A stretch of DNA of 64,000 nucleotides from the sequence record OK272482.1; one strand, given 5' to 3'. The translations under genes and the position numbers were made by a program. This stretch comes from Escherichia phage JLBYU08. Below, piece after piece: positions 1-64,000 of the stretch. Numbering within the stretch: the first letter of the stretch is position 1; each line of letters starts with the position of its first letter. Under the pieces are notes generated by a model that saw nothing but the letters and a program-made list of their open reading frames with translations, did no database searches and was not told where the DNA came from.

Positions 1-2
1 TG

Positions 3-74
3 CTGGCACGAGACGATAGTGAAGACCAGAAATTCCTGGTTATTGAACTGAACGGTATTTTTGTAGAACGTTAA
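3..74 (+). CDS. 3' end of an upstream gene (partial, runs off window start)
   Basis: Frame open from window edge to TAA at 72-74; next gene starts 103 with its own SD. Confidence 0.3.
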   Translation: MARDDSEDQKFLVIELNGIFVER

Positions 75-102
75 TTTAAAACAACATAAGGAGACTCTTA
101 CT

Positions 103-408
103 ATGGCTAAATCTAAAGTTGAACTGTTCACCTCTCTTCCTTCTGACACTGCAGAACGTGATCGCCTTCGCAAAACAATCGAAGAACTGGTGGAACTCCA
201 ACTTCAGATTAAAGATCTGAAAGATGCCATCAAGGATATCATTCTTGTTGAGAAGCAGGATCATCTGTATTCTCCTAAATTCATCAAATCTCTGGTGGCT
301 ACCGAGTTCGATATTCGATATGAGGCTGAAAAACGTCGAGCTAAAATCGAAGAAGAGGTTGAGCACATGTCCGAGGCAGACATTCTGTTCAAACGCTCTG
401 TAGAATAA
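103..408 (+). CDS. hypothetical protein, 101 aa, charged/coiled-coil-like
   Basis: ORF with AAGGAG about 9 nt upstream of ATG; followed by hairpin terminator. Confidence 0.6.
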   Translation: MAKSKVELFTSLPSDTAERDRLRKTIEELVELQLQIKDLKDAIKDIILVEKQDHLYSPKFIKSLVATEFDIRYEAEKRRAKIEEEVEHMSEADILFKRSVE

Positions 409-417
409 TGACAAAGA

Positions 418-441
418 GAGGGGCTTGGGCCCCTCTTTTTA
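418..441 (+). terminator. rho-independent terminator
   Basis: GAGGGGC-TTGG-GCCCCTC stem-loop followed by TTTTT. Confidence 0.7.
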
Positions 442-463
442 CTATCTATGAAGGAGATTTGAG

Positions 464-790
464 ATGGGTATACCGATCACTGTAAAAGAATTGAATGAAC
501 GTGATGCAGGCGGTCTATGGCCTGCACGAAAAATACGCTGTGTCTACATGAAAGAGAATCTTGAACATCTTGATCAACAGATCAAGGTCGGTGATATTTT
601 CGAGGTCTTCTATTCCAATCGTCGCAACTGGGAAACCATTCAACCTTCTGGTTTTGTTCTTGCCAAACTTGACACTGGAGAAGTGATTATCCCAGGGTTG
701 GATATTGTCTTCGAAATTATCCAGGAGTGGGATCCGGATAAGATTAGATACGAAGAGTTATTCGGTAAAGGTATTATCAAACCTGCGTGA
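464..790 (+). CDS. hypothetical protein, 108 aa
   Basis: ORF; GAAGGAG SD upstream of ATG. Confidence 0.6.
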   Translation: MGIPITVKELNERDAGGLWPARKIRCVYMKENLEHLDQQIKVGDIFEVFYSNRRNWETIQPSGFVLAKLDTGEVIIPGLDIVFEIIQEWDPDKIRYEELFGKGIIKPA

Positions 791-1098
791 GGTGGATTAT
801 GTCTACAAAGGCGGCTAAATACTCCTACATGCCATCAACCTCTGCAGAGGTAGACTTTAGTTTCGATGTGTTTCCACTGTTTGAGGTGGTTCTGGCATAC
901 CCAACAATACTATCTACTCCCGAATCACTTGTGCCTGTTAAGTTGCAGAACGCTATGCATTCTATGCACTACAACAATAAATGTAGGCACAGATGGTGTC
1001 AGGACGGGGAAAAAGATCTGGATAGTTTGAGAGATTTTGACAGTCACCTTTTGACACCTTTCAGCTACTCCAACCTTGATAAGCCCTCGTGGGTATAG
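787..1098 (+). CDS. hypothetical protein, 103 aa
   Basis: ORF overlapping stop of previous gene; GAGGTGG SD. Confidence 0.5.
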   Translation: MRWIMSTKAAKYSYMPSTSAEVDFSFDVFPLFEVVLAYPTILSTPESLVPVKLQNAMHSMHYNNKCRHRWCQDGEKDLDSLRDFDSHLLTPFSYSNLDKPSWV

Positions 1099-1122
1099 CA
1101 AAATATCAAATTTAAGACACCT

Positions 1123-1149
1123 AGGACGCTCTGTGGCGTCCTTTTCTTT
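1123..1149 (+). terminator. rho-independent terminator
   Basis: AGGACGC-TCTGTG-GCGTCCT stem-loop followed by TTTTCTTT. Confidence 0.6.
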
Positions 1150-1311
1150 ATCTAGTGCACGATTGCATACCTTGGACAGGTAATCTCATTACAGAGCGTT
1201 TAAGAGCTTTCTGCAAACAACTCCATATTTCGAGCGTAGCGAGAACGCACGTCCGTTTTGACCCAAATCACCATACGCTCGGATTTTAACCAAACCCTCG
1301 CGGCGTTTCTG

Positions 1312-1340
1312 TTGACACATTACCGCCCTCGTGATATTAT
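1312..1340 (+). promoter_or_regulatory. sigma70-like promoter (TTGACA-17-TATTAT)
   Basis: Consensus -35 hexamer and near-consensus -10 with 17-bp spacer, downstream of terminator and upstream of next ORFs. Confidence 0.5.
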
Positions 1341-1372
1341 CCACACATCGTTTAGAGAATATAGGATACACA

Positions 1373-1462
1373 ATGAGAACATTGTCCGAAGTTTTAGTGG
1401 TGATCCTGATGATCATTACGTCCATAGCGGCTGTTGCCGGAATACTCACGGGTGGAACATGA
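1373..1462 (+). CDS. small hydrophobic protein, 29 aa (MRTLSEVLVVILMIITSIAAVAGILTGGT)
   Basis: Short ORF below the ORF-track cutoff; AGGA SD; ATGA overlap with next gene. Confidence 0.35.
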   Translation: MRTLSEVLVVILMIITSIAAVAGILTGGT

Positions 1463-1671
1463 TCAACACACCTGTATCTGAAGAGACATTCAAAGAAGTG
1501 ACCATATGTCCCTTGGCTGAGCCAGGGAAAGAGGAAAACTTCGATTCTGAAGATTCTCCATCTTCGCTACAGGTAGATCCTGAGGCTGATGACCTGACGT
1601 GGGAGGACATCGTAGATATCTGGTTCTCTATTATGCCTGAGCACGAAGAGTTCAGGGGTGGTAGACTATGA
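1459..1671 (+). CDS. acidic hypothetical protein, 70 aa (start trimmed from ORF 1258..1671)
   Basis: In-frame ATG with GGTGGA SD, coupled to preceding small ORF; upstream part of the track ORF overlaps terminator and promoter. Confidence 0.5.
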   Translation: MINTPVSEETFKEVTICPLAEPGKEENFDSEDSPSSLQVDPEADDLTWEDIVDIWFSIMPEHEEFRGGRL

Positions 1672-1791
1672 AGCACCGAGCACACACAGGTTCCTCATGC
1701 TAAAGCATGGCCTGAAGAGGCAAACGTGCATAATTCCTGTGCATTGTGACGTATAAAACCCGTCCACACTCTCATTTTCAGAGGAGATTTC

Positions 1792-2007
1792 ATGAAGATA
1801 GAAATATTTGGTGGAGCTGACAACACTCGTGGCCTGATTTACCTTGAATTCGATGAATCATACCTGCCAGAGGTGTTAAATATAGACTCTGTTGCGGAGG
1901 CTTTGGGAGTAAACCCTAAAGAACTCCACTCTTGTGCTGAGATCGATGGTTGGGAAGAGACCATGAACATTGATTTCAGTGAAGTAGAGGATGAACCGCT
2001 GGACTGA
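1792..2007 (+). CDS. hypothetical protein, 71 aa
   Basis: ORF with GAGGAG SD. Confidence 0.5.
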   Translation: MKIEIFGGADNTRGLIYLEFDESYLPEVLNIDSVAEALGVNPKELHSCAEIDGWEETMNIDFSEVEDEPLD

Positions 2008-2772
2008 CACACAATTAGCTGCCCGGCTAAAGTGCTGGAAGCACCTATAACACATCTTTCAACTAAATTTCCTACAACCACAATCACTTACCTCCCACAC
2101 ATGACTGTTTGCTTGTTTAGTGAGCAGTCATGCCTTGACATTCTTGCCTATCCTGATAAAATTAAGTTCTTCTCTTTTCTTTTACCGAGTAATTCGGGTT
2201 TTCTGTTCTCTTCGGTTTGAAGGGGTATGGAGATACACCTGAGTGAACAGGGTGAACAACCGAACATTTGGCTATGGCATTAGCATGGCGAAGCGGACGG
2301 GTGACGAAAGAGGGGCCGGAGGACACCAGTCACTGCCATATGATATATGGGTGATAACCTGAAGAGTCTGAATAAGTGTTTAAGTACCAGTCAGAGGAAA
2401 AGGTGAATGGTAGCCGAAGGGGGAGGGGGGGTTTCTTGTATCTTTAATTTGTATATTATGTATACACTTGTAAACCAATCTCATTTGAATTTGTTTACCA
2501 CACAAAGGGGATAGAGACAAATATTATCTATTAAACTTGAATTATTTATAGAAAATACCACAACACCACTTAAGTCTTTGATTTTACACACAAATCCTAC
2601 AGATATTCACCCTCCATATTTAACATACCTGTAACATATTCCATACCCTACCTGTCTGATCAATTCACCCAACCACACCCTCCATATTTTCCCTGTCTGT
2701 ACCACCCCTGCCCCGCCGGGAGTCCCGTCATATCTGGCTTTCCAGCAAATATCACACCCACAAATATCATTG

Positions 2773-2900
2773 CCTGAAGAGGGTTTCATCCCATAATACC
2801 TGCCTTACCTGAAGAGCGCTTCATATACCCCGTAAATTTTTTTAATTGACCTCCTCCCCGCCGCCGGAGGGGTCGGCTTTTCCCACACAGGCCTGAAGAG
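2773..2900. repeat. three copies of the 9-mer CCTGAAGAG within 130 bp
   Basis: Exact 9-mer at 2773, 2808 and 2892 in a coding-poor region. Confidence 0.5.
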
Positions 2901-3537
2901 TCAGCCAGAAATATTTGAACAGGTCCAGTTATACCACGATTTTGACCTGACCGACAGGGAGGCCCGAAGGGTCTAGCTTTCAGCTAGAGTCCTTGCAGGA
3001 CCTACAGGAGCGCTGCCAGGCGGACGAAATGGGAATACTTCTCATTCTTATAACAATTCTCAAATATCAAGGCAGTGAGGCAAATTAATAGGTGAGGCCG
3101 TTCACATAGTGGCACAACATTTGCAATCTATTTTGTGTGGGGGAATGAGAATACATATCATTGTGAGAACCATTATCATTACGGGCAATTTAACATAATA
3201 CCCATTATACGCACCACTGACGATACATACAGGGATTGATAACATGGGTTACTGTTTACGCATATAACAATTATATTTCTTACTATTTGTGTGGGATATA
3301 GTTAGCAGCCGATAGATTAGATATTGACCTGCGGACTTCTGACCGTCTAGACGTCTAAACGCCCACACAACAAGGCTTATACATACATCGCTGAATGTAA
3401 ACAGGGCCGCAAAAATGCTACCATACCAGATTGTAAATTTTTCATGCAGCACTTGACAAAGAGGAGAAAAACTTGTCTGACACAATATGACATACTGGGC
3501 ACATTAAACACACTTTAGACTTAATTGACATGCCTGA

Positions 3538-3660
3538 CTGTTTACGCTGTCACTATTCACGCTATTACTATTCACTCCCTTTACTGTTCACGCTCTTACT
3601 GTTTACATGCTTAATGGTTTACATGCTTAATATACTGCATGTCTAATAGTTTACATAGCT
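3538..3660. repeat. iteron-like array of 7-8 short direct repeats (TGTTTAC / TATTCAC / TGTTCAC), 14-16 bp period
   Basis: Directly visible tandem degenerate repeats; no ORF. Confidence 0.6.
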
Positions 3661-3684
3661 AACTATTTATACAGATATGATAAG

Positions 3685-3901
3685 CCATGCCATTCGTTTG
3701 CATGTTAATAATTTATGACATAATATAAAAGCAGGGCAACTATTAGCAGATCTATAGTTGCCTTGCTTGTCATGTCATGATTAACTAAATACAAGGCAAC
3801 TATGATCTGATTAATAGTTTGCAGACAAACTATCACGGGGGTGATGGTTACTGCTTTTATATTATGTCGCGACTCCGTCGCGCCATGCCATTCGTTTGCA
3901 T
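3685..3901. repeat. palindromic element: 19-bp direct repeats flanking an 18-bp inverted repeat pair and inner hairpins
   Basis: CCATGCCATTCGTTTGCAT at 3685-3703 and 3883-3901; GACATAATATAAAAGCAG at 3717-3734 inverted at 3851-3868; inner GGCAACTAT/ATAGTTGCC hairpin around a BglII-like AGATCT centre. Confidence 0.6.
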
Positions 3902-4516
3902 AGTTGCCTTATTGTTACAGATAAAATAATTGTATTGTTAATTATTTCTTATCTTTCTCTTAGTCATCTAATGATTCCAGTTAGTATAGTAATGTACAGT
4001 AAACATTAGACGACTAAAGATTTATATGCTTATAATAACTTACAGTGACAATTTCGGACTGTTTACGAAAAATGTTGACACCTGAGCCGATTTATGTTAT
4101 GCAGTTTACACGAATAATTATTTTATGCAGGTATTGACTATTCCGTTATTCCATGGTTGGAATAAATACTTAGCAGTCTATAGAATGGTGACGCTACGTG
4201 AATTCTGGAATTTAGTGGCTATAGTTATACTCGATTTTTCACGTAGAACACGCTTTTGTTAGTGTGTAAGTGTATGACTTATAAAGATTTTTAGTTGTTG
4301 ACAAGATACTGAAGATATGCATCAGGTTAAATTTTGTGCAATAGCGGCATTACGTGCAATTTTGGGAGAGAAAACGGGCAAAAATGGCCTTGCTACCACA
4401 CAATGAAAAATTATGCAATAGTTATTTTCCATGTATATTTGTACAGTGTGTGGGATTAATGGCTAGTCAATTATTCCACTTGCCAGGTAGGGCCGTTTAT
4501 GGTAGGAGAAGAGCAG

Positions 4517-4543
4517 ACAAAAAGAAAGGGGCCTAAGCCCCTT
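4517..4543 (-). terminator. rho-independent terminator at end of leftward block
   Basis: On minus strand: AGGGGC-TTAG-GCCCCT hairpin followed by TTCTTTTT. Confidence 0.6.
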
Positions 4544-4561
4544 GATAATTCAGTTAAAAAA

Positions 4562-4981
4562 TTATAATGATTCGTATATTTCAAAAATCCGATTTGCCAG
4601 GTCGTTACGGTAGCGGAATTTTTCCTCACGTTTGATCATAAGATCTTTATAGCCGTACTCTTTAAGCACTTCATTAACTTTATGGCGGCATACTTTCATA
4701 TTATCCTGCGCGTCACCAATAAATCTGTTGCTATGGTGCATGGCTTTAATTTCTTCTTCCAGGACCAGGGCAACTATGCGGACCGGATCAAGCTGATAGG
4801 CGGTAACATCCATGCGGCATTGTAGACGGCTTTTAACGTCCGCCACCGGATATACTGCAACCTCTTCCCCGTCAACATTGACAATAATTAGTTTACCATC
4901 GATTTCGAATCCTTTCGCCGCCGGACCGTGACAAAAAGCGTTATCAAAGCTATATGCCGGATTATCAGATTTAATGTTCAT
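4562..4981 (-). CDS. hypothetical protein, 139 aa
   Basis: ORF with GAGAGG SD; terminator downstream. Confidence 0.6.
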   Translation of the reverse strand: MNIKSDNPAYSFDNAFCHGPAAKGFEIDGKLIIVNVDGEEVAVYPVADVKSRLQCRMDVTAYQLDPVRIVALVLEEEIKAMHHSNRFIGDAQDNMKVCRHKVNEVLKEYGYKDLMIKREEKFRYRNDLANRIFEIYESL

Positions 4982-5127
4982 GGTGTTTTTTTACCTCTCA
5001 GTTAATTTTCTTACAACTTCCCTTCAAAAAAGAATATAGCAAAACTGCCGATCCCTGTCAACCAAGGATAGCATAATTTTTATGTGATCAAGGGGCTTTA
5101 TTGCCCCTGACCATGTAACTTGTTGTA

Positions 5128-5391
5128 TTATTTGTTGCTCATCCAGTTTTCCCAAGCTGCCTGATAATCTGCCTCACTACGGCGGATCTCTTCTTGTTCT
5201 TCAAGTCGGATCTCTTCTTCCAGGTACCCCAAGATGTCAGCCTTTTTGGTCTGGCGTAGCATCCAGTCATCTTTTTTGCGGGTAAAGATCTTATAAGCTT
5301 TCTCGCAAACCTCTTTTTTGCTACCTTTCTGGACTTCCAGAACACGATAAGCCATATATTGAACTAGTTTGAGCTGGTCAAGACGTTTCAT
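5128..5391 (-). CDS. hypothetical protein, 87 aa, basic
   Basis: ORF with AAGAGGA SD. Confidence 0.6.
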   Translation of the reverse strand: MKRLDQLKLVQYMAYRVLEVQKGSKKEVCEKAYKIFTRKKDDWMLRQTKKADILGYLEEEIRLEEQEEIRRSEADYQAAWENWMSNK

Positions 5392-5453
5392 GATGTTTTT
5401 CCTCTTTATGTGGTTTTTGTTTAGTGGGCCTTTTGGCCCGTGTCATTATCTTA

Positions 5454-5726
5454 TTACTTACGGCGGCAGAATTCAAGCGTTTTTAATTGATAATCTTCCT
5501 CAGCCTGGAGTACAACCGCCTCGATCATTTCGTTGGCATTGTTGAAGCCATACCCTTTAGCGAACTCATCCGCACCACCTTCGTGATCATGTTCTGCGTT
5601 CATCGCTTCCACGAAATGGAATTCAAGATTATTGAGATAAGGGCTTGATGTTCCGTCCTCTTTTTCGATGAGATCCCAAATAGCATTAAAACGTGATTCG
5701 ACTTCTTGATTAATCCAGCTTGACAT
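5454..5726 (-). CDS. hypothetical protein, 90 aa, acidic
   Basis: ORF with AGAGGAAAA SD. Confidence 0.6.
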   Translation of the reverse strand: MSSWINQEVESRFNAIWDLIEKEDGTSSPYLNNLEFHFVEAMNAEHDHEGGADEFAKGYGFNNANEMIEAVVLQAEEDYQLKTLEFCRRK

Positions 5727-5945
5727 AATGTTTTCCTCTCTTCTGGTTGTTGTGTGGGCACTTTTGCCCCTTCAAGATAAATGTTACCCCACCACCTGGC
5801 AGATGTCAACGGTTTTTATAGTTCTTATATGACAGGCAGGCCCGGTGATTGTCTCCCCCTGTTCCCAAGTGCCGCCCGTTTAATAAGAATAGCAAAAGGG
5901 GCCGAACAAGTCAACCCCCAAAATCAGTACCAAAACACTTTTTAT

Positions 5946-6257
5946 TTATACGGTCCGATCATTGGCCTTTGTCCAGGACCTGGCGATCCGTTTCCCGGTC
6001 ACCTGGAACGGAGACTGCATTGTGTGTAAGGAGTCCAGCGTAAGGGAGGACCGTTTACGGCGTATCTTCAGGATCGCTAACGTATTGTCCATCTCACGGC
6101 CAGGCCCTGGGCGGTATGGTGTGCCTCCAGCGTTAAGGTTGATGATCTCATGTATTGAGATCCGGCGTTGTTTTGCTTCCGCATCTTTGAAGATAGCCAG
6201 CGGAGGAGCTATGCGTTGCCGATACCAATCTAAAACGGTTGGCGTAATAGCGATCAT
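5946..6257 (-). CDS. hypothetical protein, 103 aa
   Basis: ORF; ATGA overlap with upstream gene. Confidence 0.45.
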   Translation of the reverse strand: MIAITPTVLDWYRQRIAPPLAIFKDAEAKQRRISIHEIINLNAGGTPYRPGPGREMDNTLAILKIRRKRSSLTLDSLHTMQSPFQVTGKRIARSWTKANDRTV

Positions 6258-6445
6258 ATTTTACCCCCTATGTAGTCCGGTCGGTTTTTCTCTGTCATGC
6301 GCTTAAGCAATTCTTGCATATGGCTGATAGCTTGTAGCGTGTCTTCTTCCAGGCTTGAATCTACATAATCAGGATCGTCTATGACCTTTCTATGATTATG
6401 ATAACGCAGTACCGCCAATACCTTTCTAACTTGTTCAGTATTCAT
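6254..6445 (-). CDS. hypothetical protein, 63 aa
   Basis: ORF coupled (ATGA) to downstream gene. Confidence 0.5.
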   Translation of the reverse strand: MNTEQVRKVLAVLRYHNHRKVIDDPDYVDSSLEEDTLQAISHMQELLKRMTEKNRPDYIGGKI

Positions 6446-6461
6446 TTTACATCTCCCTTAC

Positions 6462-6752
6462 TTATTGTTGGCGGTTTACGTAAGCTTTACCGTTTACGGT
6501 GATGGGCAGATCTTCCAGGTCTGGATCTTCCTTAAGGTCGCGAGCAAGCTCACCGCACCGGATACCCTCAAATCCGTAGTACTCTGTTGTACCGTCATTA
6601 AAAGTTTTAGTGGCAAGGCATAAGCGATAAGTAACCCCGATTCGATTGACGGCATGAATATCCGTTAGATTAACCTCTTTTGCCAGCTCATTAGCCATTG
6701 CAGGCGCACTAAGTCCAACAACCAGGGCAACCACTGCGATCATCTTTTTCAT
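6462..6752 (-). CDS. secreted or periplasmic protein, 96 aa, N-terminal signal peptide
   Basis: MKKMIAVVALVVGLSAPAMA signal-like N-terminus; AAGAGGA SD. Confidence 0.65.
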   Translation of the reverse strand: MKKMIAVVALVVGLSAPAMANELAKEVNLTDIHAVNRIGVTYRLCLATKTFNDGTTEYYGFEGIRCGELARDLKEDPDLEDLPITVNGKAYVNRQQ

Positions 6753-6843
6753 TGTGTCTATCCTCTTTCTGCTACGTTTAAGGCGGCGGTAACCGCCTGT
6801 TTATGCTTTGTTGGTTAATTTTCGGGTATCGGTATAAATTAAA

Positions 6844-7059
6844 CTATGCTGTACGCTCAACTATAACAACGGTTTGGGGGATCTCCCCTTCCACCACTAG
6901 TAAGGCCTTTTTCTGCGTGATAGATATCTTTACCCGTTGCAGCGTGGCGGTGAAGTCTTTCATTTCGTCACGCGGTGTTTTAGTGCAGTACCAGATCTCA
7001 GGCTTGCCGATCTGTAAGTTGCGTAAAAATTCTGTTTTGCCTGTTTTGTTAGTGATCAT
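6844..7059 (-). CDS. hypothetical protein, 71 aa
   Basis: ORF with GGTGAGG SD. Confidence 0.5.
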   Translation of the reverse strand: MITNKTGKTEFLRNLQIGKPEIWYCTKTPRDEMKDFTATLQRVKISITQKKALLVVEGEIPQTVVIVERTA

Positions 7060-7062
7060 TTG

Positions 7063-7173
7063 CCAACCTCACCCGATACCGTTGGAAGACAAGATCATAT
7101 TAGACATGGTTGCAATCAGGCCAATACCCAGGGCAATAACCAAGATCACTGCATCGATTAATTTCTGTTTCAT
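7063..7173 (-). CDS. small membrane protein, 36 aa
   Basis: Hydrophobic short ORF below ORF-track cutoff, in intergenic gap. Confidence 0.3.
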
Positions 7174-7250
7174 AGTGTTTATTCTCTTCTGTTAGTAACC
7201 TTATTCATGGGGCCGCTACCACAGCCCCAGGGTAAGGCGGCTATGTGCTT

Positions 7251-7496
7251 TTAGTGTTTCATTCCAACCATCGCGGCACGGATCGCCGTAGTGCTGTACT
7301 TGAAGCCGTCCGGGGTCTTATCTTGTCCGGTTAGCTCCAGAAAAAGCATCATATCCCGCGCCGCATCATTACGATCAGCATTAGCGTTAATAAATCCTTG
7401 GGCCAACCGGTACAATGACTCATCGTTATTAATCCAAAGGCTTACATTCCAATGAGTTTTGTTTTTGTAACCGTTATAACCTTTATTGCTTTTCAT
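7251..7496 (-). CDS. hypothetical protein, 81 aa
   Basis: ORF with AAGAGG SD. Confidence 0.55.
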   Translation of the reverse strand: MKSNKGYNGYKNKTHWNVSLWINNDESLYRLAQGFINANADRNDAARDMMLFLELTGQDKTPDGFKYSTTAIRAAMVGMKH

Positions 7497-7587
7497 GGTG
7501 TTTACCTCTTCTTTGTTCCGGGTGGCGGATCATTCCACCACCTTATGTATTATGCTTTGTTAGATGGTTGTTTGTTGTCAAACTATT

Positions 7588-7767
7588 TTAACGATAATCA
7601 TCGTACGCTTTATTAACCTGGCGAATATAACATTCAAAAGCTAGATCAATAGATTCATATTCACGGATATACTCACCATAGGAAACCACATACATTTCTA
7701 TAACTTCCTCATATGCGAGGAGAATAGAATCTAAGCCTACGATCTCGGTCTTTGCAATAATAGCCAT
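7588..7767 (-). CDS. hypothetical protein, 59 aa
   Basis: Short ORF with AAGAGGA SD, not in ORF track. Confidence 0.45.
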   Translation of the reverse strand: MAIIAKTEIVGLDSILLAYEEVIEMYVVSYGEYIREYESIDLAFECYIRQVNKAYDDYR

Positions 7768-7843
7768 GATTTTTTATCCTCTTTGTGGTTGGTGGGGCTT
7801 GTTGCCCCCTTTGATTTATATACTACAGTTTTATATGGTCATG

Positions 7844-8077
7844 TCAACTATTTTCAAAAAATTTTTCTGCTGTAATATTTTTCCCGGTAGGGTTCGCTAC
7901 TTTCAAAATTTTATCATGCACTGGACGCCCAAAAGAATAAGCGCCGTACACAGTGCACCAATAATCGCCGTCAGGCTGTACTATTACAGCCGCATAGGGT
8001 ACGCCTTTTTCGTTTTTGCTGACAAAATAGATCACGTTGCCATTAATAGCCTCGGCGCGTTTAATTTGTTCCATCAT
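7844..8077 (-). CDS. hypothetical protein, 77 aa
   Basis: ORF with AAGAGAGG SD. Confidence 0.55.
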   Translation of the reverse strand: MMEQIKRAEAINGNVIYFVSKNEKGVPYAAVIVQPDGDYWCTVYGAYSFGRPVHDKILKVANPTGKNITAEKFFENS

Positions 8078-8132
8078 GATGATTTGCCTCTCTTTATTTT
8101 CATAATTGGGGGCCTTTTCGGCCCCGCCAGGT

Positions 8133-8417
8133 TTATTTATTGATAGCGTGCAGCGGGAAAGGTACGCCAGGTTGATAGATAACTTTTACAACCTCATCAG
8201 AGCAAAAGAAATTACAAAATTCACCCTGATAAGCCTCATCCTCTTTTAATTCTTCATCAACATACTGGAAAAAGTAGTCAATGCTTGGATAATCCTGACC
8301 GGGATTATATTCAACCATGGTTAATAACAATTCTTGATCATTCCGTATGATATGCATACCAGCTTTTAAGTATTTGGCTTCCATTTCTACTACATCGCCA
8401 ACGGTAACAATAGCCAT
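8133..8417 (-). CDS. hypothetical protein, 94 aa, acidic
   Basis: ORF with TAGGAG SD. Confidence 0.55.
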   Translation of the reverse strand: MAIVTVGDVVEMEAKYLKAGMHIIRNDQELLLTMVEYNPGQDYPSIDYFFQYVDEELKEDEAYQGEFCNFFCSDEVVKVIYQPGVPFPLHAINK

Positions 8418-8622
8418 GGTTTTAACTCCTATCTATCCGGTTAATGATTGGAGGCCTCACCGCCCCCGACACCCTTTATTATCCATATTGTAGGACTTGA
8501 TGCAAGTACTTCTTTAAAAATTTTTTAAGCGCCTTGGGGGCCGCTGTAACGCCAAAATAATAAAGGCTATGCAACCGCATAGCCTTTATGTGATTATATC
8601 GCTGCAGGCCCTGCCAGGGACC

Positions 8623-8973
8623 TTATTTTGCATTCTTTCCTATATTGCCGCTACGGTACCAGCGTTTACGGTGAAAATGGTAATAATCACCATCGGCATT
8701 GAACATCAGATGATTTTCAATAACCAGCTTACGAAGGTGGGCCGGATCTTGTTCCATTCTTGCCAGATTCTGGCGGCTGTTACGTAAGCGGATAAATTCT
8801 ATATTCAGGCCGTTGATTGCAGCATGGATGTCAAAGTAACCACCTTTGAGACGTTCACGCATGGCGTTAAGCTCAACACAATATACAGATTTCTCACAAA
8901 TCAAGGTATTAGCCAGGGCGCGGACCTGGGCAAGGGGGTTAAGCTCATTAAGGTAATATAGTTTTACTTTCAT
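8623..8973 (-). CDS. hypothetical protein, 116 aa
   Basis: ORF; weak SD. Confidence 0.5.
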   Translation of the reverse strand: MKVKLYYLNELNPLAQVRALANTLICEKSVYCVELNAMRERLKGGYFDIHAAINGLNIEFIRLRNSRQNLARMEQDPAHLRKLVIENHLMFNADGDYYHFHRKRWYRSGNIGKNAK

Positions 8974-8990
8974 AAAATCACCTGCTGAAA

Positions 8991-9290
8991 TTAGTTTGAG
9001 AAAACATCGTTCACAATAGCGATCACAATGCCGCCCACCTTGTCACGGTCAACAATGCACAAATCACCATAGATCATGTGGTAGTCTGGATGATCTTTGA
9101 CGGAATAGTCGATAAGTGTTTTCTTGTCATCCAGCTTACTAACTTCCATTCTCATAACGATATGAGAATCATCAAAGGCATTATTCCGAAAAGTCATAAC
9201 CTGACCGCCAGGGCACCCGGTGATTTCCACCTCCACGCCGTCTACGATCTGACCATCAAAGAAATAAAGATTATTAGCCTGGATAAACAT
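8991..9290 (-). CDS. hypothetical protein, about 100 aa (start moved to ATG after AAAGGAG)
   Basis: Track ORF starts at GTG; AAAGGAG SD sits in front of the in-frame ATGs. Confidence 0.55.
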   Translation of the reverse strand: MFIQANNLYFFDGQIVDGVEVEITGCPGGQVMTFRNNAFDDSHIVMRMEVSKLDDKKTLIDYSVKDHPDYHMIYGDLCIVDRDKVGGIVIAIVNDVFSN

Positions 9291-9332
9291 GATCATTACT
9301 CCTTTTTGCACTGATTATTTTAACAAGGTTTA

Positions 9333-9378
9333 AATTTACTTTATTGATGGCCCTGGAGTCAAGGCCATCTAAAAATAA
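9333..9378 (-). promoter_or_regulatory. repeated promoter-hairpin element copy 1 (TTGACT in hairpin loop, then TAAATT)
   Basis: One of three near-identical 44-bp elements; 7-bp stem GATGGCC/GGCCATC; lies upstream of gene 8991..9290. Confidence 0.5.
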
Positions 9379-9381
9379 ATT

Positions 9382-9582
9382 TTACAGGCCTACAATCTCT
9401 TTAATTCGTTTTACTGCTGCCTCAGCGCCTTGAGGGTAAAAATTATGGTAACCAATCACGCGAGTGATACTAATCGCCGTTTGATGATCTTCATAATCAC
9501 CTTTAAAGATTTCTTGACCGTCAATCAGCACGGCAATTTTTTCTTCTTTTTTGAAGTTAATAACGCGGATATTGTTGCTCAT
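9382..9582 (-). CDS. hypothetical protein, 66 aa
   Basis: ORF with AAAGGAGAA SD. Confidence 0.6.
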   Translation of the reverse strand: MSNNIRVINFKKEEKIAVLIDGQEIFKGDYEDHQTAISITRVIGYHNFYPQGAEAAVKRIKEIVGL

Positions 9583-9680
9583 TTTGTTTCTCCTTTTGGA
9601 ACTTTGTCTATGCGGTGGGGAGTGTCTCCCCGTTGATTGTTATTATCCATATTCTGGATCGGATTGCAACACTCAGGGAG

Positions 9681-9720
9681 AAAAAAATTTGAAAAGTTAG
9701 GCCCCCATGATCGGGGGGCC
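9681..9720 (-). terminator. rho-independent terminator
   Basis: On minus strand: GGCCCCC-loop-GGGGGCC hairpin followed by T-rich run. Confidence 0.55.
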
Positions 9721-9723
9721 GTT

Positions 9724-9843
9724 CTTAGTTACTTACAGCGATAAAGTACATCCCTACGCCTAGCAATATTTCAAGGGCGATAATCTCAAGCCATACCATA
9801 ACGCGGCGCACCTTATCGGTGCATGGCTTATCCTTGGTTGTCA
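9724..9843 (-). CDS. small membrane protein, 39 aa
   Basis: Hydrophobic short ORF not in ORF track. Confidence 0.3.
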
Positions 9844-9953
9844 TCGTCTCCCCCTTTCCTTCTGGTAGTAGTGACGCGATCTACAATGGCCCCCAGGAGT
9901 CCTATCCCGACACACACCACAAGAAAAATTATCTCCGCTGTTGTTCGATCCAT
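9828..9953 (-). CDS. small membrane protein, 41 aa
   Basis: In-frame ATG with GAGGAA SD inside track ORF 9828..10010; hydrophobic core. Confidence 0.3.
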   Translation of the reverse strand: MDRTTAEIIFLVVCVGIGLLGAIVDRVTTTRRKGGDDDNQG

Positions 9954-10063
9954 TGTTATAAAATTCCTCAAGATCAGGCCTGAAAATAAAGCGTTCGTTA
10001 TTGAATCCATCCCGCCAGGCGGCTGGCTTCAAATCTTCACTAAAGGGATTAATTAACGTGGCA

Positions 10064-10435
10064 TTATTTAAACGGCTGGTCCACATATTTTCTATTCCTC
10101 TCAAATAGGCGATCCGCCTCAGTTAAACAAATCTCATGGGCGTGATCTCTGGTTTTAGCTTCATCGAAAACCTGTTGTGCAAGGCTGCAACGTAGGGAGA
10201 CTGGAAGATCACTATAATAGGCGTTGACAAACGTTTGAGCGTCGTACAGGTCTGAAAATACTTTACCCTTTCTATTATTCCCCTTGTCAACAATTGCAAG
10301 GATAACCAATACAATAGTTGCAACCACCCCCAGGAAAATAGATATAATAAACCATAAAAAGGCGGATCTTCCCATCTTGCCAGCGATCCAGGCGTTAAAC
10401 AAGGCAACCAATACAGCCAAAATAATAAATTCCAT
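10064..10435 (-). CDS. membrane protein, about 123 aa (start at MEFIILAV)
   Basis: AAAAGAGG SD before internal ATG; two hydrophobic helices at N-terminus. Confidence 0.55.
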   Translation of the reverse strand: MEFIILAVLVALFNAWIAGKMGRSAFLWFIISIFLGVVATIVLVILAIVDKGNNRKGKVFSDLYDAQTFVNAYYSDLPVSLRCSLAQQVFDEAKTRDHAHEICLTEADRLFERNRKYVDQPFK

Positions 10436-10499
10436 TCTATGTACCTCTTTTACAGTTCTGATTAACAATAAGGCGGCAAATATGCCGCCTGCTACCTGA

Positions 10500-10880
10500 T
10501 TAAAAATTATCGCCGTAAATCTTTCCGCTTTCTACCCATACCACCACGCGAGGCATACTATCCCACACGTCTTGTTTTAGATTGAGCGCGTGCAATTCTT
10601 CGGTGGTGCTCATACCGGGCACGGGCTGATTGTATACTGCAAAACGACCGCCTGCATAATCATAGGCCAGGGTTAAATCACACTGGATCATCTTTTTGAT
10701 CATGGTATTAAGCATGGCGTTAGCCGCATATTGATCACGTTTTAAAGGCAACTCTTTGATTAGTTTGCGATAGTTTTCGATATGGTCGCACACTGTTTCA
10801 CGAGGAAGATCTTTCATATCTTCACGGAATGTAACCAGGTTAAACATAACGGTGTCAATAGCCTTGGTAGTGTTTTTCAT
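10500..10880 (-). CDS. hypothetical protein, 126 aa
   Basis: ORF with AAGAGGA SD; own promoter. Confidence 0.6.
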   Translation of the reverse strand: MKNTTKAIDTVMFNLVTFREDMKDLPRETVCDHIENYRKLIKELPLKRDQYAANAMLNTMIKKMIQCDLTLAYDYAGGRFAVYNQPVPGMSTTEELHALNLKQDVWDSMPRVVVWVESGKIYGDNF

Positions 10881-10934
10881 GATGTTATCCTCTTTGTTTT
10901 GTGTTGGGGCAAACGTCTTGCCCCCTTGAGTTTT

Positions 10935-10962
10935 AATATAGCAGGTTTTTAGGTTATTGCAA
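10935..10962 (-). promoter_or_regulatory. sigma70-like promoter (TTGCAA-16-TATATT)
   Basis: Hexamers read on minus strand, 16-bp spacer, upstream of gene 10500..10880. Confidence 0.45.
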
Positions 10963-10970
10963 CACTTTAT

Positions 10971-11594
10971 TTATGAAAAAGTCATCTCACCATATTCATC
11001 GACATCAAACCGCCAATCATTGGCCTCGATAAGGCCGATCAGGTTTTCTGCGGTGAACTGTTCTAGATAGGCCTCCTCCAGGTCTACGTAAACCTTGCGG
11101 GATAGCTCCCGTACCGTCTCGGTGATCAGTTCTTCCAGGTCTTCCACTTTGTTTTCTTGTTTGGCGGTCAGATCTAGCCAAGTGGTATCAATGTACCCGC
11201 TTACAGTGTTTTCATGGCTGTAATGGCTGTACTTGTCGCGTTCAACACTGGCTGATAACTCGCCATCGTGCATTGTGCCGAACAAGTGACGAATTGATCG
11301 GAACTTGGTCAGGGCCTTTACTTTACGCAAAAATTTTTCTAAATCCACGTTTTCAGCACTGATTGACGCGCCGTCACCCTGGCACCAAAAGCCTGACCAA
11401 TGTACTTCGGTATCTTCAAGGCCATACTCTGGAAAAACATATTCTTTATAGTATTCAATTACACTTTCTGCAAAAAAGTTATCCCCGCTGTGTTCTTCTC
11501 TTTCGCGGACCATTTCAACGGCTTTTTCTTTTTGTTCGTCGGTCAGCACGTCGAAAGATAAATTGTAACCTGCGGTAATGTTAACGGTGGTCAT
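10971..11594 (-). CDS. acidic hypothetical protein, 207 aa
   Basis: ORF with TAGGAGAA SD; own promoter. Confidence 0.65.
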   Translation of the reverse strand: MTTVNITAGYNLSFDVLTDEQKEKAVEMVREREEHSGDNFFAESVIEYYKEYVFPEYGLEDTEVHWSGFWCQGDGASISAENVDLEKFLRKVKALTKFRSIRHLFGTMHDGELSASVERDKYSHYSHENTVSGYIDTTWLDLTAKQENKVEDLEELITETVRELSRKVYVDLEEAYLEQFTAENLIGLIEANDWRFDVDEYGEMTFS

Positions 11595-11651
11595 GATATT
11601 TTCTCCTATTTTCTTTGTTAGTGGCGGGAAGTTTTCCCGCCTGTGTGTTTA

Positions 11652-11679
11652 AGTATACTTATTGAGGCTTACTTGTCAA
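11652..11679 (-). promoter_or_regulatory. sigma70-like promoter (TTGACA-16-TATACT)
   Basis: Consensus -35, near-consensus -10, 16-bp spacer; upstream of 10971..11594. Confidence 0.55.
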
Positions 11680-11929
11680 CACTATTTTTTAAATTATTGT
11701 GGCGCAAAATGTTTAAAATCTCCTCAACGTCATCAACACGGCGGCAATTTTTAAACGCTACCAATTGCCCCATGATTTTAATCACTGGGCGGCCTTGCCA
11801 GTGCCCTTGAATAAAGCGCGCCTTAACCTTATCGGTGGAACTATCCCGCCACCAAACGGCTTTATTATTGCAGTAGTAAAAATTATTTAGGACAACATCG
11901 ACTTTATCAAAATTTTTCAATTTACGCAT
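11669..11929 (-). CDS. hypothetical protein, 86 aa
   Basis: ORF with AAGGGGGG SD. Confidence 0.55.
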   Translation of the reverse strand: MRKLKNFDKVDVVLNNFYYCNNKAVWWRDSSTDKVKARFIQGHWQGRPVIKIMGQLVAFKNCRRVDDVEEILNILRHNNLKNSVDK

Positions 11930-11966
11930 GGCGTTTACCCCCCTTACTTCTCGCTTTGATGTGATT

Positions 11967-11994
11967 AGTATAGCTAACCTGTTGACGATGTCAA
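11967..11994 (-). promoter_or_regulatory. sigma70-like promoter (TTGACA-16-TATACT)
   Basis: Same architecture as the promoter at 11652; upstream of 11669..11929. Confidence 0.55.
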
Positions 11995-12152
11995 TGATAT
12001 TTTTAACGCCATGAAACGGCCCTGGGCGATGTTTTCAGGTTAAAGGGGGCGATTGCATAGGTGGGGGCCTTTTTGGCGCTTACAGGGCCAACCAGGGGCG
12101 CTATTCGTAGGATAGAAATAAAAAGCCCCGCACAATGGCGGGGCGTTGGTTG

Positions 12153-12350
12153 TTATTTGTCTTTATGGCGGTATCGTTCTGCCTGTCGTTCACGTTCCAA
12201 AAGTAGGCCGGGCAATTTACGATCATAATGATTACGCCAGATCTTCCCAAACCTTTTTGGCTTATTCAGTTTATTGTTACGCTGGCGGCGTTCTGGCAGC
12301 TCTTCGGAATCATGAGGGCGCTTTACAATTTTCTCGAAATTAATTTTCAT
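12153..12350 (-). CDS. highly basic small protein, about 65 aa
   Basis: Arg/Lys-rich ORF; AGGGGGG SD before internal ATG. Confidence 0.5.
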   Translation of the reverse strand: MKINFEKIVKRPHDSEELPERRQRNNKLNKPKRFGKIWRNHYDRKLPGLLLERERQAERYRHKDK

Positions 12351-12693
12351 ATATTCCCCCCTTGCTAACTTCAATATTGGCCTGAATAGCCCGGATACGG
12401 CGCTTTATAACTTCCTGATCTGTGTGGTCGTATCCCCAAAAGTCTACAATTTTTGCGCCCCCCGCCTCCAGGCGGTATAGTGTTTCCTGCATTTTGTAAG
12501 CCGGGATCGGTCGCGGTGTTACTTGGTCACCTTCTTTATTTTTATACTTTATAATATAATCTTCGTTATCGTTGAATGCCCAAAATGGATATTCTGCAAG
12601 GGCGGTACTTCCTCTTTCCTTTTTATCCTGGATCTTATTTACAATTAAAGCCGTAGCAATAGCGCCAATAATAAAACTTGCCCCGCTGATCAT
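12340..12693 (-). CDS. membrane-anchored protein, 117 aa
   Basis: N-terminal hydrophobic helix; AAAGGAGAAA SD. Confidence 0.6.
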   Translation of the reverse strand: MISGASFIIGAIATALIVNKIQDKKERGSTALAEYPFWAFNDNEDYIIKYKNKEGDQVTPRPIPAYKMQETLYRLEAGGAKIVDFWGYDHTDQEVIKRRIRAIQANIEVSKGGIYEN

Positions 12694-12767
12694 GTACTTT
12701 CTCCTTTCATGGTGTTAATAAATTATCTTTATAGATGGCCCTGCAACCAGGACCACCGAAAAAATAA

Positions 12768-13013
12768 CTATTTCACAATGCCTACAAAACAGATCCCGCC
12801 TTCACCTATATAAGCAATATCGGTCACTTTATAACTTGTCAAGATCTGCTTATTTAGTTCATTAATAAAATCGGTCATTGCGTTGGTGTAGTTGTCTTCC
12901 GTGTCTAAGGCATAATCCCAGGTGTACACCTTTTTACGTCCGAAGCCTTTTACCATGATACGGGCGCTTTTGGTGTTGGTAGGGGCATAATATTTGGTGA
13001 TTAGTGCTGCCAT
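12768..13013 (-). CDS. hypothetical protein, 81 aa
   Basis: ORF with TAGGAG SD; promoter-hairpin element upstream. Confidence 0.6.
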   Translation of the reverse strand: MAALITKYYAPTNTKSARIMVKGFGRKKVYTWDYALDTEDNYTNAMTDFINELNKQILTSYKVTDIAYIGEGGICFVGIVK

Positions 13014-13054
13014 GGTTTTAACTCCTATGCATTAGTTCAGTGTTAACAGTATAA

Positions 13055-13100
13055 AGTTTACTTTATTGATGGCCCTGGTGTCAAGGCCATCTAAAAATAA
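13055..13100 (-). promoter_or_regulatory. repeated promoter-hairpin element copy 2 (TTGACA in loop, then TAAACT)
   Basis: Near-identical to the copies at 9333 and 13676. Confidence 0.5.
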
Positions 13101-13102
13101 GC

Positions 13103-13444
13103 TTACTCGTTTTCTTCCAGCTCCGCAAGCTCTTCTTTTGCTTCTTCTAACTCTGTCTGTAATTCCTGGTATTCTTCATCGTCCTCAATATCCAGGCTGT
13201 CGATGTAGTCGCTAAATCCGCAGCGGTAAGCGATAGGATCTAGCTCCTTGAGGATACGCGACGGAAGAAAAGAAATGTTTCCGATCATAATTTCGCCGTA
13301 GATCTCGTCTAACCATTCATCATAGTTTTCGTCGTACTTGTCCTCGTCGATTTCAAAGTTATCGATCTTATTCTCAAGGTCTGCGATCTGTTTTTTCAGT
13401 TCAGCGATCTGCATAGCTTTTTCTGAGGCGGTCATAGTAGTCAT
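13103..13444 (-). CDS. acidic coiled-coil protein, 113 aa
   Basis: ORF with AAAGGAGAAAAA SD; consensus promoter upstream. Confidence 0.6.
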   Translation of the reverse strand: MTTMTASEKAMQIAELKKQIADLENKIDNFEIDEDKYDENYDEWLDEIYGEIMIGNISFLPSRILKELDPIAYRCGFSDYIDSLDIEDDEEYQELQTELEEAKEELAELEENE

Positions 13445-13495
13445 GGTGTTTTTCTCCTTTTGTGTGTTCTGGGAAGTTTTCCCGTTTATGTGCTT

Positions 13496-13523
13496 ATTAT
13501 ATCGATTTAAGTTAGCTTGTCAA
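13496..13523 (-). promoter_or_regulatory. sigma70 consensus promoter (TTGACA-16-TATAAT)
   Basis: Perfect -35 and -10 hexamers with 16-bp spacer on minus strand. Confidence 0.6.
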
Positions 13524-13643
13524 TTAAAAGTTTAAGAAAAATTTTGCGACACCGTTGGCGCTACCCATCAACATTTGCGCCAGGATGTACCCAATGATGC
13601 AAACGATGATGGTTACCTTTGTGTGCTGGCGTGTAGTGCTCAT
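13524..13643 (-). CDS. small membrane protein, 39 aa
   Basis: Short hydrophobic ORF with AAAGGAGG SD, not in ORF track. Confidence 0.4.
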   Translation of the reverse strand: MSTTRQHTKVTIIVCIIGYILAQMLMGSANGVAKFFLNF

Positions 13644-13675
13644 CTTTAAGCCTCCTTTTCCGCTCAACTGTGGTT

Positions 13676-13721
13676 AGTTTACTTTATTGATGGCCCTGGT
13701 GTCAAGGCCATCTAAAAATAA
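13676..13721 (-). promoter_or_regulatory. repeated promoter-hairpin element copy 3
   Basis: Near-identical 44-bp element upstream of small gene 13524..13643. Confidence 0.5.
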
Positions 13722-13723
13722 AC

Positions 13724-14119
13724 TCAATAAGTTTTTAGTACTTTCCCGTCCAATCTGTCAAGCTGGATCTCGATAGCTGCAGAAAACCTATTGTAAACCA
13801 CATCGCCCAGGGAGTCCAGCCAATCTATGACGTTATATACCTGCTCTTTATTCTTGCAAGTCCGGATCCGTTTCATTACGTAAGACGGATCAATATTAGC
13901 GCTCTCGTTGTTGTGGTCCTGCGCCTGGCCTGCTGCGCTAGTTATAGATTTTACAACCACCTGAAAGGGCTTTAAGGTGCCTTTTGCGTTCATCTCACGC
14001 GCTTTTGCGGCGCGGTTGTTATATGTTACACAACGGCGGCAAATGTTGACCAAATGCATATCAATAATTTTTTCATCGTTTGCCAGTTCGTTCATGATGC
14101 GGCGTACGTTCTTATTCAT
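13724..14119 (-). CDS. hypothetical protein, 131 aa
   Basis: ORF with AAAGGAAA SD. Confidence 0.6.
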   Translation of the reverse strand: MNKNVRRIMNELANDEKIIDMHLVNICRRCVTYNNRAAKAREMNAKGTLKPFQVVVKSITSAAGQAQDHNNESANIDPSYVMKRIRTCKNKEQVYNVIDWLDSLGDVVYNRFSAAIEIQLDRLDGKVLKTY

Positions 14120-14167
14120 GATCTTTTTCCTTTGTGCTGGCGGGAAACATTCCAGCCTTTTGTGTCT

Positions 14168-14195
14168 AGTTTACTTAAATTTTGCAGCGTGTCAA
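14168..14195 (-). promoter_or_regulatory. sigma70-like promoter (TTGACA-16-TAAACT)
   Basis: Hexamers on minus strand upstream of 13724..14119. Confidence 0.45.
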
Positions 14196-14201
14196 TGATT
14201 T

Positions 14202-14600
14202 TTATTCGTGGGCGCATGTTACAATGTGTTTTTTATAGCCCAGGTGGTCAGCAAGTGCCGACAAAAACTCTTCTTCGTAGATCCAGCCGTCGGCAGTGAT
14301 CCCCATAGCATTTAATGCGCTCTCAAGTGCTGCGTTAGCTTTATCGTAACCGTGACCGCTCGCCTTGCCGCCAGTATAACCGTACTTATTGTTCTTGTTG
14401 TCGTGAATCCAAAACACGCAGTAGTGAGTGTTCCCGCTGGCGGCGGCATAATACCGGATCTCAGCTACTTCGTGCAAATTATTGTCATCGTCCAGGCCCA
14501 CCAGATTATAAGCCTTGTAAAATCCACGATCACGGCGGCAGTTCTTGACATCAGAAAAAGAAAAGTCTGCATTATCAAAATTAAAGGTAGTGGTTTTCAT
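14202..14600 (-). CDS. hypothetical protein, 132 aa
   Basis: ORF with AAGAGGA SD. Confidence 0.6.
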   Translation of the reverse strand: MKTTTFNFDNADFSFSDVKNCRRDRGFYKAYNLVGLDDDNNLHEVAEIRYYAAASGNTHYCVFWIHDNKNNKYGYTGGKASGHGYDKANAALESALNAMGITADGWIYEEEFLSALADHLGYKKHIVTCAHE

Positions 14601-14664
14601 GATTTTATCCTCTTAGTGTCTTTTGTGCTTTTAGTGTATTTGGTGTCGGACTGTATGTCAATAC

Positions 14665-14862
14665 TTATTTTTTATTAAACCAGTGGTTGATCTGACCTTT
14701 TGTCAGGGCGCAACGATTAAGCTGTTGCAGGGTATAGCTATGACCGCGACGAAATTTATAAAGGCCTTGCCCGTTGTTGATGGTTACATCCACCCGGCAA
14801 ATCACTTGATTGGTGACCACCTGGCGAGTGTTGCGACGTACTTTGATCCCGTATGCGTTCAT
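14665..14862 (-). CDS. basic hypothetical protein, about 65 aa (start at MNAYGIKV)
   Basis: AAGAGGA SD before internal ATG; upstream part of track ORF overlaps a promoter. Confidence 0.5.
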   Translation of the reverse strand: MNAYGIKVRRNTRQVVTNQVICRVDVTINNGQGLYKFRRGHSYTLQQLNRCALTKGQINHWFNKK

Positions 14863-14912
14863 AAATTTATCCTCTTTACTGGTTAGTGCGGTGTTGTTCA
14901 CCTTGTAGGGTA

Positions 14913-14940
14913 ATAATACCATGATTAACCTTGTTGTCAA
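14913..14940 (-). promoter_or_regulatory. sigma70-like promoter (TTGACA-16-TATTAT)
   Basis: Hexamers on minus strand upstream of 14665..14862. Confidence 0.45.
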
Positions 14941-14948
14941 CGACTATT

Positions 14949-15110
14949 TTAAATTATTTTTATGATAGAATCCACCTGCCGTCCCCGCCAGGTTAACCAC
15001 CATTTTTCGTACTCTTCTTTATGTTCCAACGCTCCCGCCATAGCCTTTTCAACCAGGGCGATAGCCTCAGAGTCATTAATAGCTACATTTTCCAGGGGGG
15101 ATCATATCAT
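14949..15110 (-). pseudogene. small acidic ORF broken by a frame shift at a C6 run (G6 on plus strand, 15095-15100)
   Basis: Strong SD (GAAGAGGAGG) and ATG, then stop within 10 codons; a 50-codon frame resumes after the homopolymer. Confidence 0.3.
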
Positions 15111-15264
15111 TTTTGTACCTCCTCTTCAATTGTTACCTATCCTGTAGCATAGGCCCACCAGGTTTACAAGCCTTCATTCTCCCCTACCTGGTCAGTTAGG
15201 TCCTGCCAGGCTGGCCCCGCCAGGTGGCACAATATACCTATCGAAAGGACGGCAGGCACCGGTG

Positions 15265-15470
15265 ACGGGGGAGACAACCACCGGGGATGGGCGCTGCATA
15301 AAATGAGAACGGTTATCATTATCATTTAAAAATTTATGCAAAAAAAAAAATCCTTGCTTTCTTTGTCCTGTGTGATACTATAATAACAAGCCGGGGCAAC
15401 AGGGGCCGGGAGACAATCACCGGGCCTGCCCGTTATTCTGCAAACGAGAATGATTATCATTCAAAATTCT
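15265..15470. repeat. two imperfect direct repeats of about 65 bp (GGGAGACAA-CACCGGG ... ATGAGAAC ... TTATCATT)
   Basis: Visible by eye at about 15267-15330 and 15406-15467; A11 run at 15340-15350 between them. Confidence 0.5.
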
Positions 15471-15574
15471 AAATGAGAACTCCTCGCATTTAATAAATTT
15501 AATTAGCACGCTAATTACCCTCCGTAACAATTTACTATAAAATAGTATCCACTAAAATATTCCCATATAGAAAT

Positions 15575-15770
15575 TTTAAAAATCCATTTCTGAAAACGAA
15601 AAATCGATTTCGTCCCCAAAAATTTCAGGTTGAGAGCCGGAACGATTTCCAGAAAATCCGATTCAGAAAACGAAAAACAGATCGAGTACTGAGAAATTTA
15701 TCGAGAAAAATTTTCAGAAAATCCAAGCCCTGAAATGAAAAGTAGATCGAGTACCTGGAAAGCTGCACCG
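15575..15770. repeat. A-tract repeat cluster (TCAGAAAA, AAAATCC, AGATCGAGTAC motifs)
   Basis: Several copies of short motifs in a 900-bp non-coding gap. Confidence 0.5.
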
Positions 15771-16066
15771 CAACTTCAAGATAGCGGTTAGATTGTTACC
15801 ATAGAAGGTCAAGGGTAAGTGGAGGAAGTTCTAGTAGAGAGAGGTTAGCATGTGTGGGAAATCTATAATGGTGGCCTGGAATATGGTGCAAACGATAGGA
15901 TGAGTTATTCAGCTTGTCGCGCCTACTCTGAAAAATCCATTTTAGTTTTCGATCCATTTTCTGATTTTCTAAGAATTTTAAAATATCCAGCCCGGTGAAA
16001 TATCAAAAGGAGGAAATCCATTTTAGAAATCCCCCTTATACTTGATATGCCAGAAATTTTCAAGTA

Positions 16067-16396
16067 TCAGTTGTCTTTGTTTTTAGGTTTGTACATGCGC
16101 AGAGGTATGGTCTTTGTAACATTCCATTTCCTCAACCCTTCCCAGCTCCAGTTGTGGGCGTGGTATCCGGTTATGCATGCACTACTGGAGTGATCGTAAG
16201 CATAAGAGAACGCTAAGCGCACCAGGTGGGGCCAGTCCTTCCATGGTTGTGGACCGTAAGCTTTTCTCCAACACCGACACAAACTAAATGTCTCAAGGAT
16301 AGGAAGGATAACAAACCCATACACTGTCACCAAAATAGCCAGTGCAATGATTGTCAGGAATACATACCCTGCAGTTGAAATGATGATCTCTGTCAT
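16067..16396 (-). CDS. membrane protein, 109 aa
   Basis: N-terminal hydrophobic segment; AGGGGAGGA SD; ATGA coupling. Confidence 0.6.
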   Translation of the reverse strand: MTEIIISTAGYVFLTIIALAILVTVYGFVILPILETFSLCRCWRKAYGPQPWKDWPHLVRLAFSYAYDHSSSACITGYHAHNWSWEGLRKWNVTKTIPLRMYKPKNKDN

Positions 16397-16590
16397 TTGT
16401 CCTCCCCTTTCTTACGAATATAGATGTGAGATCCTGCCTGTATATAAATTTCTCGACCATCTTCTGCAAAGATATGAAATACACGATCACCTTCGTACTC
16501 GATACGAGATATTTTCATAATGGTCTTTCCACCTGGGATACGGATCTCGTCCCCCACAGCGATGTTCCATGCAGATTTAAGCTTAAACAT
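16393..16590 (-). CDS. hypothetical protein, about 65 aa
   Basis: AAGGAAGG SD before internal ATG of track ORF. Confidence 0.5.
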   Translation of the reverse strand: MFKLKSAWNIAVGDEIRIPGGKTIMKISRIEYEGDRVFHIFAEDGREIYIQAGSHIYIRKKGEDK

Positions 16591-16828
16591 CTGCACCTTC
16601 CTTTGGGAGCTCGAACTCTGGCATAGCCATATACGCCACAACAGGGTTGTAATCAAAGTAGAAATGACCGTTAATTATCCCAGTTTTGTGAGCATAGTCA
16701 CCAGATCCTGCAAGAACAACCTCGCAAACTCCGAAATCAACCTTGCCATTCTCATCTGCCATGGCTACAATATACTTTCCTAGAGGCATGTTTTTAACGC
16801 CGTCTACAAATGTCCACCCTTTGTTCAT
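16583..16828 (-). CDS. hypothetical protein, 81 aa
   Basis: ORF with GGAGA SD. Confidence 0.55.
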   Translation of the reverse strand: MNKGWTFVDGVKNMPLGKYIVAMADENGKVDFGVCEVVLAGSGDYAHKTGIINGHFYFDYNPVVAYMAMPEFELPKEGADV

Positions 16829-16849
16829 AACTTTATCTCCTGGACTTTC

Positions 16850-17182
16850 TTAAGGTAACCAGTAAACAATTTCGCCTTTCAGTTCCATGTCGTTACCGAC
16901 ATAGATTTTCCAGCCATCCATTTTAGCCACTGCAGGAGTGAAGTCCGAAGAACCACTAACCTCTTTCCAAGTCCCGTAGTCAGGTTGCCAGATATAGAAT
17001 CCACCTTCCTTGTCCCATGCTCCATATACCACATCGAGCAGGTTGCCCATTGCAACAATAGTAGGCCGTGGGAATAATACACCTACAGATGCACCACAAT
17101 TTCGGGTAGATTTTAAATTACAATCCCAAAAGATGTCTGCCAGTGTGGCGGCAATAGCTTTACGTCTTTCCAATGTTACCAT
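16850..17182 (-). CDS. hypothetical protein, 110 aa
   Basis: ORF; weak SD. Confidence 0.5.
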   Translation of the reverse strand: MVTLERRKAIAATLADIFWDCNLKSTRNCGASVGVLFPRPTIVAMGNLLDVVYGAWDKEGGFYIWQPDYGTWKEVSGSSDFTPAVAKMDGWKIYVGNDMELKGEIVYWLP

Positions 17183-17192
17183 GGCACGATAC

Positions 17193-17384
17193 TCACTTGT
17201 TGTTAAGAAGTTCTAAAACTTTCTGTTTTACTTTGTCAAGGTCTGTGGATTCAAAAACTGTACGATATCCCCAACTTTGCCCATAGGAGTGACTGCAATC
17301 CCCGTAGCACCATTGCTCAATTTGATAGTATTCAAGGAAGGGGTGCTGTCTAACTATGATACCATCCCGGTTAAAAATTACCAT
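17193..17384 (-). CDS. hypothetical protein, 63 aa
   Basis: ORF. Confidence 0.45.
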   Translation of the reverse strand: MVIFNRDGIIVRQHPFLEYYQIEQWCYGDCSHSYGQSWGYRTVFESTDLDKVKQKVLELLNNK

Positions 17385-17447
17385 AATACATCACTCTCTG
17401 TTAGTTTATGCATATATTATACACTGCAGTTTTCAGATGTCAATCTT

Positions 17448-17642
17448 TTACAGGTTACTCCAGTATAATCGGCATTTACATTTTGGGCAATGAGGTTCTT
17501 TTATGTAATAACCATCAGTCTTTGGAACACTTTTTGGTGCAGTTTTAAGATTGTACCTGGTAAAACATCGGAAGCAGGTTACCTCTCCCACCTGTTGATC
17601 GTTGATCCACTCACCAGAGTAAAGCTCTTTCTTGTTTCTCAT
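17448..17642 (-). CDS. zinc-ribbon-like small protein, about 64 aa (CxxC...CxxC)
   Basis: Two Cys pairs; GGGAGAG SD before internal ATG. Confidence 0.5.
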   Translation of the reverse strand: MRNKKELYSGEWINDQQVGEVTCFRCFTRYNLKTAPKSVPKTDGYYIKEPHCPKCKCRLYWSNL

Positions 17643-17668
17643 AATTCTCTCCCAAATCCTCTGCAATC

Positions 17669-17839
17669 TTATACCAAAATCTCCAGCCAGAAAGCACACG
17701 GGAACACCTTGAGGATTGAATCTTTACTTGGCTCGGAAGTTCTTTTTCCGTATGGTAGGTAGAAATACCCCCCTGCAGATTCGAATATAGCTCCTTCGGT
17801 TGTATCTACCACAGCAAGAATTAAGATTTTAGTCTCCAC
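17669..17839 (-). CDS. hypothetical small protein, about 56 aa, GTG start
   Basis: GAGAGGAGAG SD before GTG; not in ORF track. Confidence 0.35.
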   Translation of the reverse strand: METKILILAVVDTTEGAIFESAGGYFYLPYGKRTSEPSKDSILKVFPCAFWLEILV

Positions 17840-17893
17840 AGTGCTCTCCTCTCTTAGTTGTTGTGGAAACTATATCACCTCAGAAGATGGTCG

Positions 17894-18352
17894 TCAACAC
17901 TTTTTGTACTCTACTACAACCACATCAATATCTGTGGTTGCAAGATTAATTACATCTTCTACATGTTCCCACTTTAGACCGCCAATACCGCATCCAATTT
18001 TAGGAATGTAGAACGGCAATGACACACCTTTGAATACCTCGTTGACTCGCTCAAAACCTTTCATTATTGAGAAGTATTCAGCATTGGGCCCTGGGTAGAA
18101 CTGGGTATACAGGTTGATTCCATATACGACCCTGTTCTTGGCAAAATGCTCCCAACAAGAAAACATACCCAGCTTGTCCAGATTACCATAGGCAGTCTCT
18201 TTGTCGGCTGCCAGTGCTTGAGGGAACTCACGGGCAATATCTTTCGCTATGCCTGCACCCATTGTATGAAAGCAGTTACAACCGTGGATCAGGTGACCAG
18301 CACCGCTCTTAAAAAGGGAGATTAAATCTCCCGCTACAGTATCAATAATCAC
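17894..18352 (-). CDS. macro-domain protein (ADP-ribose binding/hydrolase-like), 152 aa
   Basis: GDL...HGCNC...MGAGIAKDI and IGCGIGG motifs match macro-domain signatures; GTG start coupled to upstream gene. Confidence 0.7.
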   Translation of the reverse strand: MIIDTVAGDLISLFKSGAGHLIHGCNCFHTMGAGIAKDIAREFPQALAADKETAYGNLDKLGMFSCWEHFAKNRVVYGINLYTQFYPGPNAEYFSIMKGFERVNEVFKGVSLPFYIPKIGCGIGGLKWEHVEDVINLATTDIDVVVVEYKKC

Positions 18353-18767
18353 GGTATGTTAGCTCCTCTTCCGCAATTTCAAAAAACTCATCCCAACCTT
18401 GTGGCATATTTGAGTTGCCGAAGTGGCTTTCATAGTAAAGGTTCTCACCACTTGGGAGATAGAAATCTGTTACCTCGTAGAATCCACAATCGTCGCACTC
18501 GCCTTCTTCAAACTTGGCCTCAACCTTAATACCTAGGAAGGTGAAAAGTTTATGGATATCTTCAGTTTCGAACTCCCAGAAGATATTGTTTTCCGCATCG
18601 GTGTAGAACTGGATCAGCAGACCATTATCCAGTTTACCAAAATATTCTGTGAAGTAACTACCTTCCCAGAAATCTTTATGACAAATAATATCCATGCGCT
18701 TGCCCATGATAAAGGTGTGGGCGTTTTGGGCATCGTCACGAATCAGTTTTGGCATTTCATAGATCAT
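18342..18767 (-). CDS. hypothetical protein, 141 aa, acidic; coupled to macro-domain gene
   Basis: ORF with GGAGAA SD; 11-nt overlap with macro-domain gene. Confidence 0.6.
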   Translation of the reverse strand: MIYEMPKLIRDDAQNAHTFIMGKRMDIICHKDFWEGSYFTEYFGKLDNGLLIQFYTDAENNIFWEFETEDIHKLFTFLGIKVEAKFEEGECDDCGFYEVTDFYLPSGENLYYESHFGNSNMPQGWDEFFEIAEEELTYRDY

Positions 18768-18835
18768 CTTAGTTCTCCGGGTTCAACAGGTGGGGGTGCT
18801 ACAGGAAGATCATAAAACATAGCTATCACAGTCTC

Positions 18836-19033
18836 TTACACAGGAATTGCTTCAAACAGGCCGTTATCTATACCGTCCTTCAGATAGAGATTATATTCTA
18901 TGTCGGTATCTGTATAAAGGGCAGCATCCAGCATTCTATCTGTGAGTCCATCCATTGGGTGGAGAAACCACCACCCACGCCAGTCAAAGTAACAGCCTGG
19001 TGCATCTTCTCTTACACGGATTCGATAAATCAT
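18836..19033 (-). CDS. hypothetical protein, 65 aa
   Basis: ORF with CAGGAGG SD. Confidence 0.6.
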   Translation of the reverse strand: MIYRIRVREDAPGCYFDWRGWWFLHPMDGLTDRMLDAALYTDTDIEYNLYLKDGIDNGLFEAIPV

Positions 19034-19129
19034 GGGCAGTGGCCTCCTGTTAGTTATACATCCCAGTTTTCTTCGTTCATCACGTCCTCCCGTTCTATGA
19101 AGTTATAATTGCACACCTTTCCACCTGTG

Positions 19130-19546
19130 TCAACAGAAAACTTCAACAAACTCTTCCACAGTTTTAATGTCGTGGGAAAAAGGTTTACGGCTATAACGGG
19201 CAATAGCACTATCAACCACCGCCCGGTACTCCAAATCTTCAGAATATTTCATGAAGCATTGCAGCGTCTCTGGGCAGATAGCTAAATAGCTCCACCACCC
19301 TTCTTCAGATTGGTAGTCGAATCCCATACTTTCCAACCATGAAGCATATACTCCTGCACCCTCAAGCCAGTGAGTATTTTCATCCAGAAACTTGTTAATA
19401 GACATGTGAGCTTCTAAGCATTTATCCAGCTCTTTTCCGTTAACCAGCCACGCACTGACCGTGGCGCATCCAAGGTCTACAGATTGAGTTGACAGGTTGT
19501 ATTGGTCATAGTTCTCAGGTTTAACAATGATATCTTCTAATGTCAT
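19130..19546 (-). CDS. hypothetical protein, 138 aa
   Basis: ORF with AAGGAG SD just after terminator. Confidence 0.65.
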   Translation of the reverse strand: MTLEDIIVKPENYDQYNLSTQSVDLGCATVSAWLVNGKELDKCLEAHMSINKFLDENTHWLEGAGVYASWLESMGFDYQSEEGWWSYLAICPETLQCFMKYSEDLEYRAVVDSAIARYSRKPFSHDIKTVEEFVEVFC

Positions 19547-19565
19547 TTTTTAGATCTCCTTATAC

Positions 19566-19593
19566 AAAAATGCCCCACCCTTTCGGGCAGGGC
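19566..19593 (-). terminator. rho-independent terminator (copy 1 of an identical hairpin)
   Basis: Minus strand: GCCCTGCCC-GAAA-GGGTGGGGC followed by ATTTTT; identical hairpin at 30031-30057. Confidence 0.7.
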
Positions 19594-19608
19594 TATGTTA
19601 ACTAAATG

Positions 19609-20835
19609 TTAAAATGGGATGTCATCATCAAAGACGTACTGTGCTGGATTCTGATCCATTGGGTCATCTTCCGCATCATTTACAGGAGGAGCGTCTACAG
19701 TGTTTTGCTGTGGAGCTGCTTCCTGTTTGGCAGCCTGAGGTTCTTGATGGTCAGTGGACTCAGCACCGTTCTTGATCCAATCGTACAACGGCTCAGCTAG
19801 ATTAGTCAAGACATCTTTTGCTTCTGCAGTAATTGCCACTGCAAAATCATCAACTTTCGTTTTCTTGTCAATACGGCGACAAGCGTTCAACACCGCATTA
19901 CCGACACTGGCACCTACTTCATCTTCAGTTCGGTTGGTGGCTTGAGCATACTCTTTCTTAAGCTCAATGGTGACTACGTGCAGTGTTTTAGCCACGCCCA
20001 GTGGGTCGTCTACCTTAAACCCGCGATCCAGGATGATCTGCAACGCATTGATGCTATGCCCCGTTTCCACACCGATAGGGTCGTAAGAGGATTTACGCTT
20101 GCCACCAGAGCCTTGAGTGCCGTTCTCTGCCTTAGGGGGATAGGCCTTGAAACCACTGATAATGTTTCCGGTGTCTTTGTCAACAATGGCTGCAACACGA
20201 CCACCTACCACCAGGTCTTTAAGCTGCTCATCAGTTACAACCATAGCACCTTCGCCAATCTTGTGGTCATTAACAGTAACCACGTTGCCAACAATCTGAG
20301 TCACATCACCATAGATGCGTAAAACGTCCTGATTGGCATTCTGCTGAGGTTTCTGCTTCTGGCCTTGTGATTGTGCACCTTGTTGCTGTTTTTGCTGCTG
20401 AGTCGCTGCTGGAGCCTCTCCTGCACCCAGCTTAACCATCTTAGCCAGTGAGCCCTTGTAATAGGTCTTACCGTTATGCTCGTTTGCCTTCAAAGGGATA
20501 TTTACGATCCATCCTGGCGTTACGGTTTCCCACTTGTCATCAATCTTAACAGAGACAGAGTCTTGATGACCTGGTTTAAGCAGCTTATCACCCATGCTGA
20601 TCCAGACTTCTTCACCACCTTGAAGCAGGTTATCAGAGGAATCCAGTTCAGAAATCAGTAAAGAGATGGTGTGGCTGGATTCAATTTTCTTACCTTGCCA
20701 CACAGTGGTTTTAATACCTGTTGTAGGATCAGCACCTTTGATAGGCTTAATGCTAACACGTTTAATCATGCCGTGAGCCAGTAAAACAGTTTCACGCGGA
20801 TTCATTGGGTTAGCGAATTGTTGAATAACGCTCAT
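19609..20835 (-). CDS. single-stranded DNA-binding protein-like, 408 aa, Gln-rich linker, C-terminus DDDIPF
   Basis: Last six residues identical to E. coli SSB tail; Q-rich linker; position beside replication genes; AAGGAG SD. Confidence 0.6.
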   Translation of the reverse strand: MSVIQQFANPMNPRETVLLAHGMIKRVSIKPIKGADPTTGIKTTVWQGKKIESSHTISLLISELDSSDNLLQGGEEVWISMGDKLLKPGHQDSVSVKIDDKWETVTPGWIVNIPLKANEHNGKTYYKGSLAKMVKLGAGEAPAATQQQKQQQGAQSQGQKQKPQQNANQDVLRIYGDVTQIVGNVVTVNDHKIGEGAMVVTDEQLKDLVVGGRVAAIVDKDTGNIISGFKAYPPKAENGTQGSGGKRKSSYDPIGVETGHSINALQIILDRGFKVDDPLGVAKTLHVVTIELKKEYAQATNRTEDEVGASVGNAVLNACRRIDKKTKVDDFAVAITAEAKDVLTNLAEPLYDWIKNGAESTDHQEPQAAKQEAAPQQNTVDAPPVNDAEDDPMDQNPAQYVFDDDIPF

Positions 20836-21200
20836 TATTTATCTCCTTGTTCTTCGTTAGTGTTTGCCGTGTGTGCAAACCCTGCTTGAATTAATTTGTC
20901 CTGAACTTGAGCCAACAGGCCCATTGCAAAACTTGTGGTCCCAGAGAGGGCCATTAGCATATCTCGTTGTTGAGCTACCCAACCTAAGGCATAGTCCAAA
21001 CGACGATATTTTTCTTCTTCGCGCAGAGCCTGAAATAATTGTTCAGCCTCCGGTTGTTGTGTGAGCTCCTGAAGTCTTCCCATGAAAGAAGAAAGCACTA
21101 GCAAAAGAGACACTTGATCTTTACTTAACCCTAAGAAAAATTCTTGAGGTTGTTCTTGCTCGTTCATCGCAACCGACTCTTGATCGTTCATTTGTTCCAT
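20835..21200 (-). CDS. hypothetical protein, 121 aa, acidic
   Basis: ORF with GGAGAT SD; TAATG coupling to SSB-like gene. Confidence 0.55.
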   Translation of the reverse strand: MEQMNDQESVAMNEQEQPQEFFLGLSKDQVSLLLVLSSFMGRLQELTQQPEAEQLFQALREEEKYRRLDYALGWVAQQRDMLMALSGTTSFAMGLLAQVQDKLIQAGFAHTANTNEEQGDK

Positions 21201-21283
21201 TATGGAATCTCCGATTTTATTTGAACAACATAGAAGGAGACACTATTTTAGCATCCCCTTCTGTAAATTACAATAGGTATTTG

Positions 21284-21529
21284 TTAGTCAATCACTTCAA
21301 AAGTTCCCCAATTCCCGTCCAGCAGGCAGGTGATCGGATCCCCATCGTCGTCAAAGATTTCAAAGTTCTCAGCATCCAGGATGTGGCCCTCGAACACAAT
21401 ACTTTCGTCGCCACCACCAGAAATAACAGCGTATTCCTTACCTTGAGTCAAGTTTTGACATCCTTTGCCACCAAAACCTACTTCAACACAACGTACTTTC
21501 TGTCCTGCGCGAGCAACTACTTCAGTCAT
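21284..21529 (-). CDS. hypothetical protein, 81 aa
   Basis: ORF with CAGGAGA SD. Confidence 0.6.
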   Translation of the reverse strand: MTEVVARAGQKVRCVEVGFGGKGCQNLTQGKEYAVISGGGDESIVFEGHILDAENFEIFDDDGDPITCLLDGNWGTFEVID

Positions 21530-21546
21530 CTTAAGGTCTCCTGATA

Positions 21547-21849
21547 TTAATCGTCAAGTTCAAAATAGATTTTAACAGCTTCATCAAAGATTGGAATCCC
21601 GATGTTGTTGATAAGCTGCCAAACTACCATATCTTTGCCTGGGTCTGGGAGAATGTCAACCTTTCTCCATGCGCTGTATATCCAGTTTGGACCACCTTCT
21701 GCACTAACTGGCAGATTTTCACCAGCCTCCTGCAGATACTTATACAGCAAAAGATATTCTGGATACTCTAGAACACTGTCCTCTGTAGTATATAGCAGTT
21801 CACGGTATACTTTTAAGAACCCTGCTGGGGTGATGTTTTCAGTCTTCAT
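21547..21849 (-). CDS. hypothetical protein, about 100 aa
   Basis: GGGAGAAG SD before second ATG. Confidence 0.55.
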   Translation of the reverse strand: MKTENITPAGFLKVYRELLYTTEDSVLEYPEYLLLYKYLQEAGENLPVSAEGGPNWIYSAWRKVDILPDPGKDMVVWQLINNIGIPIFDEAVKIYFELDD

Positions 21850-22231
21850 TTGCTGCTTCTCCCGCATTCATCAGATCTGCCATAGCGTCACCCACGAAGA
21901 GAACAACCACATCGTTTACCGCGTCAGCATCATCTTTGTTGACGTTGCTGAATTTAGGACACACAGCAATAATCATATAGACACCGTTACCAACCTGAAC
22001 TGTCCGTGTGGTGCACATCATGGTGGTATTTGTGCCTTCTTTGAAGGCGAAGCCTTGAAGACGCTCCTCTAAAGTGTTACCGGTAGATTTCAGAAGCGCC
22101 AGCTCGTCCAAGGCATAGATGATATCTCCGGAAGTTAGTGTTGCCTTGCCATCAGACACCATAATAACTCCATCAGCACCGTCAAGCTTAGAGGCTTCAA
22201 AGATATCAATATCCCAAATATTTTTCATCAC
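21839..22231 (-). CDS. hypothetical protein, 130 aa
   Basis: ORF with GAGGAAG SD. Confidence 0.55.
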   Translation of the reverse strand: MMKNIWDIDIFEASKLDGADGVIMVSDGKATLTSGDIIYALDELALLKSTGNTLEERLQGFAFKEGTNTTMMCTTRTVQVGNGVYMIIAVCPKFSNVNKDDADAVNDVVVLFVGDAMADLMNAGEAANED

Positions 22232-22488
22232 GCTTCCTCGTCGTCTAAAGAGTTGAAGATTTCACCGAAGTATTCTAAGACTTCTAGCTCCCGTGTGGTG
22301 CAGAAAACACAGTCACCGTTGTCATCCTCGATAACGGCCTCTTTACCCAGCACATCTACTTCAAGTTTATCGTTCAACAGGACAGCCCCTGTGTAAACTT
22401 TGTCGGCTGTGCAGTCCCGAAAAGCAGAGTCTTTCTCCAGATAGTCTGGCTTAACCTTGGCTTTAATTCGTTGGTATTGTTTGGTCAT
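22228..22488 (-). CDS. hypothetical protein, about 86 aa
   Basis: AAAGGGGA SD before internal ATG; track ORF begins at TTG. Confidence 0.45.
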   Translation of the reverse strand: MTKQYQRIKAKVKPDYLEKDSAFRDCTADKVYTGAVLLNDKLEVDVLGKEAVIEDDNGDCVFCTTRELEVLEYFGEIFNSLDDEEA

Positions 22489-22551
22489 TGCTGTGGTCCC
22501 CTTTCGTTTTGATAGGGCCATTATATTAGGCTCCATCACTGTTGTCAAGTA

Positions 22552-22773
22552 TTAATGTTCAGGTTTTACAAAAACTACTTCATTAACAGTGCACCAGACA
22601 GAGTCTCCTTCATCATCTTTAAAGGTAAGGCACTGTGCTGAGTTTTCCAGCTCATCGATCTCTTCTTGTGATAAAGGGGCCCCTTCTTCCAGGAGGGCTT
22701 TTACCAGGGGGGTTCTCACAAAACTCTGCTTCATAAATTGCACCGACTGTGCAATCTTTAAAAGCTCGGTCAT
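22552..22773 (-). CDS. hypothetical protein, about 73 aa
   Basis: ORF; no clear SD. Confidence 0.4.
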   Translation of the reverse strand: MTELLKIAQSVQFMKQSFVRTPLVKALLEEGAPLSQEEIDELENSAQCLTFKDDEGDSVWCTVNEVVFVKPEH

Positions 22774-22883
22774 TTGCAACGCATTCTGACTTCAAAGTAA
22801 TTTTCATCTTGGCAGTCTCCTTAGTTATTTAAAAATCAACGCTCTGTTTGTGTGAAACATCTTATATCTAATCTTACTTCTTG

Positions 22884-23255
22884 TCAATGACTATTTTCAA
22901 TCAGCCACACAGGGTCGAGGTAAATTTGTTGGCGTGTTGCCCAATGACAAACTTCATTGTACATCTGAACCTCTTTGTCTGTCAATTCACGAATAGGCTC
23001 ATCTATACCCTCATTTTTGTGGTAATCCCAGTCGGCATCGATTTCCCACAGCCATGACTTGTTGTCACCACGCTTACGCACACAGAAGTCACCAGGACGG
23101 CCTGCCAGTGCATTTAAGAACTCGTTCTCTGCTCGCTCCTGAAGAATGCTAAGGAGCAAAACGTTAGAACATGACCGTAGAATATGCTTCAGCTCACAAT
23201 CATCAATCTCAACTTCAATACGCTGTTTGACTGTGTGAGTACCTTTTACTAACAT
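22884..23255 (-). CDS. hypothetical protein, about 123 aa
   Basis: GGGGAGG SD before internal ATG. Confidence 0.55.
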   Translation of the reverse strand: MLVKGTHTVKQRIEVEIDDCELKHILRSCSNVLLLSILQERAENEFLNALAGRPGDFCVRKRGDNKSWLWEIDADWDYHKNEGIDEPIRELTDKEVQMYNEVCHWATRQQIYLDPVWLIENSH

Positions 23256-23265
23256 CCTGCCTCCC

Positions 23266-23460
23266 CTATACAAACTCTGCAAGTGTTGTGTTGTTCACTG
23301 CACCGCAGTAAATGGAGTATCCCAGCCCATTAAAGTGCAGAAACCACGGCGTGCCGGAATTATCTTTCACGTAGACATCGCCGTTGCTTGTAAAGGGCCA
23401 ATATTCTTCACCAAGGGTGAAATACCTACTCATACCCTCAGCCAGATACTTTACTTTCAT
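23266..23460 (-). CDS. small protein, 64 aa; member of a three-gene tandem paralogue set
   Basis: Shares pattern F..G..Y.V...D..G..W(F/Y) with the two upstream genes; ATGA coupling. Confidence 0.55.
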   Translation of the reverse strand: MKVKYLAEGMSRYFTLGEEYWPFTSNGDVYVKDNSGTPWFLHFNGLGYSIYCGAVNNTTLAEFV

Positions 23461-23684
23461 AGGCCCTCTTCAACAGCTACAAACTTGGCAAGCAGGGTGG
23501 TTCCGTAGATATGATACTCACCGTTTGCCAGATGGGAGATAAACCAGGCAATCCCTTCCTCGTCTTTAATCATCTTGTTTGCACGATTTTTATCGTAATA
23601 AACCTCGTAGGTCTTTCCTTCTTTAAAGAATGACAGGTCTGTCATCTTTTCTTCTACAAAGGTAGCTTTAACCAAAGTCGTCAT
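23457..23684 (-). CDS. small protein, 75 aa; tandem paralogue
   Basis: AAGGAG SD; ATGA coupling; shared motif. Confidence 0.6.
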   Translation of the reverse strand: MTTLVKATFVEEKMTDLSFFKEGKTYEVYYDKNRANKMIKDEEGIAWFISHLANGEYHIYGTTLLAKFVAVEEGL

Positions 23685-23965
23685 TGATCGGTCTCCTTCT
23701 TGTTAAGTCTGAATACTGCAATAATAGCATTCCCAAGGTGCAGTGTCAAGTCATTTCCAAGATACCACAGCATCCCACGGTCATCTTTAATGAAAGGGTA
23801 ACAATCTGGTGCCTTCCAGACATTGTACACTTTCCCAACCTGAAAGAAATCAGGCCCTGTTGGGATTTTGGTGCCAGGCCACACTTGAGATACCTGAACA
23901 CACTCCACCTGCATAATAACAGGAATGGTCATGGATGTAAATGTTTTTGTTGGCTCTACTACCAT
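23681..23965 (-). CDS. small protein, about 94 aa; tandem paralogue (start at MVVEPTK)
   Basis: AAAGAGGAGA SD before internal ATG; track ORF N-terminus would overlap polymerase exon 2. Confidence 0.55.
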   Translation of the reverse strand: MVVEPTKTFTSMTIPVIMQVECVQVSQVWPGTKIPTGPDFFQVGKVYNVWKAPDCYPFIKDDRGMLWYLGNDLTLHLGNAIIAVFRLNKKETDQ

Positions 23966-24014
23966 AAAAGTCTCCTCTTTGCTCAACAACACTTCCATGT
24001 GTTGATAGTTTACA

Positions 24015-24368
24015 TTAGTGACAATCACCCCAATTACGACCACACAAGTATTCACCTGTGATCTGGAACGGGACTCCCATCATTTTAGAAGCTTGCCAGA
24101 AGCAATGTACCACCATTTCGCCCACAGGACTCCAGATAAGTTCAAGCTTTCCGTCATCGTTCAAGATAGGATCGTACACCGTGTTTCCGTCTCTGTCAAC
24201 CACTTCGTTTCCGTTTTCATCCTTGCGTGCCTTTTTGTACTTATGACCGTCGAACACATGAAGTTTGGCCTCCTGCTCTGCCTTAAATGCTTCCAATTCT
24301 TCAATTGTGTCGAAGGTGTACACAGTCTTATACTTCGGTGTGTCAGGTACTTGAAGCTGATATTCATC
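24015..24368 (-). CDS. DNA polymerase (family A) exon 2: motif C (H|DEYQLQV) and C-terminal end ...NWGDCH
   Basis: Supplies the HDE motif and terminal His absent from the upstream 809-aa ORF; follows the omega-G of the intron. Confidence 0.75.
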   Translation of the reverse strand, partial: DEYQLQVPDTPKYKTVYTFDTIEELEAFKAEQEAKLHVFDGHKYKKARKDENGNEVVDRDGNTVYDPILNDDGKLELIWSPVGEMVVHCFWQASKMMGVPFQITGEYLCGRNWGDCH

Positions 24369-24697
24369 CATCTGTTCAGGTAGGTCGTTAAGCTACCCCG
24401 CACCATTACGTGCATAGCCATACAGTTTCCTGTATGGATCGGACTACCTCACTGCCTTGGTAACAAGGCACCTCCCATTTCGACCGCACTTGCTGGCCTA
24501 CTCTACTCGCTTCTTCACACCAACCTATGTTGGAGCTATGCTTTCGATAGTCTCTGAACGTTCATCCTCTCGGATGCTTCGCTGCGGATTAGCATATTGA
24601 GCTTTTACCATACTCAGGTGTAAAAGTCAACTTAGCTTTCCCGTCAATTAAAGAGGTTATTCGACATAGATCACTCTATGAAGCCACAATGTTATTT
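24369..24697 (-). mobile_element. group I self-splicing intron, 329 nt, no internal ORF
   Basis: AAUUGACGGGAAAG, GUUCAGAGACUA and GGUAGUCCGA elements; exon 1 ends in U, intron ends in G; in-frame TAA just inside intron. Confidence 0.8.
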
Positions 24698-27121
24698 ATG
24701 GTAATAGATAATACGACGGACACCTTCATCGTACCACCCACGCTTCACCATTTGGTGGTGCATGAGTATCCCAACTAAGTCACACAACGATGCACCACCA
24801 TTTTGTTGGTATGCATTAAGTAAAGAGTGTTTAGATCGGGTCCAGATGGCATGACCATCAAAAGAGTATATAAACTTCTTACCAGTTGCTTCCCAGAATT
24901 TCTCCAGATCCTCTTTACGCCCCTTAAGACCAGGGTTGGCATCCCAAAGCGCATCGATTACCCTTTGCCCCAACTCTGGAGAGATATCCAGCATGTCTGC
25001 AACTTTATCTTTTTGTGCCCCGTACATAACCCCATACGTGATAGGTTTACCGTCGTTACGGGACACCTCTCTGCCTGCTACTTTTGTATATGCCTCAGCA
25101 TTGTTTTGGTGTGCGTCCCCGTTACTTACAACATCATAATACAAGCCGTTGTCGAACTCAAAGGCACCCCAAGCCCCGATAAGCTGCTCTAAGTTGGACC
25201 CGTCAATACCGATCTCAAAGTATCCTGGAGGAACACCCCACAGACTACGCATCTCTTTACCCATAACCACTTTAGGAGATGGTTTAGGCATGTTTGCACA
25301 AATACTGTGTTTCTGTCGGGAAGTGTTTGTTAGCCCAGAACTTTTAGCAGGAAGCTTATGGTCAATCTTCAAACGTGGGTGATTAAGAAGACCAGTATCA
25401 ACCTTATCCTCCTTGATTGGATCAAGGACCGATCTGCGGTTTCGCAATGATAACCACAAGACGATATCTTTAGCCATCTCTCCGTTCAATTTTTCAAGAT
25501 TTGGGCATAGGTGTCCAAACGTATCTTTCAGCTGCGGAGAAGTAATAAGTGCTCTGGCTTTTCTACGTATTTTCCCGAATACTTCCTTTTTAATCCTTTC
25601 GGAGTTAGGAAAGCTTCGGAACTTGTGCACGGTTGTCTGAAACTTAGCATCAGTTTTGTTCCAGAAGTTGATAATCAGGTCACAATACTCTGACTCTAAA
25701 AGCTCGTCCATGTATGCATATACTCGTGCATCAACATCTGCATCAGGTAGAGCTTTCTTCTTGCTGTCTTTAGTTACATCCTTAGTTCTCCACATTGTCG
25801 GAAGCCAACCAGCACTGATCAGGTATCGCTTAATGTCGTCCTGATTGCTGATTTTCATAGGTATCTTGCAGTCCGGCATTCGCTTCTGCTGTAGATCACT
25901 TATTGCCTGATCCATCAGCTCTTTAGGTAAAGGTTGTGGTGTGGAAGTGCCCTTAATATAGCCTCTCAAGAAATCAGCCATCTTATCAGGGTCTTTGCAG
26001 CCCATCTCTTCACACCATTTTATCCCCATCTTGCTGACATCTCCTGTGGAGGTAAATGCTCGCTTAGGCGGGGCTTTGAACTCCAAAGCACTCATGTCCA
26101 CAGGATAGCCAAGCTTATCTTTTAACCATTTCCAACCATTGTTGGAGATTGTCCCATCTTGGTTAAACGGCTTTTCAGGGAACTTGGGCCGCTGAGACAT
26201 TGACAGCTCTTTTAAAGGAAGTTGAGGTTCAACACGATCAGCGATTTCTTTCATCCACGCATCGCAACGGTCACGTAAAGCAATAGCTCCATCTATGTCG
26301 AAGTATACACCCTGACGGGCCTGCAGCTCCATCAGGAAGTGCTGCAGCATGCCTCGACGTAGTGCGTTCTTCCAGGTGATCTTCTTGAACCCTTTCGGCT
26401 TCTCTTTGGCTGGATCGTACATAAAGTTCTGCATGTCAGATTTGCCGTAGAATACACCTTTTGATTCCGCTACCAGCTCTTTCCAGAGCAGCTCCTGGAT
26501 GATAACGTCCTCGAATACACGATCCACATACTTCCACAACGGAAGATCGCGCCAGTCATCAATTTGAACTTTCTGGTTACCAAGGGCGTAGCCCCATGCC
26601 ATAAGGCCGTGAGGACCAACAGGCTGCATTTTCTTAGTAACCGGGTTGAATACAGAGTCCGGACAACCTTTTGGTAAAGGGCGATCAGGCCACAAGATTC
26701 GGCTCATCGCCAACGTATCAAACAGGTTAACCTGGTGGTCGTTGATAGTCCCCATACATTTAGGATCACGGAACATATCAAAATGAATACCGGATAATCT
26801 CTCCATCAGCATAAAGTCATAACTGTAGCAGTTATGGCAGTTCAAAGCTGTTGGTGACCAGTCGGAATTGCCTGTAAGCCAACCCTCCAACTCTGAAAAA
26901 TCTGCTATGCGAACTTCAAAATCTTTATAAAAAGTTTTCTTTGCCAGAATAAAGTTCTTAGCCTTCTCTATATCCTCTTCGGAGTAGTGTGTGCGGTCAT
27001 TTAGAGGAAGGAACAGCATAAAACGGTTCTTATTCAGCTCTTTAAACAGGCCGCAGTGATAATAAAGATCTGGGTCTTCCAGCAAACCGGATGACTCAAA
27101 ATCGAACGACCACATGCTCAT
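24698..27121 (-). CDS. DNA polymerase (family A) exon 1: 3'-5' exonuclease and polymerase domains through motif B
   Basis: N-terminal WSFDFESSG exo motif; IGIDGSNLEQL (motif A-like); KPITYGVMYGAQ (motif B); AAGGAGAA SD. Confidence 0.9.
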
Positions 27122-27179
27122 ATACAGTTCTCCTTAAAGGGGAGGTGGTTGTACTACCCCTCCCACTCTTTGTTAAACA

Positions 27180-29258
27180 TTAAAAAGGTGTTTCATCATC
27201 CTCAAAACCAGGGACCGGATCAGAGGATGGATCATCGTATTGGAGGTCTTCCTGCGTGTCAATAGGCTTGACAGTGGGTGTTACAACCTTATCAGCCACA
27301 ACCTTGCCCATAGGTGTTTCTACAACTGCATGCTCCTGATCCTCAAACATAGCCTGAGGTCTCCAAACAACCTCCCCACCTTCTCCGTCTGTGAACATCT
27401 GCATTTCTTTGTCCCAGTACCAATTACTGGCATCATAGAACTTACCTGTATGCGGATCCATAACTAAAGTGTCAGCAATACCTAAAGTTTTTGCTGGACG
27501 GTTTTTAAGACCTACCAGACGGACACGTCCACGAGAACGATCCACCATTTCTTCGGCCTCGACACCTATGACTACCCAACTCAACTGTTCAAGCCCAGCC
27601 GATCCTCGCAAATTCTCTTTTCGCACAGGATACCAGAAAGGTAATGGGTTACCATCCTTGTCCTTAGGGGGCACAATCTCTGTACGTTTGAGGTGAGCGA
27701 TCACCAAGATAAACACGTTAAACTGCTTACAAAACGCAGCCAGTTGGGTCATAGCCATGTCCAGTTCTTTTCGCTCATCCTTAACATTAAGCCCTGAAAT
27801 TACCATGGACAGGTGATCCAGCACAATATAACGACAATGGTACAGGCAAACCATTTGCTTAAGCTTGGTAATCAACTCGTCCACTGGAATAGACCCGAAA
27901 TGTTTGAACACTTTGATTTTTCCAGCTTTTGCCCATGATTGGTGAATCTCTGCGTGTTCTTGATCAGTTAAAAACTGGCTAGGATCTTCAACAAACTCTT
28001 TAACATCAAACCCTAACTGGTTTGCATACAAGGAGTTAATTGCTTCCTCTGGGTCCTCCTCAAGATGAATCATGCATAGACGATCATCCTCTTCATAGTC
28101 ATCGGCCTTCGGGCATGTCGGGTCCATTAGGTATCTTGCAATACAGTGTTCCAGTTTTTTAGCCACGGTTGTTTTACCGCCGCCTGATGGACCTGTAAGC
28201 ATTACAAGTGTCCCTTTGTGCAAGCCTTTTAGCATTTTTTGCAGTTTTGGGAACTCTGCACTGATATCTACCCCGTTGGAAGTCTTTTTCCGCAAAGACT
28301 CGATAGAGAAGTCTTCTAAATCCGACACAGCATCAGGCACATATTTAACAGGGTGCCGGAACATGTTGACAATATCTTCCAGCTTTTTAGCCTTCAGCAT
28401 GTCTCGGATATCTTTTACACCGTCAGGGTCATTTACTTCACCAGGGTATTCTACGTGGTAAACGTTATCAGCCATCAAAAATGCTGCGATATTGTGCGTG
28501 GCCTCAACACCTTTAATGACGTGTTTTTGCTTCTCTACCTCGTTAGCTGCATCGTTATCCATTGCCAGCACAACTGTTCCATAGCTACGGATAAACTTCT
28601 CATTGTTTGCAAAAGTATCTACTGCGTTTGCACATCCACAGTTAATTCCAACAAAAGGCAGGCAGGGTTTTCCTGCCAGATCACCACCGTTGATAACTGC
28701 GTCGATCCCGTCCTGGACCTCTTTAGCCCACTGCTTCACCTTTGCCGGGGCTTTAGCGTTGGTGAGAATCCCTTTTACTTGTATCTGATATGCAGCCTGC
28801 CATGCTGCAATAACATCACCTTCTCCCTCACAAACGTTAATCTGCTTACGGTTGTTGGAAGATGCACACAGCTTTTGACCAAACATCTGGGAGTTGGCCT
28901 TTACGATACCAACAACGGAGAAATGGCCCCTTTGCTCTTTAGGAATAGTCCAGTCACGCTTTTTGAAACCAGACAGATTTCCGTAGCGGTCGTAATATGG
29001 GAAATATGTTGCAGTGACTGTCACACCGTCTTCTTGGGACAATGCTGATCGCACACCAAAATATTGTGCAGCCATCAGACCGATATTTTGTTGTGGGACA
29101 GGGACAATTTTAGTATTTTCTAAAACAGTCTCTACAGTTTCAACTTCTTTTTCATCACGATAGTCTCGTTTCACACTTCCCCCACTTTTATACTTAGTTT
29201 CTTTCGGGTTTGGCTCACCGAAACGGTTGTATGCAGATGCCATAAATTTACTTCCCAT
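27180..29258 (-). CDS. primase-helicase (T7 gp4-like: TOPRIM primase plus DnaB-like helicase), 692 aa, acidic tail ending in F
   Basis: VCEGEGD and LAMDNDAANE TOPRIM motifs; Walker A TGPSGGGKTT; Walker B IVLDHL; C-terminus EDDETPF; AAGGAG SD. Confidence 0.85.
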   Translation of the reverse strand: MGSKFMASAYNRFGEPNPKETKYKSGGSVKRDYRDEKEVETVETVLENTKIVPVPQQNIGLMAAQYFGVRSALSQEDGVTVTATYFPYYDRYGNLSGFKKRDWTIPKEQRGHFSVVGIVKANSQMFGQKLCASSNNRKQINVCEGEGDVIAAWQAAYQIQVKGILTNAKAPAKVKQWAKEVQDGIDAVINGGDLAGKPCLPFVGINCGCANAVDTFANNEKFIRSYGTVVLAMDNDAANEVEKQKHVIKGVEATHNIAAFLMADNVYHVEYPGEVNDPDGVKDIRDMLKAKKLEDIVNMFRHPVKYVPDAVSDLEDFSIESLRKKTSNGVDISAEFPKLQKMLKGLHKGTLVMLTGPSGGGKTTVAKKLEHCIARYLMDPTCPKADDYEEDDRLCMIHLEEDPEEAINSLYANQLGFDVKEFVEDPSQFLTDQEHAEIHQSWAKAGKIKVFKHFGSIPVDELITKLKQMVCLYHCRYIVLDHLSMVISGLNVKDERKELDMAMTQLAAFCKQFNVFILVIAHLKRTEIVPPKDKDGNPLPFWYPVRKENLRGSAGLEQLSWVVIGVEAEEMVDRSRGRVRLVGLKNRPAKTLGIADTLVMDPHTGKFYDASNWYWDKEMQMFTDGEGGEVVWRPQAMFEDQEHAVVETPMGKVVADKVVTPTVKPIDTQEDLQYDDPSSDPVPGFEDDETPF

Positions 29259-30012
29259 TAATTCTGCTCCTTACTGCAGGCTCGTTTGCTAAGAATACGG
29301 CTTTTGCCCAGCCACGTGGTGTGAGGCTTCGGATCATCTTCGTTCTTGCACTCTTTCCACCCAGCTTGGCGTGTTGCATGGAATACCCGCTAACCGCGTC
29401 AACTATTTGCTGGACAGGTTTTGTGGCCGGGATTATAAATCCATTACCTATCCAGCCGCAAGTTATTTTTGGATAGGCATCACGTGGAGCTATAAATTCA
29501 GGAAACCAGGGGTTTACATCATCCTCCGGTAAATACCCGCCATAGTCAGAAGGGTGAAAACGGTAATCAGGTTTGCGCCACAGTGTGGACATAACACCCA
29601 CAGGATTCTCTACATGCCACGGGCAATCGTAAATCTCTCCCAACTCTTCTGCAACCCGAGCATCCTTTACAGCATTAATCTGGATCAGCGGGTCCTTAGC
29701 CAGCTTCTTCTTAAAGTGTGCAGCACCTGACACCGCTAAGTGGGTGCACGGAGGAAATGCAAGAACAAAGTCCGGAGCTGGGTACATGCAGAAAGTTTCC
29801 TGAGGGAACCATGGATCAATCCAATAATCTACATAGTGAATATTTGGATGATCGGTGATCACCTCTGCATAACTGCCGTGGTCAGCACCTTCTGCGTTAA
29901 AGCACAGGCACAGATATCCAGCTTTTGCCCAGTCAATGACTGCACCGCCAGATCCGTCAAATAGACTCCACACAACACCTTTGTGGTAGTGTTCTTTATA
30001 GATAAATTTCAA
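29248..30012 (-). CDS. DNA (cytosine-5)-methyltransferase-like protein, about 254 aa, probable TTG start
   Basis: Motif I LFDGSGG, motif IV FPPCTHLAVSG, motif VI HVENPVG; AGGAGA SD before TTG; small and lacking an obvious target-recognition domain. Confidence 0.6.
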   Translation of the reverse strand: MKFIYKEHYHKGVVWSLFDGSGGAVIDWAKAGYLCLCFNAEGADHGSYAEVITDHPNIHYVDYWIDPWFPQETFCMYPAPDFVLAFPPCTHLAVSGAAHFKKKLAKDPLIQINAVKDARVAEELGEIYDCPWHVENPVGVMSTLWRKPDYRFHPSDYGGYLPEDDVNPWFPEFIAPRDAYPKITCGWIGNGFIIPATKPVQQIVDAVSGYSMQHAKLGGKSARTKMIRSLTPRGWAKAVFLANEPAVRSRINGK

Positions 30013-30030
30013 TTTGCTGTCTCCTAATGC

Positions 30031-30057
30031 AAAAAGCCCCACCCTTTCGGGCAGGGC
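30031..30057 (-). terminator. rho-independent terminator (copy 2 of identical hairpin)
   Basis: Minus strand: GCCCTGCCC-GAAA-GGGTGGGGC followed by TTTTT. Confidence 0.7.
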
Positions 30058-30063
30058 CTAGTG

Positions 30064-30546
30064 TTAAACCCGGATACCTATTGTATACTCGGTGGATACC
30101 AATGTCAAATCTAAATTTAAAATTTCTTGCATCTCATAGTATGCATCCAGGGTGAGATACATTTCCCCATCCTTTTCTACATACTTGTCAAGGTGTTTGA
30201 GGCACTTTGGATAACTATTAAGGGCAGCCTTTAGGCACTCAAACTCTGTGCTGTTGATGAATCCTTCCATCTTGGCTACCCGTTCTGGGGTAACGATAGC
30301 ACTGTAGTGAGATTTAGCTTCCTGAATGCAATGGGTCCAAGCATCAACTTTCTCTTCGAAAAGTCCGAAGAACTTCTTTTTGGTGAGCTTCAGATTCTTT
30401 AAGTGCTTAAGCACTCGGTTGCCGATCACAGATACATCACGAAACTTAAAGATCACTTTGTCAATATCCTCGCGGCCTATTTTTACAAAGCAAGCCTCGC
30501 ACATTTCAGGAGAGGCATAACCTACTTTCCACATAAAATCTGACAT
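30064..30546 (-). CDS. hypothetical protein, 160 aa
   Basis: ORF with AAGGAGAG SD. Confidence 0.6.
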   Translation of the reverse strand: MSDFMWKVGYASPEMCEACFVKIGREDIDKVIFKFRDVSVIGNRVLKHLKNLKLTKKKFFGLFEEKVDAWTHCIQEAKSHYSAIVTPERVAKMEGFINSTEFECLKAALNSYPKCLKHLDKYVEKDGEMYLTLDAYYEMQEILNLDLTLVSTEYTIGIRV

Positions 30547-30558
30547 AACACTCTCTCC

Positions 30559-30954
30559 TTATTCCTGAAAAGCAACGATATCATATGCACTTACCAATGA
30601 TTCCGGTGAAGAATGACTCCAGTCCAGGTTATCAGAGTATCCAGCGTGCTGTGCACCGCTACGTAGTTTGTATTTTACCCACTTACCTGGTGCAGGGTTT
30701 TCACCACCTTCCCATGCTTCCCAGTCTTCTGACAGGCCGTCCTGAGAGCAGTCATCCACTTCACTGATAATCTTAGGGTTTGGCACCAAGATCCCTGCAG
30801 GCTCCTCCTTCCGGATAAGTGTCCACACAGCGTAGGTGTCTGAGCAGGCGCATGATAGCAAAGTATATCCACTATTTAGAACTTCTGCAAGCTCTTTTTC
30901 AGCATCTTCCAATTTGGTTAAGTGGTATTGGATAATCTTCACACCTGTAATCAT
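30559..30954 (-). CDS. hypothetical protein, 131 aa, acidic
   Basis: ORF with GGGAGG SD; TGATG coupling. Confidence 0.6.
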   Translation of the reverse strand: MITGVKIIQYHLTKLEDAEKELAEVLNSGYTLLSCACSDTYAVWTLIRKEEPAGILVPNPKIISEVDDCSQDGLSEDWEAWEGGENPAPGKWVKYKLRSGAQHAGYSDNLDWSHSSPESLVSAYDIVAFQE

Positions 30955-31259
30955 CAGAAACCTCCCACTTCTTCAGCAAATGCAGCTGCTGTCGTCGCTG
31001 CATCCAGATAGGACTCTAGTTCACGAGCTGCACGTTTGTAAATTGAGTGGCGAATATCGTTTGGCAGTTGGTGGAAGTCCACCTCTTCACCGTTGCGGTA
31101 AACATGCACATCAGTGATCTGTCTAAATCCGTAATAGTCAACATCAGAATCACGGCACTCCGGGTCTGGCAACTGGACAACTGCCTGAGCTTCTACAGTG
31201 AACATATCGTCAAGTTCGAAATCGATTTCAAAAGTGTATGGTTTATAACGTTTCATCAT
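30954..31259 (-). CDS. hypothetical protein, about 101 aa
   Basis: AAAGAG SD before internal ATG. Confidence 0.55.
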   Translation of the reverse strand: MMKRYKPYTFEIDFELDDMFTVEAQAVVQLPDPECRDSDVDYYGFRQITDVHVYRNGEEVDFHQLPNDIRHSIYKRAARELESYLDAATTAAAFAEEVGGF

Positions 31260-31272
31260 TTGATTGTACTCT

Positions 31273-32598
31273 TTATTGATCAGACTTATCTTTCGCAATT
31301 AAGGTCGGGGCAAGTTTGTAATAACGGAAGCCACCACCACCTTGCCAGTTTACAGACTTAGAAATACCACCTTGATCTTCACCGTCGATCACTTTTTCCA
31401 AGCGCGGAATAATATGGGTATGACAATGATCACCTAGCTCGATTGAGATCCAACATCTTTTCATCTTGTGAGCTACAGCGGCGGTAGTTCCCGAACCACC
31501 GAATGAATCCAATACCAAATCACCTTCTCGCGTACACATTTCGAAAATCCGCTTCAAAAGCGCTTCCGGTTTTTTCCCATTTTTGAAACTAACGCCGCCT
31601 TCATTTGCTATTCCATTCCAACTAATGTCTGTCCAAACATCAGTTATCAGTTCCGCAGGTTGCATCTCACCATCAATTTCCAAAAGCCTGTTGGAGTAAA
31701 AGACCATTTGCCTACCATTTGCGATATAAAATCCTTCAACATCCTCATTTGGATGTACATAAACCTTATCTCTATCTTTCTTTGACTTCTCTATAGTTTC
31801 TTTTCTCTTTATTTTAGCACCACCACCAATTGCAACAGATTGAAATACACGTTCTGCATTATCAATTGCGAATTGTGCTAATTCATCATCGAATGTATTA
31901 GGCAGTTTTTTCTTGGCTTCTTTTGCATCTTTATAGCCATTGGCCTTTGCAAACGCATCGGCAATACCGCACCACGTCCAATTTTTATAATGGTCGTCCG
32001 GGTTTAATAAGTATTTGTTATACCCTGTATCATACCCTTTAGGTATATAGATTTTGTTAAGCGGTTTCTGGGTGCGATCTTTTGCATATACAAGCAAAAA
32101 GTTTGCTGTGGAGAAAACTGTAGCTCCTGTTGCCTTAAATCCTGAAGGGGAGTTTGTGGTCATCGATATGGTATTTAACTGATTTGCACGACCAAAAATC
32201 TCGTCCATCAAAACTTTTAAATACGCCATTTCGCAATCATCTAAGTGAACGAATATTACCCCATCATCACTTAGAAGATTACGAATTATTTCTAACCTAT
32301 CCCTCATTAAGCCCAGCCAAATGGAATGCTCCAGGCTATCATCGTAGTGCTCAAAAGCCCTTCCGGTATTGAATGGTGGGTCGATGTAAACACACTTCAC
32401 TTTGCCTGTATACTCTTGCTCTAGCGCCTTCAATGCTAATAAGTTATCTCCAAAAATCAGTTTATTATCAAAAATACCGTTTTCGGTCACTTTCTGGCTG
32501 CGGTAAGACTTGCTCGAATCTTCTAACAAAATGTGCGGCTCTAGCTTTTTGCGCTCGTTTTTACCTATCCAGGTAAGTTCTAATTTAGTTTTGCTCAT
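31273..32598 (-). CDS. DNA methyltransferase, beta-class amino-MTase (N6-adenine or N4-cytosine), 441 aa
   Basis: Motif IV DPPF near N-terminus and motif I DSFGGSGTT near C-terminus (beta-class order); AAGGAGAG SD. Confidence 0.8.
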   Translation of the reverse strand: MSKTKLELTWIGKNERKKLEPHILLEDSSKSYRSQKVTENGIFDNKLIFGDNLLALKALEQEYTGKVKCVYIDPPFNTGRAFEHYDDSLEHSIWLGLMRDRLEIIRNLLSDDGVIFVHLDDCEMAYLKVLMDEIFGRANQLNTISMTTNSPSGFKATGATVFSTANFLLVYAKDRTQKPLNKIYIPKGYDTGYNKYLLNPDDHYKNWTWCGIADAFAKANGYKDAKEAKKKLPNTFDDELAQFAIDNAERVFQSVAIGGGAKIKRKETIEKSKKDRDKVYVHPNEDVEGFYIANGRQMVFYSNRLLEIDGEMQPAELITDVWTDISWNGIANEGGVSFKNGKKPEALLKRIFEMCTREGDLVLDSFGGSGTTAAVAHKMKRCWISIELGDHCHTHIIPRLEKVIDGEDQGGISKSVNWQGGGGFRYYKLAPTLIAKDKSDQ

Positions 32599-32659
32599 CG
32601 TTTGGTGCTCTCCTTAGTTTTTGTGGGGAGGAGTGCCTCCCCTTTATACTCACATCTTA

Positions 32660-33001
32660 CTACTCAAGGTCTTCAGAGTCAAGCTCAAAAAGAATCAAAC
32701 TGTGCATGCCTGCAGAGAGATTAACACACCCTGCAACAATAAGGGTTTGATAGTAAGGTTCAGCACCCTCAATGTCTTCGTTAAAATCCACAACAAGGTA
32801 GTCACCTTTGTTAAAGGTGTATTTGTCCGATGTAAACGCAAAACCTGCCCAGTCCCCTACTGCAGGATCTTTATCAGTCACCTTTGTTAGCAGTAGATCT
32901 TTTTCACGAGATCTTTTAGTAAAATCGTGAATCACAACATCCTTCTCTTCAGGAGTCGAATTGCCACACACGTAGTTAACGATATTTCTCCACAAACTCA
33001 T
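32660..33001 (-). CDS. hypothetical protein, 113 aa
   Basis: ORF with GAAGAGGGGG SD; ATGA coupling to helicase gene. Confidence 0.6.
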   Translation of the reverse strand: MSLWRNIVNYVCGNSTPEEKDVVIHDFTKRSREKDLLLTKVTDKDPAVGDWAGFAFTSDKYTFNKGDYLVVDFNEDIEGAEPYYQTLIVAGCVNLSAGMHSLILFELDSEDLE

Positions 33002-34368
33002 ACGTCCCCCTCTTCTGCTCTGGTTTCAAAATCTTTCCTGACAATTTTGTCTAAGTCAGGGAATGTTGTATTGTAAAACTCTACTACTCGCGGGTCAACA
33101 ATAATGTCAACTTCTCTTAGGGGACGCAACAAGTTTATTCCTTGTATTGTCTTAACTCTACTCAAAGCGACATACGTCATCCCAGGGGAGAAAGCTCCGT
33201 TCTTTCCAAGGTCTAGGTTGTAACAATCTAGCGTAAGTCCTTGACTTTTATGAGATGTTACGGCGTACCCAGATTTCAGAGGAAGTTGCTTGTATGACCC
33301 AATCACTACCCTCTCTATAAACTTCTCCATCTTCCTTTCTGCAATGTTGTATCTCTGAGAGGGCTTATACTCGTTATTCTCCCACAACCTCTGCTCTATG
33401 TCAACCTGTGTTCCATCTTCAAGCTCTACCACCACCGCCTTGTTCTTAAATTTAACAATTGTGGCACGTGTTCCGTTAACATAATAAGGTACTTTGTGCG
33501 TCGGGTCAACATCGTTGGCGGTTATCATAACTTTCATGCCAATTTTCAACCTCATCTCCTGCTCAACTGGCAGGGTGGAGGGAAACTTACCCTTCATTTC
33601 ACCAGTGTATACCTTCTCTGGGGCGTTGATGGCATCATAGAACCTTCTGTTTACTTCCTCTGCTTGTTTGTTGGTGGCGCAAATTGTGAGAGCATCTGTT
33701 GGTACACCACCTTTGTAACAGCGAGCATTGAGTTCTGCTACAACCTCTTTTATGCGACGACCCTCACGAACACAGTTGAGCATTGTGGCAAATCGAATAG
33801 AATCCTGTCGGAACTGATCTATTAGGGCTATGTTGTGGAGGTCAAGCTCTTTCCAAGATTCGGTGTAGCAACACAGGTCCGTATGGTAGAAGTTGAAGTA
33901 GGCTTCCTTCTCCATAGAAGAGACAACAGGAGGTGCCTGGTAAAAATCGCCAAACAATATGACCTGTATGCCTCCGAAAGGTTTGTCATTTTTTCGAAGG
34001 AAGCGGAGTTTCCTATCCATCTCTATAAACTTATCAGCACGGATCATAGAGATTTCATCGATAATTAGGATGGTAAATGCCTTGCTTTTCAAAGGCTTCG
34101 CTGTTTTTGCCCTTATTGCGGTCCAGTCCGACTCCATGCTCACACCTGCTGCAAGATCGAATGTTCGGTGTGCTGTTGCTCCATTAACGTTTAAAGCGGC
34201 TACCCCTGTCGGGGCAACCGTTATGCAAGAGTCTCCATACATTGACTGGATCATGTTGATGAGATACGTCTTCCCACAACCTGCAGGTCCTGAAACGAAG
34301 ACATTCTCACCACTCATGATTGCAATGAGGGCAGCATCTGTGCCTACGTCATACTGCCCTTTTTCCAT
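32998..34368 (-). CDS. Dda/PIF1-like superfamily 1 DNA helicase, 456 aa
   Basis: Walker A GPAGCGKT, TGVAA motif, Walker B IIDEISM; GAGGAGG SD; TAATG coupling to rIIB. Confidence 0.8.
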   Translation of the reverse strand: MEKGQYDVGTDAALIAIMSGENVFVSGPAGCGKTYLINMIQSMYGDSCITVAPTGVAALNVNGATAHRTFDLAAGVSMESDWTAIRAKTAKPLKSKAFTILIIDEISMIRADKFIEMDRKLRFLRKNDKPFGGIQVILFGDFYQAPPVVSSMEKEAYFNFYHTDLCCYTESWKELDLHNIALIDQFRQDSIRFATMLNCVREGRRIKEVVAELNARCYKGGVPTDALTICATNKQAEEVNRRFYDAINAPEKVYTGEMKGKFPSTLPVEQEMRLKIGMKVMITANDVDPTHKVPYYVNGTRATIVKFKNKAVVVELEDGTQVDIEQRLWENNEYKPSQRYNIAERKMEKFIERVVIGSYKQLPLKSGYAVTSHKSQGLTLDCYNLDLGKNGAFSPGMTYVALSRVKTIQGINLLRPLREVDIIVDPRVVEFYNTTFPDLDKIVRKDFETRAEEGDV

Positions 34369-35573
34369 TACGCCTCCTCGTAGATAATGTCGATGATGTT
34401 ACCATCACGGTCAACTACGTATTCAATCGGATCGCCATCTTTGCGTGATTCCGGTGCTGCTACGATTTCGTAGCGGCATGCACGGCACTTAGCACTGTTG
34501 TGTTGGTATGGCACACTAACCACATCCGCAGGGTCAACCATAACCATCATTACAGTGCCATAGCCCGCTGCATACTCTTTGCTGGCGCAGTGCAGGCCAT
34601 AAGAACACGCAGCTTCCGGATCATCTTCTACAAAGTTACGAGGCATGGACACAAAAGCACCCTGGTATTGTGGAACTTTACCGCTGTGCCAATCCACCCA
34701 CCTGCTCCCGTTAAACTGAACCCCCTTATAGCAAATGATTCGACCATCTTCTGCAACCTGGATGTCATTAGCCTGCATGAAATCGTAGAGCATGTTCACA
34801 GATTTTGCAGACGGGTTGCGTAGCAGACGGACAAGGAATTTAACATATCGGTCGTCCAGTGTTCCATCTACATAATCTTCCTCAATTTTCTTTGCAATGG
34901 TGGATCGCATCTCTACACCGTAGTAGTAGAGCTTACCATCTTTCATGATCAGGTTGTCTGCAAGTGTGGTGAACTCATTCTTGCGTTCCAGCCAGACAAG
35001 GATTTCACCAATTGCCTCATCATATTCCTGAACAGAAATATGGTCGAAGACTTTCTGGTAAACTTCCTCACTTTCGCTGCGGCGAATTTCAAAAATGCCT
35101 TCGTTGCAGGTGATCTGGAGGAGTTCCCCGCAAATAACTACCAAAGGATCGATGCTTCGAGACTGTTGCTGAGACACACTGCTCACCACTTCCAGCACCG
35201 GATCTTTGACTTCTACTAAAGGTTCTTCTGACTTGATTGCTACCCCAGTGAACCCCACACCGTGAACAACACACAGTGGGTATACCACGCCCCAACGTTT
35301 AACGGAACCTTCACCTGAATCTAAGATCATGGCGTACTTACCGTTGTCTTCCAGTCCGTAGCGGAATAAACGGGCCTCTTCGCGGGTTTCAAAATCCTCA
35401 CGGGTATAGCAGACACTGTCTCGGTCAGGATCAAACAGCTCTGGGGCACCTACTGCCAGTGTCCATGTTGTAGTACCTTTCTCAATAGCACATGTGAAAC
35501 CCTTCTTCTCAAGTTCTGCACGGCGGTCGCGTGCTTCTTTACGAGTTTTGAAATGTTCGTAGATGAAAATCAT
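34368..35573 (-). CDS. rIIB: rIIB-like protein, 401 aa
   Basis: C-terminal region resembles T4 rIIB as recalled from memory (NDIQVAEDG..., MPRNFVEDD...SYGLHCASK, VDPADVVSVP...CRYEIV); directly downstream of rIIA-like gene; AAGGAGA SD. Confidence 0.65.
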   Translation of the reverse strand: MIFIYEHFKTRKEARDRRAELEKKGFTCAIEKGTTTWTLAVGAPELFDPDRDSVCYTREDFETREEARLFRYGLEDNGKYAMILDSGEGSVKRWGVVYPLCVVHGVGFTGVAIKSEEPLVEVKDPVLEVVSSVSQQQSRSIDPLVVICGELLQITCNEGIFEIRRSESEEVYQKVFDHISVQEYDEAIGEILVWLERKNEFTTLADNLIMKDGKLYYYGVEMRSTIAKKIEEDYVDGTLDDRYVKFLVRLLRNPSAKSVNMLYDFMQANDIQVAEDGRIICYKGVQFNGSRWVDWHSGKVPQYQGAFVSMPRNFVEDDPEAACSYGLHCASKEYAAGYGTVMMVMVDPADVVSVPYQHNSAKCRACRYEIVAAPESRKDGDPIEYVVDRDGNIIDIIYEEA

Positions 35574-35583
35574 AGCTGTCTCC

Positions 35584-37566
35584 TTATTTGGTGTTATTCT
35601 TTGCGTCGATCAGTTCACGGTATTCAATCATAGCAGGAGTGTCCCAATATTTCAAGCCCACATGCTTCAAAAGTGGATATTTCTTTTCCAATCTTGCAAT
35701 ATAGGCCTTCCCGCACTTGACTCGGTTGGCGATTAAGATTTTGGCACGATGATTTAGCTCACTGTGCTTCCACGCGGTGTTACCTTCCCACTTGTGGAAA
35801 TGTGGCCGATAATTTCCAAAATCTTGCATGGGGATAATTTTCCCTAATTGTCTATACAGGCTGTCATATGAAGTTTCATTTGCTGCGCGAGTCAGTAAGA
35901 ATTTCCAGGCGTCCTCTTTCAACAAATGTTCCACATTTTTCTCTGTAACATACTGGCAATCAGGATCAGTCCAAAGCAGACGAGATTCTGATACCAGGTA
36001 CAGATCTTCCCCTTCAGGAATCTGGAGTGCCGCACGCACACGGTCATAATTTTGCTGGTAGATGTTACTTAGCTGTCCCAGCCAACAACTTCCACGTTGG
36101 ATATCACCCTCATAAGGAATGCAGTGCTTAATCTTCTTGAACTCTGCCTTAGTAATACGCTCACGACGGAAGTAACCATCTTTCTCAAGTTTTTTAACCC
36201 AATACCCTGGCTCATAGTGAGTTTTTGTTTCACCTTTCTTTACAGGACGGCGAGGGAGCTCTGATAACAATTTGACCGTATCTGCAAAGAACGGGTGGTG
36301 TGCCGCTTCTTTAAACTCTTCCATCAGATCCGTGTTACGGCAATAGAAAACGTTGCGTCCGGTGATCTCGCTTAAGTAGTTACACTTATTTCGGTTATAT
36401 TTGCCGTCTCCGTCGTTAAATACAAGGTATACACCTCGTAAGAACTCCGACTTTCCGTAACGAGCATAGCCTATGCGGCCTTTATTTAAGCCGCCAGCGA
36501 AAATTTCACAATCGCCTAAGTCGCCAAGCCCTGTTTCTTCCCAACGGTTCCACATAAAGTTTTTGCCGAAGATGTGTCCGAACACTCCACTGTTCTTCAT
36601 CATCTCACGTGCTTCTGAGGATGTTTTTGCTGTCTCCAATTCCGCAACAACTTCTGCCCCACGAAGACGTATACCTTCTTTGACAAAGGCCTCCAGGCGA
36701 TCCTGGAATCCACCGTCGTCATGGCCCTCTATGGTCCATTCACGCCCAGGGTTAATATTGCAATCCCCAATAGGAATTTCCACGCAGATTGCAGGGTAAT
36801 CGGTCAATGTCTCCAGGAACTTAGAGCGGTAAGGTTGGTGACCCATCACAACACGGCTCTCATCAGAACTGGTATAACCTTTCAGGATAGTCATTTTCCA
36901 ACCATCTTTCTCGTAGCGATACTGCGCCTCAACCTTGTCACCTTCCAGCATCTTACTGGTCATAGGGTCGGTAACGGTAAACGGAAACTTTGCATAGCGT
37001 AGGCATGACGCAATAGCAGTGCGATATTTCAGAACATGCTCTTTCTTAACATGGAACTGAACTTTTACCCCGTTGTGCTCTTCAGTCTTCCGCTCGCGGA
37101 TCTTGGTAACGTTTGGGATACCCTGATCCAAGAACAATAGATATGTGCTTTCAACACCGTTGTGCACACTAATCACATCGAAAGTGTCCACCATGCTGAA
37201 CGGGGCCTTTGAACCTACACCTTTATTACCTACCAGAGCGTTGCTGTTGCGCTTGGTTGACTCCCCGAGGTTCATGAAAGTGTTGCGGACCATCTCTTCT
37301 GACATACCCAATCCAACGTCCTGCACAAAGAAGTATGGTTCAAGGTCTGTAGGGGAGTGAATGATGATCGGTACATCACCCCGTCCAGACTCAACATGGG
37401 AGTCCACAGCATTGAAGATTGGTTCACGGCAGCTTGCCAGCACCTTATCTTCGTAAATCCCTTTAATGATTAGCCCAAAAGTCTCTTTGTTCAGAGAAAT
37501 TGAGCCCCTGGTGACCTCCATATTTCCGGTTAGCACTGCTTTAGTTTCATTACTGTTTACAATCAT
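35584..37566 (-). CDS. rIIA: rIIA-like protein with N-terminal GHKL/histidine-kinase-like ATPase domain, 660 aa
   Basis: GHKL motifs (VQDVGLGM, GNKGVGSKAPF); size and pairing with rIIB-like gene; AAGGAG SD; ATGA coupling. Confidence 0.75.
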   Translation of the reverse strand: MIVNSNETKAVLTGNMEVTRGSISLNKETFGLIIKGIYEDKVLASCREPIFNAVDSHVESGRGDVPIIIHSPTDLEPYFFVQDVGLGMSEEMVRNTFMNLGESTKRNSNALVGNKGVGSKAPFSMVDTFDVISVHNGVESTYLLFLDQGIPNVTKIRERKTEEHNGVKVQFHVKKEHVLKYRTAIASCLRYAKFPFTVTDPMTSKMLEGDKVEAQYRYEKDGWKMTILKGYTSSDESRVVMGHQPYRSKFLETLTDYPAICVEIPIGDCNINPGREWTIEGHDDGGFQDRLEAFVKEGIRLRGAEVVAELETAKTSSEAREMMKNSGVFGHIFGKNFMWNRWEETGLGDLGDCEIFAGGLNKGRIGYARYGKSEFLRGVYLVFNDGDGKYNRNKCNYLSEITGRNVFYCRNTDLMEEFKEAAHHPFFADTVKLLSELPRRPVKKGETKTHYEPGYWVKKLEKDGYFRRERITKAEFKKIKHCIPYEGDIQRGSCWLGQLSNIYQQNYDRVRAALQIPEGEDLYLVSESRLLWTDPDCQYVTEKNVEHLLKEDAWKFLLTRAANETSYDSLYRQLGKIIPMQDFGNYRPHFHKWEGNTAWKHSELNHRAKILIANRVKCGKAYIARLEKKYPLLKHVGLKYWDTPAMIEYRELIDAKNNTK

Positions 37567-38063
37567 TTATTGCGCTCCTTGTAGTAGATATGACTCCCGA
37601 ATTGAGCTGTCCTCTGCATCTTTTTTGCCCATTTCGGTCGTACTTTGGTTGTATGGTAGTGTGTTGCTCCACCTGTTATGTCCATAGCCATGTATGCAAC
37701 ATGGTTGTTATTATAGACCTTTAGAAGCATCTTTGCAAGACTTTTAGCGTGATCCCATGAATCTTTTTCTGTCACCTTAAAAGTTTTGCCGTGGTTTGTC
37801 CACGAAAACTGGTTAGGTTGGTAGACAATCTTTCTTATAGTGTCTGGGTATTTGGGGTGAGATTTCCTGTTTAGTGTGGCAAACCCTGATGCCAGCATAC
37901 CCATCGTGCCATCCCCTCTAGCCTCCCTGTAGATATTGCATGCCAGAATGTTTTCCTTAGTATCTGATGGCTTGCAAGTATGATATACTTTTTGTTTTGG
38001 TGCTGCAACAACAGGCAGCGATAAAAGTGCGCTCAAAATAATAGCAAAGATCTTAATTTTCAC
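37563..38063 (-). CDS. secreted cell-wall hydrolase, SleB/Hydrolase_2-like, 166 aa, signal peptide, GTG start
   Basis: N-terminal signal peptide; NIYREARG...YQPNQFSW motif; GGAG SD; sits just after a terminator. Confidence 0.65.
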   Translation of the reverse strand: MKIKIFAIILSALLSLPVVAAPKQKVYHTCKPSDTKENILACNIYREARGDGTMGMLASGFATLNRKSHPKYPDTIRKIVYQPNQFSWTNHGKTFKVTEKDSWDHAKSLAKMLLKVYNNNHVAYMAMDITGGATHYHTTKVRPKWAKKMQRTAQFGSHIYYKERNK

Positions 38064-38070
38064 AATGACT

Positions 38071-38100
38071 CCAAATAGAAAATCCCCGCCGAAGCGGGGG
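38071..38100 (-). terminator. rho-independent terminator
   Basis: Minus strand: CCCCGC-TTCG-GCGGGG hairpin followed by ATTTTCTATTT. Confidence 0.6.
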
Positions 38101-38112
38101 AGGTCTTAGAAA

Positions 38113-38493
38113 TTAATCGTAGTGTGCCAAAATCTCTCCATCGTTGCAAGTTCCCTCTACAAAGTTATGAAGATTCATGCACTCATCTTGATAGAAGAAT
38201 TTACCGCTTTTCAGCCGTAGGCCAAACAACTCCGCATCTCCACGATGGCAAGCCTCTACAAGTTCATAGATTTCATACGGCAACTCTCCGTCGTCATGGA
38301 AGAATCCAGCCTTATCGTTGACATAAATGAAGAAATAATCACTGCTATCGCAAGCGTCCAATATTTTAAACCAGACTTCATCTACATCTTTTTCTCGGAT
38401 ATCGATCACGCAAGTGGAGCTGCATTCGTACTCCTTCTCCGGCTCCTCGGTCAATACCACCAGGTAGTTTCCCCGCTTACCTACTTTAGCCAT
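38113..38493 (-). CDS. hypothetical protein, about 126 aa, Cys-rich
   Basis: AAGGGGGG SD before internal ATG (MAKVGKRG). Confidence 0.55.
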   Translation of the reverse strand: MAKVGKRGNYLVVLTEEPEKEYECSSTCVIDIREKDVDEVWFKILDACDSSDYFFIYVNDKAGFFHDDGELPYEIYELVEACHRGDAELFGLRLKSGKFFYQDECMNLHNFVEGTCNDGEILAHYD

Positions 38494-38503
38494 ACAACCC
38501 CCC

Positions 38504-39688
38504 TTAAGCTTTAGCCAAAATGGCGCTAAACTCTTCACCAAACTCTTTTACAATCTTCATCAGGTTTGGGTATGCTTTGATCAGCTGAGCAACAATCTTG
38601 TCACGCCCTTTACCGATAAGCAAGGCATTTCCTAAGGCATTAGGTTTCATCATCGCCATAAAGACTGAGAATACAAAATCTCGGTTCTCGTCCTTGAAGT
38701 TTTCCCAAAGGAAATCGAGGAAGTTTGCCACGCAGCTGACAAGATCTTCGTCTGAGATACTTGCATTTTCCATCATATTACGAATAGCGATACAACCTTC
38801 AGATCCAAGAATCCACAAAATGTCTGGCTGCTTAGGACCTACGTATTCTTTGCAGCCACCTGCCATAATCCGACCGATTTCCGGTAAATTGCGTTTCTTG
38901 GTGTGGTATGTCCAGATCTCTACCGCTGCAGTGTGACCAATAGCACCTTGCAGAAGAACACGGGCCATAGCGTCAGAAATAATACCGCTGTCAAAATCGT
39001 GCAAGATGTCAGATGCAGCAACCCAAGATCGTGGTGTGGCAAAAGATGGACAATTAATCTCAGCCATAGCCTCATAATTATCAATAGCTGATGGAACTCT
39101 TTTCAGATACCCAATTACAGAGGAGTGAACCCCGTTGAGGAATGCGTAGTCCTCAATAAACACCTCTGCATTGCTTGTAACCTCTACAATGATAAAACGG
39201 TTAGCCAGAGGGGCTTCGAGCGCCGAAAGAACCGCACCATCTGTAGAACGGTTACCCGCAGCCACAAAAACAGAACCCTTAGGGAATGCATAGGTGCCGC
39301 ACTTGTGGTCAAGCATAATTTGCATTGCAACCTTTTGCAGGTAGTTATCTGCATGAGTGAGCTCATCCAGAAAGATAATTCCGCTCCAGTCAGGATCCGC
39401 AGGCCAAAATTCTGGAATTGCAAACACTGTACGTGTAGTTCCATCCGCTTCTACAGGGATAGGTAGCCCAGATAAGTCGGCAGGATCTTTATCTGACAGT
39501 CGCACGTCAACAAGGTTGTCATCTCGCTCACCGAACATATTATCAGCGATCTGCTTCATCACCTGGCTTTTACCCACACCCATTGGTCCCAAAATTAGGA
39601 CAGATCGGCTATGACGTTGGGCAAACTGAATAATAGCTGGCAACTCACGGACAGTGATTTGACCACTTTCGAATACGTTTCTTGACAT
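38504..39688 (-). CDS. MoxR-like AAA+ ATPase, 394 aa
   Basis: Walker A GPMGVGKS, Walker B IFLDEL, MoxR/AAA_5-like spacing; TAGAGGA SD. Confidence 0.8.
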   Translation of the reverse strand: MSRNVFESGQITVRELPAIIQFAQRHSRSVLILGPMGVGKSQVMKQIADNMFGERDDNLVDVRLSDKDPADLSGLPIPVEADGTTRTVFAIPEFWPADPDWSGIIFLDELTHADNYLQKVAMQIMLDHKCGTYAFPKGSVFVAAGNRSTDGAVLSALEAPLANRFIIVEVTSNAEVFIEDYAFLNGVHSSVIGYLKRVPSAIDNYEAMAEINCPSFATPRSWVAASDILHDFDSGIISDAMARVLLQGAIGHTAAVEIWTYHTKKRNLPEIGRIMAGGCKEYVGPKQPDILWILGSEGCIAIRNMMENASISDEDLVSCVANFLDFLWENFKDENRDFVFSVFMAMMKPNALGNALLIGKGRDKIVAQLIKAYPNLMKIVKEFGEEFSAILAKA

Positions 39689-39957
39689 TAGTAAAAGTCC
39701 TCTACTTGTGTGTAAGTGTTTTCAAAGTTTTCCAAAACAGATATCACATCGAATCTGTCAATATCATACGTGACTCTCCAGTTGTACGCAACCCTTTCTG
39801 CTGTTGCCTCTTCTGGCGCTAGTCGTCTGCTGGCATAAAAGAGTGTTGGAGTACACTTTCTTGCTTGCCCTCTAACTTTCCCATAATAATATCTGTGAAT
39901 ATCTTTGTCAAAATTTAACTCTTTTTCTGCACGAAGTTCATATTGCTGGTATAACAT
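39688..39957 (-). CDS. hypothetical protein, 89 aa
   Basis: ORF with AAGGAG SD. Confidence 0.6.
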   Translation of the reverse strand: MLYQQYELRAEKELNFDKDIHRYYYGKVRGQARKCTPTLFYASRRLAPEEATAERVAYNWRVTYDIDRFDVISVLENFENTYTQVEDFY

Positions 39958-40001
39958 CTCTACTACTCCTTAAGCAGCATCCTTGCCGCCATTCCTGCCC
40001 A

Positions 40002-40382
40002 CTAAAATGCAGTCCGAATCCAGACAAGGTTCTTATCTGCCCAATCATAGAGGCAAGTCATTGCACTATTGAATTGCTCACACGGAGGATAATCTTCTTC
40101 CATCTGGCGCATAGCAGAGCCTTGTGGGTAAAGCTCCCGTGCTGCAAACCACGCGTCGTAGTCATCAACGGTGTCGAAGTAGTATACAACATCCTCTAAC
40201 TCAGGATCGAACTTTGAACTATCAGGATCCAGTTGTTCAGGGAACTTGGAGCGTAACTTGCCAGCCACAATACTTGCCAACTCGCTAACATGCTTATTGT
40301 CCCACTCCACTAGCTTCCCGTCTTCAGTGATGCGTCCTAACCACTGATCATGAAGGTCAACTGTTGTCTTCCACTGAGCCAT
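40002..40382 (-). CDS. hypothetical protein, 126 aa, acidic
   Basis: ORF with GAGGTGGA SD. Confidence 0.6.
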   Translation of the reverse strand: MAQWKTTVDLHDQWLGRITEDGKLVEWDNKHVSELASIVAGKLRSKFPEQLDPDSSKFDPELEDVVYYFDTVDDYDAWFAARELYPQGSAMRQMEEDYPPCEQFNSAMTCLYDWADKNLVWIRTAF

Positions 40383-40384
40383 TA

Positions 40385-40642
40385 TCAGTCCACCTCTTCT
40401 TCTCGTTGTAGTTCAAGATACCCGTAGGTCTGGACATCTTGAAGGGTGTGGAACTCCCCCTCTGCCGCTAAGGCACGAACAACTTGGCACAAAACCTTAT
40501 GAGGAACTTCATCCAAACCTAGATTCAGTGCAGGAAACACCTTATCTAAGTCAACAAAATAAACGAACTGTAGCTCACCAGCTTCAAAAGGTGTATCTTC
40601 AATAAACATCTTCTCGGCATTAGTCAAGATCTGCACTTTCAT
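40385..40642 (-). CDS. hypothetical protein, 85 aa
   Basis: ORF with GAAGAGGGGG SD; TAATGA coupling. Confidence 0.6.
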   Translation of the reverse strand: MKVQILTNAEKMFIEDTPFEAGELQFVYFVDLDKVFPALNLGLDEVPHKVLCQVVRALAAEGEFHTLQDVQTYGYLELQREEEVD

Positions 40643-40998
40643 TATTCTACCCCCTCTTCTTTTTCTTCGGCATTAGTTTCATGGCTACCCCACTCGGGAG
40701 TTTCCACCTCGATAGTAAACTCACGCACTACACGGTAATTGCCCATGAAGCGCTCTACTTCGTCAAGGCTTATGGAGAGGCCATTGGCAACCAGGTCTGC
40801 AGCACCCTCTTCTACCAGGTAGTCCAGATTGGCTTCCAGAGCCTCAGGTTCAAACCCTGTCAATGCAATCAGATAACCTTCCCCTTCATCAGGGAGGACA
40901 ATACAGCCCAATTGATTTTCTTTAAAAAGGCAGTGACCATCATTATTGATTGGGTGTTCATTGCAGTAAATAGCTGCACGATAAGTAACTTTAGACAT
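40642..40998 (-). CDS. hypothetical acidic protein, about 118 aa, starting MSKVTYRA (start lies in the 29-bp inverted repeat)
   Basis: AAGGAG SD 9 nt before ATG; first 8 codons identical at nucleotide level to an internal restart of the rightward gene at 42842. Confidence 0.55.
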   Translation of the reverse strand: MSKVTYRAAIYCNEHPINNDGHCLFKENQLGCIVLPDEGEGYLIALTGFEPEALEANLDYLVEEGAADLVANGLSISLDEVERFMGNYRVVREFTIEVETPEWGSHETNAEEKEEGVE

Positions 40999-41003
40999 CG
41001 GTA
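40975..41003. repeat. 29-bp perfect inverted repeat, left copy (TACCGATGTCTAAAGTTACTTATCGTGCA read on minus strand)
   Basis: Exact reverse complement of 42837-42865. Confidence 0.85.
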
Positions 41004-41011
41004 AGGTCTCC

Positions 41012-41290
41012 TTAGGCAATTGTCATTTTACATTCTTGAAATTTTAACACAAGACGGTGATTGTGTCTAGTGTCTAAAAAGATTTTTTCAACCATCAGGC
41101 ACACGGTATAACCGTCCATCTTGTTGACAACAAAATCTCCAGGATGAGGGAGGATGTCTCCCGGATTGGGGAAACATAGTCCACTCAGAAAGGCATCGTC
41201 AGTGGTGGACTTAATAGATTTCCACACACTGTCTGCCTGAACATGTTCACCGACGTAATATACATTACCACATGCCTTCATCATAGTCAA
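41012..41290 (-). CDS. hypothetical protein, 92 aa
   Basis: ORF with GAGGG SD; inside the inverted-repeat-bounded segment. Confidence 0.5.
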   Translation of the reverse strand: MTMMKACGNVYYVGEHVQADSVWKSIKSTTDDAFLSGLCFPNPGDILPHPGDFVVNKMDGYTVCLMVEKIFLDTRHNHRLVLKFQECKMTIA

Positions 41291-42186
41291 ACCCTCGCAT
41301 AAATTAAACTTGTATCAGTATACTTCTTTAATGGGTAAATATCCTGTCCATAGATGCAATCATTAAACACCTCATCTACCCAAAGGCTACACTTATATCC
41401 CATCATTTCTAAAACACCCATCTCTTCTTCTGTAAACTTATCACCGCTCTTGCAAGATGTCAATACCTCATTCTGAACTCTTGCTACCTCGAAGCGGTTA
41501 TTGGCAATATCGCTATTGGCGATCAAATACTCACCTAGAGGGTGTGCGGCATTAAAGATGCACAGTGGACGGCTGACGTAATAGTCTCCGGGTGTATAAA
41601 AATTGTTGAGGTCTTTCACTAGAACATTCTTATCAGTCACTTCATTTATAACATCATGCATATCGCACATCTTTATATGTTTGAGGATTCCATCCCCCAT
41701 CACAAAATAAAAACTTGCTGAGACACTTTCGGCATAGATCTTACTAGATCCGTTGTAGTTGTATTTTACTCGGATGCTAACGGGGGTTTTTCCTGTCGCG
41801 TTAGCCATCATCCAAAGAAATGGCAGCTCATACTTCTCCTCTGAGGAAACAAAAGGTGAGGTAGCCAGAGATCGAAAACCTCCAGAGAAGTTGAAAGTTA
41901 CAGAACCGCTCCGGCGGTATGATACCGCGTATTCTACTTTTATATCGACGTACCCATTGGAATAGGTGTGTCCTTCATTATCTAAATATGTCCACTTATC
42001 AGACCCAGATACCAATCTACGCTCGATAACCTTCATCACTACAGGAATTAGTGGGTTGGTACAAACCGCTTTTGAAGTAGCTTTATCATCTAAAGCCTCG
42101 TAAATTGCAGAAAGGATGTCCCCAGCTGAAAGATTGGTTGTTATGTCCTGTTTCCACCGCGTACTAAAACTGTTAAGATTTGCCAT
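41287..42186 (-). CDS. hypothetical protein, 299 aa
   Basis: ORF with TAGGAGCA SD; inside the inverted-repeat-bounded segment. Confidence 0.6.
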   Translation of the reverse strand: MANLNSFSTRWKQDITTNLSAGDILSAIYEALDDKATSKAVCTNPLIPVVMKVIERRLVSGSDKWTYLDNEGHTYSNGYVDIKVEYAVSYRRSGSVTFNFSGGFRSLATSPFVSSEEKYELPFLWMMANATGKTPVSIRVKYNYNGSSKIYAESVSASFYFVMGDGILKHIKMCDMHDVINEVTDKNVLVKDLNNFYTPGDYYVSRPLCIFNAAHPLGEYLIANSDIANNRFEVARVQNEVLTSCKSGDKFTEEEMGVLEMMGYKCSLWVDEVFNDCIYGQDIYPLKKYTDTSLIYARV

Positions 42187-42265
42187 AAGTAAGTGCTCCT
42201 ATGTTAGTTTTCTTTCGAATGGGTGCACTATATTGTGGAGTTAGAGTAAAGTCAACACGTTTTTG

Positions 42266-43306
42266 ATGTTGACATCTGTTGAGACAATTGATACGATTTC
42301 TTCACTTACAGAGCACGAGAGACGACTCATGAATCTTGAAAAATATTATACACCAGAAGAGTTAGAGCGCTTGCTCAAAAAATATAGACGCAAACAGAAT
42401 AACGCACGGAAACGAGATATAGAGTTCGACCTGTCATGGGAAGAATACCTCCTATTTGGTAAAAAACTTTTAGGAGATGGAGTATGCGACTATACCCTTA
42501 TACCTTTTGACATGCACACAGATGAAAACGGGCTGGGAAATCCTTTCTACCCATCTCTGGAGCGGATAGATGATGAAGGTCCTTATGCGGTTGATAACTG
42601 TTGTGTGGTGGGATTGAGATGCAACTCTCTAAAGGACTGTCTGGTAGATAAAAAGACTGCAGTCTTGATTAAAGACGAAACTGATCGAAAAATTGTCCAG
42701 CAGATGATGCTCCACCTGAGCGAAGAGCGTATGGAGAAATTGAAAGGTGATTATACTTTTGAAGATTTCATCTTACAATATGGAACGGAAGAGGATAAAC
42801 TAGCACTCTTTGACGAAGAAGAGGAGGAAGATATGCTACCGATGTCTAAAGTTACTTATCGTGCACCCAAGAAGCACATTTCCGACATTGTAAACGAGCC
42901 TATCACAGAAGAGATTGAAGAAATGACGCAACAGGTGCATGAAGAGGAAAAAGAGACTCAGGAGGTCGAAGAGGAGCTTACAGAAGAGGTTCCTGCACTA
43001 CCTGATGATGTTGAGATTGCCAAAGCTTACACTTTCTATTGTCAAACGTTCTACGATGTAGGTATGAAAGTTGATCTGTCGTTCAGCCAATTTAAGAGTT
43101 CGTATATTCGCAAATGCTGTGCTTTAACTGGTGAACGTCTTGGAGCTGGACTTAAACCTCTGTTGGTGACCGACTGGAATAAAGGTTTCACTAAAGGAAA
43201 CTTTATGGTAGTATCTCCAATTATGGAGAAAGCTATGACAGATCTTATGAAGACCACCCGCATGACAATGACCGAGTTGGCAGGTATTTTCAAACACGTT
43301 AAATAA
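42266..43306 (+). CDS. ORF with two tandem copies of a Cys/Asp-rich domain, 346 aa; possibly two in-frame genes, second starting at MSKVTYRA (42842)
   Basis: Both halves carry C-x-(Y/A)-T...(R/T)(I/D)D...G(Y/F)..GN(c/f).V motif; GAGGAGG SD before internal ATGs; no clear SD at annotated start. Confidence 0.5.
   Translation: MLTSVETIDTISSLTEHERRLMNLEKYYTPEELERLLKKYRRKQNNARKRDIEFDLSWEEYLLFGKKLLGDGVCDYTLIPFDMHTDENGLGNPFYPSLERIDDEGPYAVDNCCVVGLRCNSLKDCLVDKKTAVLIKDETDRKIVQQMMLHLSEERMEKLKGDYTFEDFILQYGTEEDKLALFDEEEEEDMLPMSKVTYRAPKKHISDIVNEPITEEIEEMTQQVHEEEKETQEVEEELTEEVPALPDDVEIAKAYTFYCQTFYDVGMKVDLSFSQFKSSYIRKCCALTGERLGAGLKPLLVTDWNKGFTKGNFMVVSPIMEKAMTDLMKTTRMTMTELAGIFKHVK
42837..42865. repeat. 29-bp perfect inverted repeat, right copy
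   Basis: TACCGATGTCTAAAGTTACTTATCGTGCA on plus strand. Confidence 0.85.
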
Positions 43307-43310
43307 TAAC

Positions 43311-43335
43311 AGGGGCCAATGGCCCCTTCTGGAGT
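43311..43335 (+). terminator. possible weak terminator hairpin
   Basis: GGGGCC-AAT-GGCCCC followed by TTCTGGAGTTTT; short loop and interrupted T-run. Confidence 0.35.
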
Positions 43336-43339
43336 TTTA

Positions 43340-44800
43340 ATGGATAGCAGAAGTTCAGAAATCATTGCCTCGCAGAAAGATGATGCCCTGAGAATGTTGC
43401 AGGCTGCACGTATGTATCTCCTTGAAAAGCTGCCGTTCTATGGCACACTACTGTCAGGGTTGCAGTTCGTAGAAAACCACACATGGTGCTCCACCATGGC
43501 AACCGACCATAAACGCATCTATTACAGTCCTGAGTTCATTATGGGATTGGCTGATGAACGCAAGGCTATTCTTAAGGCTTCTCTAACTGACGAGCAGTTT
43601 GAGATGGCTGAAGTTTTCTATTCCCCAAAATCTGTGAAAGAGGTGGCCTTCCTTCTGTCACATGAGGTGGGGCATATTATCTGTGATCACCTAGTCCGTG
43701 GTAAAAGCTTTGAGCCGGAACTGTTCAATATTGCTTGTGATCACGTTATCAACACAGGCCTTGTGGTTGACTTTAGCAAACCTCCTTGTGTTTTCTTCCC
43801 GAAGGGGAAAAGCACTACGTTCGTGAAAGGTAAGCCTTTTGGCTTCTTAGCCAGCTGCTACTGCGACATGAAGTTTCATGGATGGATTGCTGAGAACGTT
43901 TATGCAGTTCTTGATAAGCAAAGAGATCAGAATAACGGTAAAAGTAAGAACGGTAAAGGTGAGAACTCTCAAAGTGATAAGCGACAAACCGATGATCACA
44001 TGAGTGGGAACGGTGGCACCAGTGATAATCTTGGAAAGGCTATGGGGTATGATCAGCCACAACCTGTAATCAGCCAATCTGATAAAGATCAGGCCATGCA
44101 GGACTCTGGTGATATGCTGGAGGCAGCAATGCAAGCGTCCGGAGGCCGTTGCCCTGAGGCGGTGCGTGAGTTTGTCAAGAACAGAGGTAAACCTGTAATC
44201 AACTATATAGACATCATTAAGCAACGCATGTTGTCTAAAAGAAAGGCCGAACTGACCTACAGAAAACCTGGTCGCCGATCTGGGTCTTTGACCAGCACAA
44301 TGCGAAAAGTTGGGGCTATAAACAAGAACCAGCACGTTATTGTTCCTGGTCGTAATCCGGAAAACACTATAGATATTGTGGTGGCTTTAGACGTTTCTGG
44401 CTCGATCTCTCAAAGAACTTTAAAGAAAATGTTCAATGAAATCACCGGATTGTGCAATCTGTATAAAGAGTTTAAGGTTACAATGTTCTGTTGGTCAACT
44501 GAGGTTGGAGAGGTTAAAGTATACACTCGCGGCAACATAGACGAGATGATCAACTATGAGGTCCACTCAACATGGGGCACAACAGCTGCTTGCGTGTTCG
44601 AGCATCTGGATGCCAACATACCTAATGCAAAAGATGTCATCGTCCTGACCGACCTATACTTTGAGCATAACTTTGAACAAAAGGTTGTTGACAACAAGTG
44701 GAAAAAGTACGATACTCTATGGGTCCTCACTGAGGGGTATAATAAAAATTATATCCCGAGCTTTGGGAAAACTGTGGAATTAATCGAGTACGCTAAGTAA
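43340..44800 (+). CDS. putative metallopeptidase (HExxH) plus von Willebrand A domain protein, DUF2201-like, about 486 aa
   Basis: HEVGHIICDH zinc-binding motif in N-terminal half; MIDAS-like VALDVSGSIS in C-terminal half; GGAG SD before internal ATG. Confidence 0.7.
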   Translation: MDSRSSEIIASQKDDALRMLQAARMYLLEKLPFYGTLLSGLQFVENHTWCSTMATDHKRIYYSPEFIMGLADERKAILKASLTDEQFEMAEVFYSPKSVKEVAFLLSHEVGHIICDHLVRGKSFEPELFNIACDHVINTGLVVDFSKPPCVFFPKGKSTTFVKGKPFGFLASCYCDMKFHGWIAENVYAVLDKQRDQNNGKSKNGKGENSQSDKRQTDDHMSGNGGTSDNLGKAMGYDQPQPVISQSDKDQAMQDSGDMLEAAMQASGGRCPEAVREFVKNRGKPVINYIDIIKQRMLSKRKAELTYRKPGRRSGSLTSTMRKVGAINKNQHVIVPGRNPENTIDIVVALDVSGSISQRTLKKMFNEITGLCNLYKEFKVTMFCWSTEVGEVKVYTRGNIDEMINYEVHSTWGTTAACVFEHLDANIPNAKDVIVLTDLYFEHNFEQKVVDNKWKKYDTLWVLTEGYNKNYIPSFGKTVELIEYAK

Positions 44801-44815
44801 GAGAGGAGGTTATTT

Positions 44816-45079
44816 ATGGCAACAGAGTTAAAATTTGCATCAAACCGTAAAACTAAGAAGTATCTGTCCTCAGTAGCTCCAGGCACTGTGGTGATGTTTG
44901 TTGATGAACTTGGGGATGTGAATACAGCACTTGTTGTAAAATCACATCCTGCAAACATATATGTTGGGGTATTTGACCTGTTCAGAAAGGTGTTTGTAGA
45001 ACTACCTCACAGTTTGGTTGTTACAGAAATGGATGCCTGCATAGAAATTCTTGGCGAAGTTATGGTGGAGGAACAATAA
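44816..45079 (+). CDS. small protein, 87 aa; paralogue 1 of a four-gene tandem array
   Basis: Shared pattern MAT..kF.s..k.K.....GtVV...D.......mvvk...fdl...L...kVtE.d..I.iLGE; GAGGAGG SD. Confidence 0.6.
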   Translation: MATELKFASNRKTKKYLSSVAPGTVVMFVDELGDVNTALVVKSHPANIYVGVFDLFRKVFVELPHSLVVTEMDACIEILGEVMVEEQ

Positions 45080-45342
45080 TGGCTACCAGCATTGTATTCA
45101 ATTCTAAGGTGAAGAACAAAAAGCGTGCAGACAGCTTTCCGTGTGGGACCGTGGTAAGTTGCGACGGAGACGGCATTCAAAACATAGTTATGATTGTCAA
45201 AACAGGAGAACATTGTGTGTGGGGGTTCGATTTAGAAAATAATGAGTTGTACGATCTGCCACCAAACATGAAAGTTACAGAGCTTGACACCAAAATTACC
45301 ATCCTTGGAGAGACAAGCTATTCAAAAGAAGGAGGAGAATAA
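45079..45342 (+). CDS. small protein, 87 aa; paralogue 2
   Basis: TAATG coupling; same length and motif pattern. Confidence 0.6.
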   Translation: MATSIVFNSKVKNKKRADSFPCGTVVSCDGDGIQNIVMIVKTGEHCVWGFDLENNELYDLPPNMKVTELDTKITILGETSYSKEGGE

Positions 45343-45605
45343 TGACCACAAAAATCACTATCGCAGAACCGAAAGCTAACACTCAACCTATCGAAAAGTT
45401 TAAGTGCGGTGAGGTGGTAACATTCACACCAGATAATGAAGATGCTAAGATTTTCGCAATGGTCACAGCTGAGTGGATGTGTGACAACACCACACAGGTT
45501 CTGCGTTTTGACACCTATCTTACCGATGAAATCAGGAACGACAAGATTGTGACTGGTGTGGATACTGAGATTGTTTTCTACAAGAGCTTTTTAGAGGGTT
45601 TCTGA
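45342..45605 (+). CDS. small protein, 87 aa; paralogue 3
   Basis: TAATG coupling; same length and motif pattern. Confidence 0.6.
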   Translation: MTTKITIAEPKANTQPIEKFKCGEVVTFTPDNEDAKIFAMVTAEWMCDNTTQVLRFDTYLTDEIRNDKIVTGVDTEIVFYKSFLEGF

Positions 45606-45606
45606 T

Positions 45607-45840
45607 ATGGCAAAAATTCGTAAATTATCTAGCAATCAGGTTGTGAAAGACTTTGAATCTGGAGAGATTCTTTATGTTCGTGATGCAGATGACGAAGGTG
45701 AAGATCTCGTTATGTTGGTGGGGCACGCTGAGGACGGATGCATCCAAGCTGTTTTTCTTGAAACAGCTATGGTGCACTGGATAGAGCTGGACCTGAAAGC
45801 ACGAAAACCTAAAGCAGAAATCCTGATTTACGAAGATTAA
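45607..45840 (+). CDS. small protein, 77 aa; divergent paralogue 4
   Basis: Coupled start; similar size; weaker motif match. Confidence 0.5.
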   Translation: MAKIRKLSSNQVVKDFESGEILYVRDADDEGEDLVMLVGHAEDGCIQAVFLETAMVHWIELDLKARKPKAEILIYED

Positions 45841-45855
45841 TAAAAGGAGAGAGCC

Positions 45856-46305
45856 GTGTTGAGCAAACGTGAATGCGACAGCATTAGCCTGAATTCTTAT
45901 AAGAAACAATGGTTTGGGGTAGAAGTTTGCCGACTGCGGCTAGGCTCCTACCTGAACTTCGTTTATTATGAGAGTGACAGTCGTATCGTTTCTTATGAAG
46001 TGTTCTACACTAAGAACACCTTCGAACTGCGCCGTAAAGTGGATGGCGGGAGAACTACCGCCCAGAATAATTGGGAAACTATTCTGCCTCCAGATGTTAT
46101 AGGAAGCCCCCTGAATGTATCTGAAGATGAAAATCTTATGGTTCATGCTATGATGGGACTTGACAGCTTAGAGCTGGCGATCTATGATATGTCCATAGAA
46201 GCAGTTAAGCTGGACTACATCGAAAACACTTTAGAGGAAGGTATCAAGAAGTTTCTCAGTGAGAAATTAAAAGACCACTTTCATAAGGAGCTATATCTGT
46301 TATGA
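45856..46305 (+). CDS. hypothetical protein, 149 aa, GTG start
   Basis: AAAGGAGAGAG SD before GTG. Confidence 0.55.
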   Translation: MLSKRECDSISLNSYKKQWFGVEVCRLRLGSYLNFVYYESDSRIVSYEVFYTKNTFELRRKVDGGRTTAQNNWETILPPDVIGSPLNVSEDENLMVHAMMGLDSLELAIYDMSIEAVKLDYIENTLEEGIKKFLSEKLKDHFHKELYLL

Positions 46306-46547
46306 AGACCCGTAAAGAACGTAACAAAATTTTACCTGGAGCTCTCGAACACCTGATGAAGTGCAGATCTATTTGGCACTCTGCCAAGGAAGGGCAGAAG
46401 GTGGTTGTGGTTAGTGACAATACCAACCCGTTTGGAGATTATACCACCATGATGGCCCCATATGTCCGTGATGGCGTTGTAGAAGTGGTCCCTTACAACG
46501 GTTTGCATGAACGGCACTTTGAAAGCACTTTGCTAGTGGAGCTATAG
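46302..46547 (+). CDS. hypothetical protein, 81 aa
   Basis: ATGA coupling. Confidence 0.55.
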   Translation: MKTRKERNKILPGALEHLMKCRSIWHSAKEGQKVVVVSDNTNPFGDYTTMMAPYVRDGVVEVVPYNGLHERHFESTLLVEL

Positions 46548-46549
46548 TC

Positions 46550-47116
46550 ATGGCGGTCAATGTGGCTTACAACACAGGAAAGCTTGACAGAGACATTGGG
46601 TGTCTTGTCCTTTCAGATACAGAAGAGTATTGGGGTTATGGGTTGCTGTCAGACCCACACCCGAGCAACCTTGTATCAACAGTGCTATACCGCTACGACC
46701 CTGTGCCAACGGTACACGACAAAGACATTCACGACCTTCGGATCAAGTGTCTGGAAGATCTGCTGAACAATGGTTGCAACGATCTGCGGGTAGCCAAGGA
46801 GAAGCTTACAAACATTCACAAAGAGGAAGTGATGAGTACCCTCAGTAAAAGATCAGTGCACAAAAAGACGATGCTGAACTTTGCAATGGGTATCTACATG
46901 GATGGGTATAAGGGAGGGGATCCGATCCTCAAGCTTCGCTGCCCGACACTGTGGGAAAGAGTGGTTGACAGTAAGGACGGTACTGCCCTGCTCGAACTCC
47001 ACACTGCAGGTTGGATTTGGAGGTATGTAGACGGATACCCTCTGTGGGCATGTGGACCTGGGGAATTTGTTGACAGACCTAGCGCTGTGGTGGACTTACT
47101 ATTGCAGTTTGAATAA
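46550..47116 (+). CDS. hypothetical protein, 188 aa
   Basis: ORF with GGAGCT SD. Confidence 0.6.
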   Translation: MAVNVAYNTGKLDRDIGCLVLSDTEEYWGYGLLSDPHPSNLVSTVLYRYDPVPTVHDKDIHDLRIKCLEDLLNNGCNDLRVAKEKLTNIHKEEVMSTLSKRSVHKKTMLNFAMGIYMDGYKGGDPILKLRCPTLWERVVDSKDGTALLELHTAGWIWRYVDGYPLWACGPGEFVDRPSAVVDLLLQFE

Positions 47117-47173
47117 AAAGGTGAGTTATAAGGTATTCATACACCTACCAACAATACAACAGGAGAGACTAAG

Positions 47174-47449
47174 ATGACGAAAGAAGAGGCCGACGTATTA
47201 GATTTTGCACTAGAGGCTACGCAGGAGGCTTTGGTGTTAGCTTGGAAAATGAACCAGCGTGCTGCAGAATGCAACCGCCGCATCAATGAGATCTTGGGCA
47301 TGTCTATGTATGATTTCACCATGCATGCCGGAGAGATTCCTGAATTAACTGCCGAGATGAATGATCTTGACGATAAAATTAATATCATTCTGAAGACAGC
47401 AGAAACAACTCACCAAACCGCCCGTAAATTTATCAACGAGAAGGTGTGA
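47174..47449 (+). CDS. hypothetical protein, 91 aa
   Basis: ORF with GGAGAGA SD. Confidence 0.55.
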   Translation: MTKEEADVLDFALEATQEALVLAWKMNQRAAECNRRINEILGMSMYDFTMHAGEIPELTAEMNDLDDKINIILKTAETTHQTARKFINEKV

Positions 47450-47918
47450 ATATGGACTACAGCTACTGCGGGGAAGAAGTCCCTTTTAATTACAGCAATC
47501 TTACCACGAGCAATCCATATGAGACTCGCCACGGCACGCACATCATTGCCATCGACTTTGATGGAACGTTTAATGCGAGCCCTTTCATCTTCTCCCGCCT
47601 GATCAGGGATCTGAAGAAGGAGGGGGGTGGACAGTCTACCTTGTGACTTTCCGATTCATTACTCAAGACAATGTAGACATTGAGTATTGGCGCAAGGAGC
47701 TCGATGTTGGTGTGTTCTACACAGGTGGTGTTCAGAAGGCAGCCTACCTGGCGCAGTTTGATATCTACCCAGATATCTGGATTGATGATTCTCCGGCATG
47801 TATTCCGGCTAAGAATCAGTTAGAGTTTGCAATGAAGGAGATTGAGTATAAGTCTGAGGCTAAGCGGAACGGATGGCCCTTTATTATTGAAGATTACCCA
47901 GATCCTGAACCGGAGTAA
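47446..47918 (+). pseudogene. HAD-like phosphatase/nucleotidase gene split into two frames at a G6 run (47622-47627)
   Basis: N-terminal ORF carries HAD motif I (IAIDFDGT); downstream -1 frame carries K and DD motifs (DIWIDDSP); the two frames overlap only across the homopolymer. Confidence 0.5.
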
Positions 47919-47923
47919 GAGCC

Positions 47924-48094
47924 ATGAGGCGAAGATATCATTACCTGATGTGGAAGTTATATCAAAATGCTGCCAAAGCCTATCATACCATGTTTGGCAA
48001 TGACGATCACTACATCATGTTACATCTCACCGCTATTGAGCATCACAATGAGTGGATTCATGCAATCGTGGCAGGTGATAAAGACTTTAAGTAA
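47924..48094 (+). CDS. hypothetical small protein, 56 aa, His-rich
   Basis: ORF below track cutoff with GGAGTAAGAG SD. Confidence 0.35.
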   Translation: MRRRYHYLMWKLYQNAAKAYHTMFGNDDHYIMLHLTAIEHHNEWIHAIVAGDKDFK

Positions 48095-48144
48095 AGTATA
48101 CCTCAAAAACGTATAGTGCGGCTTTCTAGACGGAGACTGATTAA

Positions 48145-48525
48145 ATGTGCAAGTGTAAATCCTATAATTGGAAAGTGAAAGGTGCCAAGCATCCAAATGT
48201 TATCGTTGATGTGCCTAAAAATCTTCGTGACGGCAAAAAACGTGTGTGCCTTGATAAGTGTATGGCTAAGCCTATCATGAGTTTGTGGGCAGCAGGTTTG
48301 AAAACGCTAAACTGCTGCTGTGGTCATAACAAAGATATTCCAAGCATCATTATCCCAGAAGATGCAGATCCTAAAGCTTATGCCAAAATACTGACCCGCT
48401 ATCCCAGCACCTTCCTGATCGGAAAATGGTGTCACGATGAACTCCAATGGTGGATAGCCTATGGTAGTATAGGCACTACTTTTGGCTTCCCAGCTTTGTC
48501 AGAGCGCTATGTCAAAGTGTCATAA
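48145..48525 (+). CDS. Cys-rich hypothetical protein, 126 aa
   Basis: ORF with GGAGA SD. Confidence 0.55.
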   Translation: MCKCKSYNWKVKGAKHPNVIVDVPKNLRDGKKRVCLDKCMAKPIMSLWAAGLKTLNCCCGHNKDIPSIIIPEDADPKAYAKILTRYPSTFLIGKWCHDELQWWIAYGSIGTTFGFPALSERYVKVS

Positions 48526-48686
48526 TAGAATTTAAGGCCTCAAACGAGGCCTGTGCCTTCATAAATTTCCCCACCCTGTGCGATTGCCTTCCTGAATAAA
48601 ATACCCTCTCAGATCTCTTAAAATTAAGCTTGACACCACCACCAGATCTATATATAGTTCTCACCAACCAAACAGAGGAGATCGTC

Positions 48687-49094
48687 ATGGATAATCTTGC
48701 AGATGTAAATGTCGAAATTGTTAAACTAAAGTTCTTGGGCTTTCGAGACCCTTATTCTTTAACAGCCATACTAATGGATACTCACTTCACACCAGGTAAA
48801 GAGTACACTGCCTTCCGTTATATTTGCGGAGATCACGAATCAGCTTACAGTGTGAATACAAACCTCGGCGAGGGATATTTCATCAGAGATATCACAGATC
48901 ACTTGTGGGGTATGTGGGAGTTGGTGGAGGAAGAGAATAAATCCCTTCCTAAAGAGATTTGGGTGCACACCTTCCACACAGGTAAGTTTGGAGGTACGGA
49001 ACATAAGTCTATCCACTATGATGAAGAAAGTGCCATCAAACAACAAGCTGTGCTTGGTGGATCTATAGAAAAATTTGTTAAATGCGAGGACTGA
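48687..49094 (+). CDS. hypothetical protein, about 135 aa (start at MDNLADV)
   Basis: GAGGAG SD before internal ATG. Confidence 0.55.
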   Translation: MDNLADVNVEIVKLKFLGFRDPYSLTAILMDTHFTPGKEYTAFRYICGDHESAYSVNTNLGEGYFIRDITDHLWGMWELVEEENKSLPKEIWVHTFHTGKFGGTEHKSIHYDEESAIKQQAVLGGSIEKFVKCED

Positions 49095-49097
49095 GAA

Positions 49098-49298
49098 ATG
49101 GCTGATTTTTGTAAAGATTGCTCTGAAGAGTTGTTTGGCTTTGACTGCAAAGATTTGGAAGGTCTGATCACTGAGGATCAGTGGAAGGAAGGCTATGCAG
49201 CACCTGTTATTTGTGAAGGTTGTGGCTATACCTATGTTGACCATAAAGGTAAGCGCGTCAAGCCGTCTGAAGATGGGGCATGTTGGGAGTATTACTAA
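49098..49298 (+). CDS. small Cys-rich (zinc-ribbon-like) protein, 66 aa
   Basis: CxxC ... CxxC; GAGGA SD. Confidence 0.55.
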   Translation: MADFCKDCSEELFGFDCKDLEGLITEDQWKEGYAAPVICEGCGYTYVDHKGKRVKPSEDGACWEYY

Positions 49299-49302
49299 CT
49301 AT

Positions 49303-49333
49303 AAAAAGAAAGGGGCCGTTTGGCCCCTTTTTA
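49303..49333. terminator. bidirectional rho-independent terminator between convergent blocks
   Basis: GGGGCC-GTTT-GGCCCC hairpin flanked by an A-run upstream and a T-run downstream. Confidence 0.75.
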
Positions 49334-49345
49334 TTTACCCCCTTG

Positions 49346-52300
49346 TTAACGAGAAAAGGTTGCGTAGGCTTCTAGACGATACTGCTGGTCACCAGGGAAC
49401 ATAACACCTATAGAGGCTGTCCCTAGAATCCTGCCTTCCTTTCCAGACTCCATTCTGAACCCTACCCATCCTGAACTCCTTGCAGCCTCGATGTTGTCGC
49501 TATACCCGAAAGTGGCAAGATCGTCAACACCAGCCCCAAACAGCAACTGAAGCTGACTTCTCGGAAGACCTATAATTTCAGGAATATACGCACCAAAGTA
49601 CACCATCTGCCCTACCTTAGGACCGCTGCCGTACTCCATCGGTTTGCTTGTAGAGAAAGTCTTCATACCAGAAGTACCTGCCGGATTAGGGTATGCCCCG
49701 TTTGTTGCTGTACCTATCCACATTCTCCACTGTGGTGCCATCTGTTTGACAGTAAAAGATGTTGAAGACGTTTTGCGCCCTGCATCATCTGTAACTACAA
49801 ACTTTATGGTGACATTCCCAGTAGCTTTAAATGTTACCAGTCCTGTGGTGGCATCCACTGTTGCAATGTTGGTATTACTACTTTCCCAAGTCTTTCTAAT
49901 CCCGGATACGTTGGAAGGGGTAATAGAAGGTTCCTGCATCTGCAGTTTACCACCAACAATCCCTATGCCGTTGCCCGGATTATACAGCGCACCAACCTCG
50001 TCTATAATGTTCCCTGCTTTGAGACTATACTTCCTTGAGAAGTTGTAGGTTCCGTTATAAGTGTGTGTCCCTGAGAAGGTGACATCTGCCTTCCCGTAAG
50101 AGATGCAAACCAAAGCATACTTCCTGTCAGGCAACGTTGCTCCAGTCTCCGGGTGAGTTTTACCCACCTGAAACACACTCGGGTCAGTGGAGTCGTGGCT
50201 ATCACTAACGGAGCTTGGACCACCCATCAGTTGTGACAAGCAATTCCTTACCCATGTCCAGTTATTATCGCTGGAGAAGTCCACAGTCAAATCAAACACA
50301 ACCCACTCATTTGGCTTCCACACAGGTGTTGTAATGGACTTGCCTACACCACCTCCTTGGAGTGTTGCCGACTGTTCGGTGATCAGGGCCGCATAGGCCA
50401 GAGTTCCTAAACTCAGAGTCTGGCTTGCTGTCCTCACTACCTTAGAATCAGCATCTGTGAAGTTGTTGATGATTTGGAATGTGCCATAAGTGTTTTTACA
50501 GGTAATTCTGGCGTTCAGCGTGTCAATCTTCCTCACATCTGCCATAGCAGTGTTAGACACAGAGAAGTCAGAAGCTTTAGCTGAGTTTGCCGCAACAGCA
50601 GGATCAACGTTAAGAGTTGCGTTGAACTGACAGGCAGGGGTAACCAGCAGCTTGTTATCACCTATTTGCTTCCATGAAATACTTTGGACAGGTAGATTCC
50701 ATTTAATACCTGAGAAAACTTTAGCAACCCTTGGCCCCAAAGCTCCAGTCCTGTTGTCTTTACAGCACATAGACATGGTGATCGTTGACGGAGTTGCCTG
50801 ACCAAATAATTGCTGTGCTTTTGCAGAGGACATAGTGTAGAAATTGTCCTTAACAAACTCATCAGCGGCTAAAGATCCGTCAGCCCTCCACCATTGAACC
50901 TGATACCCTGTTTTGTCCCAACCACCGACCTGCTTCAGGTCTTCCCAGGAGATTTCCAGATCCCCAGTGGTAGGGTTGATTGCAGCAGTTCCCGGTGTTC
51001 CTGGTGACCACAATGGAATATCGAACCACGCTGGTTTAACCGACTGCACTGCGCTGGGACCTATTGCGGCAGCAAGTTGCTGGCCCATCAATACGCGAGC
51101 ATCTTTCACCAGACCCCACTCGATCATAGACCCAGAGTAACCTTCTTTCTTGTAGGCTGAGGATCCGTTCAAATGGATGAGTCGGCTTGTGCCAAAGTTA
51201 TGTGCTCCACCACCGTTATCGTCTGCAAAATTGGTTATGATTCTATCCCTGATATTTTTCCATGCCCTGCCCCCAATCTCATAGTCATGGTCATAACATC
51301 TTTGCAGTGTTGTCCAGCAAATGATCGCCATCCTTCTACCATCGCTGAATCCAAAGGCCTGATCGTTAAGCTCTCTCCACAAGTAGCAGTTAGTGGTCCA
51401 CATGGCCCTATGAATGTTAAACCAGTTTATAGATTTGGCTGAGTTGTCCCACTGAGTCCCAGGTAATTCAGGCCATACTGCATTAACCAGCATGTCTTCT
51501 GTTCCTGCATCAACCAAGAACCCTCTTACCTTCTTACCCATGCCTACCCTATCTTTTGCAATCCAGCTGCCAAACAATCTCAGTTTTGGACCGTAGACAA
51601 CATCTTCCGGATGCTCAAAAGAAACATATTTTAGGTATATTGTAGGGTCACCATAGGTGCCATCACAAACAGCTTTGTGCATGTTCTCGCCAAGGTCTAG
51701 ACGAAGTCCTGTTACAACTTTAGACGTGTCGGTGAATTTGTCTGTTAAATCAAACTCATACCACCACCAACCTGCACCCAACAATACTTTCTTACAACGC
51801 TGTGCGTCTGTATCAGATATTCTCTTATCCCCTGCAAAAGGTGAGTCAGCAAACTGATAGTGCAGAGCGATCTCAAAAGGATGTGTGGATGTCCCGTTTT
51901 CTGCAAGAACTTGTTTACCTATCAGGTCGCACTTAATGATCATCACAACACGTTTGTATCCGTTTGTTACCGGAATTTGCATGGACATGGGTGTCCCATC
52001 CATGTTTGATCTCAGTGCAGTCATGATGATATAAGGGTCAACTGCATTGCCCAAAGTCTCAGGACCGGGGATTATCTTATACTTCTTGACCTGCCCCATG
52101 ATGTAGTCACTTGCGTAAGTTGCCTCATTCAAGCAAGATCCCCCACCAGGTAACTCACCAGGTCCCCAGAAAAATGCGCCGTAACAGTTGTAGAACCACT
52201 TGTTAGGATCGTATTTATTCTTGAAGGTCTGAACCTCGTTGGCCTGTTTTGTCAAGAAAACCTGCGTGTCTGTGAAGATTGCAGGGTTTACTCTCGCCTG

Positions 52301-54982
52301 TCTTGGAGGGTAACCTGTAGTTTGGTTAAACCACAAATTACAAGAGTAATCCCTCATATAGTCATAATCAGAGTATTTGTTTACATCTTCGTTCCAACAC
52401 ATGTTTAGGTTGGTACCGCCCATGCATACAATATATTCTGCGACATACTTATCACTTCTGGTAGGAATACCTATGAACCATCTGTTAACAGGCTCATCCC
52501 AAGCTGTGCGCTCATCTTTAACGCAGATAGCAATCCAGTCATGTGTTCCTGTTTTCTTGCACACATCTCGCTTCATACCATAGTAGAACTCTTTAGTATT
52601 CGGCTCAGGTGCATTTATCAGGTAACTCCATGCCTGATTTGCATAAGTTCCATTGGTGCGAGGATCATGGTCAAAGGCATACATGATGATCCTTTCTCCA
52701 CCAAGATGTTCACCGAGGGTAACTTTGATGTTTACATCACCGTAACCGTTACGAACTATATCCATATTGTCAATAGAGATGCCTCTAGGGGTGTAGGCAA
52801 TTTTCAGAGAACTATCTTCACTGGTACCACCCAGAGTAATACCTATATTGTTTGTTGTTCCATCAACATATTTTACTGTAGCTTCCCAACGTATCCCGAA
52901 ATACCCTGCGTTGTGGCTAACAACTTTCAGTGTGCGAGCACCTGGGTGAGGCTTACCAGGATCAGGCCATGGATCAGCATGCTCGTGCACTGTTAACGAT
53001 GTTCCGTTCTGCTCGTTAACCTGCAGCATCTTCCCGCCTTTGCCGTTAGGGTTGAACTCCCACAAGGCTTGTGTTTTCACAATATTGTCATACGTGGCGC
53101 GTCTTTGATCGTAGATCTCTTGGGTCACATCATAAGTGACTGATCCAGCATCCATTCTGTGGAGTCTGACCATATACGATGTATCCCCTTCTACTGCAGG
53201 CTGGGTCCCATTCAGCCCAAAGTATACAGTATCGTTAACATGGAACTGCTTGTTTCTACCAACGGTATGCCACTTGCCGTTGGACGGATACGCAGGAACT
53301 ATGGTGTTCCAGTTCAAAGTCCTTGTCGTGTGAGTTCTGCCTGTGCCATGCTTGTCATGATAGGTTATTTTTACAGAGTACAGGCCACGTCTGTTAACAT
53401 TTCTGTTATACTGGGTAACAACAACTTCGTTGGCCCCGCCGTGGTTCCAGTTGGTGGAGAATTGGTAATTTGCATCTGTAACAACCGTACCTGCAGCATT
53501 CACCAGTTCAATCTTGTCAATGATGAACGTAGCTCCCTCTGGCTGAGGCTTCAATTTCATCTTGACCGTGTCACCAATGTAGATATTGCTAACACTGCTA
53601 ACACCATTAACGTCGAAAATATCATCAACGCCCCAACTGTCTACTGGGACATTTTTATACCAATTCTCAGGAACCTCTGTGAACCCCTGACTATTAAGTC
53701 TGCCGCCAAACAGGTTATTAGAGCCTGTAAAACTTCCCCTTGGGATACCTGACCACCAAAGTTTACCATTAACAACAGTAAAGGTCCCTAAGAAACCTTC
53801 TCTGTGGATGCCTTGGAAATAAACACTCTCTGTCCAGCTGACTGGCAGGCGTTGCTCAACATATTTAGCTGTAGCAAGAGCTTGATAGTGGATAAAATCG
53901 GCCCTAGGACTATTGTTTGCAGATTGTGCACCAATATCATTACATAAGTTGCGAGAGAACCCACGATACTGCTTAGTGCCATTATTGAAGAAAATGCCAC
54001 TTGTGCCGTACCCACGAGCCATCATTACCTCATGGGTGTAGGTGATATTCAGTTCCCGCCATGTATCATCTCCCCAAATGTTTTGACCATAAAATACGTT
54101 AACAAGCTGCTGGTCATCGGGTCTATGCATCCTCTGTGTAGCAATTACTGCCCCGTTAGGACCACACATAAACCCTTTCCACTCCTCATCTGCAGGAATG
54201 CCCCTCAAATCGTTACGAGTAATCTGCACAGGAGGCCAAACAAGGTCGTTTCTACTGTTATTTCTCAGAAAGTCGTATCCAGCAATCCAGAAACCCCTAG
54301 GACCACCGAAAATAACAGAGTTGTCATGCACCTCACAGTTGATGCTTGGGTTTTTCCAAGGGCCTGTTTCAGGATTTTCCGATGTCTCACCAATCTTTAC
54401 AGGGGTTGCATGCTGATTTTTATCTACATGCAAAGATCCGTAGGTGTTGTTACCAGATCCATACAGGTTAAGTATGCCAGTACCTTCTGCCTCTGCAATA
54501 ACCCAGACAGTGTTGTTAATACCGCCCATCACCTCAATAAGGCGTTCTGGGTGGGTGTCAAGGTGCAATCCTTTAACAATCTGCTCTGGGAGTGGTGTCC
54601 ACTCGTTTACGCAAACATCATTACCGCCTGCCGCAGTGGATCCGATAAGACCTGCAGTGCAGCCGATGTAGAAAAACTGGTTATCAAAAGTCCGGATCAC
54701 AAACGCGCGGTCTGCTCTCCACACATGATCAACATTCCAGGCTGTTTCGCTCGGATAGTTTATAGGGCTACGATCCCCAGTGCGGCACTCTCCGAACTTG
54801 TTATAGCCAGTAATATTAAGCTGACCATCATCAAAAAGTATAGCTAAGCTATTTACATAGGATACTGTGTTGCTTGTACCATCACTGTTGTCTATTGGGT
54901 ATGACAGAACAGCAAGTTCCTTAATTCCACCCCTCTTATCGAGGAAATGACGACCAAGTTTTAGCAAAGGGATTGGAAGCAT
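49346..54982 (-). CDS. large tail fibre or adhesin-like structural protein, 1878 aa, with an Ig-like (Big_2-like) segment
   Basis: Single uninterrupted 5.6-kb ORF in the tail module; Gly/Asn/Thr-rich beta-type composition; Ig-like stretch near C-terminus. Confidence 0.75.
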   Translation of the reverse strand: MLPIPLLKLGRHFLDKRGGIKELAVLSYPIDNSDGTSNTVSYVNSLAILFDDGQLNITGYNKFGECRTGDRSPINYPSETAWNVDHVWRADRAFVIRTFDNQFFYIGCTAGLIGSTAAGGNDVCVNEWTPLPEQIVKGLHLDTHPERLIEVMGGINNTVWVIAEAEGTGILNLYGSGNNTYGSLHVDKNQHATPVKIGETSENPETGPWKNPSINCEVHDNSVIFGGPRGFWIAGYDFLRNNSRNDLVWPPVQITRNDLRGIPADEEWKGFMCGPNGAVIATQRMHRPDDQQLVNVFYGQNIWGDDTWRELNITYTHEVMMARGYGTSGIFFNNGTKQYRGFSRNLCNDIGAQSANNSPRADFIHYQALATAKYVEQRLPVSWTESVYFQGIHREGFLGTFTVVNGKLWWSGIPRGSFTGSNNLFGGRLNSQGFTEVPENWYKNVPVDSWGVDDIFDVNGVSSVSNIYIGDTVKMKLKPQPEGATFIIDKIELVNAAGTVVTDANYQFSTNWNHGGANEVVVTQYNRNVNRRGLYSVKITYHDKHGTGRTHTTRTLNWNTIVPAYPSNGKWHTVGRNKQFHVNDTVYFGLNGTQPAVEGDTSYMVRLHRMDAGSVTYDVTQEIYDQRRATYDNIVKTQALWEFNPNGKGGKMLQVNEQNGTSLTVHEHADPWPDPGKPHPGARTLKVVSHNAGYFGIRWEATVKYVDGTTNNIGITLGGTSEDSSLKIAYTPRGISIDNMDIVRNGYGDVNIKVTLGEHLGGERIIMYAFDHDPRTNGTYANQAWSYLINAPEPNTKEFYYGMKRDVCKKTGTHDWIAICVKDERTAWDEPVNRWFIGIPTRSDKYVAEYIVCMGGTNLNMCWNEDVNKYSDYDYMRDYSCNLWFNQTTGYPPRQARVNPAIFTDTQVFLTKQANEVQTFKNKYDPNKWFYNCYGAFFWGPGELPGGGSCLNEATYASDYIMGQVKKYKIIPGPETLGNAVDPYIIMTALRSNMDGTPMSMQIPVTNGYKRVVMIIKCDLIGKQVLAENGTSTHPFEIALHYQFADSPFAGDKRISDTDAQRCKKVLLGAGWWWYEFDLTDKFTDTSKVVTGLRLDLGENMHKAVCDGTYGDPTIYLKYVSFEHPEDVVYGPKLRLFGSWIAKDRVGMGKKVRGFLVDAGTEDMLVNAVWPELPGTQWDNSAKSINWFNIHRAMWTTNCYLWRELNDQAFGFSDGRRMAIICWTTLQRCYDHDYEIGGRAWKNIRDRIITNFADDNGGGAHNFGTSRLIHLNGSSAYKKEGYSGSMIEWGLVKDARVLMGQQLAAAIGPSAVQSVKPAWFDIPLWSPGTPGTAAINPTTGDLEISWEDLKQVGGWDKTGYQVQWWRADGSLAADEFVKDNFYTMSSAKAQQLFGQATPSTITMSMCCKDNRTGALGPRVAKVFSGIKWNLPVQSISWKQIGDNKLLVTPACQFNATLNVDPAVAANSAKASDFSVSNTAMADVRKIDTLNARITCKNTYGTFQIINNFTDADSKVVRTASQTLSLGTLAYAALITEQSATLQGGGVGKSITTPVWKPNEWVVFDLTVDFSSDNNWTWVRNCLSQLMGGPSSVSDSHDSTDPSVFQVGKTHPETGATLPDRKYALVCISYGKADVTFSGTHTYNGTYNFSRKYSLKAGNIIDEVGALYNPGNGIGIVGGKLQMQEPSITPSNVSGIRKTWESSNTNIATVDATTGLVTFKATGNVTIKFVVTDDAGRKTSSTSFTVKQMAPQWRMWIGTATNGAYPNPAGTSGMKTFSTSKPMEYGSGPKVGQMVYFGAYIPEIIGLPRSQLQLLFGAGVDDLATFGYSDNIEAARSSGWVGFRMESGKEGRILGTASIGVMFPGDQQYRLEAYATFSR

Positions 54983-55030
54983 TGTGTTCTCCAGATAAGA
55001 AAACCGCCCCGTCAGGAGCGGTTAGATATA

Positions 55031-56776
55031 TTAACGTTGTGCAATTACTACGTCTACGATATCACCAACACCACAATACGTTAATTGCAGCAAGGTAACA
55101 CTGTTAGCCTTGTTGTTAATAACAGGTGTTGCCGACAGGATAGCATACTTATCGTGCAAAGTCACGTTGTGACCTACAGCATCCTGAATTACATAGATAA
55201 CCGCAGTGAATGGATAAGGTTTATCTTCCGCTGATGTCCCAGGCCACTGTCCTATTGTAAAATCCCCTTTCGCGTGAACAACATACATACTGGCCTGCCC
55301 GTTAGGTGTCCATGTCCCACTGGACGCGTCAACCTCCTCTAAATCAAAATCTACCTTTCCTGCGTGGAAAGTAGGGGCAGTAATGGTTTTACCCGCCTCA
55401 ATTTCTTGAGAGGTGGTTATCTTGCCACTGGAGTTAATGCCATTACAGACAAAGTTGACATTAGAGAAGTCAGGCAACCACCCAGTCACCGTGCCGGATA
55501 TTTCAAGGTTGTGAACAGAGGTGGTGCCAGTCCCTGCTGCGTTTAAACTGACATCTCCATTTACCTGCAAGTTGCGGGTAACGTTGCAGTTTTCAGAGTT
55601 TGCAGTTGTTGCAGTTAAAGTGGTTGTTGTCAGCTCGGTAATTACACCTTTGTTGGCTGTAAGCCCTTCTCCTTCAAAAGTTGCACGCTCATTGACTCTT
55701 AAGGTATTCAGAGCTATGTTTTGGATAGAGGCCGTACCTCGAATAACTACAGACCCGCCAACCTCCAAATCGCCATTTATCAATGCATCACCAGTGCTTT
55801 CAATATAGCTAGGGTAGATCATGGTGCCATCGACAGAGTATGTTATCCCTGTAACGGTACCTGTCACCTCAAGGTTCTTAACCCTGGTGGTCCCATCTAC
55901 CTGCAATGTCGGTTCGGTTGCTGCCTTCATGGCATTACCACGAATGTACACGTAGTCAAAAAAGTTATTACCCAGACCATCAAAATGCACATCGTTATTA
56001 TTAGCCACTGGTTTCCCAGAAGTTATAGTGTCAGCTATAACCCTGTGGGTGGACACTTCATGAGGTTGCAGCTCTGTACTTCTCCAGTCTGCATGCTTAG
56101 GATCGCTCCACGCAAAAGTAAGTGTAGAAGTATTTGCCGTGAGGATTAGATTCCTAAAGCGTGCAGTAGAATCTGCCCCATTAACAGGTCCATGTAAGGT
56201 AAGGGTGCCACCAACTATAGTGTTAGCGAGTTCTGTAAGACCTTTTACCACCAAAGACCCTACAGTAACTTTCATCCCCTCCATGGCTTTAAATATGCTA
56301 TCAACATAGTCAACAACAAACTCTGTGTTTGCTATGGACTCTGACTTATCGTCCATTGGAGGTGTAGGTACTCGTGGGTCACCTTCGAACCTCGGGCTGT
56401 TAAGTTTTGCGTAGTATTTTGCCATTACTGCAGAGTCGGTATATAATCTCCAGTTTGGAGATTGTGAAGGATCTGCTGGCATTCTAACCGGGTTAGATTT
56501 TGATGCTGCGGGAGCGTACCACCACTGAGGGCCTGTGTCCCCTTTAAACTCGTACAGCTGGTTAAAAACTGTTGTGGATGCACCATACGCCCAAGGGATC
56601 GGTGGCGTTTTAAAATAAAGGTTGTCAAGCATGGCTTTTCGTACCGTAGGGATGGTGGTCCCATCCTCTACGACAACTTCATCCACAGCGTTACCGTTGA
56701 CAACCAAGTGCAAACGTTCAGAATCAACAATTACTTGATCTACCGCCTGCTCAAAGCTTGTCATGTCTTGCGCCAT
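55031..56776 (-). CDS. tail fibre or tail spike-like protein, 581 aa
   Basis: Thr/Gly/Asn-rich repetitive beta-type composition; position in tail module. Confidence 0.6.
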   Translation of the reverse strand: MAQDMTSFEQAVDQVIVDSERLHLVVNGNAVDEVVVEDGTTIPTVRKAMLDNLYFKTPPIPWAYGASTTVFNQLYEFKGDTGPQWWYAPAASKSNPVRMPADPSQSPNWRLYTDSAVMAKYYAKLNSPRFEGDPRVPTPPMDDKSESIANTEFVVDYVDSIFKAMEGMKVTVGSLVVKGLTELANTIVGGTLTLHGPVNGADSTARFRNLILTANTSTLTFAWSDPKHADWRSTELQPHEVSTHRVIADTITSGKPVANNNDVHFDGLGNNFFDYVYIRGNAMKAATEPTLQVDGTTRVKNLEVTGTVTGITYSVDGTMIYPSYIESTGDALINGDLEVGGSVVIRGTASIQNIALNTLRVNERATFEGEGLTANKGVITELTTTTLTATTANSENCNVTRNLQVNGDVSLNAAGTGTTSVHNLEISGTVTGWLPDFSNVNFVCNGINSSGKITTSQEIEAGKTITAPTFHAGKVDFDLEEVDASSGTWTPNGQASMYVVHAKGDFTIGQWPGTSAEDKPYPFTAVIYVIQDAVGHNVTLHDKYAILSATPVINNKANSVTLLQLTYCGVGDIVDVVIAQR

Positions 56777-56785
56777 GATTTCTCC

Positions 56786-57052
56786 TTAAGCTTTTTGCTC
56801 TTCGTTTTTAACGTGGTCAGGGTGCTGGCAACCCCATCGGAGCGAGATGAATTTGCTAATAAGCTGGGGGCAAGCTACTGAAGGCGCGTATATCCACGCA
56901 TACCATTCAGGAAGCGTATCATTATACCCCATATGAATAAACACCCCAGTCATCACCGCCATGCCTATGTTCGACCATAGCTTATTTTGGGACACTTTCG
57001 TAGGGTCATCAGATGCCGCAACCAGTCCCCATAAAAACTGAGTTAGTTTCAT
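56786..57052 (-). CDS. small membrane protein, 88 aa (holin-like features: hydrophobic core, charged C-terminus)
   Basis: Hydrophobic segments and charged tail; function not established. Confidence 0.45.
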   Translation of the reverse strand: MKLTQFLWGLVAASDDPTKVSQNKLWSNIGMAVMTGVFIHMGYNDTLPEWYAWIYAPSVACPQLISKFISLRWGCQHPDHVKNEEQKA

Positions 57053-57063
57053 TTACCCTCTTT

Positions 57064-58110
57064 TTAAGCATAAGATATAGTGATCCATTGACCATTTACA
57101 AGTTTTTGGATAGCACCTGTCCAGTAATCACCTTGATAAGGGTGTTTATAAGCGTAGTTACCAGAGCACATCACATGTCCAGGGTAGACTCTTGACTCTC
57201 TGTAGGTGGTTTTGAAACGGTTTGCTATCCTTACATCATCAACCCCTCTGCTGGGCATAGGGATAGTAAGGTTACCACTACTGTCTGCGCCGTTACCATT
57301 TACCCTGCGGACCACGTTTCTTCCGCCAACTGTTGCATATTGACCCCTGACTGTTTCATCGTTACAATCAACTCTTCCACCTATTTGAGCGCTTCCGCAG
57401 GATTGTTGTCCGTTAACAGTGGCTCTTGGTATCGTGACCGCATTGGCATTTGCAGAGTAACTTTTTGCATCGTTGCATTCAAGATTTCCTTGGATAGCCA
57501 GTCTTGCACGGTTGGCAGTTATAGCATTGAGCTTCATAGCCGAAAACACAGGCTGCCCACCAGAAGGTTGAAATCTCCAACGGAACCCGTCTATTTGGTG
57601 AGAAGGATCATCAAGGTCTGTGCCGTCAGCACCACCGATGTTGTCCATAATCCAGAAGTCCATCGTCGTCTTGTCTGGAGTTATGGTGGTATATATTGCC
57701 GCATTGTCTGTTGACGCAGATGCAAACTCGATTCTTTGAATGCCTAAAGTTTGAGTCTGAGTCATTATGTCTCCAGACTTGTCAACATACAGATCGTCCA
57801 TTTCTTCAGGCGAGTATACATTGAGAACTTGACGTGCAGCAGCTTTGTCTGGAACGTCTGCTAGATTATTAGTGACCCTTAAGAATCTATTATCCCATCC
57901 TGGGACAACATCTTCTGTTAAATGCTTTAACCACGCAGAAAGCATGTGAAGTTCAAAGTTAACAACTTCACATGCCACTCTTTGTGTCATATCCCAACCT
58001 TTCAATCTCTCTTCTTTTTTTGGTTGAGACTTATTCAACTCTCCCGTATTTTCAAGCACAACATCCTGATTGGCCCAAATATCAAGAGGGATAACTGGTT
58101 TAGTCATCAC
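57064..58110 (-). CDS. tail fibre / receptor-binding protein, paralogue B, 348 aa
   Basis: N-terminus (PLDIWANQDVVLENT) and C-terminus (QKLVNGQWITISYA) shared with 59122..60162; central part divergent. Confidence 0.7.
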   Translation of the reverse strand: MMTKPVIPLDIWANQDVVLENTGELNKSQPKKEERLKGWDMTQRVACEVVNFELHMLSAWLKHLTEDVVPGWDNRFLRVTNNLADVPDKAAARQVLNVYSPEEMDDLYVDKSGDIMTQTQTLGIQRIEFASASTDNAAIYTTITPDKTTMDFWIMDNIGGADGTDLDDPSHQIDGFRWRFQPSGGQPVFSAMKLNAITANRARLAIQGNLECNDAKSYSANANAVTIPRATVNGQQSCGSAQIGGRVDCNDETVRGQYATVGGRNVVRRVNGNGADSSGNLTIPMPSRGVDDVRIANRFKTTYRESRVYPGHVMCSGNYAYKHPYQGDYWTGAIQKLVNGQWITISYA

Positions 58111-58196
58111 GTTCTCCTGAGAAAATTCCTTAGGACTATTTTAACACTTTAGGGAACAAAATGCAAGAACGGAGTCCTTTCCGTTCTGACCTTTGT

Positions 58197-58511
58197 TTAC
58201 CTTTTACTATGCTCTACGAGCATGTGCAAAATCTTTTGTACATCGGCTCTGATGCCGGAGACATCTGTCCTGACATCCTGCTTAAGGTCGTTAATATCGG
58301 CCTCTAGCTTGCTTAACCGGGTCTCTATAACGGAATCAAGTTTATCTTTTGTAACCATACTGTTTTTCACTAAGATGAGGTCTTTCTCCAGCTCTTCCAA
58401 CCTCTTGGAAATGCCTTTCCATTTGGTGTGCCACTGGTTGAAAGCCCATACACAGATCGGGACAACGGTACCCATGCAGATACCGTACAATGCCGCCAAA
58501 TCCAACTCCAC
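58197..58511 (-). CDS. membrane-anchored coiled-coil protein, 104 aa
   Basis: N-terminal hydrophobic helix followed by heptad-like charged region. Confidence 0.5.
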   Translation of the reverse strand: MELDLAALYGICMGTVVPICVWAFNQWHTKWKGISKRLEELEKDLILVKNSMVTKDKLDSVIETRLSKLEADINDLKQDVRTDVSGIRADVQKILHMLVEHSKR

Positions 58512-58522
58512 AACACCTCCTC

Positions 58523-59107
58523 TTAGAGGGTAGGTCGCTCCGGGAAGAAAATGTCAGGGGCTTTAGATGTATCTATTTCAAGAAGTTTTACCCTGTACAT
58601 TTTCAAATCTCTGATGTTACGTTTCTGGTCATCAGTAAGATCATATTCAAGGTCAATCATGTCTTGATAGGCACCAATTCTAGCAGTAGCCCAAGCAAGT
58701 TCTGTCTCTATGACACCCTCTGCCTGTTGAACAAAGAATTCATTGTCTGTGACAAATTCATCACCAACTAAACGCAAAGCGTCGTGGTGAAGCATAATGT
58801 TTTCTGGTACCTCTTCTTTTTTGGCGATAACCACACGAAGACCTGGAGCAGGCCATAAGGCATCAGGTTCTTCTGTAGATGTCTTAAGAATTCCCTTCTC
58901 GTCAACAAGTAGGAAGATACACCCTGGATTTTCTTGTCGTAATGTTCGTGACTGCACATACCAATCACCATCATCATTACGTAAAAAATACCCAGTGTAT
59001 GCGGTGTAATCCTCGACCTCTTGAGGGGTCAGCTCCTTGGTTTCCTTGTTGGAGTGGTATTCGCCAGATCCCGGTTGGTAAAGTTTAAACTCTTGAAGTA
59101 TTTTCAT
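58523..59107 (-). CDS. tail fibre assembly chaperone (Tfa-like), 194 aa
   Basis: C-terminal ...YRVKLLEIDTSKAPDIFFPERP resembles the conserved Tfa C-terminal motif; immediately downstream of a fibre gene. Confidence 0.6.
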   Translation of the reverse strand: MKILQEFKLYQPGSGEYHSNKETKELTPQEVEDYTAYTGYFLRNDDGDWYVQSRTLRQENPGCIFLLVDEKGILKTSTEEPDALWPAPGLRVVIAKKEEVPENIMLHHDALRLVGDEFVTDNEFFVQQAEGVIETELAWATARIGAYQDMIDLEYDLTDDQKRNIRDLKMYRVKLLEIDTSKAPDIFFPERPTL

Positions 59108-59121
59108 GCTAGTCCTCCGAT

Positions 59122-60162
59122 CTATGCATAATTAACAGTGATCCATTGACCATTTACAAGTTTTTGTAAAGGTCCTGCCCAGTAGGTTGAACCACGCATC
59201 TCTTTTTTGTCACCGAAACGCCAGCCTGTGACAACGTATCCGTTGCGGATTGGAGATTCAGAAACGCCGTCCACAAGTCTTGCACCGATTCTGATGTCTT
59301 GCACACCTGTCTGCGGGATAGTGATCGTTACATCACCGTTACCGTTAGCCGTCACTCCATTCACGGAGCGCACCACATTTCTGTTACCGACAACACAGTG
59401 CTGGCTTCTTACAACCATACTGTCACAACTTGCACCACCATTAACATATACTGACCCAGCCGTCAACTGACTGGCCACATTACAGTTGGTGAATGTTGCT
59501 GTATTGCTGATAGTAAGGTTATTGCACCTCATGTTATCGACAACTTCAACATTGCCTACCACTTTCAACAGCGCACGATTAGCCGTGATCGCGTTAAGGT
59601 ACATCAAAGTGAACTCTGGATTAATATCCGGCTGAGTTGGCTGGAATCTCCAACGAAACGCATCTACTGTAGATGTACCACCATCATCAAACGACCCGGT
59701 ATTATCACTTAACCCAAAGTCGAGGGTTGTCTTATCTGGGCCAATAGTTGTCTCTATCCAAGCCTTATCTGTCTCGGCAGCTTTAAAGTTGATACGTTGC
59801 AACCCCAAGGGGCCTGTCATTGTATCACCTGTAACTTTTACATACCTGGCGTCTGCCTCTTCCTTAGTGATAATCCCAAGGTTTCTACGGGCAACAGGAA
59901 TGTTCAAAAGATCGCTCAAGTTATTATCACGTACCAGATAACGGCCTTCTTGAGCTGGGATCTGCTCGTCAGCAATGTATTTTGCCCAAGTCCCGAGCAT
60001 ATTGAAAATATAGTTAAGTTCTTCACATGAGGGCTTTTGACCAAGATCCCAACCTTTTCTCCACAAATCATCAATCGGGCGTAGCCTGTTCTGTCTGTGG
60101 GTGTTAGGCAGAACCTGATCCTCCTCTGCCCAAATCTCTAATGGAAAACTAGGTTTTGACAT
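59122..60162 (-). CDS. tail fibre / receptor-binding protein, paralogue A, 346 aa
   Basis: Shared termini with 57064..58110 (ends QKLVNGQWITVNYA). Confidence 0.7.
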   Translation of the reverse strand: MSKPSFPLEIWAEEDQVLPNTHRQNRLRPIDDLWRKGWDLGQKPSCEELNYIFNMLGTWAKYIADEQIPAQEGRYLVRDNNLSDLLNIPVARRNLGIITKEEADARYVKVTGDTMTGPLGLQRINFKAAETDKAWIETTIGPDKTTLDFGLSDNTGSFDDGGTSTVDAFRWRFQPTQPDINPEFTLMYLNAITANRALLKVVGNVEVVDNMRCNNLTISNTATFTNCNVASQLTAGSVYVNGGASCDSMVVRSQHCVVGNRNVVRSVNGVTANGNGDVTITIPQTGVQDIRIGARLVDGVSESPIRNGYVVTGWRFGDKKEMRGSTYWAGPLQKLVNGQWITVNYA

Positions 60163-60174
60163 TTTATCTCCTGA

Positions 60175-62247
60175 TTATGAGAAGTCTGGCGGGACAACAT
60201 CTTCTACATACCCTTTCAGAGCAACCTGCCCCATATGAAGCACGGTAGAATCTCTAGCGGTAACAGTGATGCTGTCAGACATTACTTGCGGGTATGCCCA
60301 CACATACTGTTTTACCTCAGGATATCTATACTCTATAGTTGCCATGTTTCCGCAAATACATCTCCATAAAAATTCTTGGTAATTCCTGGTTGGGTCGTAA
60401 CCATATACCGGAGCAAGCTCTTTACTAGGAACGAACCCTGCAAGGTATTGTATTTCAGACGGTTGCCAACCTAACTTAACGATAGGTATGTTTACAGACT
60501 CTTTTGCCTTTTCAATACCTCCCTGCATCACCCAATCGTAGCACTCGGTGCAGAAGAAATCAAGAGCACCTGCTTCCTTTTTATATTGGTCAGCAAGGTT
60601 AAGCTTTTGCGTAAGCTCGGTTTCCATAATGGTTGGGAAAAACAGCAGAGCTGTCATCTGAGCTGATGCAGCGTGTGCCTTTATTGCCTTTGAAATAGCC
60701 GCAATACGAGCGCCAAGCTTACCACGACAAAATGCTACATACTTATCGTAAACACCGCCAGTTTTAGGATCGTCAATAGTCCCAATATCTAATGCATACT
60801 CGCCTGTCTCATCATAAAACGCCTGTTTTGTAGGGTAATCATAAATACAAGGTCTACGAGTATCGGTATTGTACCACCACCACGGTTCACCAACCTGCAT
60901 AATCACTGGCAGGTTGTTTCTCATAGCGGCTGATGCAAAATTCTTAAATACTGCAGTAAGGAAATTCATACCCTCTTCAATGGTTGGAGACAGGAGGTAG
61001 CTACAAGGTGTATACCCTGTTTTAGCGTAGTTATCGTTCCAGTCTCTTTGGGTCCATTCCAACGGGCAGGCATCGCTGAAAAGCTCAAAACTTACAGATT
61101 GCATAACGTCGAAGTTATGTCGTTTGGCATTGTACATAAAATCATCATGCCATTTATAAGCTGCAGCGTTTAGCGCTCCTGTTCTGTTTATAGACCATTG
61201 GGTTCCTGACCATGTGTAGTCATAATAATGACTCATACCAACATAATGGTTTATGGTTCCGGTATAGCCCAGACGCTTGATATTGTTCAACACCCTTAAA
61301 GGAGACACGTTCCACATATCGTCATATGCGGTGCAGATCCCAACATCGTGCTCTCTCACCTGGATATTGTTAAGTTGCATCATTTTCCAGCCTGTGTCTG
61401 GCTGAAGCAGATCTAGGCGCAACTCACACTCTACATTTTCCGTTCTCGGGTCTGTGCTATTACTTACCCAGTCTTTAGGCATAAGCGGTATTAAAATCCT
61501 TCTCACCTGCCGAGGATCAACACCCATCATGTTGTTGTTCTGGTCCATCCCGACGCAGTCCTCAAAATCAATATGAATTTCTGCAACATTCTTATCCTCT
61601 GAGATGCTGACAGCATATTGAGCTAAAGGAACATAGATGATTGTGCCATCAACAAGGTCTACAGTCATAATCATCTTTTCAGGAGTGGAGAAGTTGCTGG
61701 CGTTGGTTATTGACATTCTGAACCAAAGCTTGGTGTTTCTCATCTCATAGTGATCATCAAACCCAATACCGAAATGGTCATACTTGTCAACTGTTTCCCA
61801 AATGCACCCAGCCATACCTCCATATGTTCTTGACACTAAACGGTTAATACAACAGTTGTTATCTGCAACAATACAGGTACTTTCAGTCTGCTGAGTGGTT
61901 GTAACCCAATATCTTGGGTGAAACATTCTCTCCTCAACAGTATCCCAAGATATCCTGTCAAGATTCTCATCTGAAACTATTGTACATTTCGCCCTTTGTG
62001 TTCCAATCATCACCCCTTGAGATTTTGATGAAAACTCCATAAAGAAGCTTCTTGGCAACCTGTTGGGTAATTTGTCAACAATTTCCACGGGGATCTCAAT
62101 ACTGGTTGCCCCAACTGGGATAGTTACATCGCCCTCAACATGATCATAATCCCTACCAGGAACGGCAGTATCCTGAACTGTTCGGTAATGAAACCGTGCA
62201 GCCATTGTAGAGTAATCACGGTAAGGTTTAAAAACAGCTGTTGCCAT
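60175..62247 (-). CDS. tail or baseplate structural protein, 690 aa
   Basis: Large ORF in the tail module; TAATG-style coupling to upstream gene. Confidence 0.65.
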   Translation of the reverse strand: MATAVFKPYRDYSTMAARFHYRTVQDTAVPGRDYDHVEGDVTIPVGATSIEIPVEIVDKLPNRLPRSFFMEFSSKSQGVMIGTQRAKCTIVSDENLDRISWDTVEERMFHPRYWVTTTQQTESTCIVADNNCCINRLVSRTYGGMAGCIWETVDKYDHFGIGFDDHYEMRNTKLWFRMSITNASNFSTPEKMIMTVDLVDGTIIYVPLAQYAVSISEDKNVAEIHIDFEDCVGMDQNNNMMGVDPRQVRRILIPLMPKDWVSNSTDPRTENVECELRLDLLQPDTGWKMMQLNNIQVREHDVGICTAYDDMWNVSPLRVLNNIKRLGYTGTINHYVGMSHYYDYTWSGTQWSINRTGALNAAAYKWHDDFMYNAKRHNFDVMQSVSFELFSDACPLEWTQRDWNDNYAKTGYTPCSYLLSPTIEEGMNFLTAVFKNFASAAMRNNLPVIMQVGEPWWWYNTDTRRPCIYDYPTKQAFYDETGEYALDIGTIDDPKTGGVYDKYVAFCRGKLGARIAAISKAIKAHAASAQMTALLFFPTIMETELTQKLNLADQYKKEAGALDFFCTECYDWVMQGGIEKAKESVNIPIVKLGWQPSEIQYLAGFVPSKELAPVYGYDPTRNYQEFLWRCICGNMATIEYRYPEVKQYVWAYPQVMSDSITVTARDSTVLHMGQVALKGYVEDVVPPDFS

Positions 62248-62933
62248 TAACCCTCCTGTCTAGTTGCGTTTACTGTAATACTTTCACAATAAATGGTTGT
62301 GGTGTCCCAATCAGGTCTTACGTCAGGAACATACAGCAAAGTAGCCAGCCCACCAACTCCAAACTGGTTTTCTTCCCATACTGATCCGAAGCCAAGAGCT
62401 GTAGAGTCCCCTTCAAAACCAAAAGCTTGCCCTTGCGATTCTGTAAGACGCAAATGACAAGGCAATGGTAGCATATCTAAGATCTGATCGATAGACTGCA
62501 ATATGTCAAAGCAAGTTTTTCTAATATTTATGTCAAACCTGAAGTTGTCTCCTTTCCACGTATCGAAATTGTCTCTTCCGAACAATTGTCGCAAGGTGGA
62601 GATGACATCTTCGCGAGTCCCGCCCCTTGATGCTGCGGCCTGCTGAATAATTAGTGTGGCACGAAAATCAGCATCTGAAAGTCCATTCCTAAGAATACCA
62701 AGTTGATTACCAACTTCGTCAAGGTATCTTCCGCTGGCATTGTTAAGCAATCTTCCTTCAGCCAAACCTACCAGCATCTTATCAACATCCTCCAACCTTT
62801 TAAGGTATACGGTTAAGAATGTGACTAAATTAACCTTCTCAGCCAGAAAATCTCCAGGCAGGTAGTCAAGACCTCCCTGAACAAAATCTGGCAGAGTGTG
62901 GATGTGGTTAACATCCGACTTAATCTCTGCCAT
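62247..62933 (-). CDS. putative baseplate component, 228 aa
   Basis: Position between the baseplate-like gene and tail proteins; coupled start. Confidence 0.5.
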   Translation of the reverse strand: MAEIKSDVNHIHTLPDFVQGGLDYLPGDFLAEKVNLVTFLTVYLKRLEDVDKMLVGLAEGRLLNNASGRYLDEVGNQLGILRNGLSDADFRATLIIQQAAASRGGTREDVISTLRQLFGRDNFDTWKGDNFRFDINIRKTCFDILQSIDQILDMLPLPCHLRLTESQGQAFGFEGDSTALGFGSVWEENQFGVGGLATLLYVPDVRPDWDTTTIYCESITVNATRQEG

Positions 62934-62944
62934 ATCTTGCCGCC

Positions 62945-64000
62945 TTAAATAGTTTGTTGGAAAGTTATATTACTTTCGTCGAGGTCAAACACCTCGGTCA
63001 TGTTCGCAACAATATCGTTTGTAGTGTAAGCTTCATCAGAAGCTCCTACGGATTTAACTTGAATTACCAGCCTATTAAATCTGCCTATTGACACAGCAGC
63101 AGATGCAGCACCTACCAATTGGATATTATACAACGTATCTGCAACATCCAGTCCGTTAACAACCTGCAAAAGAGCCTCTATAATGGCATCTTTTTCGGTT
63201 GTAGAAAGCGCAGCACCGGAGTAGGTAATTCTTACATCTAGGCGGTAGGTGTTTGCCTTGGAGTAATAAATTCTTTCAGTTTGACCGTCAGATGTAGTCA
63301 CATCGTAGAAAATATTACCATAAGTCCTGTTCGTACAGGCTATAGTTTGGTAAAGTGCTTGGCAAATGTCTTCCGTTGCACCACCAAACACAACCACTTG
63401 GAACTTGTAAGGAGGTATACCTTTAGCATCAGTTTTATCGGTGTTGTTGGAGAACACTCTCACTTTCTCAACACCTTTCACCTCGCTTACAGCGCTAAGG
63501 ATTGCAGGACGGGTAGTCTTAGATGTTAACTGTTTTGTGCTGGAAGCTCTTAAGCGATACTCTGAGTCTTTCTCAACATCCCTGCCCTCATTGAATCTTT
63601 CTCGGTTGGTAAGCTTGATAAATCCACTAGGAGTAGGTGACATTGTTGTCACGGTTTCTGCTTCTCTTGACAGCTCACCAGCCTCGTTAGCGATAACATC
63701 CAGTGTGATAGTTCTTTCCCCTACAATCGGGGATACTCTGAAATCTACCCTACTGTTAAGTCCAACTTGATCAAGATTCGAATTGTACCCTATCCACAAC
63801 GTTCCTGTCAACATATCGATCTGAATCAAATCGTCGTTCAACAGGGTTGTATTATCGACAATGAATTGCTTAATCTCTCCGTAAAAGCTTGGCAAATCAG
63901 AAGAGTCCAGAGATTTATCTGTTAAAACTAGGCTTTTTGTTTTGATACTTCCATCTGTCTGGTTGGTAATTTGGAAGTTGTATTTCCCAATCCTTAGGTC
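62945..64000 (-). CDS. putative baseplate protein (possibly Baseplate_J-like), 5' end beyond window
   Basis: Reading frame stays open from the track TTG start (63895) up to the window edge with no stop and no SD at the TTG, so the gene probably begins upstream of the window. Confidence 0.55.
   Translation of the reverse strand, partial: DLRIGKYNFQITNQTDGSIKTKSLVLTDKSLDSSDLPSFYGEIKQFIVDNTTLLNDDLIQIDMLTGTLWIGYNSNLDQVGLNSRVDFRVSPIVGERTITLDVIANEAGELSREAETVTTMSPTPSGFIKLTNRERFNEGRDVEKDSEYRLRASSTKQLTSKTTRPAILSAVSEVKGVEKVRVFSNNTDKTDAKGIPPYKFQVVVFGGATEDICQALYQTIACTNRTYGNIFYDVTTSDGQTERIYYSKANTYRLDVRITYSGAALSTTEKDAIIEALLQVVNGLDVADTLYNIQLVGAASAAVSIGRFNRLVIQVKSVGASDEAYTTNDIVANMTEVFDLDESNITFQQTI

Follow-up and report, generated by a model that had tools for sequence, protein, structure and literature searches.

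The two genes studied here are already known as a pair: they are annotated in GenBank genomes of the rV5 type and described in the literature (PMC7824862, PMC4193335). The 14 core genes of N4-like phages include gp24 and gp25, which are read as middle transcripts (PMC4193335). They belong to the same families as the proteins of our window, i.e. the whole 64,000-nucleotide stretch of Escherichia phage JLBYU08 (OK272482.1) that was analysed (LIT1 'N4 gp24-like', 2e-16; 'N4 gp25-like', 5e-14), although identity is only about 22–28% and the N4-like genes, unlike those of the window, are adjacent and co-oriented. Further differences from the N4-like phages are additional insertions in the rV5 clade: within the peptidase domain, ahead of the vWA core and within the C-terminal region of the ATPase. 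For group 2.2 jumbo phages, Iyer et al. (2021, Viruses 13:63; PMC7824862) described a MoxR ATPase accompanied by a vWA cochaperone that bears a metallopeptidase at its N-terminus; as described, this architecture is identical to that of the window pair, and the rV5-like split lies outside their treatment. Our tblastn matches for both proteins include the jumbo phages E. coli CRJP21, EJP2 and JP4, Serratia BF and Pectobacterium CBB. Another viral MoxR–vWA pair, p618 and p892 of Acidianus two-tailed virus (ATV), is cited in PMC7159879 and PMC7824862; as far as these citing descriptions go, this archaeal virus pair lacks a peptidase domain, is associated with the virion and is linked to extracellular tail growth.

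Outside phages, NorQ–NorD and CbbQ–CbbO share the AAA+ motif set and the helix-2 insert with the window ATPase, and NorD has the same succession of N-domain, disordered linker and vWA domain with MIDAS as the window vWA protein (PMC9976466, PMC13036017). However, sequence identity is 10–20%, the N-domains of NorD and CbbO are not peptidases, the clients (cNOR and Rubisco) are absent from the window, and the phage ATPase carries about 120 additional C-terminal helical residues. In NorQD, the vWA protein docks with a finger in the pore, the MIDAS binds the target and the linker is stretched (PMC13036017, PMC9976466), and the helix-2 insert of NorQ touches the vWA finger (PMC13036017). Bacterial operons of the Sulfurivermis fontis type show the Pfam architectures of the window pair, with an AAA_5 gene directly beside a DUF2201_N/DUF2201 gene in the same orientation. 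They are chromosomal, apparently housekeeping and located beside thioredoxin, Hsp15 and Lon, with about 23–32% identity to the window proteins, and this family comprises 13,417 clusters at 50% identity (E<=1e-30).

The window belongs to a Vequintavirus (rV5-like) and shares 99.7% identity with phages Gotham, LL12 and Murica. As originally predicted, the ATPase and vWA genes, labelled 'MoxR ATPase' and 'putative metallopeptidase / VWA-like protein' in GenBank, lie 3.6 kb apart on opposite strands; both ORFs are as proposed, the gap is 3,651 nt (39688 to 43340) and transcription is divergent (Table 1). Seven genes on the minus strand and one on the plus strand occupy the interval. The ORF of the vWA gene opens upstream, at an ATG at 43319 (493 aa), whereas GenBank and the original prediction start it at 43340, where a GGAG ribosome-binding site lies 5 nt upstream; the alternative ATG sits inside the loop of a GC hairpin.

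Table 1. Features of the divergent ATPase–vWA locus (positions in the window)
Feature	Position	Strand	Remarks
Terminator-like hairpin	38084..38099	-	3' of the ATPase gene and the next small gene; annotated terminator in Gotham
MoxR-class AAA+ ATPase gene	38504..39688	-	394 aa; N4 gp24 family; phrog_1297 at 2e-110
Sensor 2, ATPRSWV	39020..39040	-	R220 invariant
Arginine finger, PLANRFI	39191..39211	-	R164 invariant
Sensor 1, AAGNRS	39245..39262	-	N146 and R147 invariant
Walker B, IIFLDE	39362-39379	-	alignment and translation
Helix-2-insert region, residues 61–99, DVRLSDKDPADLSG...	39392..39508	-	beta-hairpin in model
Walker A, GPMGVGKS	39566-39589	-	translation; G37, G39, K40, S41 invariant (28-sequence alignment)
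Seven leftward genes, promoter to ATPase	39688..42186	-	89, 126, 85, 118, 92, 299 aa, etc.
Perfect 29-nt inverted repeat	40975-41003 / 42837-42865		
Back-to-back sigma70-like promoters (predicted)	42227..42297	both	launch two divergent units
Palindrome GTCAACACGTTTTTGATGTTGAC	42251-42273		arms carry both -35 boxes of the predicted promoters
Srd-like / 'anti-sigma factor' gene	42329..43306	+	directly 5' of vWA gene; PHROG matches, annotation
RBS GGAG	43331-43334	+	
vWA-metallopeptidase gene	43340..44800	+	486 aa; N4 gp25 family; phrog_1314 at 7e-123
N-terminal zincin-type metallopeptidase domain, residues 1–200	43340..43939	+	model, pLDDT >90
Zinc-site motif LSHEVGHIICDHL	43655..43693	+	HEVGH 43661-43675; H108, E109, H112, H117 invariant
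D134 and N138, downstream of zinc-site motif	43727-43756	+	D134 invariant in alignment
Linker, Gly/Asp/Gln-rich, residues about 201–290	43940..44209	+	variable, gappy alignment, low confidence
RPxRR-type motif, LTYRKPGRRSG	44252..44284	+	R312 and R313 nearly invariant; immediately N-terminal of vWA core
vWA domain, complete MIDAS	44357..44797	+	DVSGS 44390-44404; T414 44579-44581; D438 44651-44653

The assignment of the ATPase is carried by its family. Alone, the window protein reaches no Pfam gathering score (AAA_5, 16.7 bits against a cutoff of 22). Among 28 family members, 10 match AAA_5 or AAA_3 (AAA_5 at 2.4e-9, AAA_3 at 1.2e-8), and these members connect to the window ATPase at an E-value of about 1e-44. 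The best PDB match of the family profile is the midasin AAA ring (2e-10), and the top solved folds for the AlphaFold (AF2) model (pLDDT 85) are NorQ and CbbQ, both of the MoxR class (E 4e-8 to 1e-7; TM(target) 0.63–0.67). The AAA+ motif set is complete, with Walker A and B, sensor 1, arginine finger and sensor 2 all invariant across the 28 sequences. In the model, strands 75–81 and 84–90, which follow beta2 and precede the Walker B strand, appear to form the helix-2 insert hairpin, and a short hairpin at residues 129–134 ahead of the sensor-1 strand would correspond to the pre-sensor-1 beta-hairpin; of the 39 invariant columns of the alignment, 9 fall in the helix-2-insert region. The protein is a MoxR-class AAA+ ATPase, and the original call of a MoxR-type enzyme is borne out by the midasin match, the NorQ and CbbQ folds and the AAA_5/AAA_3 matches of the family. 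A chelatase-type pair, including the CobS placement that had been raised as an alternative, is rejected, as neither CobS_N/CobT nor Mg-chelatase (ChlI/ChlD) Pfam domains match the window proteins or the 28 family members.

The vWA protein matches PF13203 (DUF2201_N; 4.6e-28, 99 bits against a cutoff of 23.2) followed towards the C-terminus by PF09967 (DUF2201; 4.5e-11, 43.4 bits against 26.4), and its closest solved structure is NorD, as NorQ is for the ATPase. Residues H108, E109, H112 and H117 of the zinc site and D351, S353, S355, T414 and D438 of the vWA domain are invariant in 26 sequences, which together with both Pfam matches upholds the predicted DUF2201 architecture with HExxH and MIDAS. 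Profile matches of the N-domain comprise the minigluzincin MJ1213 (0.004) and, weakly, M48/BepA/HtpX, and weak Pfam matches are found to M48 in seven and to SprT-like domains in five of 14 members. The linker has pLDDT <50 for residues 201–227. The RPxRR-type segment is flanked in the model by strands 305–308 and 335–338 and may be a candidate 'finger' for binding the ATPase pore.

We surveyed the linkage of the two families. The vWA gene is present in all 83 other testable loci, i.e. those with enough sequence, downstream of the ATPase gene on the same strand, and the gap is below 300 nt in 80 of them; these loci come from N4-like podoviruses, large uncultured phages, MAG contigs and Gammaproteobacterial chromosomes, and many are non-independent members of a single clade of uncultured phages. 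The main survey gave 71 loci with the vWA gene at most 300 nt downstream, three on the same strand but separated, five divergent and 14 on truncated contigs, and the pair is adjacent in nine of nine further MAG loci. Across 50,697 phage records the two families occur in 812 and 616, with near-identical genus distributions, whereas independence would predict about 10 co-occurrences; chance is excluded as the cause of the pairing. The pair is also adjacent in an N4-like podovirus (Sulfitobacter), where hhalign matches the ATPase at 99.8%. The adjacent AAA_5 and DUF2201_N/DUF2201 genes on the chromosomes of Sulfurivermis and other Gammaproteobacteria agree with the original statement that bacterial DUF2201 proteins usually sit beside a MoxR ATPase. 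The window contains this system, but its operon form, with adjacent and co-oriented genes, is absent.

The divergent split is confined to some Vequintavirinae, namely Vequintavirus, Henunavirus and two relatives at about 53% identity. The order is colinear in Certrevirus DU_PP_I and at loci L006 and L007, and divergent in the window, at loci L008 and L014 and in Henunavirus, with the ATPase gene on the strand of Hydrolase_2, rIIA and PIF1. The divergent arrangement in this part of the subfamily is derived. It would have arisen by a single, old inversion with its breakpoint between the two genes, across the bidirectional early promoter, which would have shifted the ATPase gene into the leftward early/replication unit while the vWA gene remained in the rightward unit. 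In the window, the leftward unit also contains rIIA/B, helicase and DNA polymerase, and the rightward unit ends convergently beside the tail-fibre module. A consensus scan of the promoter region finds TTGACT-17-TATAGT on the minus and TTGACA-17-TACGAT on the plus strand (10/12 each), and both sites are annotated as promoters in Gotham. At L007 a sigma70-like promoter (11/12) is predicted directly 5' of the adjacent pair, and at L008 the same type of prediction finds only the vWA-side one of the two divergent promoters. Since the two units start about 45 bp apart at predicted sigma70-like promoters, early co-expression of the split genes is probably retained.

Conservation of the seven leftward genes alongside the pair is limited to close relatives, and the 126-aa gene is the only one with a homologue beside the ATPase gene at L008 and L014. 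Similarly, the Srd-like gene has a 39% identical homologue 5' of the vWA gene at L008 and L014, is absent at L006 and L007, and is thus conserved as a neighbour only in the split lineage. The original prediction also described an inverted-repeat-bounded segment as separating the genes; the perfect 29-nt repeat is real, but it spans only part of the interval. It is a lineage-specific patch of recent origin and has no connection with the split. What is new here, modestly, is that an almost invariant operon has been split, probably by inversion, in Vequintavirinae with both genes kept intact. That neither gene has been lost or has decayed after the split shows that co-transcription is dispensable.

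We consider it reasonably probable that the two genes are the Vequintavirus copies of a conserved two-gene module for ATP-driven, MIDAS-targeted remodelling and proteolysis, separated by inversion. From the proteins and their relatives we infer complex formation, hexamerization, a vWA 'finger' and peptidase activity. By analogy with NorQ–NorD and CbbQ–CbbO, a hexamer of the ATPase would dock one vWA protein, and the MIDAS metal would bind an acidic residue of the target protein. ATP hydrolysis would then rotate the vWA domain, stretch the linker and remodel the target, which the tethered zincin domain could subsequently cut. The genes around the pair suggest that the target, of host or phage origin, is non-structural and belongs to the early or middle phase. 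The original prediction had called the function of the pair in phages not established, in line with our literature search, which found no functional study of the family in any phage or bacterium. A MoxR motor, a MIDAS adaptor and a zincin peptidase come together in this family, which comprises at least 13,000 clusters at 50% identity, is core in Schitoviridae and extends to bacterial chromosomes; if the mechanism is as proposed, it would represent a two-component, adaptor-targeted ATP-dependent protease of a design unlike Lon, FtsH and Clp. A more specific version, in which the module is an early ATP-driven protease that destroys a MIDAS-selected host protein, e.g. a component of defence, stress response or transcription, is improbable at present. 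If true, it would define a new class of host-takeover or counter-defence effector common to N4-like, rV5-like and jumbo phages, and in Vequintavirinae the position next to the Srd-like anti-sigma gene, behind a bidirectional early promoter, would be a sign that the module has become part of the takeover programme. A vWA–MoxR–VMAP ternary conflict system or other known defence system is rejected: the window proteins have no PADLOC match above noise, no conserved third gene lies beside the pair across the lineages compared, and bpMoxR matches are weak and restricted to five of 28 ATPase family members.

A role in virion assembly, with the pair folding and cleaving structural proteins such as those of the tail or tail fibre, has been proposed for the identically built pair of group 2.2 jumbo phages, with ATV p618/p892 as the analogue (PMC7824862), and the passage citing the archaeal virus in PMC7159879 provides a precedent for MoxR–vWA proteins in tail development. 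The convergence of the vWA-containing unit on the tail-fibre module would fit such a role. However, the gene context seen here does not support it: in all lineages examined neither gene lies in a late or structural operon, and the neighbours are rIIA/B, helicase and polymerase in the window and 5'-3' exonuclease and ThyA, or RNAP2, dUTPase and ThyX, elsewhere. Furthermore, the predicted promoters are early and sigma70-like, N4 gp24/25 are middle and not late transcripts and are missing from the listed virion proteins (PMC4193335), and bacterial chromosomes carry this operon in non-prophage contexts near thioredoxin, Hsp15 and Lon, so we regard this role as unlikely. The characterized MoxR–vWA pairs are all remodelling/chaperone or metal-insertion factors (PMC13036017) and not proteases, which counts against the proteolytic part of the preferred reading and for a chaperone that, like NorQD, CbbQO and CoxDE, serves purely in maturation or cofactor insertion and activates a metal-dependent phage or host enzyme, with an HExxH domain that only binds metal or target. 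NorQ and NorD as nearest structures, the domain layout common to NorD and the recurrence of the module beside nucleotide-metabolism enzymes agree with this. Nevertheless, the catalytic Glu of HExxH, which zinc binding alone does not need, is invariant in 26 diverse sequences, the N-domain resembles active zincin proteases (minigluzincin, M48, SprT), and no one candidate client enzyme is common to N4-like, rV5-like and jumbo phages, which makes a pure chaperone quite unlikely.

The split itself suggests another possibility, that in rV5-like phages the two proteins are functionally independent, with the ATPase acting alone or with another partner. In contrast to almost every relative, 3.65 kb separates the two genes, which are on opposite strands, and they have new conserved neighbours in the split lineage (Srd-like 5' of the vWA gene, the 126-aa gene 5' of the ATPase gene), and loss of adjacency could reflect looser functional coupling there. 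Full uncoupling is nevertheless very improbable: every split-lineage genome examined keeps both genes, their catalytic and helix-2-insert residues are still invariant, one predicted bidirectional promoter region starts both units, and no further vWA or MoxR gene was found in the vicinity of the ATPase or the vWA gene. Identity also falls in parallel for the two proteins (53/43%, 42/38% and 35/33%). Tractable E. coli phages (BASEL Bas48-type, EdH4) offer easy genetics for this pair, since knocking down one gene would have no polar effect on the other.

The window ATPase matches phrog_1297 ('ATPase', 2e-110), and by itself it gives only sub-threshold AAA hits in Pfam. The motifs checked on the DNA are Walker A (GPMGVGKS), Walker B (IIFLDE), sensor 1 (AAGNRS), the Arg finger (PLANRF) and sensor 2 (TPRSW). 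A database search retrieved 5,711 relatives, and those at about 34% identity (E ~1e-44) carry Pfam AAA_3 (MoxR family), AAA_5 and at times bpMoxR. In a member-by-member scan of a 28-sequence alignment, AAA_5 and AAA_3 were found in ten members and bpMoxR in five. The AAA+ catalytic residues are all invariant in this alignment, and residues 61-99, where the motif DVRLS..P.D..G resembles the MoxR signature, hold 9/39 invariant columns. A single-sequence PDB search reached only Clp and p97, at the P-loop level, so the family profile was needed; its top match is the midasin AAA ring (2e-10). In the AlphaFold model (pLDDT 85, pTM 0.78), helix 2 is followed by a β-hairpin insert and the sensor-1 strand is preceded by a small hairpin. 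The top Foldseek matches of the model are CbbQ and NorQ (NorQ-NorD complexes among them), and both belong to the MoxR class. A CobS/CobT placement, which would imply a different partner, was not supported: profile scans found no CobS signature among the window proteins or the ATPase family members scanned. Therefore, the family profile, the motif invariance, the model matches and the missing CobS signature support a MoxR-class assignment, as originally predicted, for a protein that on its own sequence falls short of the Pfam thresholds. NCBIfam and PADLOC scans of the ATPase, the partner and two neighbours returned only noise.

The partner carries DUF2201_N (PF13203, 4.6e-28) and DUF2201 (PF09967, 4.5e-11), both well over the cutoffs, and its HEVGH...H and MIDAS (DVSGS/T414/D438) motifs were checked on the DNA, which bears out the predicted architecture of HExxH and MIDAS. 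Across 26 aligned phage and bacterial sequences, H108, E109, H112, H117, D134, D351, S353, S355, T414 and D438 are invariant. The family comprises 13,417 clusters at 50% identity (E<=1e-30), nearly all full-length matches of 370-520 aa. In the three-part model (pLDDT 80), a confident N-terminal domain (residues 1-200, pLDDT >90) is joined to a compact vWA domain by a linker that is disordered and biased in composition. The N-terminal domain profile weakly matches the minigluzincin MJ1213 (0.004) and the M48 proteases BepA and HtpX, and its members give weak Pfam matches to M48, SprT-like, DUF5700 and 'PhageMetallopep'. These matches and the intact catalytic Glu identify it as a predicted zincin-type peptidase domain. 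Regarding the start codon, position 43340, used in GenBank and in the original prediction, is preferable to 43319 because GGAG lies 5 nt upstream, whereas the ATG at 43319 sits in the loop of hairpin AGGGGCCAATGGCCCCT. This GC-rich hairpin, which scores terminator-like on the minus strand, separates the Srd-like stop codon from the RBS and start of the vWA gene. It might be an attenuator or a processing site, or it might stabilise the mRNA.

Coordinates of the ATPase, its partner and the features around them
Feature	Coordinates	Strand	Length
ATPase ORF	38504-39688	-	394 aa
Gene of phrog_13164	39688-39957		89 aa
Small gene	40642-40998	-	
Inverted repeat, left arm	40975-41003		29 nt
Palindrome	42251-42273		
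Srd-like gene	42329-43306	+	
Inverted repeat, right arm	42837-42865		29 nt
Hairpin	43311-43327		
Partner ORF	43319-44800	+	493 aa
Tandem array of small genes	44816-45840	+	

In the window, the two genes are divergent with 3,651 nt between them, matching the predicted 3.6 kb on opposite strands. Relatives show other arrangements. In uncultured phages at about 34% identity (contigs of 150-350 kb), the vWA gene lies 70-90 nt downstream of the ATPase, with a 5'-3' exonuclease and ThyA as neighbours. The gap is 37 nt in a 35%-identity relative; a 42%-identity relative has both genes on one strand with four small genes between, and in a 54%-identity relative they are divergent and 4.3 kb apart. We surveyed 92 fetched loci and the window, many from one clade and some duplicates, with HMMs of both families. 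The vWA gene lies within 300 nt downstream of the ATPase at 71 loci and on the same strand 517-1,420 nt away at three; five loci, all rV5-like, are divergent. It was not seen at 14 loci, each with <1.5 kb of sequence downstream of the ATPase, and was thus found at every locus with at least 1.5 kb. The pair was also adjacent in 9/9 further MAG contigs from diverse phyla, scanned with the ATPase alignment. As predicted for bacteria, an AAA_5 ATPase lies directly upstream of a DUF2201 gene in Gammaproteobacterial chromosomes (Sulfurivermis and others), and hhalign (99.8%, 1.6e-28) identifies the same ATPase upstream of vWA in an N4-like Sulfitobacter podovirus. Independent lineages all agree on the linkage: bacteria, N4-likes, Certrevirus and uncultured large phages. 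Of 50,697 phage records, 812 have the ATPase and 616 the partner, and the counts per genus are nearly the same for both. The divergences of the two proteins give a Pearson coefficient of 0.99, driven by few points, and a Spearman coefficient of 0.21; the proteins appear to diverge in parallel, and the correlation carries nothing beyond that.

To place the split, we compared gene orders. In two colinear relatives, the rightward unit has both genes, and Hydrolase_2 and PIF1 are on the opposite strand. In the window and two divergent relatives (L008 and L014), the ATPase lies on the strand of Hydrolase_2, rIIA, rIIB and PIF1 and the vWA gene on the other, where a conserved Srd-like gene now precedes it. 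Henunavirus pEp_SNUABM_01 has the same divergent layout, and in Certrevirus DU_PP_I, another member of Vequintavirinae, the ATPase is still followed by two small ORFs and then vWA. Since the outgroups are all colinear for ATPase-vWA, the parsimonious reading is that a single inversion within Vequintavirinae split the pair. Such an inversion would take in the divergent promoter and have one of its breakpoints between the ATPase and vWA genes. The perfect 29-nt inverted repeat between the two genes, already noted in the original prediction, was considered as another cause. It encodes MSKVTYRA, which starts a small gene and recurs inside the Srd-like gene at about aa 193-201, behind an SD-like run, GAGGAGGAAG; an internal translation start is possible there, and recombination across the repeat would give an in-frame domain swap. 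Both an invertible switch and a causal role in the split were rejected: none of 118 related genomes carries the flipped junction, rV5_ev168 (91.6% identity) has the left arm only, with PMQDFKNFMADRA at the right site, and the split is common to relatives at 44-54% identity. Given the missing flipped isomer and right arm, the repeat looks like a recent short templated, gene-conversion-like patch in the V. murica lineage.

The 76-bp gap between the leftward and rightward units holds two back-to-back predicted σ70-like promoters, each with 10/12 consensus positions. Their -35 boxes form the arms of palindrome GTCAACACGTTTTTGATGTTGAC, which could be the binding site of a dimeric regulator acting on both units at once. 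The annotation of phage Gotham has promoters at both matching sites, and conservation of the bidirectional promoter is only partial in L008. In the colinear relative L007, a promoter with 11/12 positions lies directly upstream of the adjacent pair. The leftward unit continues past the ATPase into rIIA/B, helicase, methyltransferases, primase and DNA polymerase. The rightward one consists of the Srd-like gene, 13 small genes and the vWA gene, and its end abuts the late tail-fibre module. In N4, gp24 and gp25 are core genes with middle transcripts (PMC4193335). Together, the predicted promoters, the unit contents and the N4 transcripts point to early or middle expression of the pair, alongside replication and takeover genes. 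A possible virion-assembly role, proposed for the MoxR and vWA-metallopeptidase architecture of group 2.2 jumbo phages (PMC7824862), fits this gene context poorly. The vWA gene is followed directly by small paralogous genes in tandem: three ORFs, each exactly 87 aa long and with ATGA overlaps, and another of 77 aa. Identity is 38% between the first two and weaker for the rest.

In NorQ-NorD, the hexamer pore is plugged by a vWA 'finger' that also touches the helix-2 insert, acidic residues of the target are bound at the MIDAS, and ATP-driven rotation stretches the linker between the vWA and N-terminal domains; its authors suggest that this mode is general for MoxR/vWA pairs (PMC9976466, PMC13036017). 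The phage proteins have the same motif set, a conserved helix-2 insert and the three-part partner layout, but the phage N-terminal domain is a predicted zincin peptidase. From these features we infer that the pair may act as an adaptor-targeted, ATP-driven remodelling-plus-cleavage machine, in which complex, finger and proteolysis would all be present. The rV5/Certrevirus clade has clade-wide insertions in both proteins: in the vWA protein, ~35-50 aa ahead of the HExxH helix, a block that follows DHVIN and ~14 aa that follow RPxRR; in the ATPase, ~25 aa within the C-terminal helical region. These might be a co-evolved interface. In two genera, the bacterial AAA_5-DUF2201 operon is preceded by an MCP, an S4/Hsp15-like gene and thioredoxin, and in Sulfurivermis ferrochelatase and Lon follow, which hints at proteostasis or redox housekeeping for the cellular homologues.

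The pair is real and was correctly interpreted in the original prediction, yet it was already known; phage MoxR-vWA pairs were noted by 2007 (PMC2147016). Three points are new: the pair is colinear almost everywhere else, the split dates to within Vequintavirinae, and the inverted repeat is excluded as what caused it. The literature search returned no functional study of the family ('rV5' with 'MoxR' gave no papers, 'DUF2201' only incidental mentions), in line with the prediction that its function in phages is not established. A CRISPRi-ART study targeted only rIIA/B and the capsid gene in EdH4, and in a Hachiman study EdH4 served solely as a challenge phage.

Over the 7 kb around the pair, the window shares 99.7% identity with Escherichia phages Gotham, LL12, Murica, nimi and CarlMeissner (Vequintavirus murica), and 121 rV5-like records match this region at >=90% identity. 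GenBank labels the ATPase 'MoxR ATPase' (rV5 itself, LL12, CarlMeissner) and, in rV5-like records, the partner 'putative metallopeptidase' or 'VWA-like domain-containing protein'. Wrong annotations are spreading for the vWA-peptidase family: many RefSeq phage records name it HNH endonuclease because phrog_1314 carries that label, and one Salmonella phage record calls it 'DNA repair ATPase'. Similarly, phrog_13164 is labelled 'ATPase', apparently from adjacency alone. Lastly, 16 MG0656xx records titled 'Campylobacter phage', with Campylobacter jejuni given as host, share 92-99.8% identity with E. coli rV5-like phages in the ATPase/vWA region, and their host labels look doubtful.

What the first reader, a model, noticed from the sequence alone, without database searches (positions are those of the whole stretch)
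40975..42865. 29-bp perfect inverted repeat gives two divergent genes an identical start (MSKVTYRA) and brackets a 1.8-kb segment
The same 29 nt (TACCGATGTCTAAAGTTACTTATCGTGCA) occur on the minus strand at 40975-41003 and on the plus strand at 42837-42865. Each copy carries an ATG and the first eight codons of a gene; the downstream proteins are unrelated. Identity includes third codon positions and ends abruptly, which suggests a recent recombination junction, a site for inversion of the enclosed segment (which would swap the upstream domain between the two gene bodies), or a conserved N-terminal leader comparable to capsid-targeting sequences on phage internal proteins. No site-specific recombinase was recognised in the window.
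Basis: partly seen in the sequence, partly recalled or inferred. Interest (0 to 1): 0.8.

Follow-up and report, generated by a model that had tools for sequence, protein, structure and literature searches.

The report
Copy-paste mutation scar in a coliphage
The 29-base perfect inverted repeat is real, but it is best explained as a one-off copying accident in one lineage of rV5-like coliphages that pasted the start of one gene into the flexible linker of a neighbouring gene, not as an inversion switch or a shared protein leader.

Summary
The repeat is confirmed: 40975-41003 (-) and 42837-42865 (+), 29/29 identical, the longest inverted repeat in the window, with no such match in 100 shuffles. 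The window is an rV5-like coliphage (Vequintavirus).

Only the left arm is a gene start (gp008 homologue, MSKVTYRA...). The right arm is codons 170-179 inside ORF11, a 325-codon 'Srd-like' protein that stays continuous across four other genera of the subfamily.

The left arm is present in all 116 relatives. The right arm occurs in 27 of 117 GenBank records and one gut metagenome contig. About 90 relatives read ACCGATG-[25 nt]-ATCGTGCAG at that site, sharing only 6-10 nt of microhomology with the gp008 start.

So 25 nt of a hypervariable acidic linker were replaced, in frame, by 13 nt copied from the gp008 start 1.8 kb away on the other strand. This was a template switch or short-patch ectopic conversion that made an imperfect inverted repeat perfect.

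All 115 full-length relatives and the metagenome contig show the parental orientation. No recombinase is annotated. The arms do not co-vary in phage ECP32. Neither protein's peptides occur in the published rV5 virion mass-spectrometry data.

Verdict: a real feature with an ordinary mutational origin and probably no function. Low interest, apart from the unusually long spacing for a templated mutation.

The parts
40975..41003 (-). Left arm (donor). It covers 5 nt of RBS-to-ATG spacer plus the first 8 codons (MSKVTYRA) of the gp008 homologue.
   Evidence: Exact match. The coding part (ATG + 21 nt) is identical in 15 of 16 sampled relatives, with one V-to-A change in bov11CS3; the spacer part varies, e.g. 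ACCAATG, ATCAATG. 0 differences from rV5.
42837..42865 (+). Right arm (recipient), internal to ORF11 at codons L170-A179 (..EEDM-LPMSKVTYRA-PKKH..).
   Evidence: Exact match. Present in 27 of 117 records. 7 differences from rV5 within the 29 nt.
42845..42857 (+). The 13-nt core of the patch (TCTAAAGTTACTT). It replaces the ancestral 25 nt CAGGATTTTAAAAAYTTCATGGCTR, a net loss of 12 nt (4 codons) in frame.
   Evidence: Alignment of 16 relatives.
40642..40998 (-). gp008 homologue, 118 aa, function unknown (phrog_12908), found only in the genus Vequintavirus.
41008..41013 (-). Ribosome-binding site AAGGAG of gp008. It lies outside the repeat, so it was not copied.
   Evidence: Sequence; Murica RBS annotation.
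41012..42186 (-). gp009 (41012-41284) and gp010 (41287-42186, annotated 'putative alpha-1,3-fucosyltransferase', no Pfam hit). These are the leftward genes enclosed by the repeat.
42227..42297 (.). Divergent sigma-70-type promoters: 42255-42227 (-) and 42269-42297 (+, equal to rV5 P11).
   Evidence: Same positions as the promoters annotated in phage Gotham and in rV5.
42329..43306 (+). ORF11, 325 aa: an N-terminal Srd-like/HNH-like domain, an acidic hypervariable linker and a conserved C-terminal domain.
   Evidence: PHROG hits phrog_3118, phrog_4592 and phrog_1400. Full-length homologues across the subfamily.
42780..42995 (+). Hypervariable acidic linker of ORF11, with three allele classes in the genus and length variation between genera. 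The patch sits here.
   Evidence: Identity to the window falls to 69-80% here in the rV5-type (B) relatives and 75-88% in the FV3-type (C) relatives, against mostly 84-100% in the flanking windows. Protein alignment.

Best explanation
The repeat is the scar of one historical templated mutation in one lineage of rV5-like phages. The ancestral ORF11 linker read ..ACCGATG-[25 nt]-ATCGTGCAG... By chance, it shared a 7-nt and a 9-10-nt microhomology with the start of gp008, which lies 1.8 kb away in the opposite orientation. During DNA synthesis (replication or recombinational repair), a growing strand left its template at the first microhomology. It copied 13 nt from the gp008 start on the other strand, then returned at the second microhomology. 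This turned an imperfect inverted repeat into a perfect one of 29 nt or more. It replaced eight residues of a disordered, fast-evolving linker (QDFKNFMA) with four (SKVT), and the flanking D/N changed to Y. The change kept the reading frame and was tolerated. It was then inherited and moved onto other backbones by ordinary homologous recombination. Shown: the polarity of the change, its extent, its restriction to one allele class, the absence of inversion in assemblies, and the internal position in ORF11. Inferred: the enzymatic route (replicative template switch versus short-patch gene conversion) and selective neutrality.
For: The repeat is real and not due to chance. The left arm's coding part is identical in 15 of 16 sampled relatives, and gp008 aligns from residue 1 in all 116 records. 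The right arm occurs only in allele A: 26 records at 100% and 1 at 97.9% of 117. The longest shared substring between the two sites is 29 nt in A-allele phages, 24 nt in ECP32 and 6-10 nt in 11 B/C-allele phages. In the comparison with rV5, the left copy has 0 differences and the right copy has 7; it is the only long exact repeat in 64 kb with this asymmetry. Alleles B and C differ from each other at many sites, while A-allele copies are nearly identical to one another, so A is young. The outgroup Mydo has DMKEHMAK where B/C have DFKNFMAD/N. Imperfect 7+10-nt inverted microhomology pairs are common by chance: 331 in 64 kb of rV5 against about 200 in shuffles. No alternative donor exists in 5,426 E. 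coli genomes or in non-Vequintavirus phages. Arm homogenisation of imperfect inverted repeats by template switching, giving multinucleotide coding changes, is documented (PMC8604942; PMC7202029 and PMC7954356).
Against: The arms are 1,833 nt apart, whereas systematic screens of this mutation class used spacers of 70 bp or less and found arms of 7-16 bp. One base just outside each end of the repeat (C at 42836, C at 42866) matches neither the donor nor the B/C alleles. The event was therefore not perfectly clean, the true ancestor is unsampled, or later substitutions occurred. No intermediate allele was found. The outgroup support for polarity rests on a short, weakly alignable linker motif. 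Neutrality is assumed, not tested.
Confidence: 0.85

Rival explanations
1. The repeat is a working inversion site. Recombination between the arms flips 41004-42836, swapping promoters and fusing the ORF11 N-terminal domain to gp008 while releasing the ORF11 C-terminal domain as MSKVTYRA-...
For: Both arms are in frame, so both recombinant products would be open reading frames (and inference). 29 bp is enough for rare homologous exchange.
Against: No inverted orientation appears in 115 full-length GenBank relatives or in the metagenome contig. About 90 relatives keep the same segment and orientation without the right arm. No recombinase is annotated in the homologous 64 kb of rV5 or mentioned in the genome paper. 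The arms do not co-vary in ECP32. Assemblies show only the majority orientation, so rare inversion is not excluded.
Confidence: 0.03
2. MSKVTYRA is a functional peptide or initiation module shared by two proteins. It would be either a targeting leader or an imported translation start that lets the ORF11 C-terminal domain be made separately.
For: The copied tract includes an ATG and its immediate context. A purine-rich GAGGAGG lies upstream at 42821-42827.
Against: The gp008 RBS was not copied. GGAGG lies 14 nt from the ATG at 42842, and acidic codons make such strings anyway. The Met at this position already exists in alleles B and C. The motif is absent from ORF11 in about 90 relatives and in other genera. 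No gp8 or gp11 peptide occurs in the rV5 virion MS data.
Confidence: 0.04
3. The shared 29 nt is a selected cis-element. Both divergent early mRNAs carry the same RNA sequence, so one RNA-binding protein or small RNA could co-regulate gp008 and ORF11.
For: Both arms are transcribed from the divergent promoters at 42227-42297, so both mRNAs contain the identical 29 nt (and inference). The allele is found on at least three different backbones: window, inoa and ECP32.
Against: Most of the genus lacks it. In ECP32 the identity has decayed to 24 nt with no compensating change. A-allele copies are so similar overall that perfect conservation carries no signal of selection. No candidate regulator is known.
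Confidence: 0.04
4. Reverse polarity: allele A is ancestral, and the B/C alleles arose by insertion and divergence; or the gp008 start was copied from ORF11.
For: No rooted whole-genome phylogeny was built here.
Against: The gp008 start is present in all relatives, including all B/C phages, so it cannot derive from allele A. Alleles B and C are more diverse and more widespread than A. The outgroup linker motif resembles B/C. Identity at synonymous sites implies a recent copy.
Confidence: 0.03

Closest known systems
[quoted passage not shown]
   Same: The ancestral state is an imperfect inverted repeat and the derived state is a perfect, longer one. One arm is unchanged and the other carries a clustered multinucleotide change. 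There is microhomology at both switch points. The outcome is several adjacent amino-acid replacements in a coding region (PMC8604942, PMC7202029, PMC7954356).
   Different: The arm spacing is 1,833 nt rather than tens of bases. The final arm length of 29 nt exceeds the 7-16 nt reported in the yeast screen. The event also carries a 12-nt length change. Hairpin formation within one nascent strand is implausible at this distance, so a cross-fork or recombination-associated switch has to be assumed.
Short-patch ectopic gene conversion / template switching during recombinational repair
   Same: A short tract is copied from a non-allelic donor in the same genome without crossover, and the donor is unchanged. 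Strand dissociation and re-alignment during repair synthesis is documented (bioRxiv 10.1101/2023.08.09.552703, abstract seen).
   Different: The homology available before the event was only 7 + 10 nt, far below what normal homologous pairing uses. No break site or repair context can be shown.
Phage invertible segments (Mu G / P1 C / Gin-Cin-Hin type)
   Same: Short inverted repeats flank a segment of 1-3 kb, and the repeats lie within coding sequence so that inversion would exchange protein parts (my own knowledge of these systems).
   Different: There is no recombinase and no second orientation in any relative. The repeat is absent from most relatives. The genes concerned are early genes, not tail-fibre genes.

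Membership tests
Site-specific invertible DNA segment (Gin/Hin/Cin type or shufflon) | Inverted repeats flank the segment | tested here: met
   29-nt perfect arms with 1,833 nt between them.
Site-specific invertible DNA segment (Gin/Hin/Cin type or shufflon) | A serine or tyrosine recombinase is encoded next to or within the element | tested here: not met
   The five genes in and around the segment give no recombinase hit in Pfam or PHROGs. No recombinase, integrase or invertase is annotated in the homologous 64 kb of rV5 or mentioned in the genome paper. Not every window ORF was scanned individually.
Site-specific invertible DNA segment (Gin/Hin/Cin type or shufflon) | Both orientations are found among genomes or populations | tested here: not met
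   115 of 118 GenBank matches are single collinear pieces; the other 3 are short or partial records. Metagenome contig L021 has parental junctions. Within-population heterogeneity is not testable here.
Site-specific invertible DNA segment (Gin/Hin/Cin type or shufflon) | The repeats are conserved wherever the segment is conserved | tested here: not met
   The right arm is absent from about 90 of 117 relatives that carry the same segment.
Template-switch arm homogenisation of an imperfect inverted repeat | The derived allele extends an ancestral imperfect inverted repeat into a perfect one | tested here: met
   6-10 nt shared in B/C alleles against 29 nt in allele A.
Template-switch arm homogenisation of an imperfect inverted repeat | One arm (donor) is unchanged; the other carries a clustered multinucleotide change identical to the donor's complement | tested here: met
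   Left copy has 0 differences from rV5 and right copy has 7. Alignments.
Template-switch arm homogenisation of an imperfect inverted repeat | Microhomology at both switch points | tested here: met
   ACCGATG and ATCGTGCAG(C) are present at both sites in rV5-type genomes. Such pairs are common by chance.
Template-switch arm homogenisation of an imperfect inverted repeat | Short range, with arms within tens of bases as in published screens | tested here: not met
   The spacer is 1,833 nt, against 70 bp or less in PMC8604942.
Template-switch arm homogenisation of an imperfect inverted repeat | It arises during DNA synthesis, by polymerase or strand switching | not testable with these tools
   A historical event. 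Only the sequence outcome is visible.
N-terminal targeting or leader peptide shared by phage proteins | The motif sits at the N-terminus of each protein that carries it | tested here: not met
   In ORF11 it is residues 172-179 of 325.
N-terminal targeting or leader peptide shared by phage proteins | The motif is conserved among orthologues | tested here: not met
   It is absent from ORF11 in about 90 of 117 relatives and in four other genera.
N-terminal targeting or leader peptide shared by phage proteins | The carrier proteins are present in virions | tested here: inconclusive
   No gp8 or gp11 peptides occur in the rV5 virion MS file, which lists 19 proteins. However, rV5 carries allele B, and low-abundance proteins could be missed.

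The most novel reading that the evidence does not exclude
In A-allele phages only, the 29-bp repeat might support rare homologous inversion of the promoter-bearing 1.8-kb segment. That would create a subpopulation expressing an ORF11N-gp008 fusion and a free ORF11 C-terminal domain. Alternatively, the shared 29 nt might couple the regulation of the two divergent early transcripts. Either would make this an invertible or co-regulated module caught at its birth, created by a templated mutation.
Probability: 0.05. Interest if true: 0.6.

Novelty: new member of a known kind. Interest (0 to 1): 0.2.

Why it matters
It mainly matters as a caution. A striking perfect inverted repeat that spans two gene 'starts' can be a neutral mutational scar, and a few dozen related genomes are enough to show it. 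It is also a clean natural example of a templated multinucleotide mutation acting over about 1.8 kb and rewriting a protein linker in one step. That distance is far beyond the range at which such events are usually searched for, so screens limited to short spacers may miss part of this mutation class in fast-replicating phage genomes.

Tried and rejected
1. Two scans of IMG/VR for parental and recombinant junctions spanning the whole repeat found nothing, not even the parental junctions. They are therefore uninformative.
2. A metagenome scan found one contig, in the parental orientation.
3. I suspected that the two halves of ORF11 are an internal duplication. BLASTP does not support this (E = 2.4), so it is not claimed.
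4. I asked whether templated patches recur in this phage group. Among all exact repeats of 15 nt or more in 64 kb of the window and of rV5, only this one combines length with a one-sided mutation cluster. It looks like a one-off. Two weaker asymmetric cases in rV5 lie in the repeated intergenic cassette region.
5. A host-genome donor was excluded.
6. Pfam gave no hits for gp008, gp009, gp010 or ORF11.
7. Structure prediction of ORF11 was not run. The linker's variability already shows that it tolerates change, and the homologues fetched from GenBank could not be submitted to that tool.
8. I considered whether an FV3-type donor (CCT-ACC...) explains the extra C at 42836. It is possible, but no sampled genome has exactly CCTACCGATG.
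Full report
**Observation**

The sequence TACCGATGTCTAAAGTTACTTATCGTGCA occurs exactly twice in the window, at 40975-41003 on the minus strand and at 42837-42865 on the plus strand. There is no further match at up to three mismatches, and none of 100 dinucleotide-preserving shuffles gave two matches. It is the longest inverted repeat in the 64-kb window, and 1,833 nt lie between the arms. The repeat is therefore real and not due to chance.

**Where the arms lie**

The window is an rV5-like coliphage of the genus Vequintavirus. It is 99.7% identical over this region to phages LL12, Gotham, pangalan and Murica.

The left arm covers the last 5 nt before the ATG and the first eight codons (MSKVTYRA) of the homologue of rV5 gp008 (40642-40998, minus strand, 118 aa, function unknown). 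The ribosome-binding site AAGGAG (41013-41008) lies outside the repeat.

The right arm is not a gene start. It lies at codons 170-179 of ORF11 (42329-43306, 325 aa), and no stop codon lies upstream of it. All annotators of 15 related genomes call ORF11 as one gene. ORF11 aligns end to end, in a single piece and at 37-40% identity, with homologues in Seunavirus, Avunavirus, Mydovirus and Erwinia phages.

ORF11 matches PHROG families labelled HNH endonuclease, Srd anti-sigma factor and decoy of host sigma-70. The rV5 genome paper calls it a probable Srd homologue (PMC3606486).

Between the arms lie gp009, gp010, a pair of divergent sigma-70-type promoters (42255-42227 minus; 42269-42297 plus) and the N-terminal half of ORF11.

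**Comparison with relatives**

I aligned the region from 16 relatives spanning 91-99.7% identity.

- **Left arm.** It is conserved throughout. The ATG and the next 21 nt are identical in 15 of 16 relatives, and gp008 aligns from residue 1 in all 116 records that have it.
- **Right arm.** It exists only in one allele class of the ORF11 linker.
  - Allele A reads ..EEDMLPMSKVTYRAPKKH... It is found in the window, Murica, Gotham, inoa, ECP32 and others: 26 records at 100% identity over 141 nt and one at 97.9%, out of 117.
  - Allele B reads ..EEDMSPMQDFKNFMADRAANKH.. (rV5 and about 80 others).
  - Allele C reads ..MQDFKNFMANRGANKH.. (FV3-like phages).
- **The nucleotide change.** Alleles B and C read ACCGATG-CAGGATTTTAAAAAYTTCATGGCTR-ATCGTGCAG, whereas allele A reads ACCGATG-TCTAAAGTTACTT-ATCGTGCA. 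So 25 nt were replaced by 13 nt identical to the gp008 start, a loss of four codons in frame.
- **Shared sequence.** The longest substring shared between the gp008 start and the ORF11 linker is 29 nt in A-allele genomes, 24 nt in ECP32 and only 6-10 nt in the eleven B/C genomes examined.

**Polarity**

The donor must be the gp008 start, because it is present in every relative, including those without the right arm.

Allele A is derived, for three reasons:
- Its copies are nearly identical to one another, while B and C are widespread and differ from each other at many sites.
- Its identity to the donor includes synonymous positions.
- The linker of the outgroup phage Mydo carries DMKEHMAK where B/C have DFKNFMAD/N. 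This last point is weak, because the linker is poorly alignable between genera.

In a 64-kb comparison with rV5, the left copy has 0 differences and the right copy has 7. No other long exact repeat in either genome shows such a one-sided cluster.

**Mechanism (inferred)**

The pattern is an imperfect inverted repeat made perfect, with the donor arm untouched, a clustered change in the other arm and microhomology at both ends. This is the signature of template switching during DNA synthesis, which homogenises inverted-repeat arms and causes several adjacent amino-acid changes at once (PMC8604942; PMC7202029 and PMC7954356). A short-patch ectopic conversion during recombinational repair would leave the same product, and I cannot tell the two apart.

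The ancestral microhomology needs no special explanation. Inverted pairs with a 10-mer and a nearby 7-mer in common number 331 in 64 kb of rV5, against about 200 in shuffles.

The unusual part is the distance. Published screens looked at spacers of 70 bp or less and found arms of 7-16 nt. Here the arms are 1,833 nt apart, which rules out a simple hairpin in one nascent strand. It suggests a switch across the replication fork or between molecules.

One base just outside each end of the repeat (42836 and 42866) matches neither the donor nor the B/C alleles. The linker as a whole is about 8-10% diverged between alleles A and C, so later substitutions or an unsampled ancestor are enough to explain this. 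An FV3-type donor reading CCTACC.. would explain the left one, but no sampled genome has exactly that sequence.

**Tests of the functional readings**

*Inversion*
- 115 of 118 GenBank matches are single collinear pieces, and the rest are short or partial records.
- The only metagenome contig carrying the arms has parental junctions.
- The same segment sits in the same orientation in the roughly 90 relatives that lack the right arm.
- No recombinase is annotated in the homologous 64 kb of rV5 or mentioned in the genome paper.
- In ECP32 the two arms have diverged independently (left ATCAATG, right ACCTATG), so nothing is keeping them identical.
- Assemblies report only the majority orientation, so rare inversion in a lysate is not excluded.

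*Shared leader peptide*
- The motif is internal in ORF11.
- It is absent from most orthologues.
- No gp8 or gp11 peptide occurs in the rV5 virion mass-spectrometry file, which lists 19 proteins.

*Imported start site*
- The gp008 ribosome-binding site was not copied.
- The Met at this position already exists in alleles B and C.

*Alternative donors*
- No match exists in 5,426 complete E. coli genomes, and there is none in phages outside the genus.

**Verdict**

The feature is real, but it is best read as a mutational scar. A single templated copying event pasted the first codons of gp008 into the variable linker of ORF11. It was tolerated there and now marks one allele class that has spread to several backbones by ordinary recombination (inoa and ECP32 are mosaics). 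It belongs to a known kind of mutation and is unusual only in its range. Interest is low. The residual novel possibility is that the new repeat now permits rare inversion or couples the regulation of the two early transcripts. That possibility is small, but it can be tested directly with long reads and an allele swap.

Noticed in passing
window 9333-9381, 12721-12769, 13055-13103, 13676-13724: A family of 46-49-nt direct repeats (AGTTTACTTTATTGATGGCCCTGG.GTCAAGGCCATCTAAAAATAA) containing a GC-rich hairpin. It lies in the early region of small ORFs and is also present in rV5. It is probably a repeated terminator or regulatory cassette.
   Followed up: no
window 8413-8432 and 13009-13028: A 20-nt perfect direct repeat, GCCATGGTTTTAACTCCTAT. 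On the minus strand this reads ATAGGAGTTAAAACCATGGC, a ribosome-binding site plus ATG shared by two small genes. Both copies carry the same single difference from rV5.
   Followed up: partly
window 3684-3917: Nested perfect repeats within 240 nt: a direct 20-nt pair (3684/3882), an inverted 18-nt pair (3717/3851) and a 19-nt inverted pair at 84%. They are conserved in rV5, and their nature was not examined.
   Followed up: no
window 57065-57126 and 59123-59184: A 62-nt direct repeat (84% identity, with a 30-nt perfect core) whose copies are 2,058 nt apart, conserved in rV5. It probably marks paralogous structural genes.
   Followed up: no
window 44816-45605 (+): Three consecutive 264-nt ORFs, each of 87 aa, followed by a 77-aa ORF. 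They look like a tandem array of small paralogues downstream of the metallopeptidase/VWA gene.
   Followed up: no
window 43319-44800 (+): ORF12 carries DUF2201_N (putative metallopeptidase) and DUF2201 (VWA-like) domains. A MoxR-type ATPase lies on the other side at 38504-39688. RefSeq labels ORF12 'HNH endonuclease', which the Pfam hits do not support.
   Followed up: partly
GenBank relatives: Sixteen near-identical genomes are deposited as 'Campylobacter phage' (UNVERIFIED, unannotated) although they are ordinary Vequintavirus coliphage genomes. The host label is probably wrong.
   Followed up: no
L014 (phage inoa) and L013 (phage ECP32), aligned to window 40000-44000: Clear mosaic boundaries. 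inoa is 99-100% identical to the window to the right of about 42700 but only 84-99% to the left, mostly 88-97%. ECP32 has a window-like block of about 500 nt around the ORF11 linker in an FV3-like backbone. This indicates frequent homologous exchange between co-infecting relatives.
   Followed up: partly

What the first reader, a model, noticed from the sequence alone, without database searches (positions are those of the whole stretch)
44816..45840. Tandem array of four paralogous small genes
Four consecutive translationally coupled ORFs of 87, 87, 87 and 77 aa share a motif pattern (MAT..KF...K.K.....GTVV...D......MVVK...FDL...L...KVTE.D..I.ILGE) while diverging elsewhere. Tandem amplification and diversification of a small gene is typical of accessory loci under diversifying selection, such as host-takeover or anti-defence factors.
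Basis: seen in the sequence. Interest (0 to 1): 0.55.

Follow-up and report, generated by a model that had tools for sequence, protein, structure and literature searches.

The report
Small beta-barrel gene array in rV5-like phage
Four back-to-back small genes in an rV5-like E. coli phage encode acidic SH3-like beta-barrel proteins descended (three surely, the fourth probably) from one ancestor; the first two form a swappable cassette and the last two are tightly conserved, all are dispensable in the laboratory, and their function is still unknown.

The parts
42269..42297 (+). Sigma70-type promoter-like site (TTGACA-17-TACGAT with TG) upstream of the operon. It corresponds in position to rV5 promoter 'P11'.
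   Evidence: Consensus scan, 10/12 match. rV5 record annotates a Sigma70-type promoter P11 just upstream of ORF11. No + strand terminator-like site lies between here and 47470. Function not shown.
42329..43306 (+). Context: first gene of the operon, annotated 'Srd-like anti-sigma factor' (rV5 ORF11).
   Evidence: Annotation in LL12/rV5. No Pfam/NCBIfam support. A 37-39% identical homolog lies directly downstream of the W3-like gene in the distant lineage L013.
43319..44800 (+). Context: DUF2201_N metallopeptidase fused to a VWA-like domain (rV5 ORF12), directly upstream of the array. Start codon uncertain (LL12 annotates about 43340).
   Evidence: Pfam PF13203 4.6e-28 and PF09967 4.5e-11. Its Bas54 ortholog bas54_0055 is depleted in a clinical isolate, log2FC -2.20, q 0.009.
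44816..45079 (+). W1, 87 aa, subfamily A of the family (phrog_10698). Acidic, pI 5.0.
   Evidence: Within-class dN/dS 0.14-0.17.
45079..45342 (+). W2, 87 aa, subfamily B (phrog_10698). Predicted SH3-like small beta-barrel. pI 4.9.
44831..45330 (+). Exchangeable cassette: W1 from codon 6 through W2 to four codons before its stop. In rV5-type phages it is replaced by about 230 bp encoding a single 85-aa subfamily C gene (rV5 ORF14).
   Evidence: DNA homology to rV5, FV3 and two IMG/VR contigs stops at 44830 (FV3: 44826) and resumes at 45331. The same cassette is 93-100% identical in L017, whose flanks are 63-70% identical.
45342..45605 (+). W3, 87 aa (phrog_12861), distant paralog of W1/W2. The most conserved gene of the region. 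pI 4.5.
   Evidence: 96.6-98.9% amino-acid identity where flanking proteins are 41-82% identical; dN/dS 0.012-0.025. A 78-81% identical copy occurs in a lineage whose ORF12 homolog is 46-48% identical.
45607..45840 (+). W4, 77 aa (phrog_12046). Probable but unproven very distant paralog with the same predicted strand order. The most acidic member (net charge -8).
   Evidence: AlphaFold pLDDT 66.5 with five strands in the same order as W2. dN/dS 0.04-0.09.
44801..44809 (+). Shine-Dalgarno GAGAGGAGG for W1. Equivalent sites for W2 (GGTGGAGGA, 45064-45072), W3 (AGGAGGAG, 45330-45337) and W4 (GAGGG, 45594-45598) lie inside the last codons of the preceding gene.
   Evidence: Read directly from the sequence. 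LL12 record annotates ribosome-binding sites at the same places.

Best explanation
The locus is an old, tandem family of small, acidic, cytoplasmic SH3-like beta-barrel proteins. It is transcribed early from a host-type promoter, in one operon with an Srd-like gene and a metallopeptidase-VWA gene, and translated by coupling. It has two parts. The front slot holds either two genes (W1+W2, as here) or one gene of a third subfamily (rV5 ORF14); recombination at the conserved gene boundaries swaps it as a unit, even between lineages that are otherwise highly diverged. The back pair (W3, W4) is constant and under very strong purifying selection. The proteins are dispensable for growth on E. coli K-12. 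Inferred, not shown: each barrel acts as a protein-binding module on a host (or phage) protein during early infection. W3/W4 would address conserved targets. The alternative front cassettes would address targets that differ between hosts.
Against: No binding partner, expression timing or phenotype has been measured for these genes. The fold models are of moderate (W2) and low-moderate (W4) confidence, built from shallow alignments. The SH3-like barrel is so common that it does not discriminate between protein, RNA or peptide ligands. W4's sequence signal could reflect shared beta-strand periodicity rather than common descent. The only conditional transposon-sequencing comparison I could read showed no requirement for the three orthologs: log2FC +0.46, +0.33, and -1.32 with p 0.13. 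Both cassette types occur in phages isolated on K-12 and on O157, so no host correlate of the cassette type is visible.
Confidence: 0.6

Rival explanations
1. They are counter-defence (anti-immunity) proteins. The variable front slot would provide alternative inhibitors of strain-specific defence systems.
For: The front slot is polymorphic and is exchanged between lineages. The genes are non-essential early accessory genes. They lie in the same early region as MoxR bas54_0063, shown to be needed against defence system DS-28, and next to the metallopeptidase-VWA gene that is depleted in the same comparison.
Against: There is no depletion of bas54_0052-0054 in the clinical-isolate comparison. 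W3 and W4 are among the most conserved genes in the region, which is unusual for inhibitors of variable defences. There is no diversifying selection within any class. No similarity to any named family was found.
Confidence: 0.2
2. They are adaptors, substrates or regulators of the phage MoxR AAA+ / metallopeptidase-VWA chaperone pair encoded nearby. For example, acidic ligands of the VWA metal site could direct the pair to targets.
Confidence: 0.12
3. They are LSm/Hfq-like RNA-binding regulators of mRNA stability or translation, analogous to what was proposed for the T4 early proteins GoF, MotB.1 and Frd.2.
For: The small beta-barrel fold class is shared with Sm/LSm, KOW and ribosomal L2/EF-P domains. 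The W4 model has an N-terminal helix followed by five strands. T4-like phages encode a family of early LSm-like-fold proteins of dissimilar sequence (PMC12152347). The operon begins with an Srd-like gene.
Against: All four proteins are acidic, with net charge -4 to -8, which is unfavourable for RNA binding. There is no Pfam LSM or KOW hit. There is no sequence similarity to GoF or MotB.1, hhalign E about 0.4.
Confidence: 0.08
4. W4 (and less likely W3) is not a paralog at all. It would be an unrelated small beta-rich gene that happens to be adjacent, so the true family is a two-gene (or three-gene) array.
For: There is no BLASTP similarity. hhalign probability is only 1-11% for W4. The exhaustive profile search did not retrieve any W4-like cluster. 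The W4 model did not hit W1/W2/W3 models among its top 50 BFVD neighbours.
Against: W4 is the top non-self hit of the W1-3 profile among 442 ORFs, and the relationship is reciprocal. Shuffle p-values are 3.5e-4 to 4e-3. The alignment is full-length and collinear, unlike the controls. Size, acidity, strand order and coupling are the same. For W3 the evidence of homology is strong.
Confidence: 0.25

Closest known systems
PHROG families phrog_10698 (W1, W2), phrog_12861 (W3), phrog_12046 (W4); rV5 ORF14/15/16; LL12 gp013-016; Bas54 bas54_0054/0053/0052
   Same: These are the same genes or their orthologs, already catalogued as hypothetical proteins in 117 Vequintavirus records.
   Different: The catalogues treat them as three unrelated families of unknown function. 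The link of W3 (and possibly W4) to the W1/W2 family is not recorded there, nor is the fold or the cassette polymorphism.
T4-like phage early LSm-like-fold proteins GoF, MotB.1, Frd.2 (Kim et al. 2025, PMC12152347)
   Same: Both are several small early phage proteins of very dissimilar sequence that share a predicted small beta-barrel fold. Both are non-essential and of uncertain function.
   Different: There is no detectable sequence relationship, hhalign E about 0.4. The T4 proteins are larger (119-141 aa) and scattered rather than tandem. Here the proteins are acidic and translationally coupled.
SH3-like small beta-barrel domains: ribosomal L2 SH3-like, Tudor/PWWP, KOW (Spt5/NusG), EF-P/eIF5A domain I, UvrD/PcrA C-terminal Tudor-like domain, HspQ/YccV
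   Different: Sequence identity is 4-19%. No family-specific motif was detected (no Pfam hit). These are stand-alone acidic proteins with an extra N-terminal strand.
MoxR AAA+ / metallopeptidase-VWA pair of large phages (Iyer et al. 2021, PMC7824862; HIDEN-SEQ preprint 10.1101/2025.11.20.689424)
   Same: It shares the genomic neighbourhood and the operon.
   Different: The small genes are not part of the described pair. They are absent next to it in other genera. They were not required under the condition where the pair was.

Membership tests
Tandem paralog family (common descent of the four ORFs) | Statistically significant sequence similarity between members | tested here: met
   Met for W1-W2: BLASTP E 1e-12. 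Met for W3 against the W1/W2/ORF14 profile: hhalign E 4.6e-6, hmmsearch E 4.9e-4 among 442 ORFs, 0/20000 shuffles. An independent W3-like sequence from L013 gives E 0.0016.
Tandem paralog family (common descent of the four ORFs) | W4 significantly similar to the other three | tested here: inconclusive
   hhalign E 0.0027 with probability 11%. hmmsearch E 0.028, top non-self hit. Shuffle p 3.5e-4 to 0.022. Not retrieved by the exhaustive profile search.
phrog_10698 | Full-length match to the family profile | tested here: met
   W1 7.6e-43 and W2 4.8e-41. W3 only 0.078 (full length). W4 no hit.
SH3-like small beta-barrel fold class | Five-stranded, strongly bent antiparallel barrel that superposes on known SH3-like domains | tested here: met
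Tudor / PWWP 'royal family' readers | Aromatic cage that binds methylated Lys/Arg | not tested
   Cage geometry was not examined. No Pfam Tudor or PWWP hit at E<=1.
KOW / LSm (Sm1-Sm2) sequence families | Match to the family's sequence profile | tested here: not met
   No PF00467 or LSM-family hit for any of the four at E<=1. No NCBIfam hit of note.
T4 GoF/MotB.1/Frd.2 LSm-like-fold family | Sequence or profile similarity to GoF or MotB.1 | tested here: not met
   hhalign E 0.38-0.42 over 1-12 columns. Frd.2 was not tested.
Phage counter-defence proteins | Gene required for infection only when a given host defence is present | tested here: inconclusive
   Published Bas54 transposon sequencing, K-12 versus one clinical isolate: bas54_0054 +0.46, bas54_0053 +0.33, bas54_0052 -1.32 (p 0.13). 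MoxR -7.23 and metallopeptidase-VWA -2.20 (q 0.009) are depleted. This covers one condition and the one-gene cassette type only.
Loci under diversifying (positive) selection | dN/dS near or above 1 between orthologs | tested here: not met
   Nei-Gojobori dN/dS: W1 0.14-0.17, W2 0-0.02, ORF14-type 0-0.10, W3 0.012-0.025, W4 0.04-0.09. Site-level tests were not run.

The most novel reading that the evidence does not exclude
The translationally coupled paralogs assemble into one hetero-oligomeric Sm-like or SH3-like complex. The strictly conserved W3-W4 pair would be the core. The exchangeable front cassette (W1+W2 or the single ORF14-type protein) would supply alternative specificity subunits, giving a phage host-interaction device that is re-targeted by cassette swapping.
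Probability: 0.07. Interest if true: 0.7.

Novelty: new member of a known kind. Interest (0 to 1): 0.35.

Why it matters
If the binder model holds, the locus would show how a large virulent phage keeps a constant pair of host-directed proteins while shuffling a neighbouring pair by recombination at gene boundaries. W3 is conserved far beyond its neighbours and yet dispensable in the laboratory, so it is a good candidate for identifying a conserved host target. The two natural cassette types provide a ready-made swap experiment. As it stands, the finding mainly refines annotation. It links three 'unrelated' hypothetical families, assigns a fold, and shows that variation arises by cassette exchange under purifying selection rather than by diversifying selection.

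Tried and rejected
- The word-indexed homolog searches with W1 and W4 returned only near-identical orthologs.
- IMG/VR scans with the family alignment and with W3 found only two contigs, both rV5-type.
- The exhaustive HMMER search of 1.84 billion representatives with a W1-W3 profile found five family clusters, one repeat protein judged spurious (P0011, 21 short stretches) and one SH3-repeat protein (P0013). It found no functionally named relative.
- Profile searches against PDB sequences gave nothing below E 0.085.
- Pfam and NCBIfam gave only sub-threshold noise.
- BFVD fold search returned only uncharacterized small phage proteins beyond the family itself.
- An RNA-level explanation for the W3-W4 DNA conservation was considered and dropped. 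Rfam finds nothing there, and W3 synonymous divergence exceeds that of its flanks in L004: dS 2.5 against 0.45-0.8.
- Origin of the one-gene form by recent unequal crossing-over between W1 and W2 was rejected. ORF14 is about 40% identical to both along its whole length and forms its own clade with P0012.
- ORF18 (46302-46547) and ORF 31047-31361 were tested as further members and rejected.
- A column-shuffle hhalign test timed out and was replaced by hmmsearch shuffles.
- Literature searches by protein accession found nothing.

Full report
**Identity of the window and the observation**

The region is 99.7% identical to Escherichia phage inoa and about 99% identical to LL12, Murica and other Vequintavirus (rV5-like) genomes. 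I call them W1 to W4.

- The W1/W2 and W2/W3 junctions are TAATG overlaps. W3/W4 is TGAtATG.
- The Shine-Dalgarno sequence of each downstream gene lies in the last codons of the upstream one. LL12's record annotates the same ribosome-binding sites.
- They follow an Srd-like 'anti-sigma' gene and a DUF2201 metallopeptidase-VWA gene (Pfam 4.6e-28 and 4.5e-11).
- A sigma70-type promoter-like site lies at 42269-42297, matching rV5's annotated P11. No terminator-like site lies on the + strand before 47470.

**Are they paralogs?**

- W1 and W2: yes. BLASTP gives 39% identity, E 1e-12, and both match phrog_10698.
- W3: a real but distant paralog.
  - A profile of W1, W2 and the rV5 ORF14 protein aligns to the W3 profile end to end: hhalign probability 86%, E 4.6e-6, 75 columns.
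  - The same profile picks W3 as best non-self hit among all 442 ORFs of the window, E 4.9e-4, next best 0.36.
  - It is not matched by any of 20000 shuffled W3 sequences.
  - It also recognises an independent W3-like protein from another lineage, E 0.0016.
- W4: weaker.
  - hhalign of the W1-3 profile against the W4 profile gives E 0.0027 over 69 collinear columns, but probability only 11%.
  - W4 is the top non-self hit of the W1-3 profile (E 0.028), and W3 and W2 are the top two non-self hits of the W4 profile.
  - Shuffle p-values are 3.5e-4 to 4e-3.
  - Controls (ORF18, T4 GoF, T4 MotB.1) give E 0.19-0.42 over 1-12 columns.
  - I regard W4 as probable, not proven.

**Fold**

- ribosomal L2
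- Tudor and PWWP
- KOW
- EF-P/eIF5A domain I
- the UvrD/PcrA C-terminal domain
- HspQ

W4 was modelled only from its own orthologs (pLDDT 66.5). It has five strands in the same order. It shares 10 of its top 50 BFVD neighbours with W2, all uncharacterized 60-90 aa phage proteins, but it does not hit W1-W3 models. All four proteins are acidic, with pI 4.5-5.0 and net charge -4 to -8. No Pfam, NCBIfam or PDB-sequence relative exists.

**Distribution**

tblastn finds each of the four only in the same 117 Vequintavirus records of 50,697 phage genomes. An exhaustive HMMER search of 1.84 billion cluster representatives with a W1-W3 profile found only five family clusters, plus two repeat proteins. 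One of these, P0013, is made of RimP-SH3/KOW-like repeats, a weak sequence-level echo of the predicted fold. Related genera that share the DUF2201 gene (Mydovirus KB57, Seunavirus LNA4) have no detectable member beside it.

**Variation among relatives**

- Forty-three records have W1+W2. Seventy-four, including rV5, FV3 and Bas54, have a single 85-aa gene (rV5 ORF14) in that place, followed by W3 and W4 orthologs.
- ORF14 is about 40% identical to both W1 and W2 along its whole length. It forms a third, equidistant subfamily with P0012.
- DNA homology between the window and rV5, which is 97% in the flanks, stops at 44830 and resumes at 45331. The left breakpoint is after the shared first codons ATGGCAACAGAG; the right one is at the ribosome-binding site and start of W3.
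- Three further lineages were recovered from public assemblies.
  - In L008, flanking proteins are 37-82% identical to the window's. The W1 and W2 orthologs are 56-58% and 64-70% identical, but W3 is 97.7% and W4 94.8%.
  - In L017/L019 the flanks are equally diverged: ORF11 62%, ORF12 79%, ORF17 63%, ORF19 57%, ORF20 41%, with synonymous sites saturated. Yet W1 is 94% and W2 100% identical, with dS only 0.19-0.27. DNA identity is 93-100% only across about 44880-45390. The cassette has therefore moved between divergent lineages.
  - In L013-L016, a lineage whose DUF2201 protein is at most 47% identical to any phage in the collection, a W3-like gene of 78-81% identity sits alone immediately upstream of the Srd-like homolog.

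**Selection**

Pairwise Nei-Gojobori estimates give purifying selection everywhere:

| Gene | dN/dS |
|---|---|
| W1 | 0.14-0.17 |
| W2 | 0-0.02 |
| ORF14-type | 0-0.10 |
| W3 | 0.012-0.025 |
| W4 | 0.04-0.09 |

W3's synonymous divergence can exceed that of its flanks: dS 2.5 in L004 against 0.45-0.8. Its conservation is therefore at the protein level, not the RNA level, and Rfam finds nothing in the region. The picture is old paralogs maintained by selection, with whole-cassette exchange in the front slot. It is not recent amplification and diversification.

**Experimental data from the literature**

The HIDEN-SEQ preprint (10.1101/2025.11.20.689424) mapped transposon insertions in Bas54. I take Bas54 to be the MaxBurger-type one-gene phage from matching coordinates.

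- bas54_0054 (ORF14-type), bas54_0053 (W3) and bas54_0052 (W4) are classed non-essential on K-12, with 17/17, 13/15 and 12/12 TA sites disrupted.
- In the K-12 versus clinical-isolate comparison their log2 fold changes are +0.46, +0.33 and -1.32 (p 0.13).
- In the same comparison MoxR bas54_0063 (-7.23) and the adjacent metallopeptidase-VWA bas54_0055 (-2.20, q 0.009) are depleted.
- The text assigns MoxR a role against predicted defence system DS-28.
- The sheet is headed CFE303, but its command line names the 311 library, and the following sheet repeats the same numbers.

**Interpretation**

I conclude that the array encodes accessory, early, acidic SH3-like binder proteins. There is a recombinationally exchangeable front cassette and a constant, strongly constrained back pair. 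The binding function and targets are inferred only. Rivals remain open at lower probability:

- counter-defence proteins
- adaptors of the MoxR/VWA pair
- LSm-like RNA regulators of the kind proposed for T4 GoF/MotB.1/Frd.2 (PMC12152347)

The closest described analog is that T4 family. It resembles these proteins in fold class and in being early, small and dispensable, but there is no sequence relationship.

**Verdict**

The diversifying-selection reading is not supported, although the 'accessory host-interaction locus' idea remains plausible. Novelty is modest: a new member of the known kind 'small beta-barrel early phage proteins of unknown function'.

Noticed in passing
window 24419-24707 (-): A group I intron (Rfam RF00028, 72.5 bits, E 1.9e-16) lies at the 3' part of the DNA polymerase gene (809-aa ORF 24692-27121 on the minus strand). 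Close relatives (FFH2, I29, isim) carry about 513 bp more at this place and annotate an HNH homing endonuclease there. The window's intron therefore appears to lack the endonuclease ORF.
   Followed up: partly
GenBank MG0656xx records matched by window 44000-46600: Sixteen records named 'Campylobacter phage' with host Campylobacter jejuni match this E. coli rV5-like region. One of them, C12, is listed at 97.7% identity over window 22500-27000. They are probably mislabelled or contaminant genomes.
   Followed up: no
window 43319-44800 and 45856-46305: ORF12 is a DUF2201 metallopeptidase plus VWA-like protein by Pfam. It is nevertheless named 'HNH endonuclease' by phrog_1314 and several RefSeq records. 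ORF17 is named 'tail protein' by phrog_6790 although it sits in the early operon. These look like propagated misannotations.
   Followed up: no
orthologs of window 43319-44800 and 45856-46305 in Bas54: In the HIDEN-SEQ table the metallopeptidase-VWA gene bas54_0055 is significantly depleted (log2FC -2.20, q 0.009) together with MoxR. This is not mentioned in the passages of the main text that I read. The ORF17 ortholog bas54_0051 shows -2.28 (p 0.028, q 0.195). The sheet heading (CFE303) disagrees with its command line (library 311), and the next sheet shows identical numbers.
   Followed up: partly
window 45335-45934 versus L008; 45390-45930 versus L017: The island of high DNA identity around W3-W4 (85-97% against L008, 80-93% against L017, with 57-70% just outside) extends about 78 nt into ORF17. 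The recombination tracts therefore do not end at the W4 stop codon.
   Followed up: partly
window 46302-46547; L008 5224-5471: The 81-aa ORF18 (phrog_4868) has no called gene at the corresponding place in the L008 lineage. It is 70% identical in L017. This is another presence/absence difference in the same operon.
   Followed up: no
P0013 (metagenomic protein, 277 aa): This was the only credible non-family hit of the exhaustive profile search (E 2.1e-5). It has three to four tandem 'FKVGETVTY...' repeats that match the RimP C-terminal SH3 Pfam model (2e-8) and KOW motifs. P0011 (2151 aa, 21 short stretches) looks like a repeat-driven false positive.
   Followed up: partly
L011 1355-1606: An ORF14-type gene (P0012, 63% identical to rV5 ORF14) occurs on a short metagenomic contig in a different context. 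It lies directly upstream of a homolog of window ORF 48145-48525, without W3 or W4 between them.
   Followed up: no
window 31047-31361 (+): This 104-aa ORF gave the next-best weak match to the W1-3 profile (hmmsearch E 0.053; hhalign E 0.026 over 32 columns). I judged it not to be a member.
   Followed up: yes
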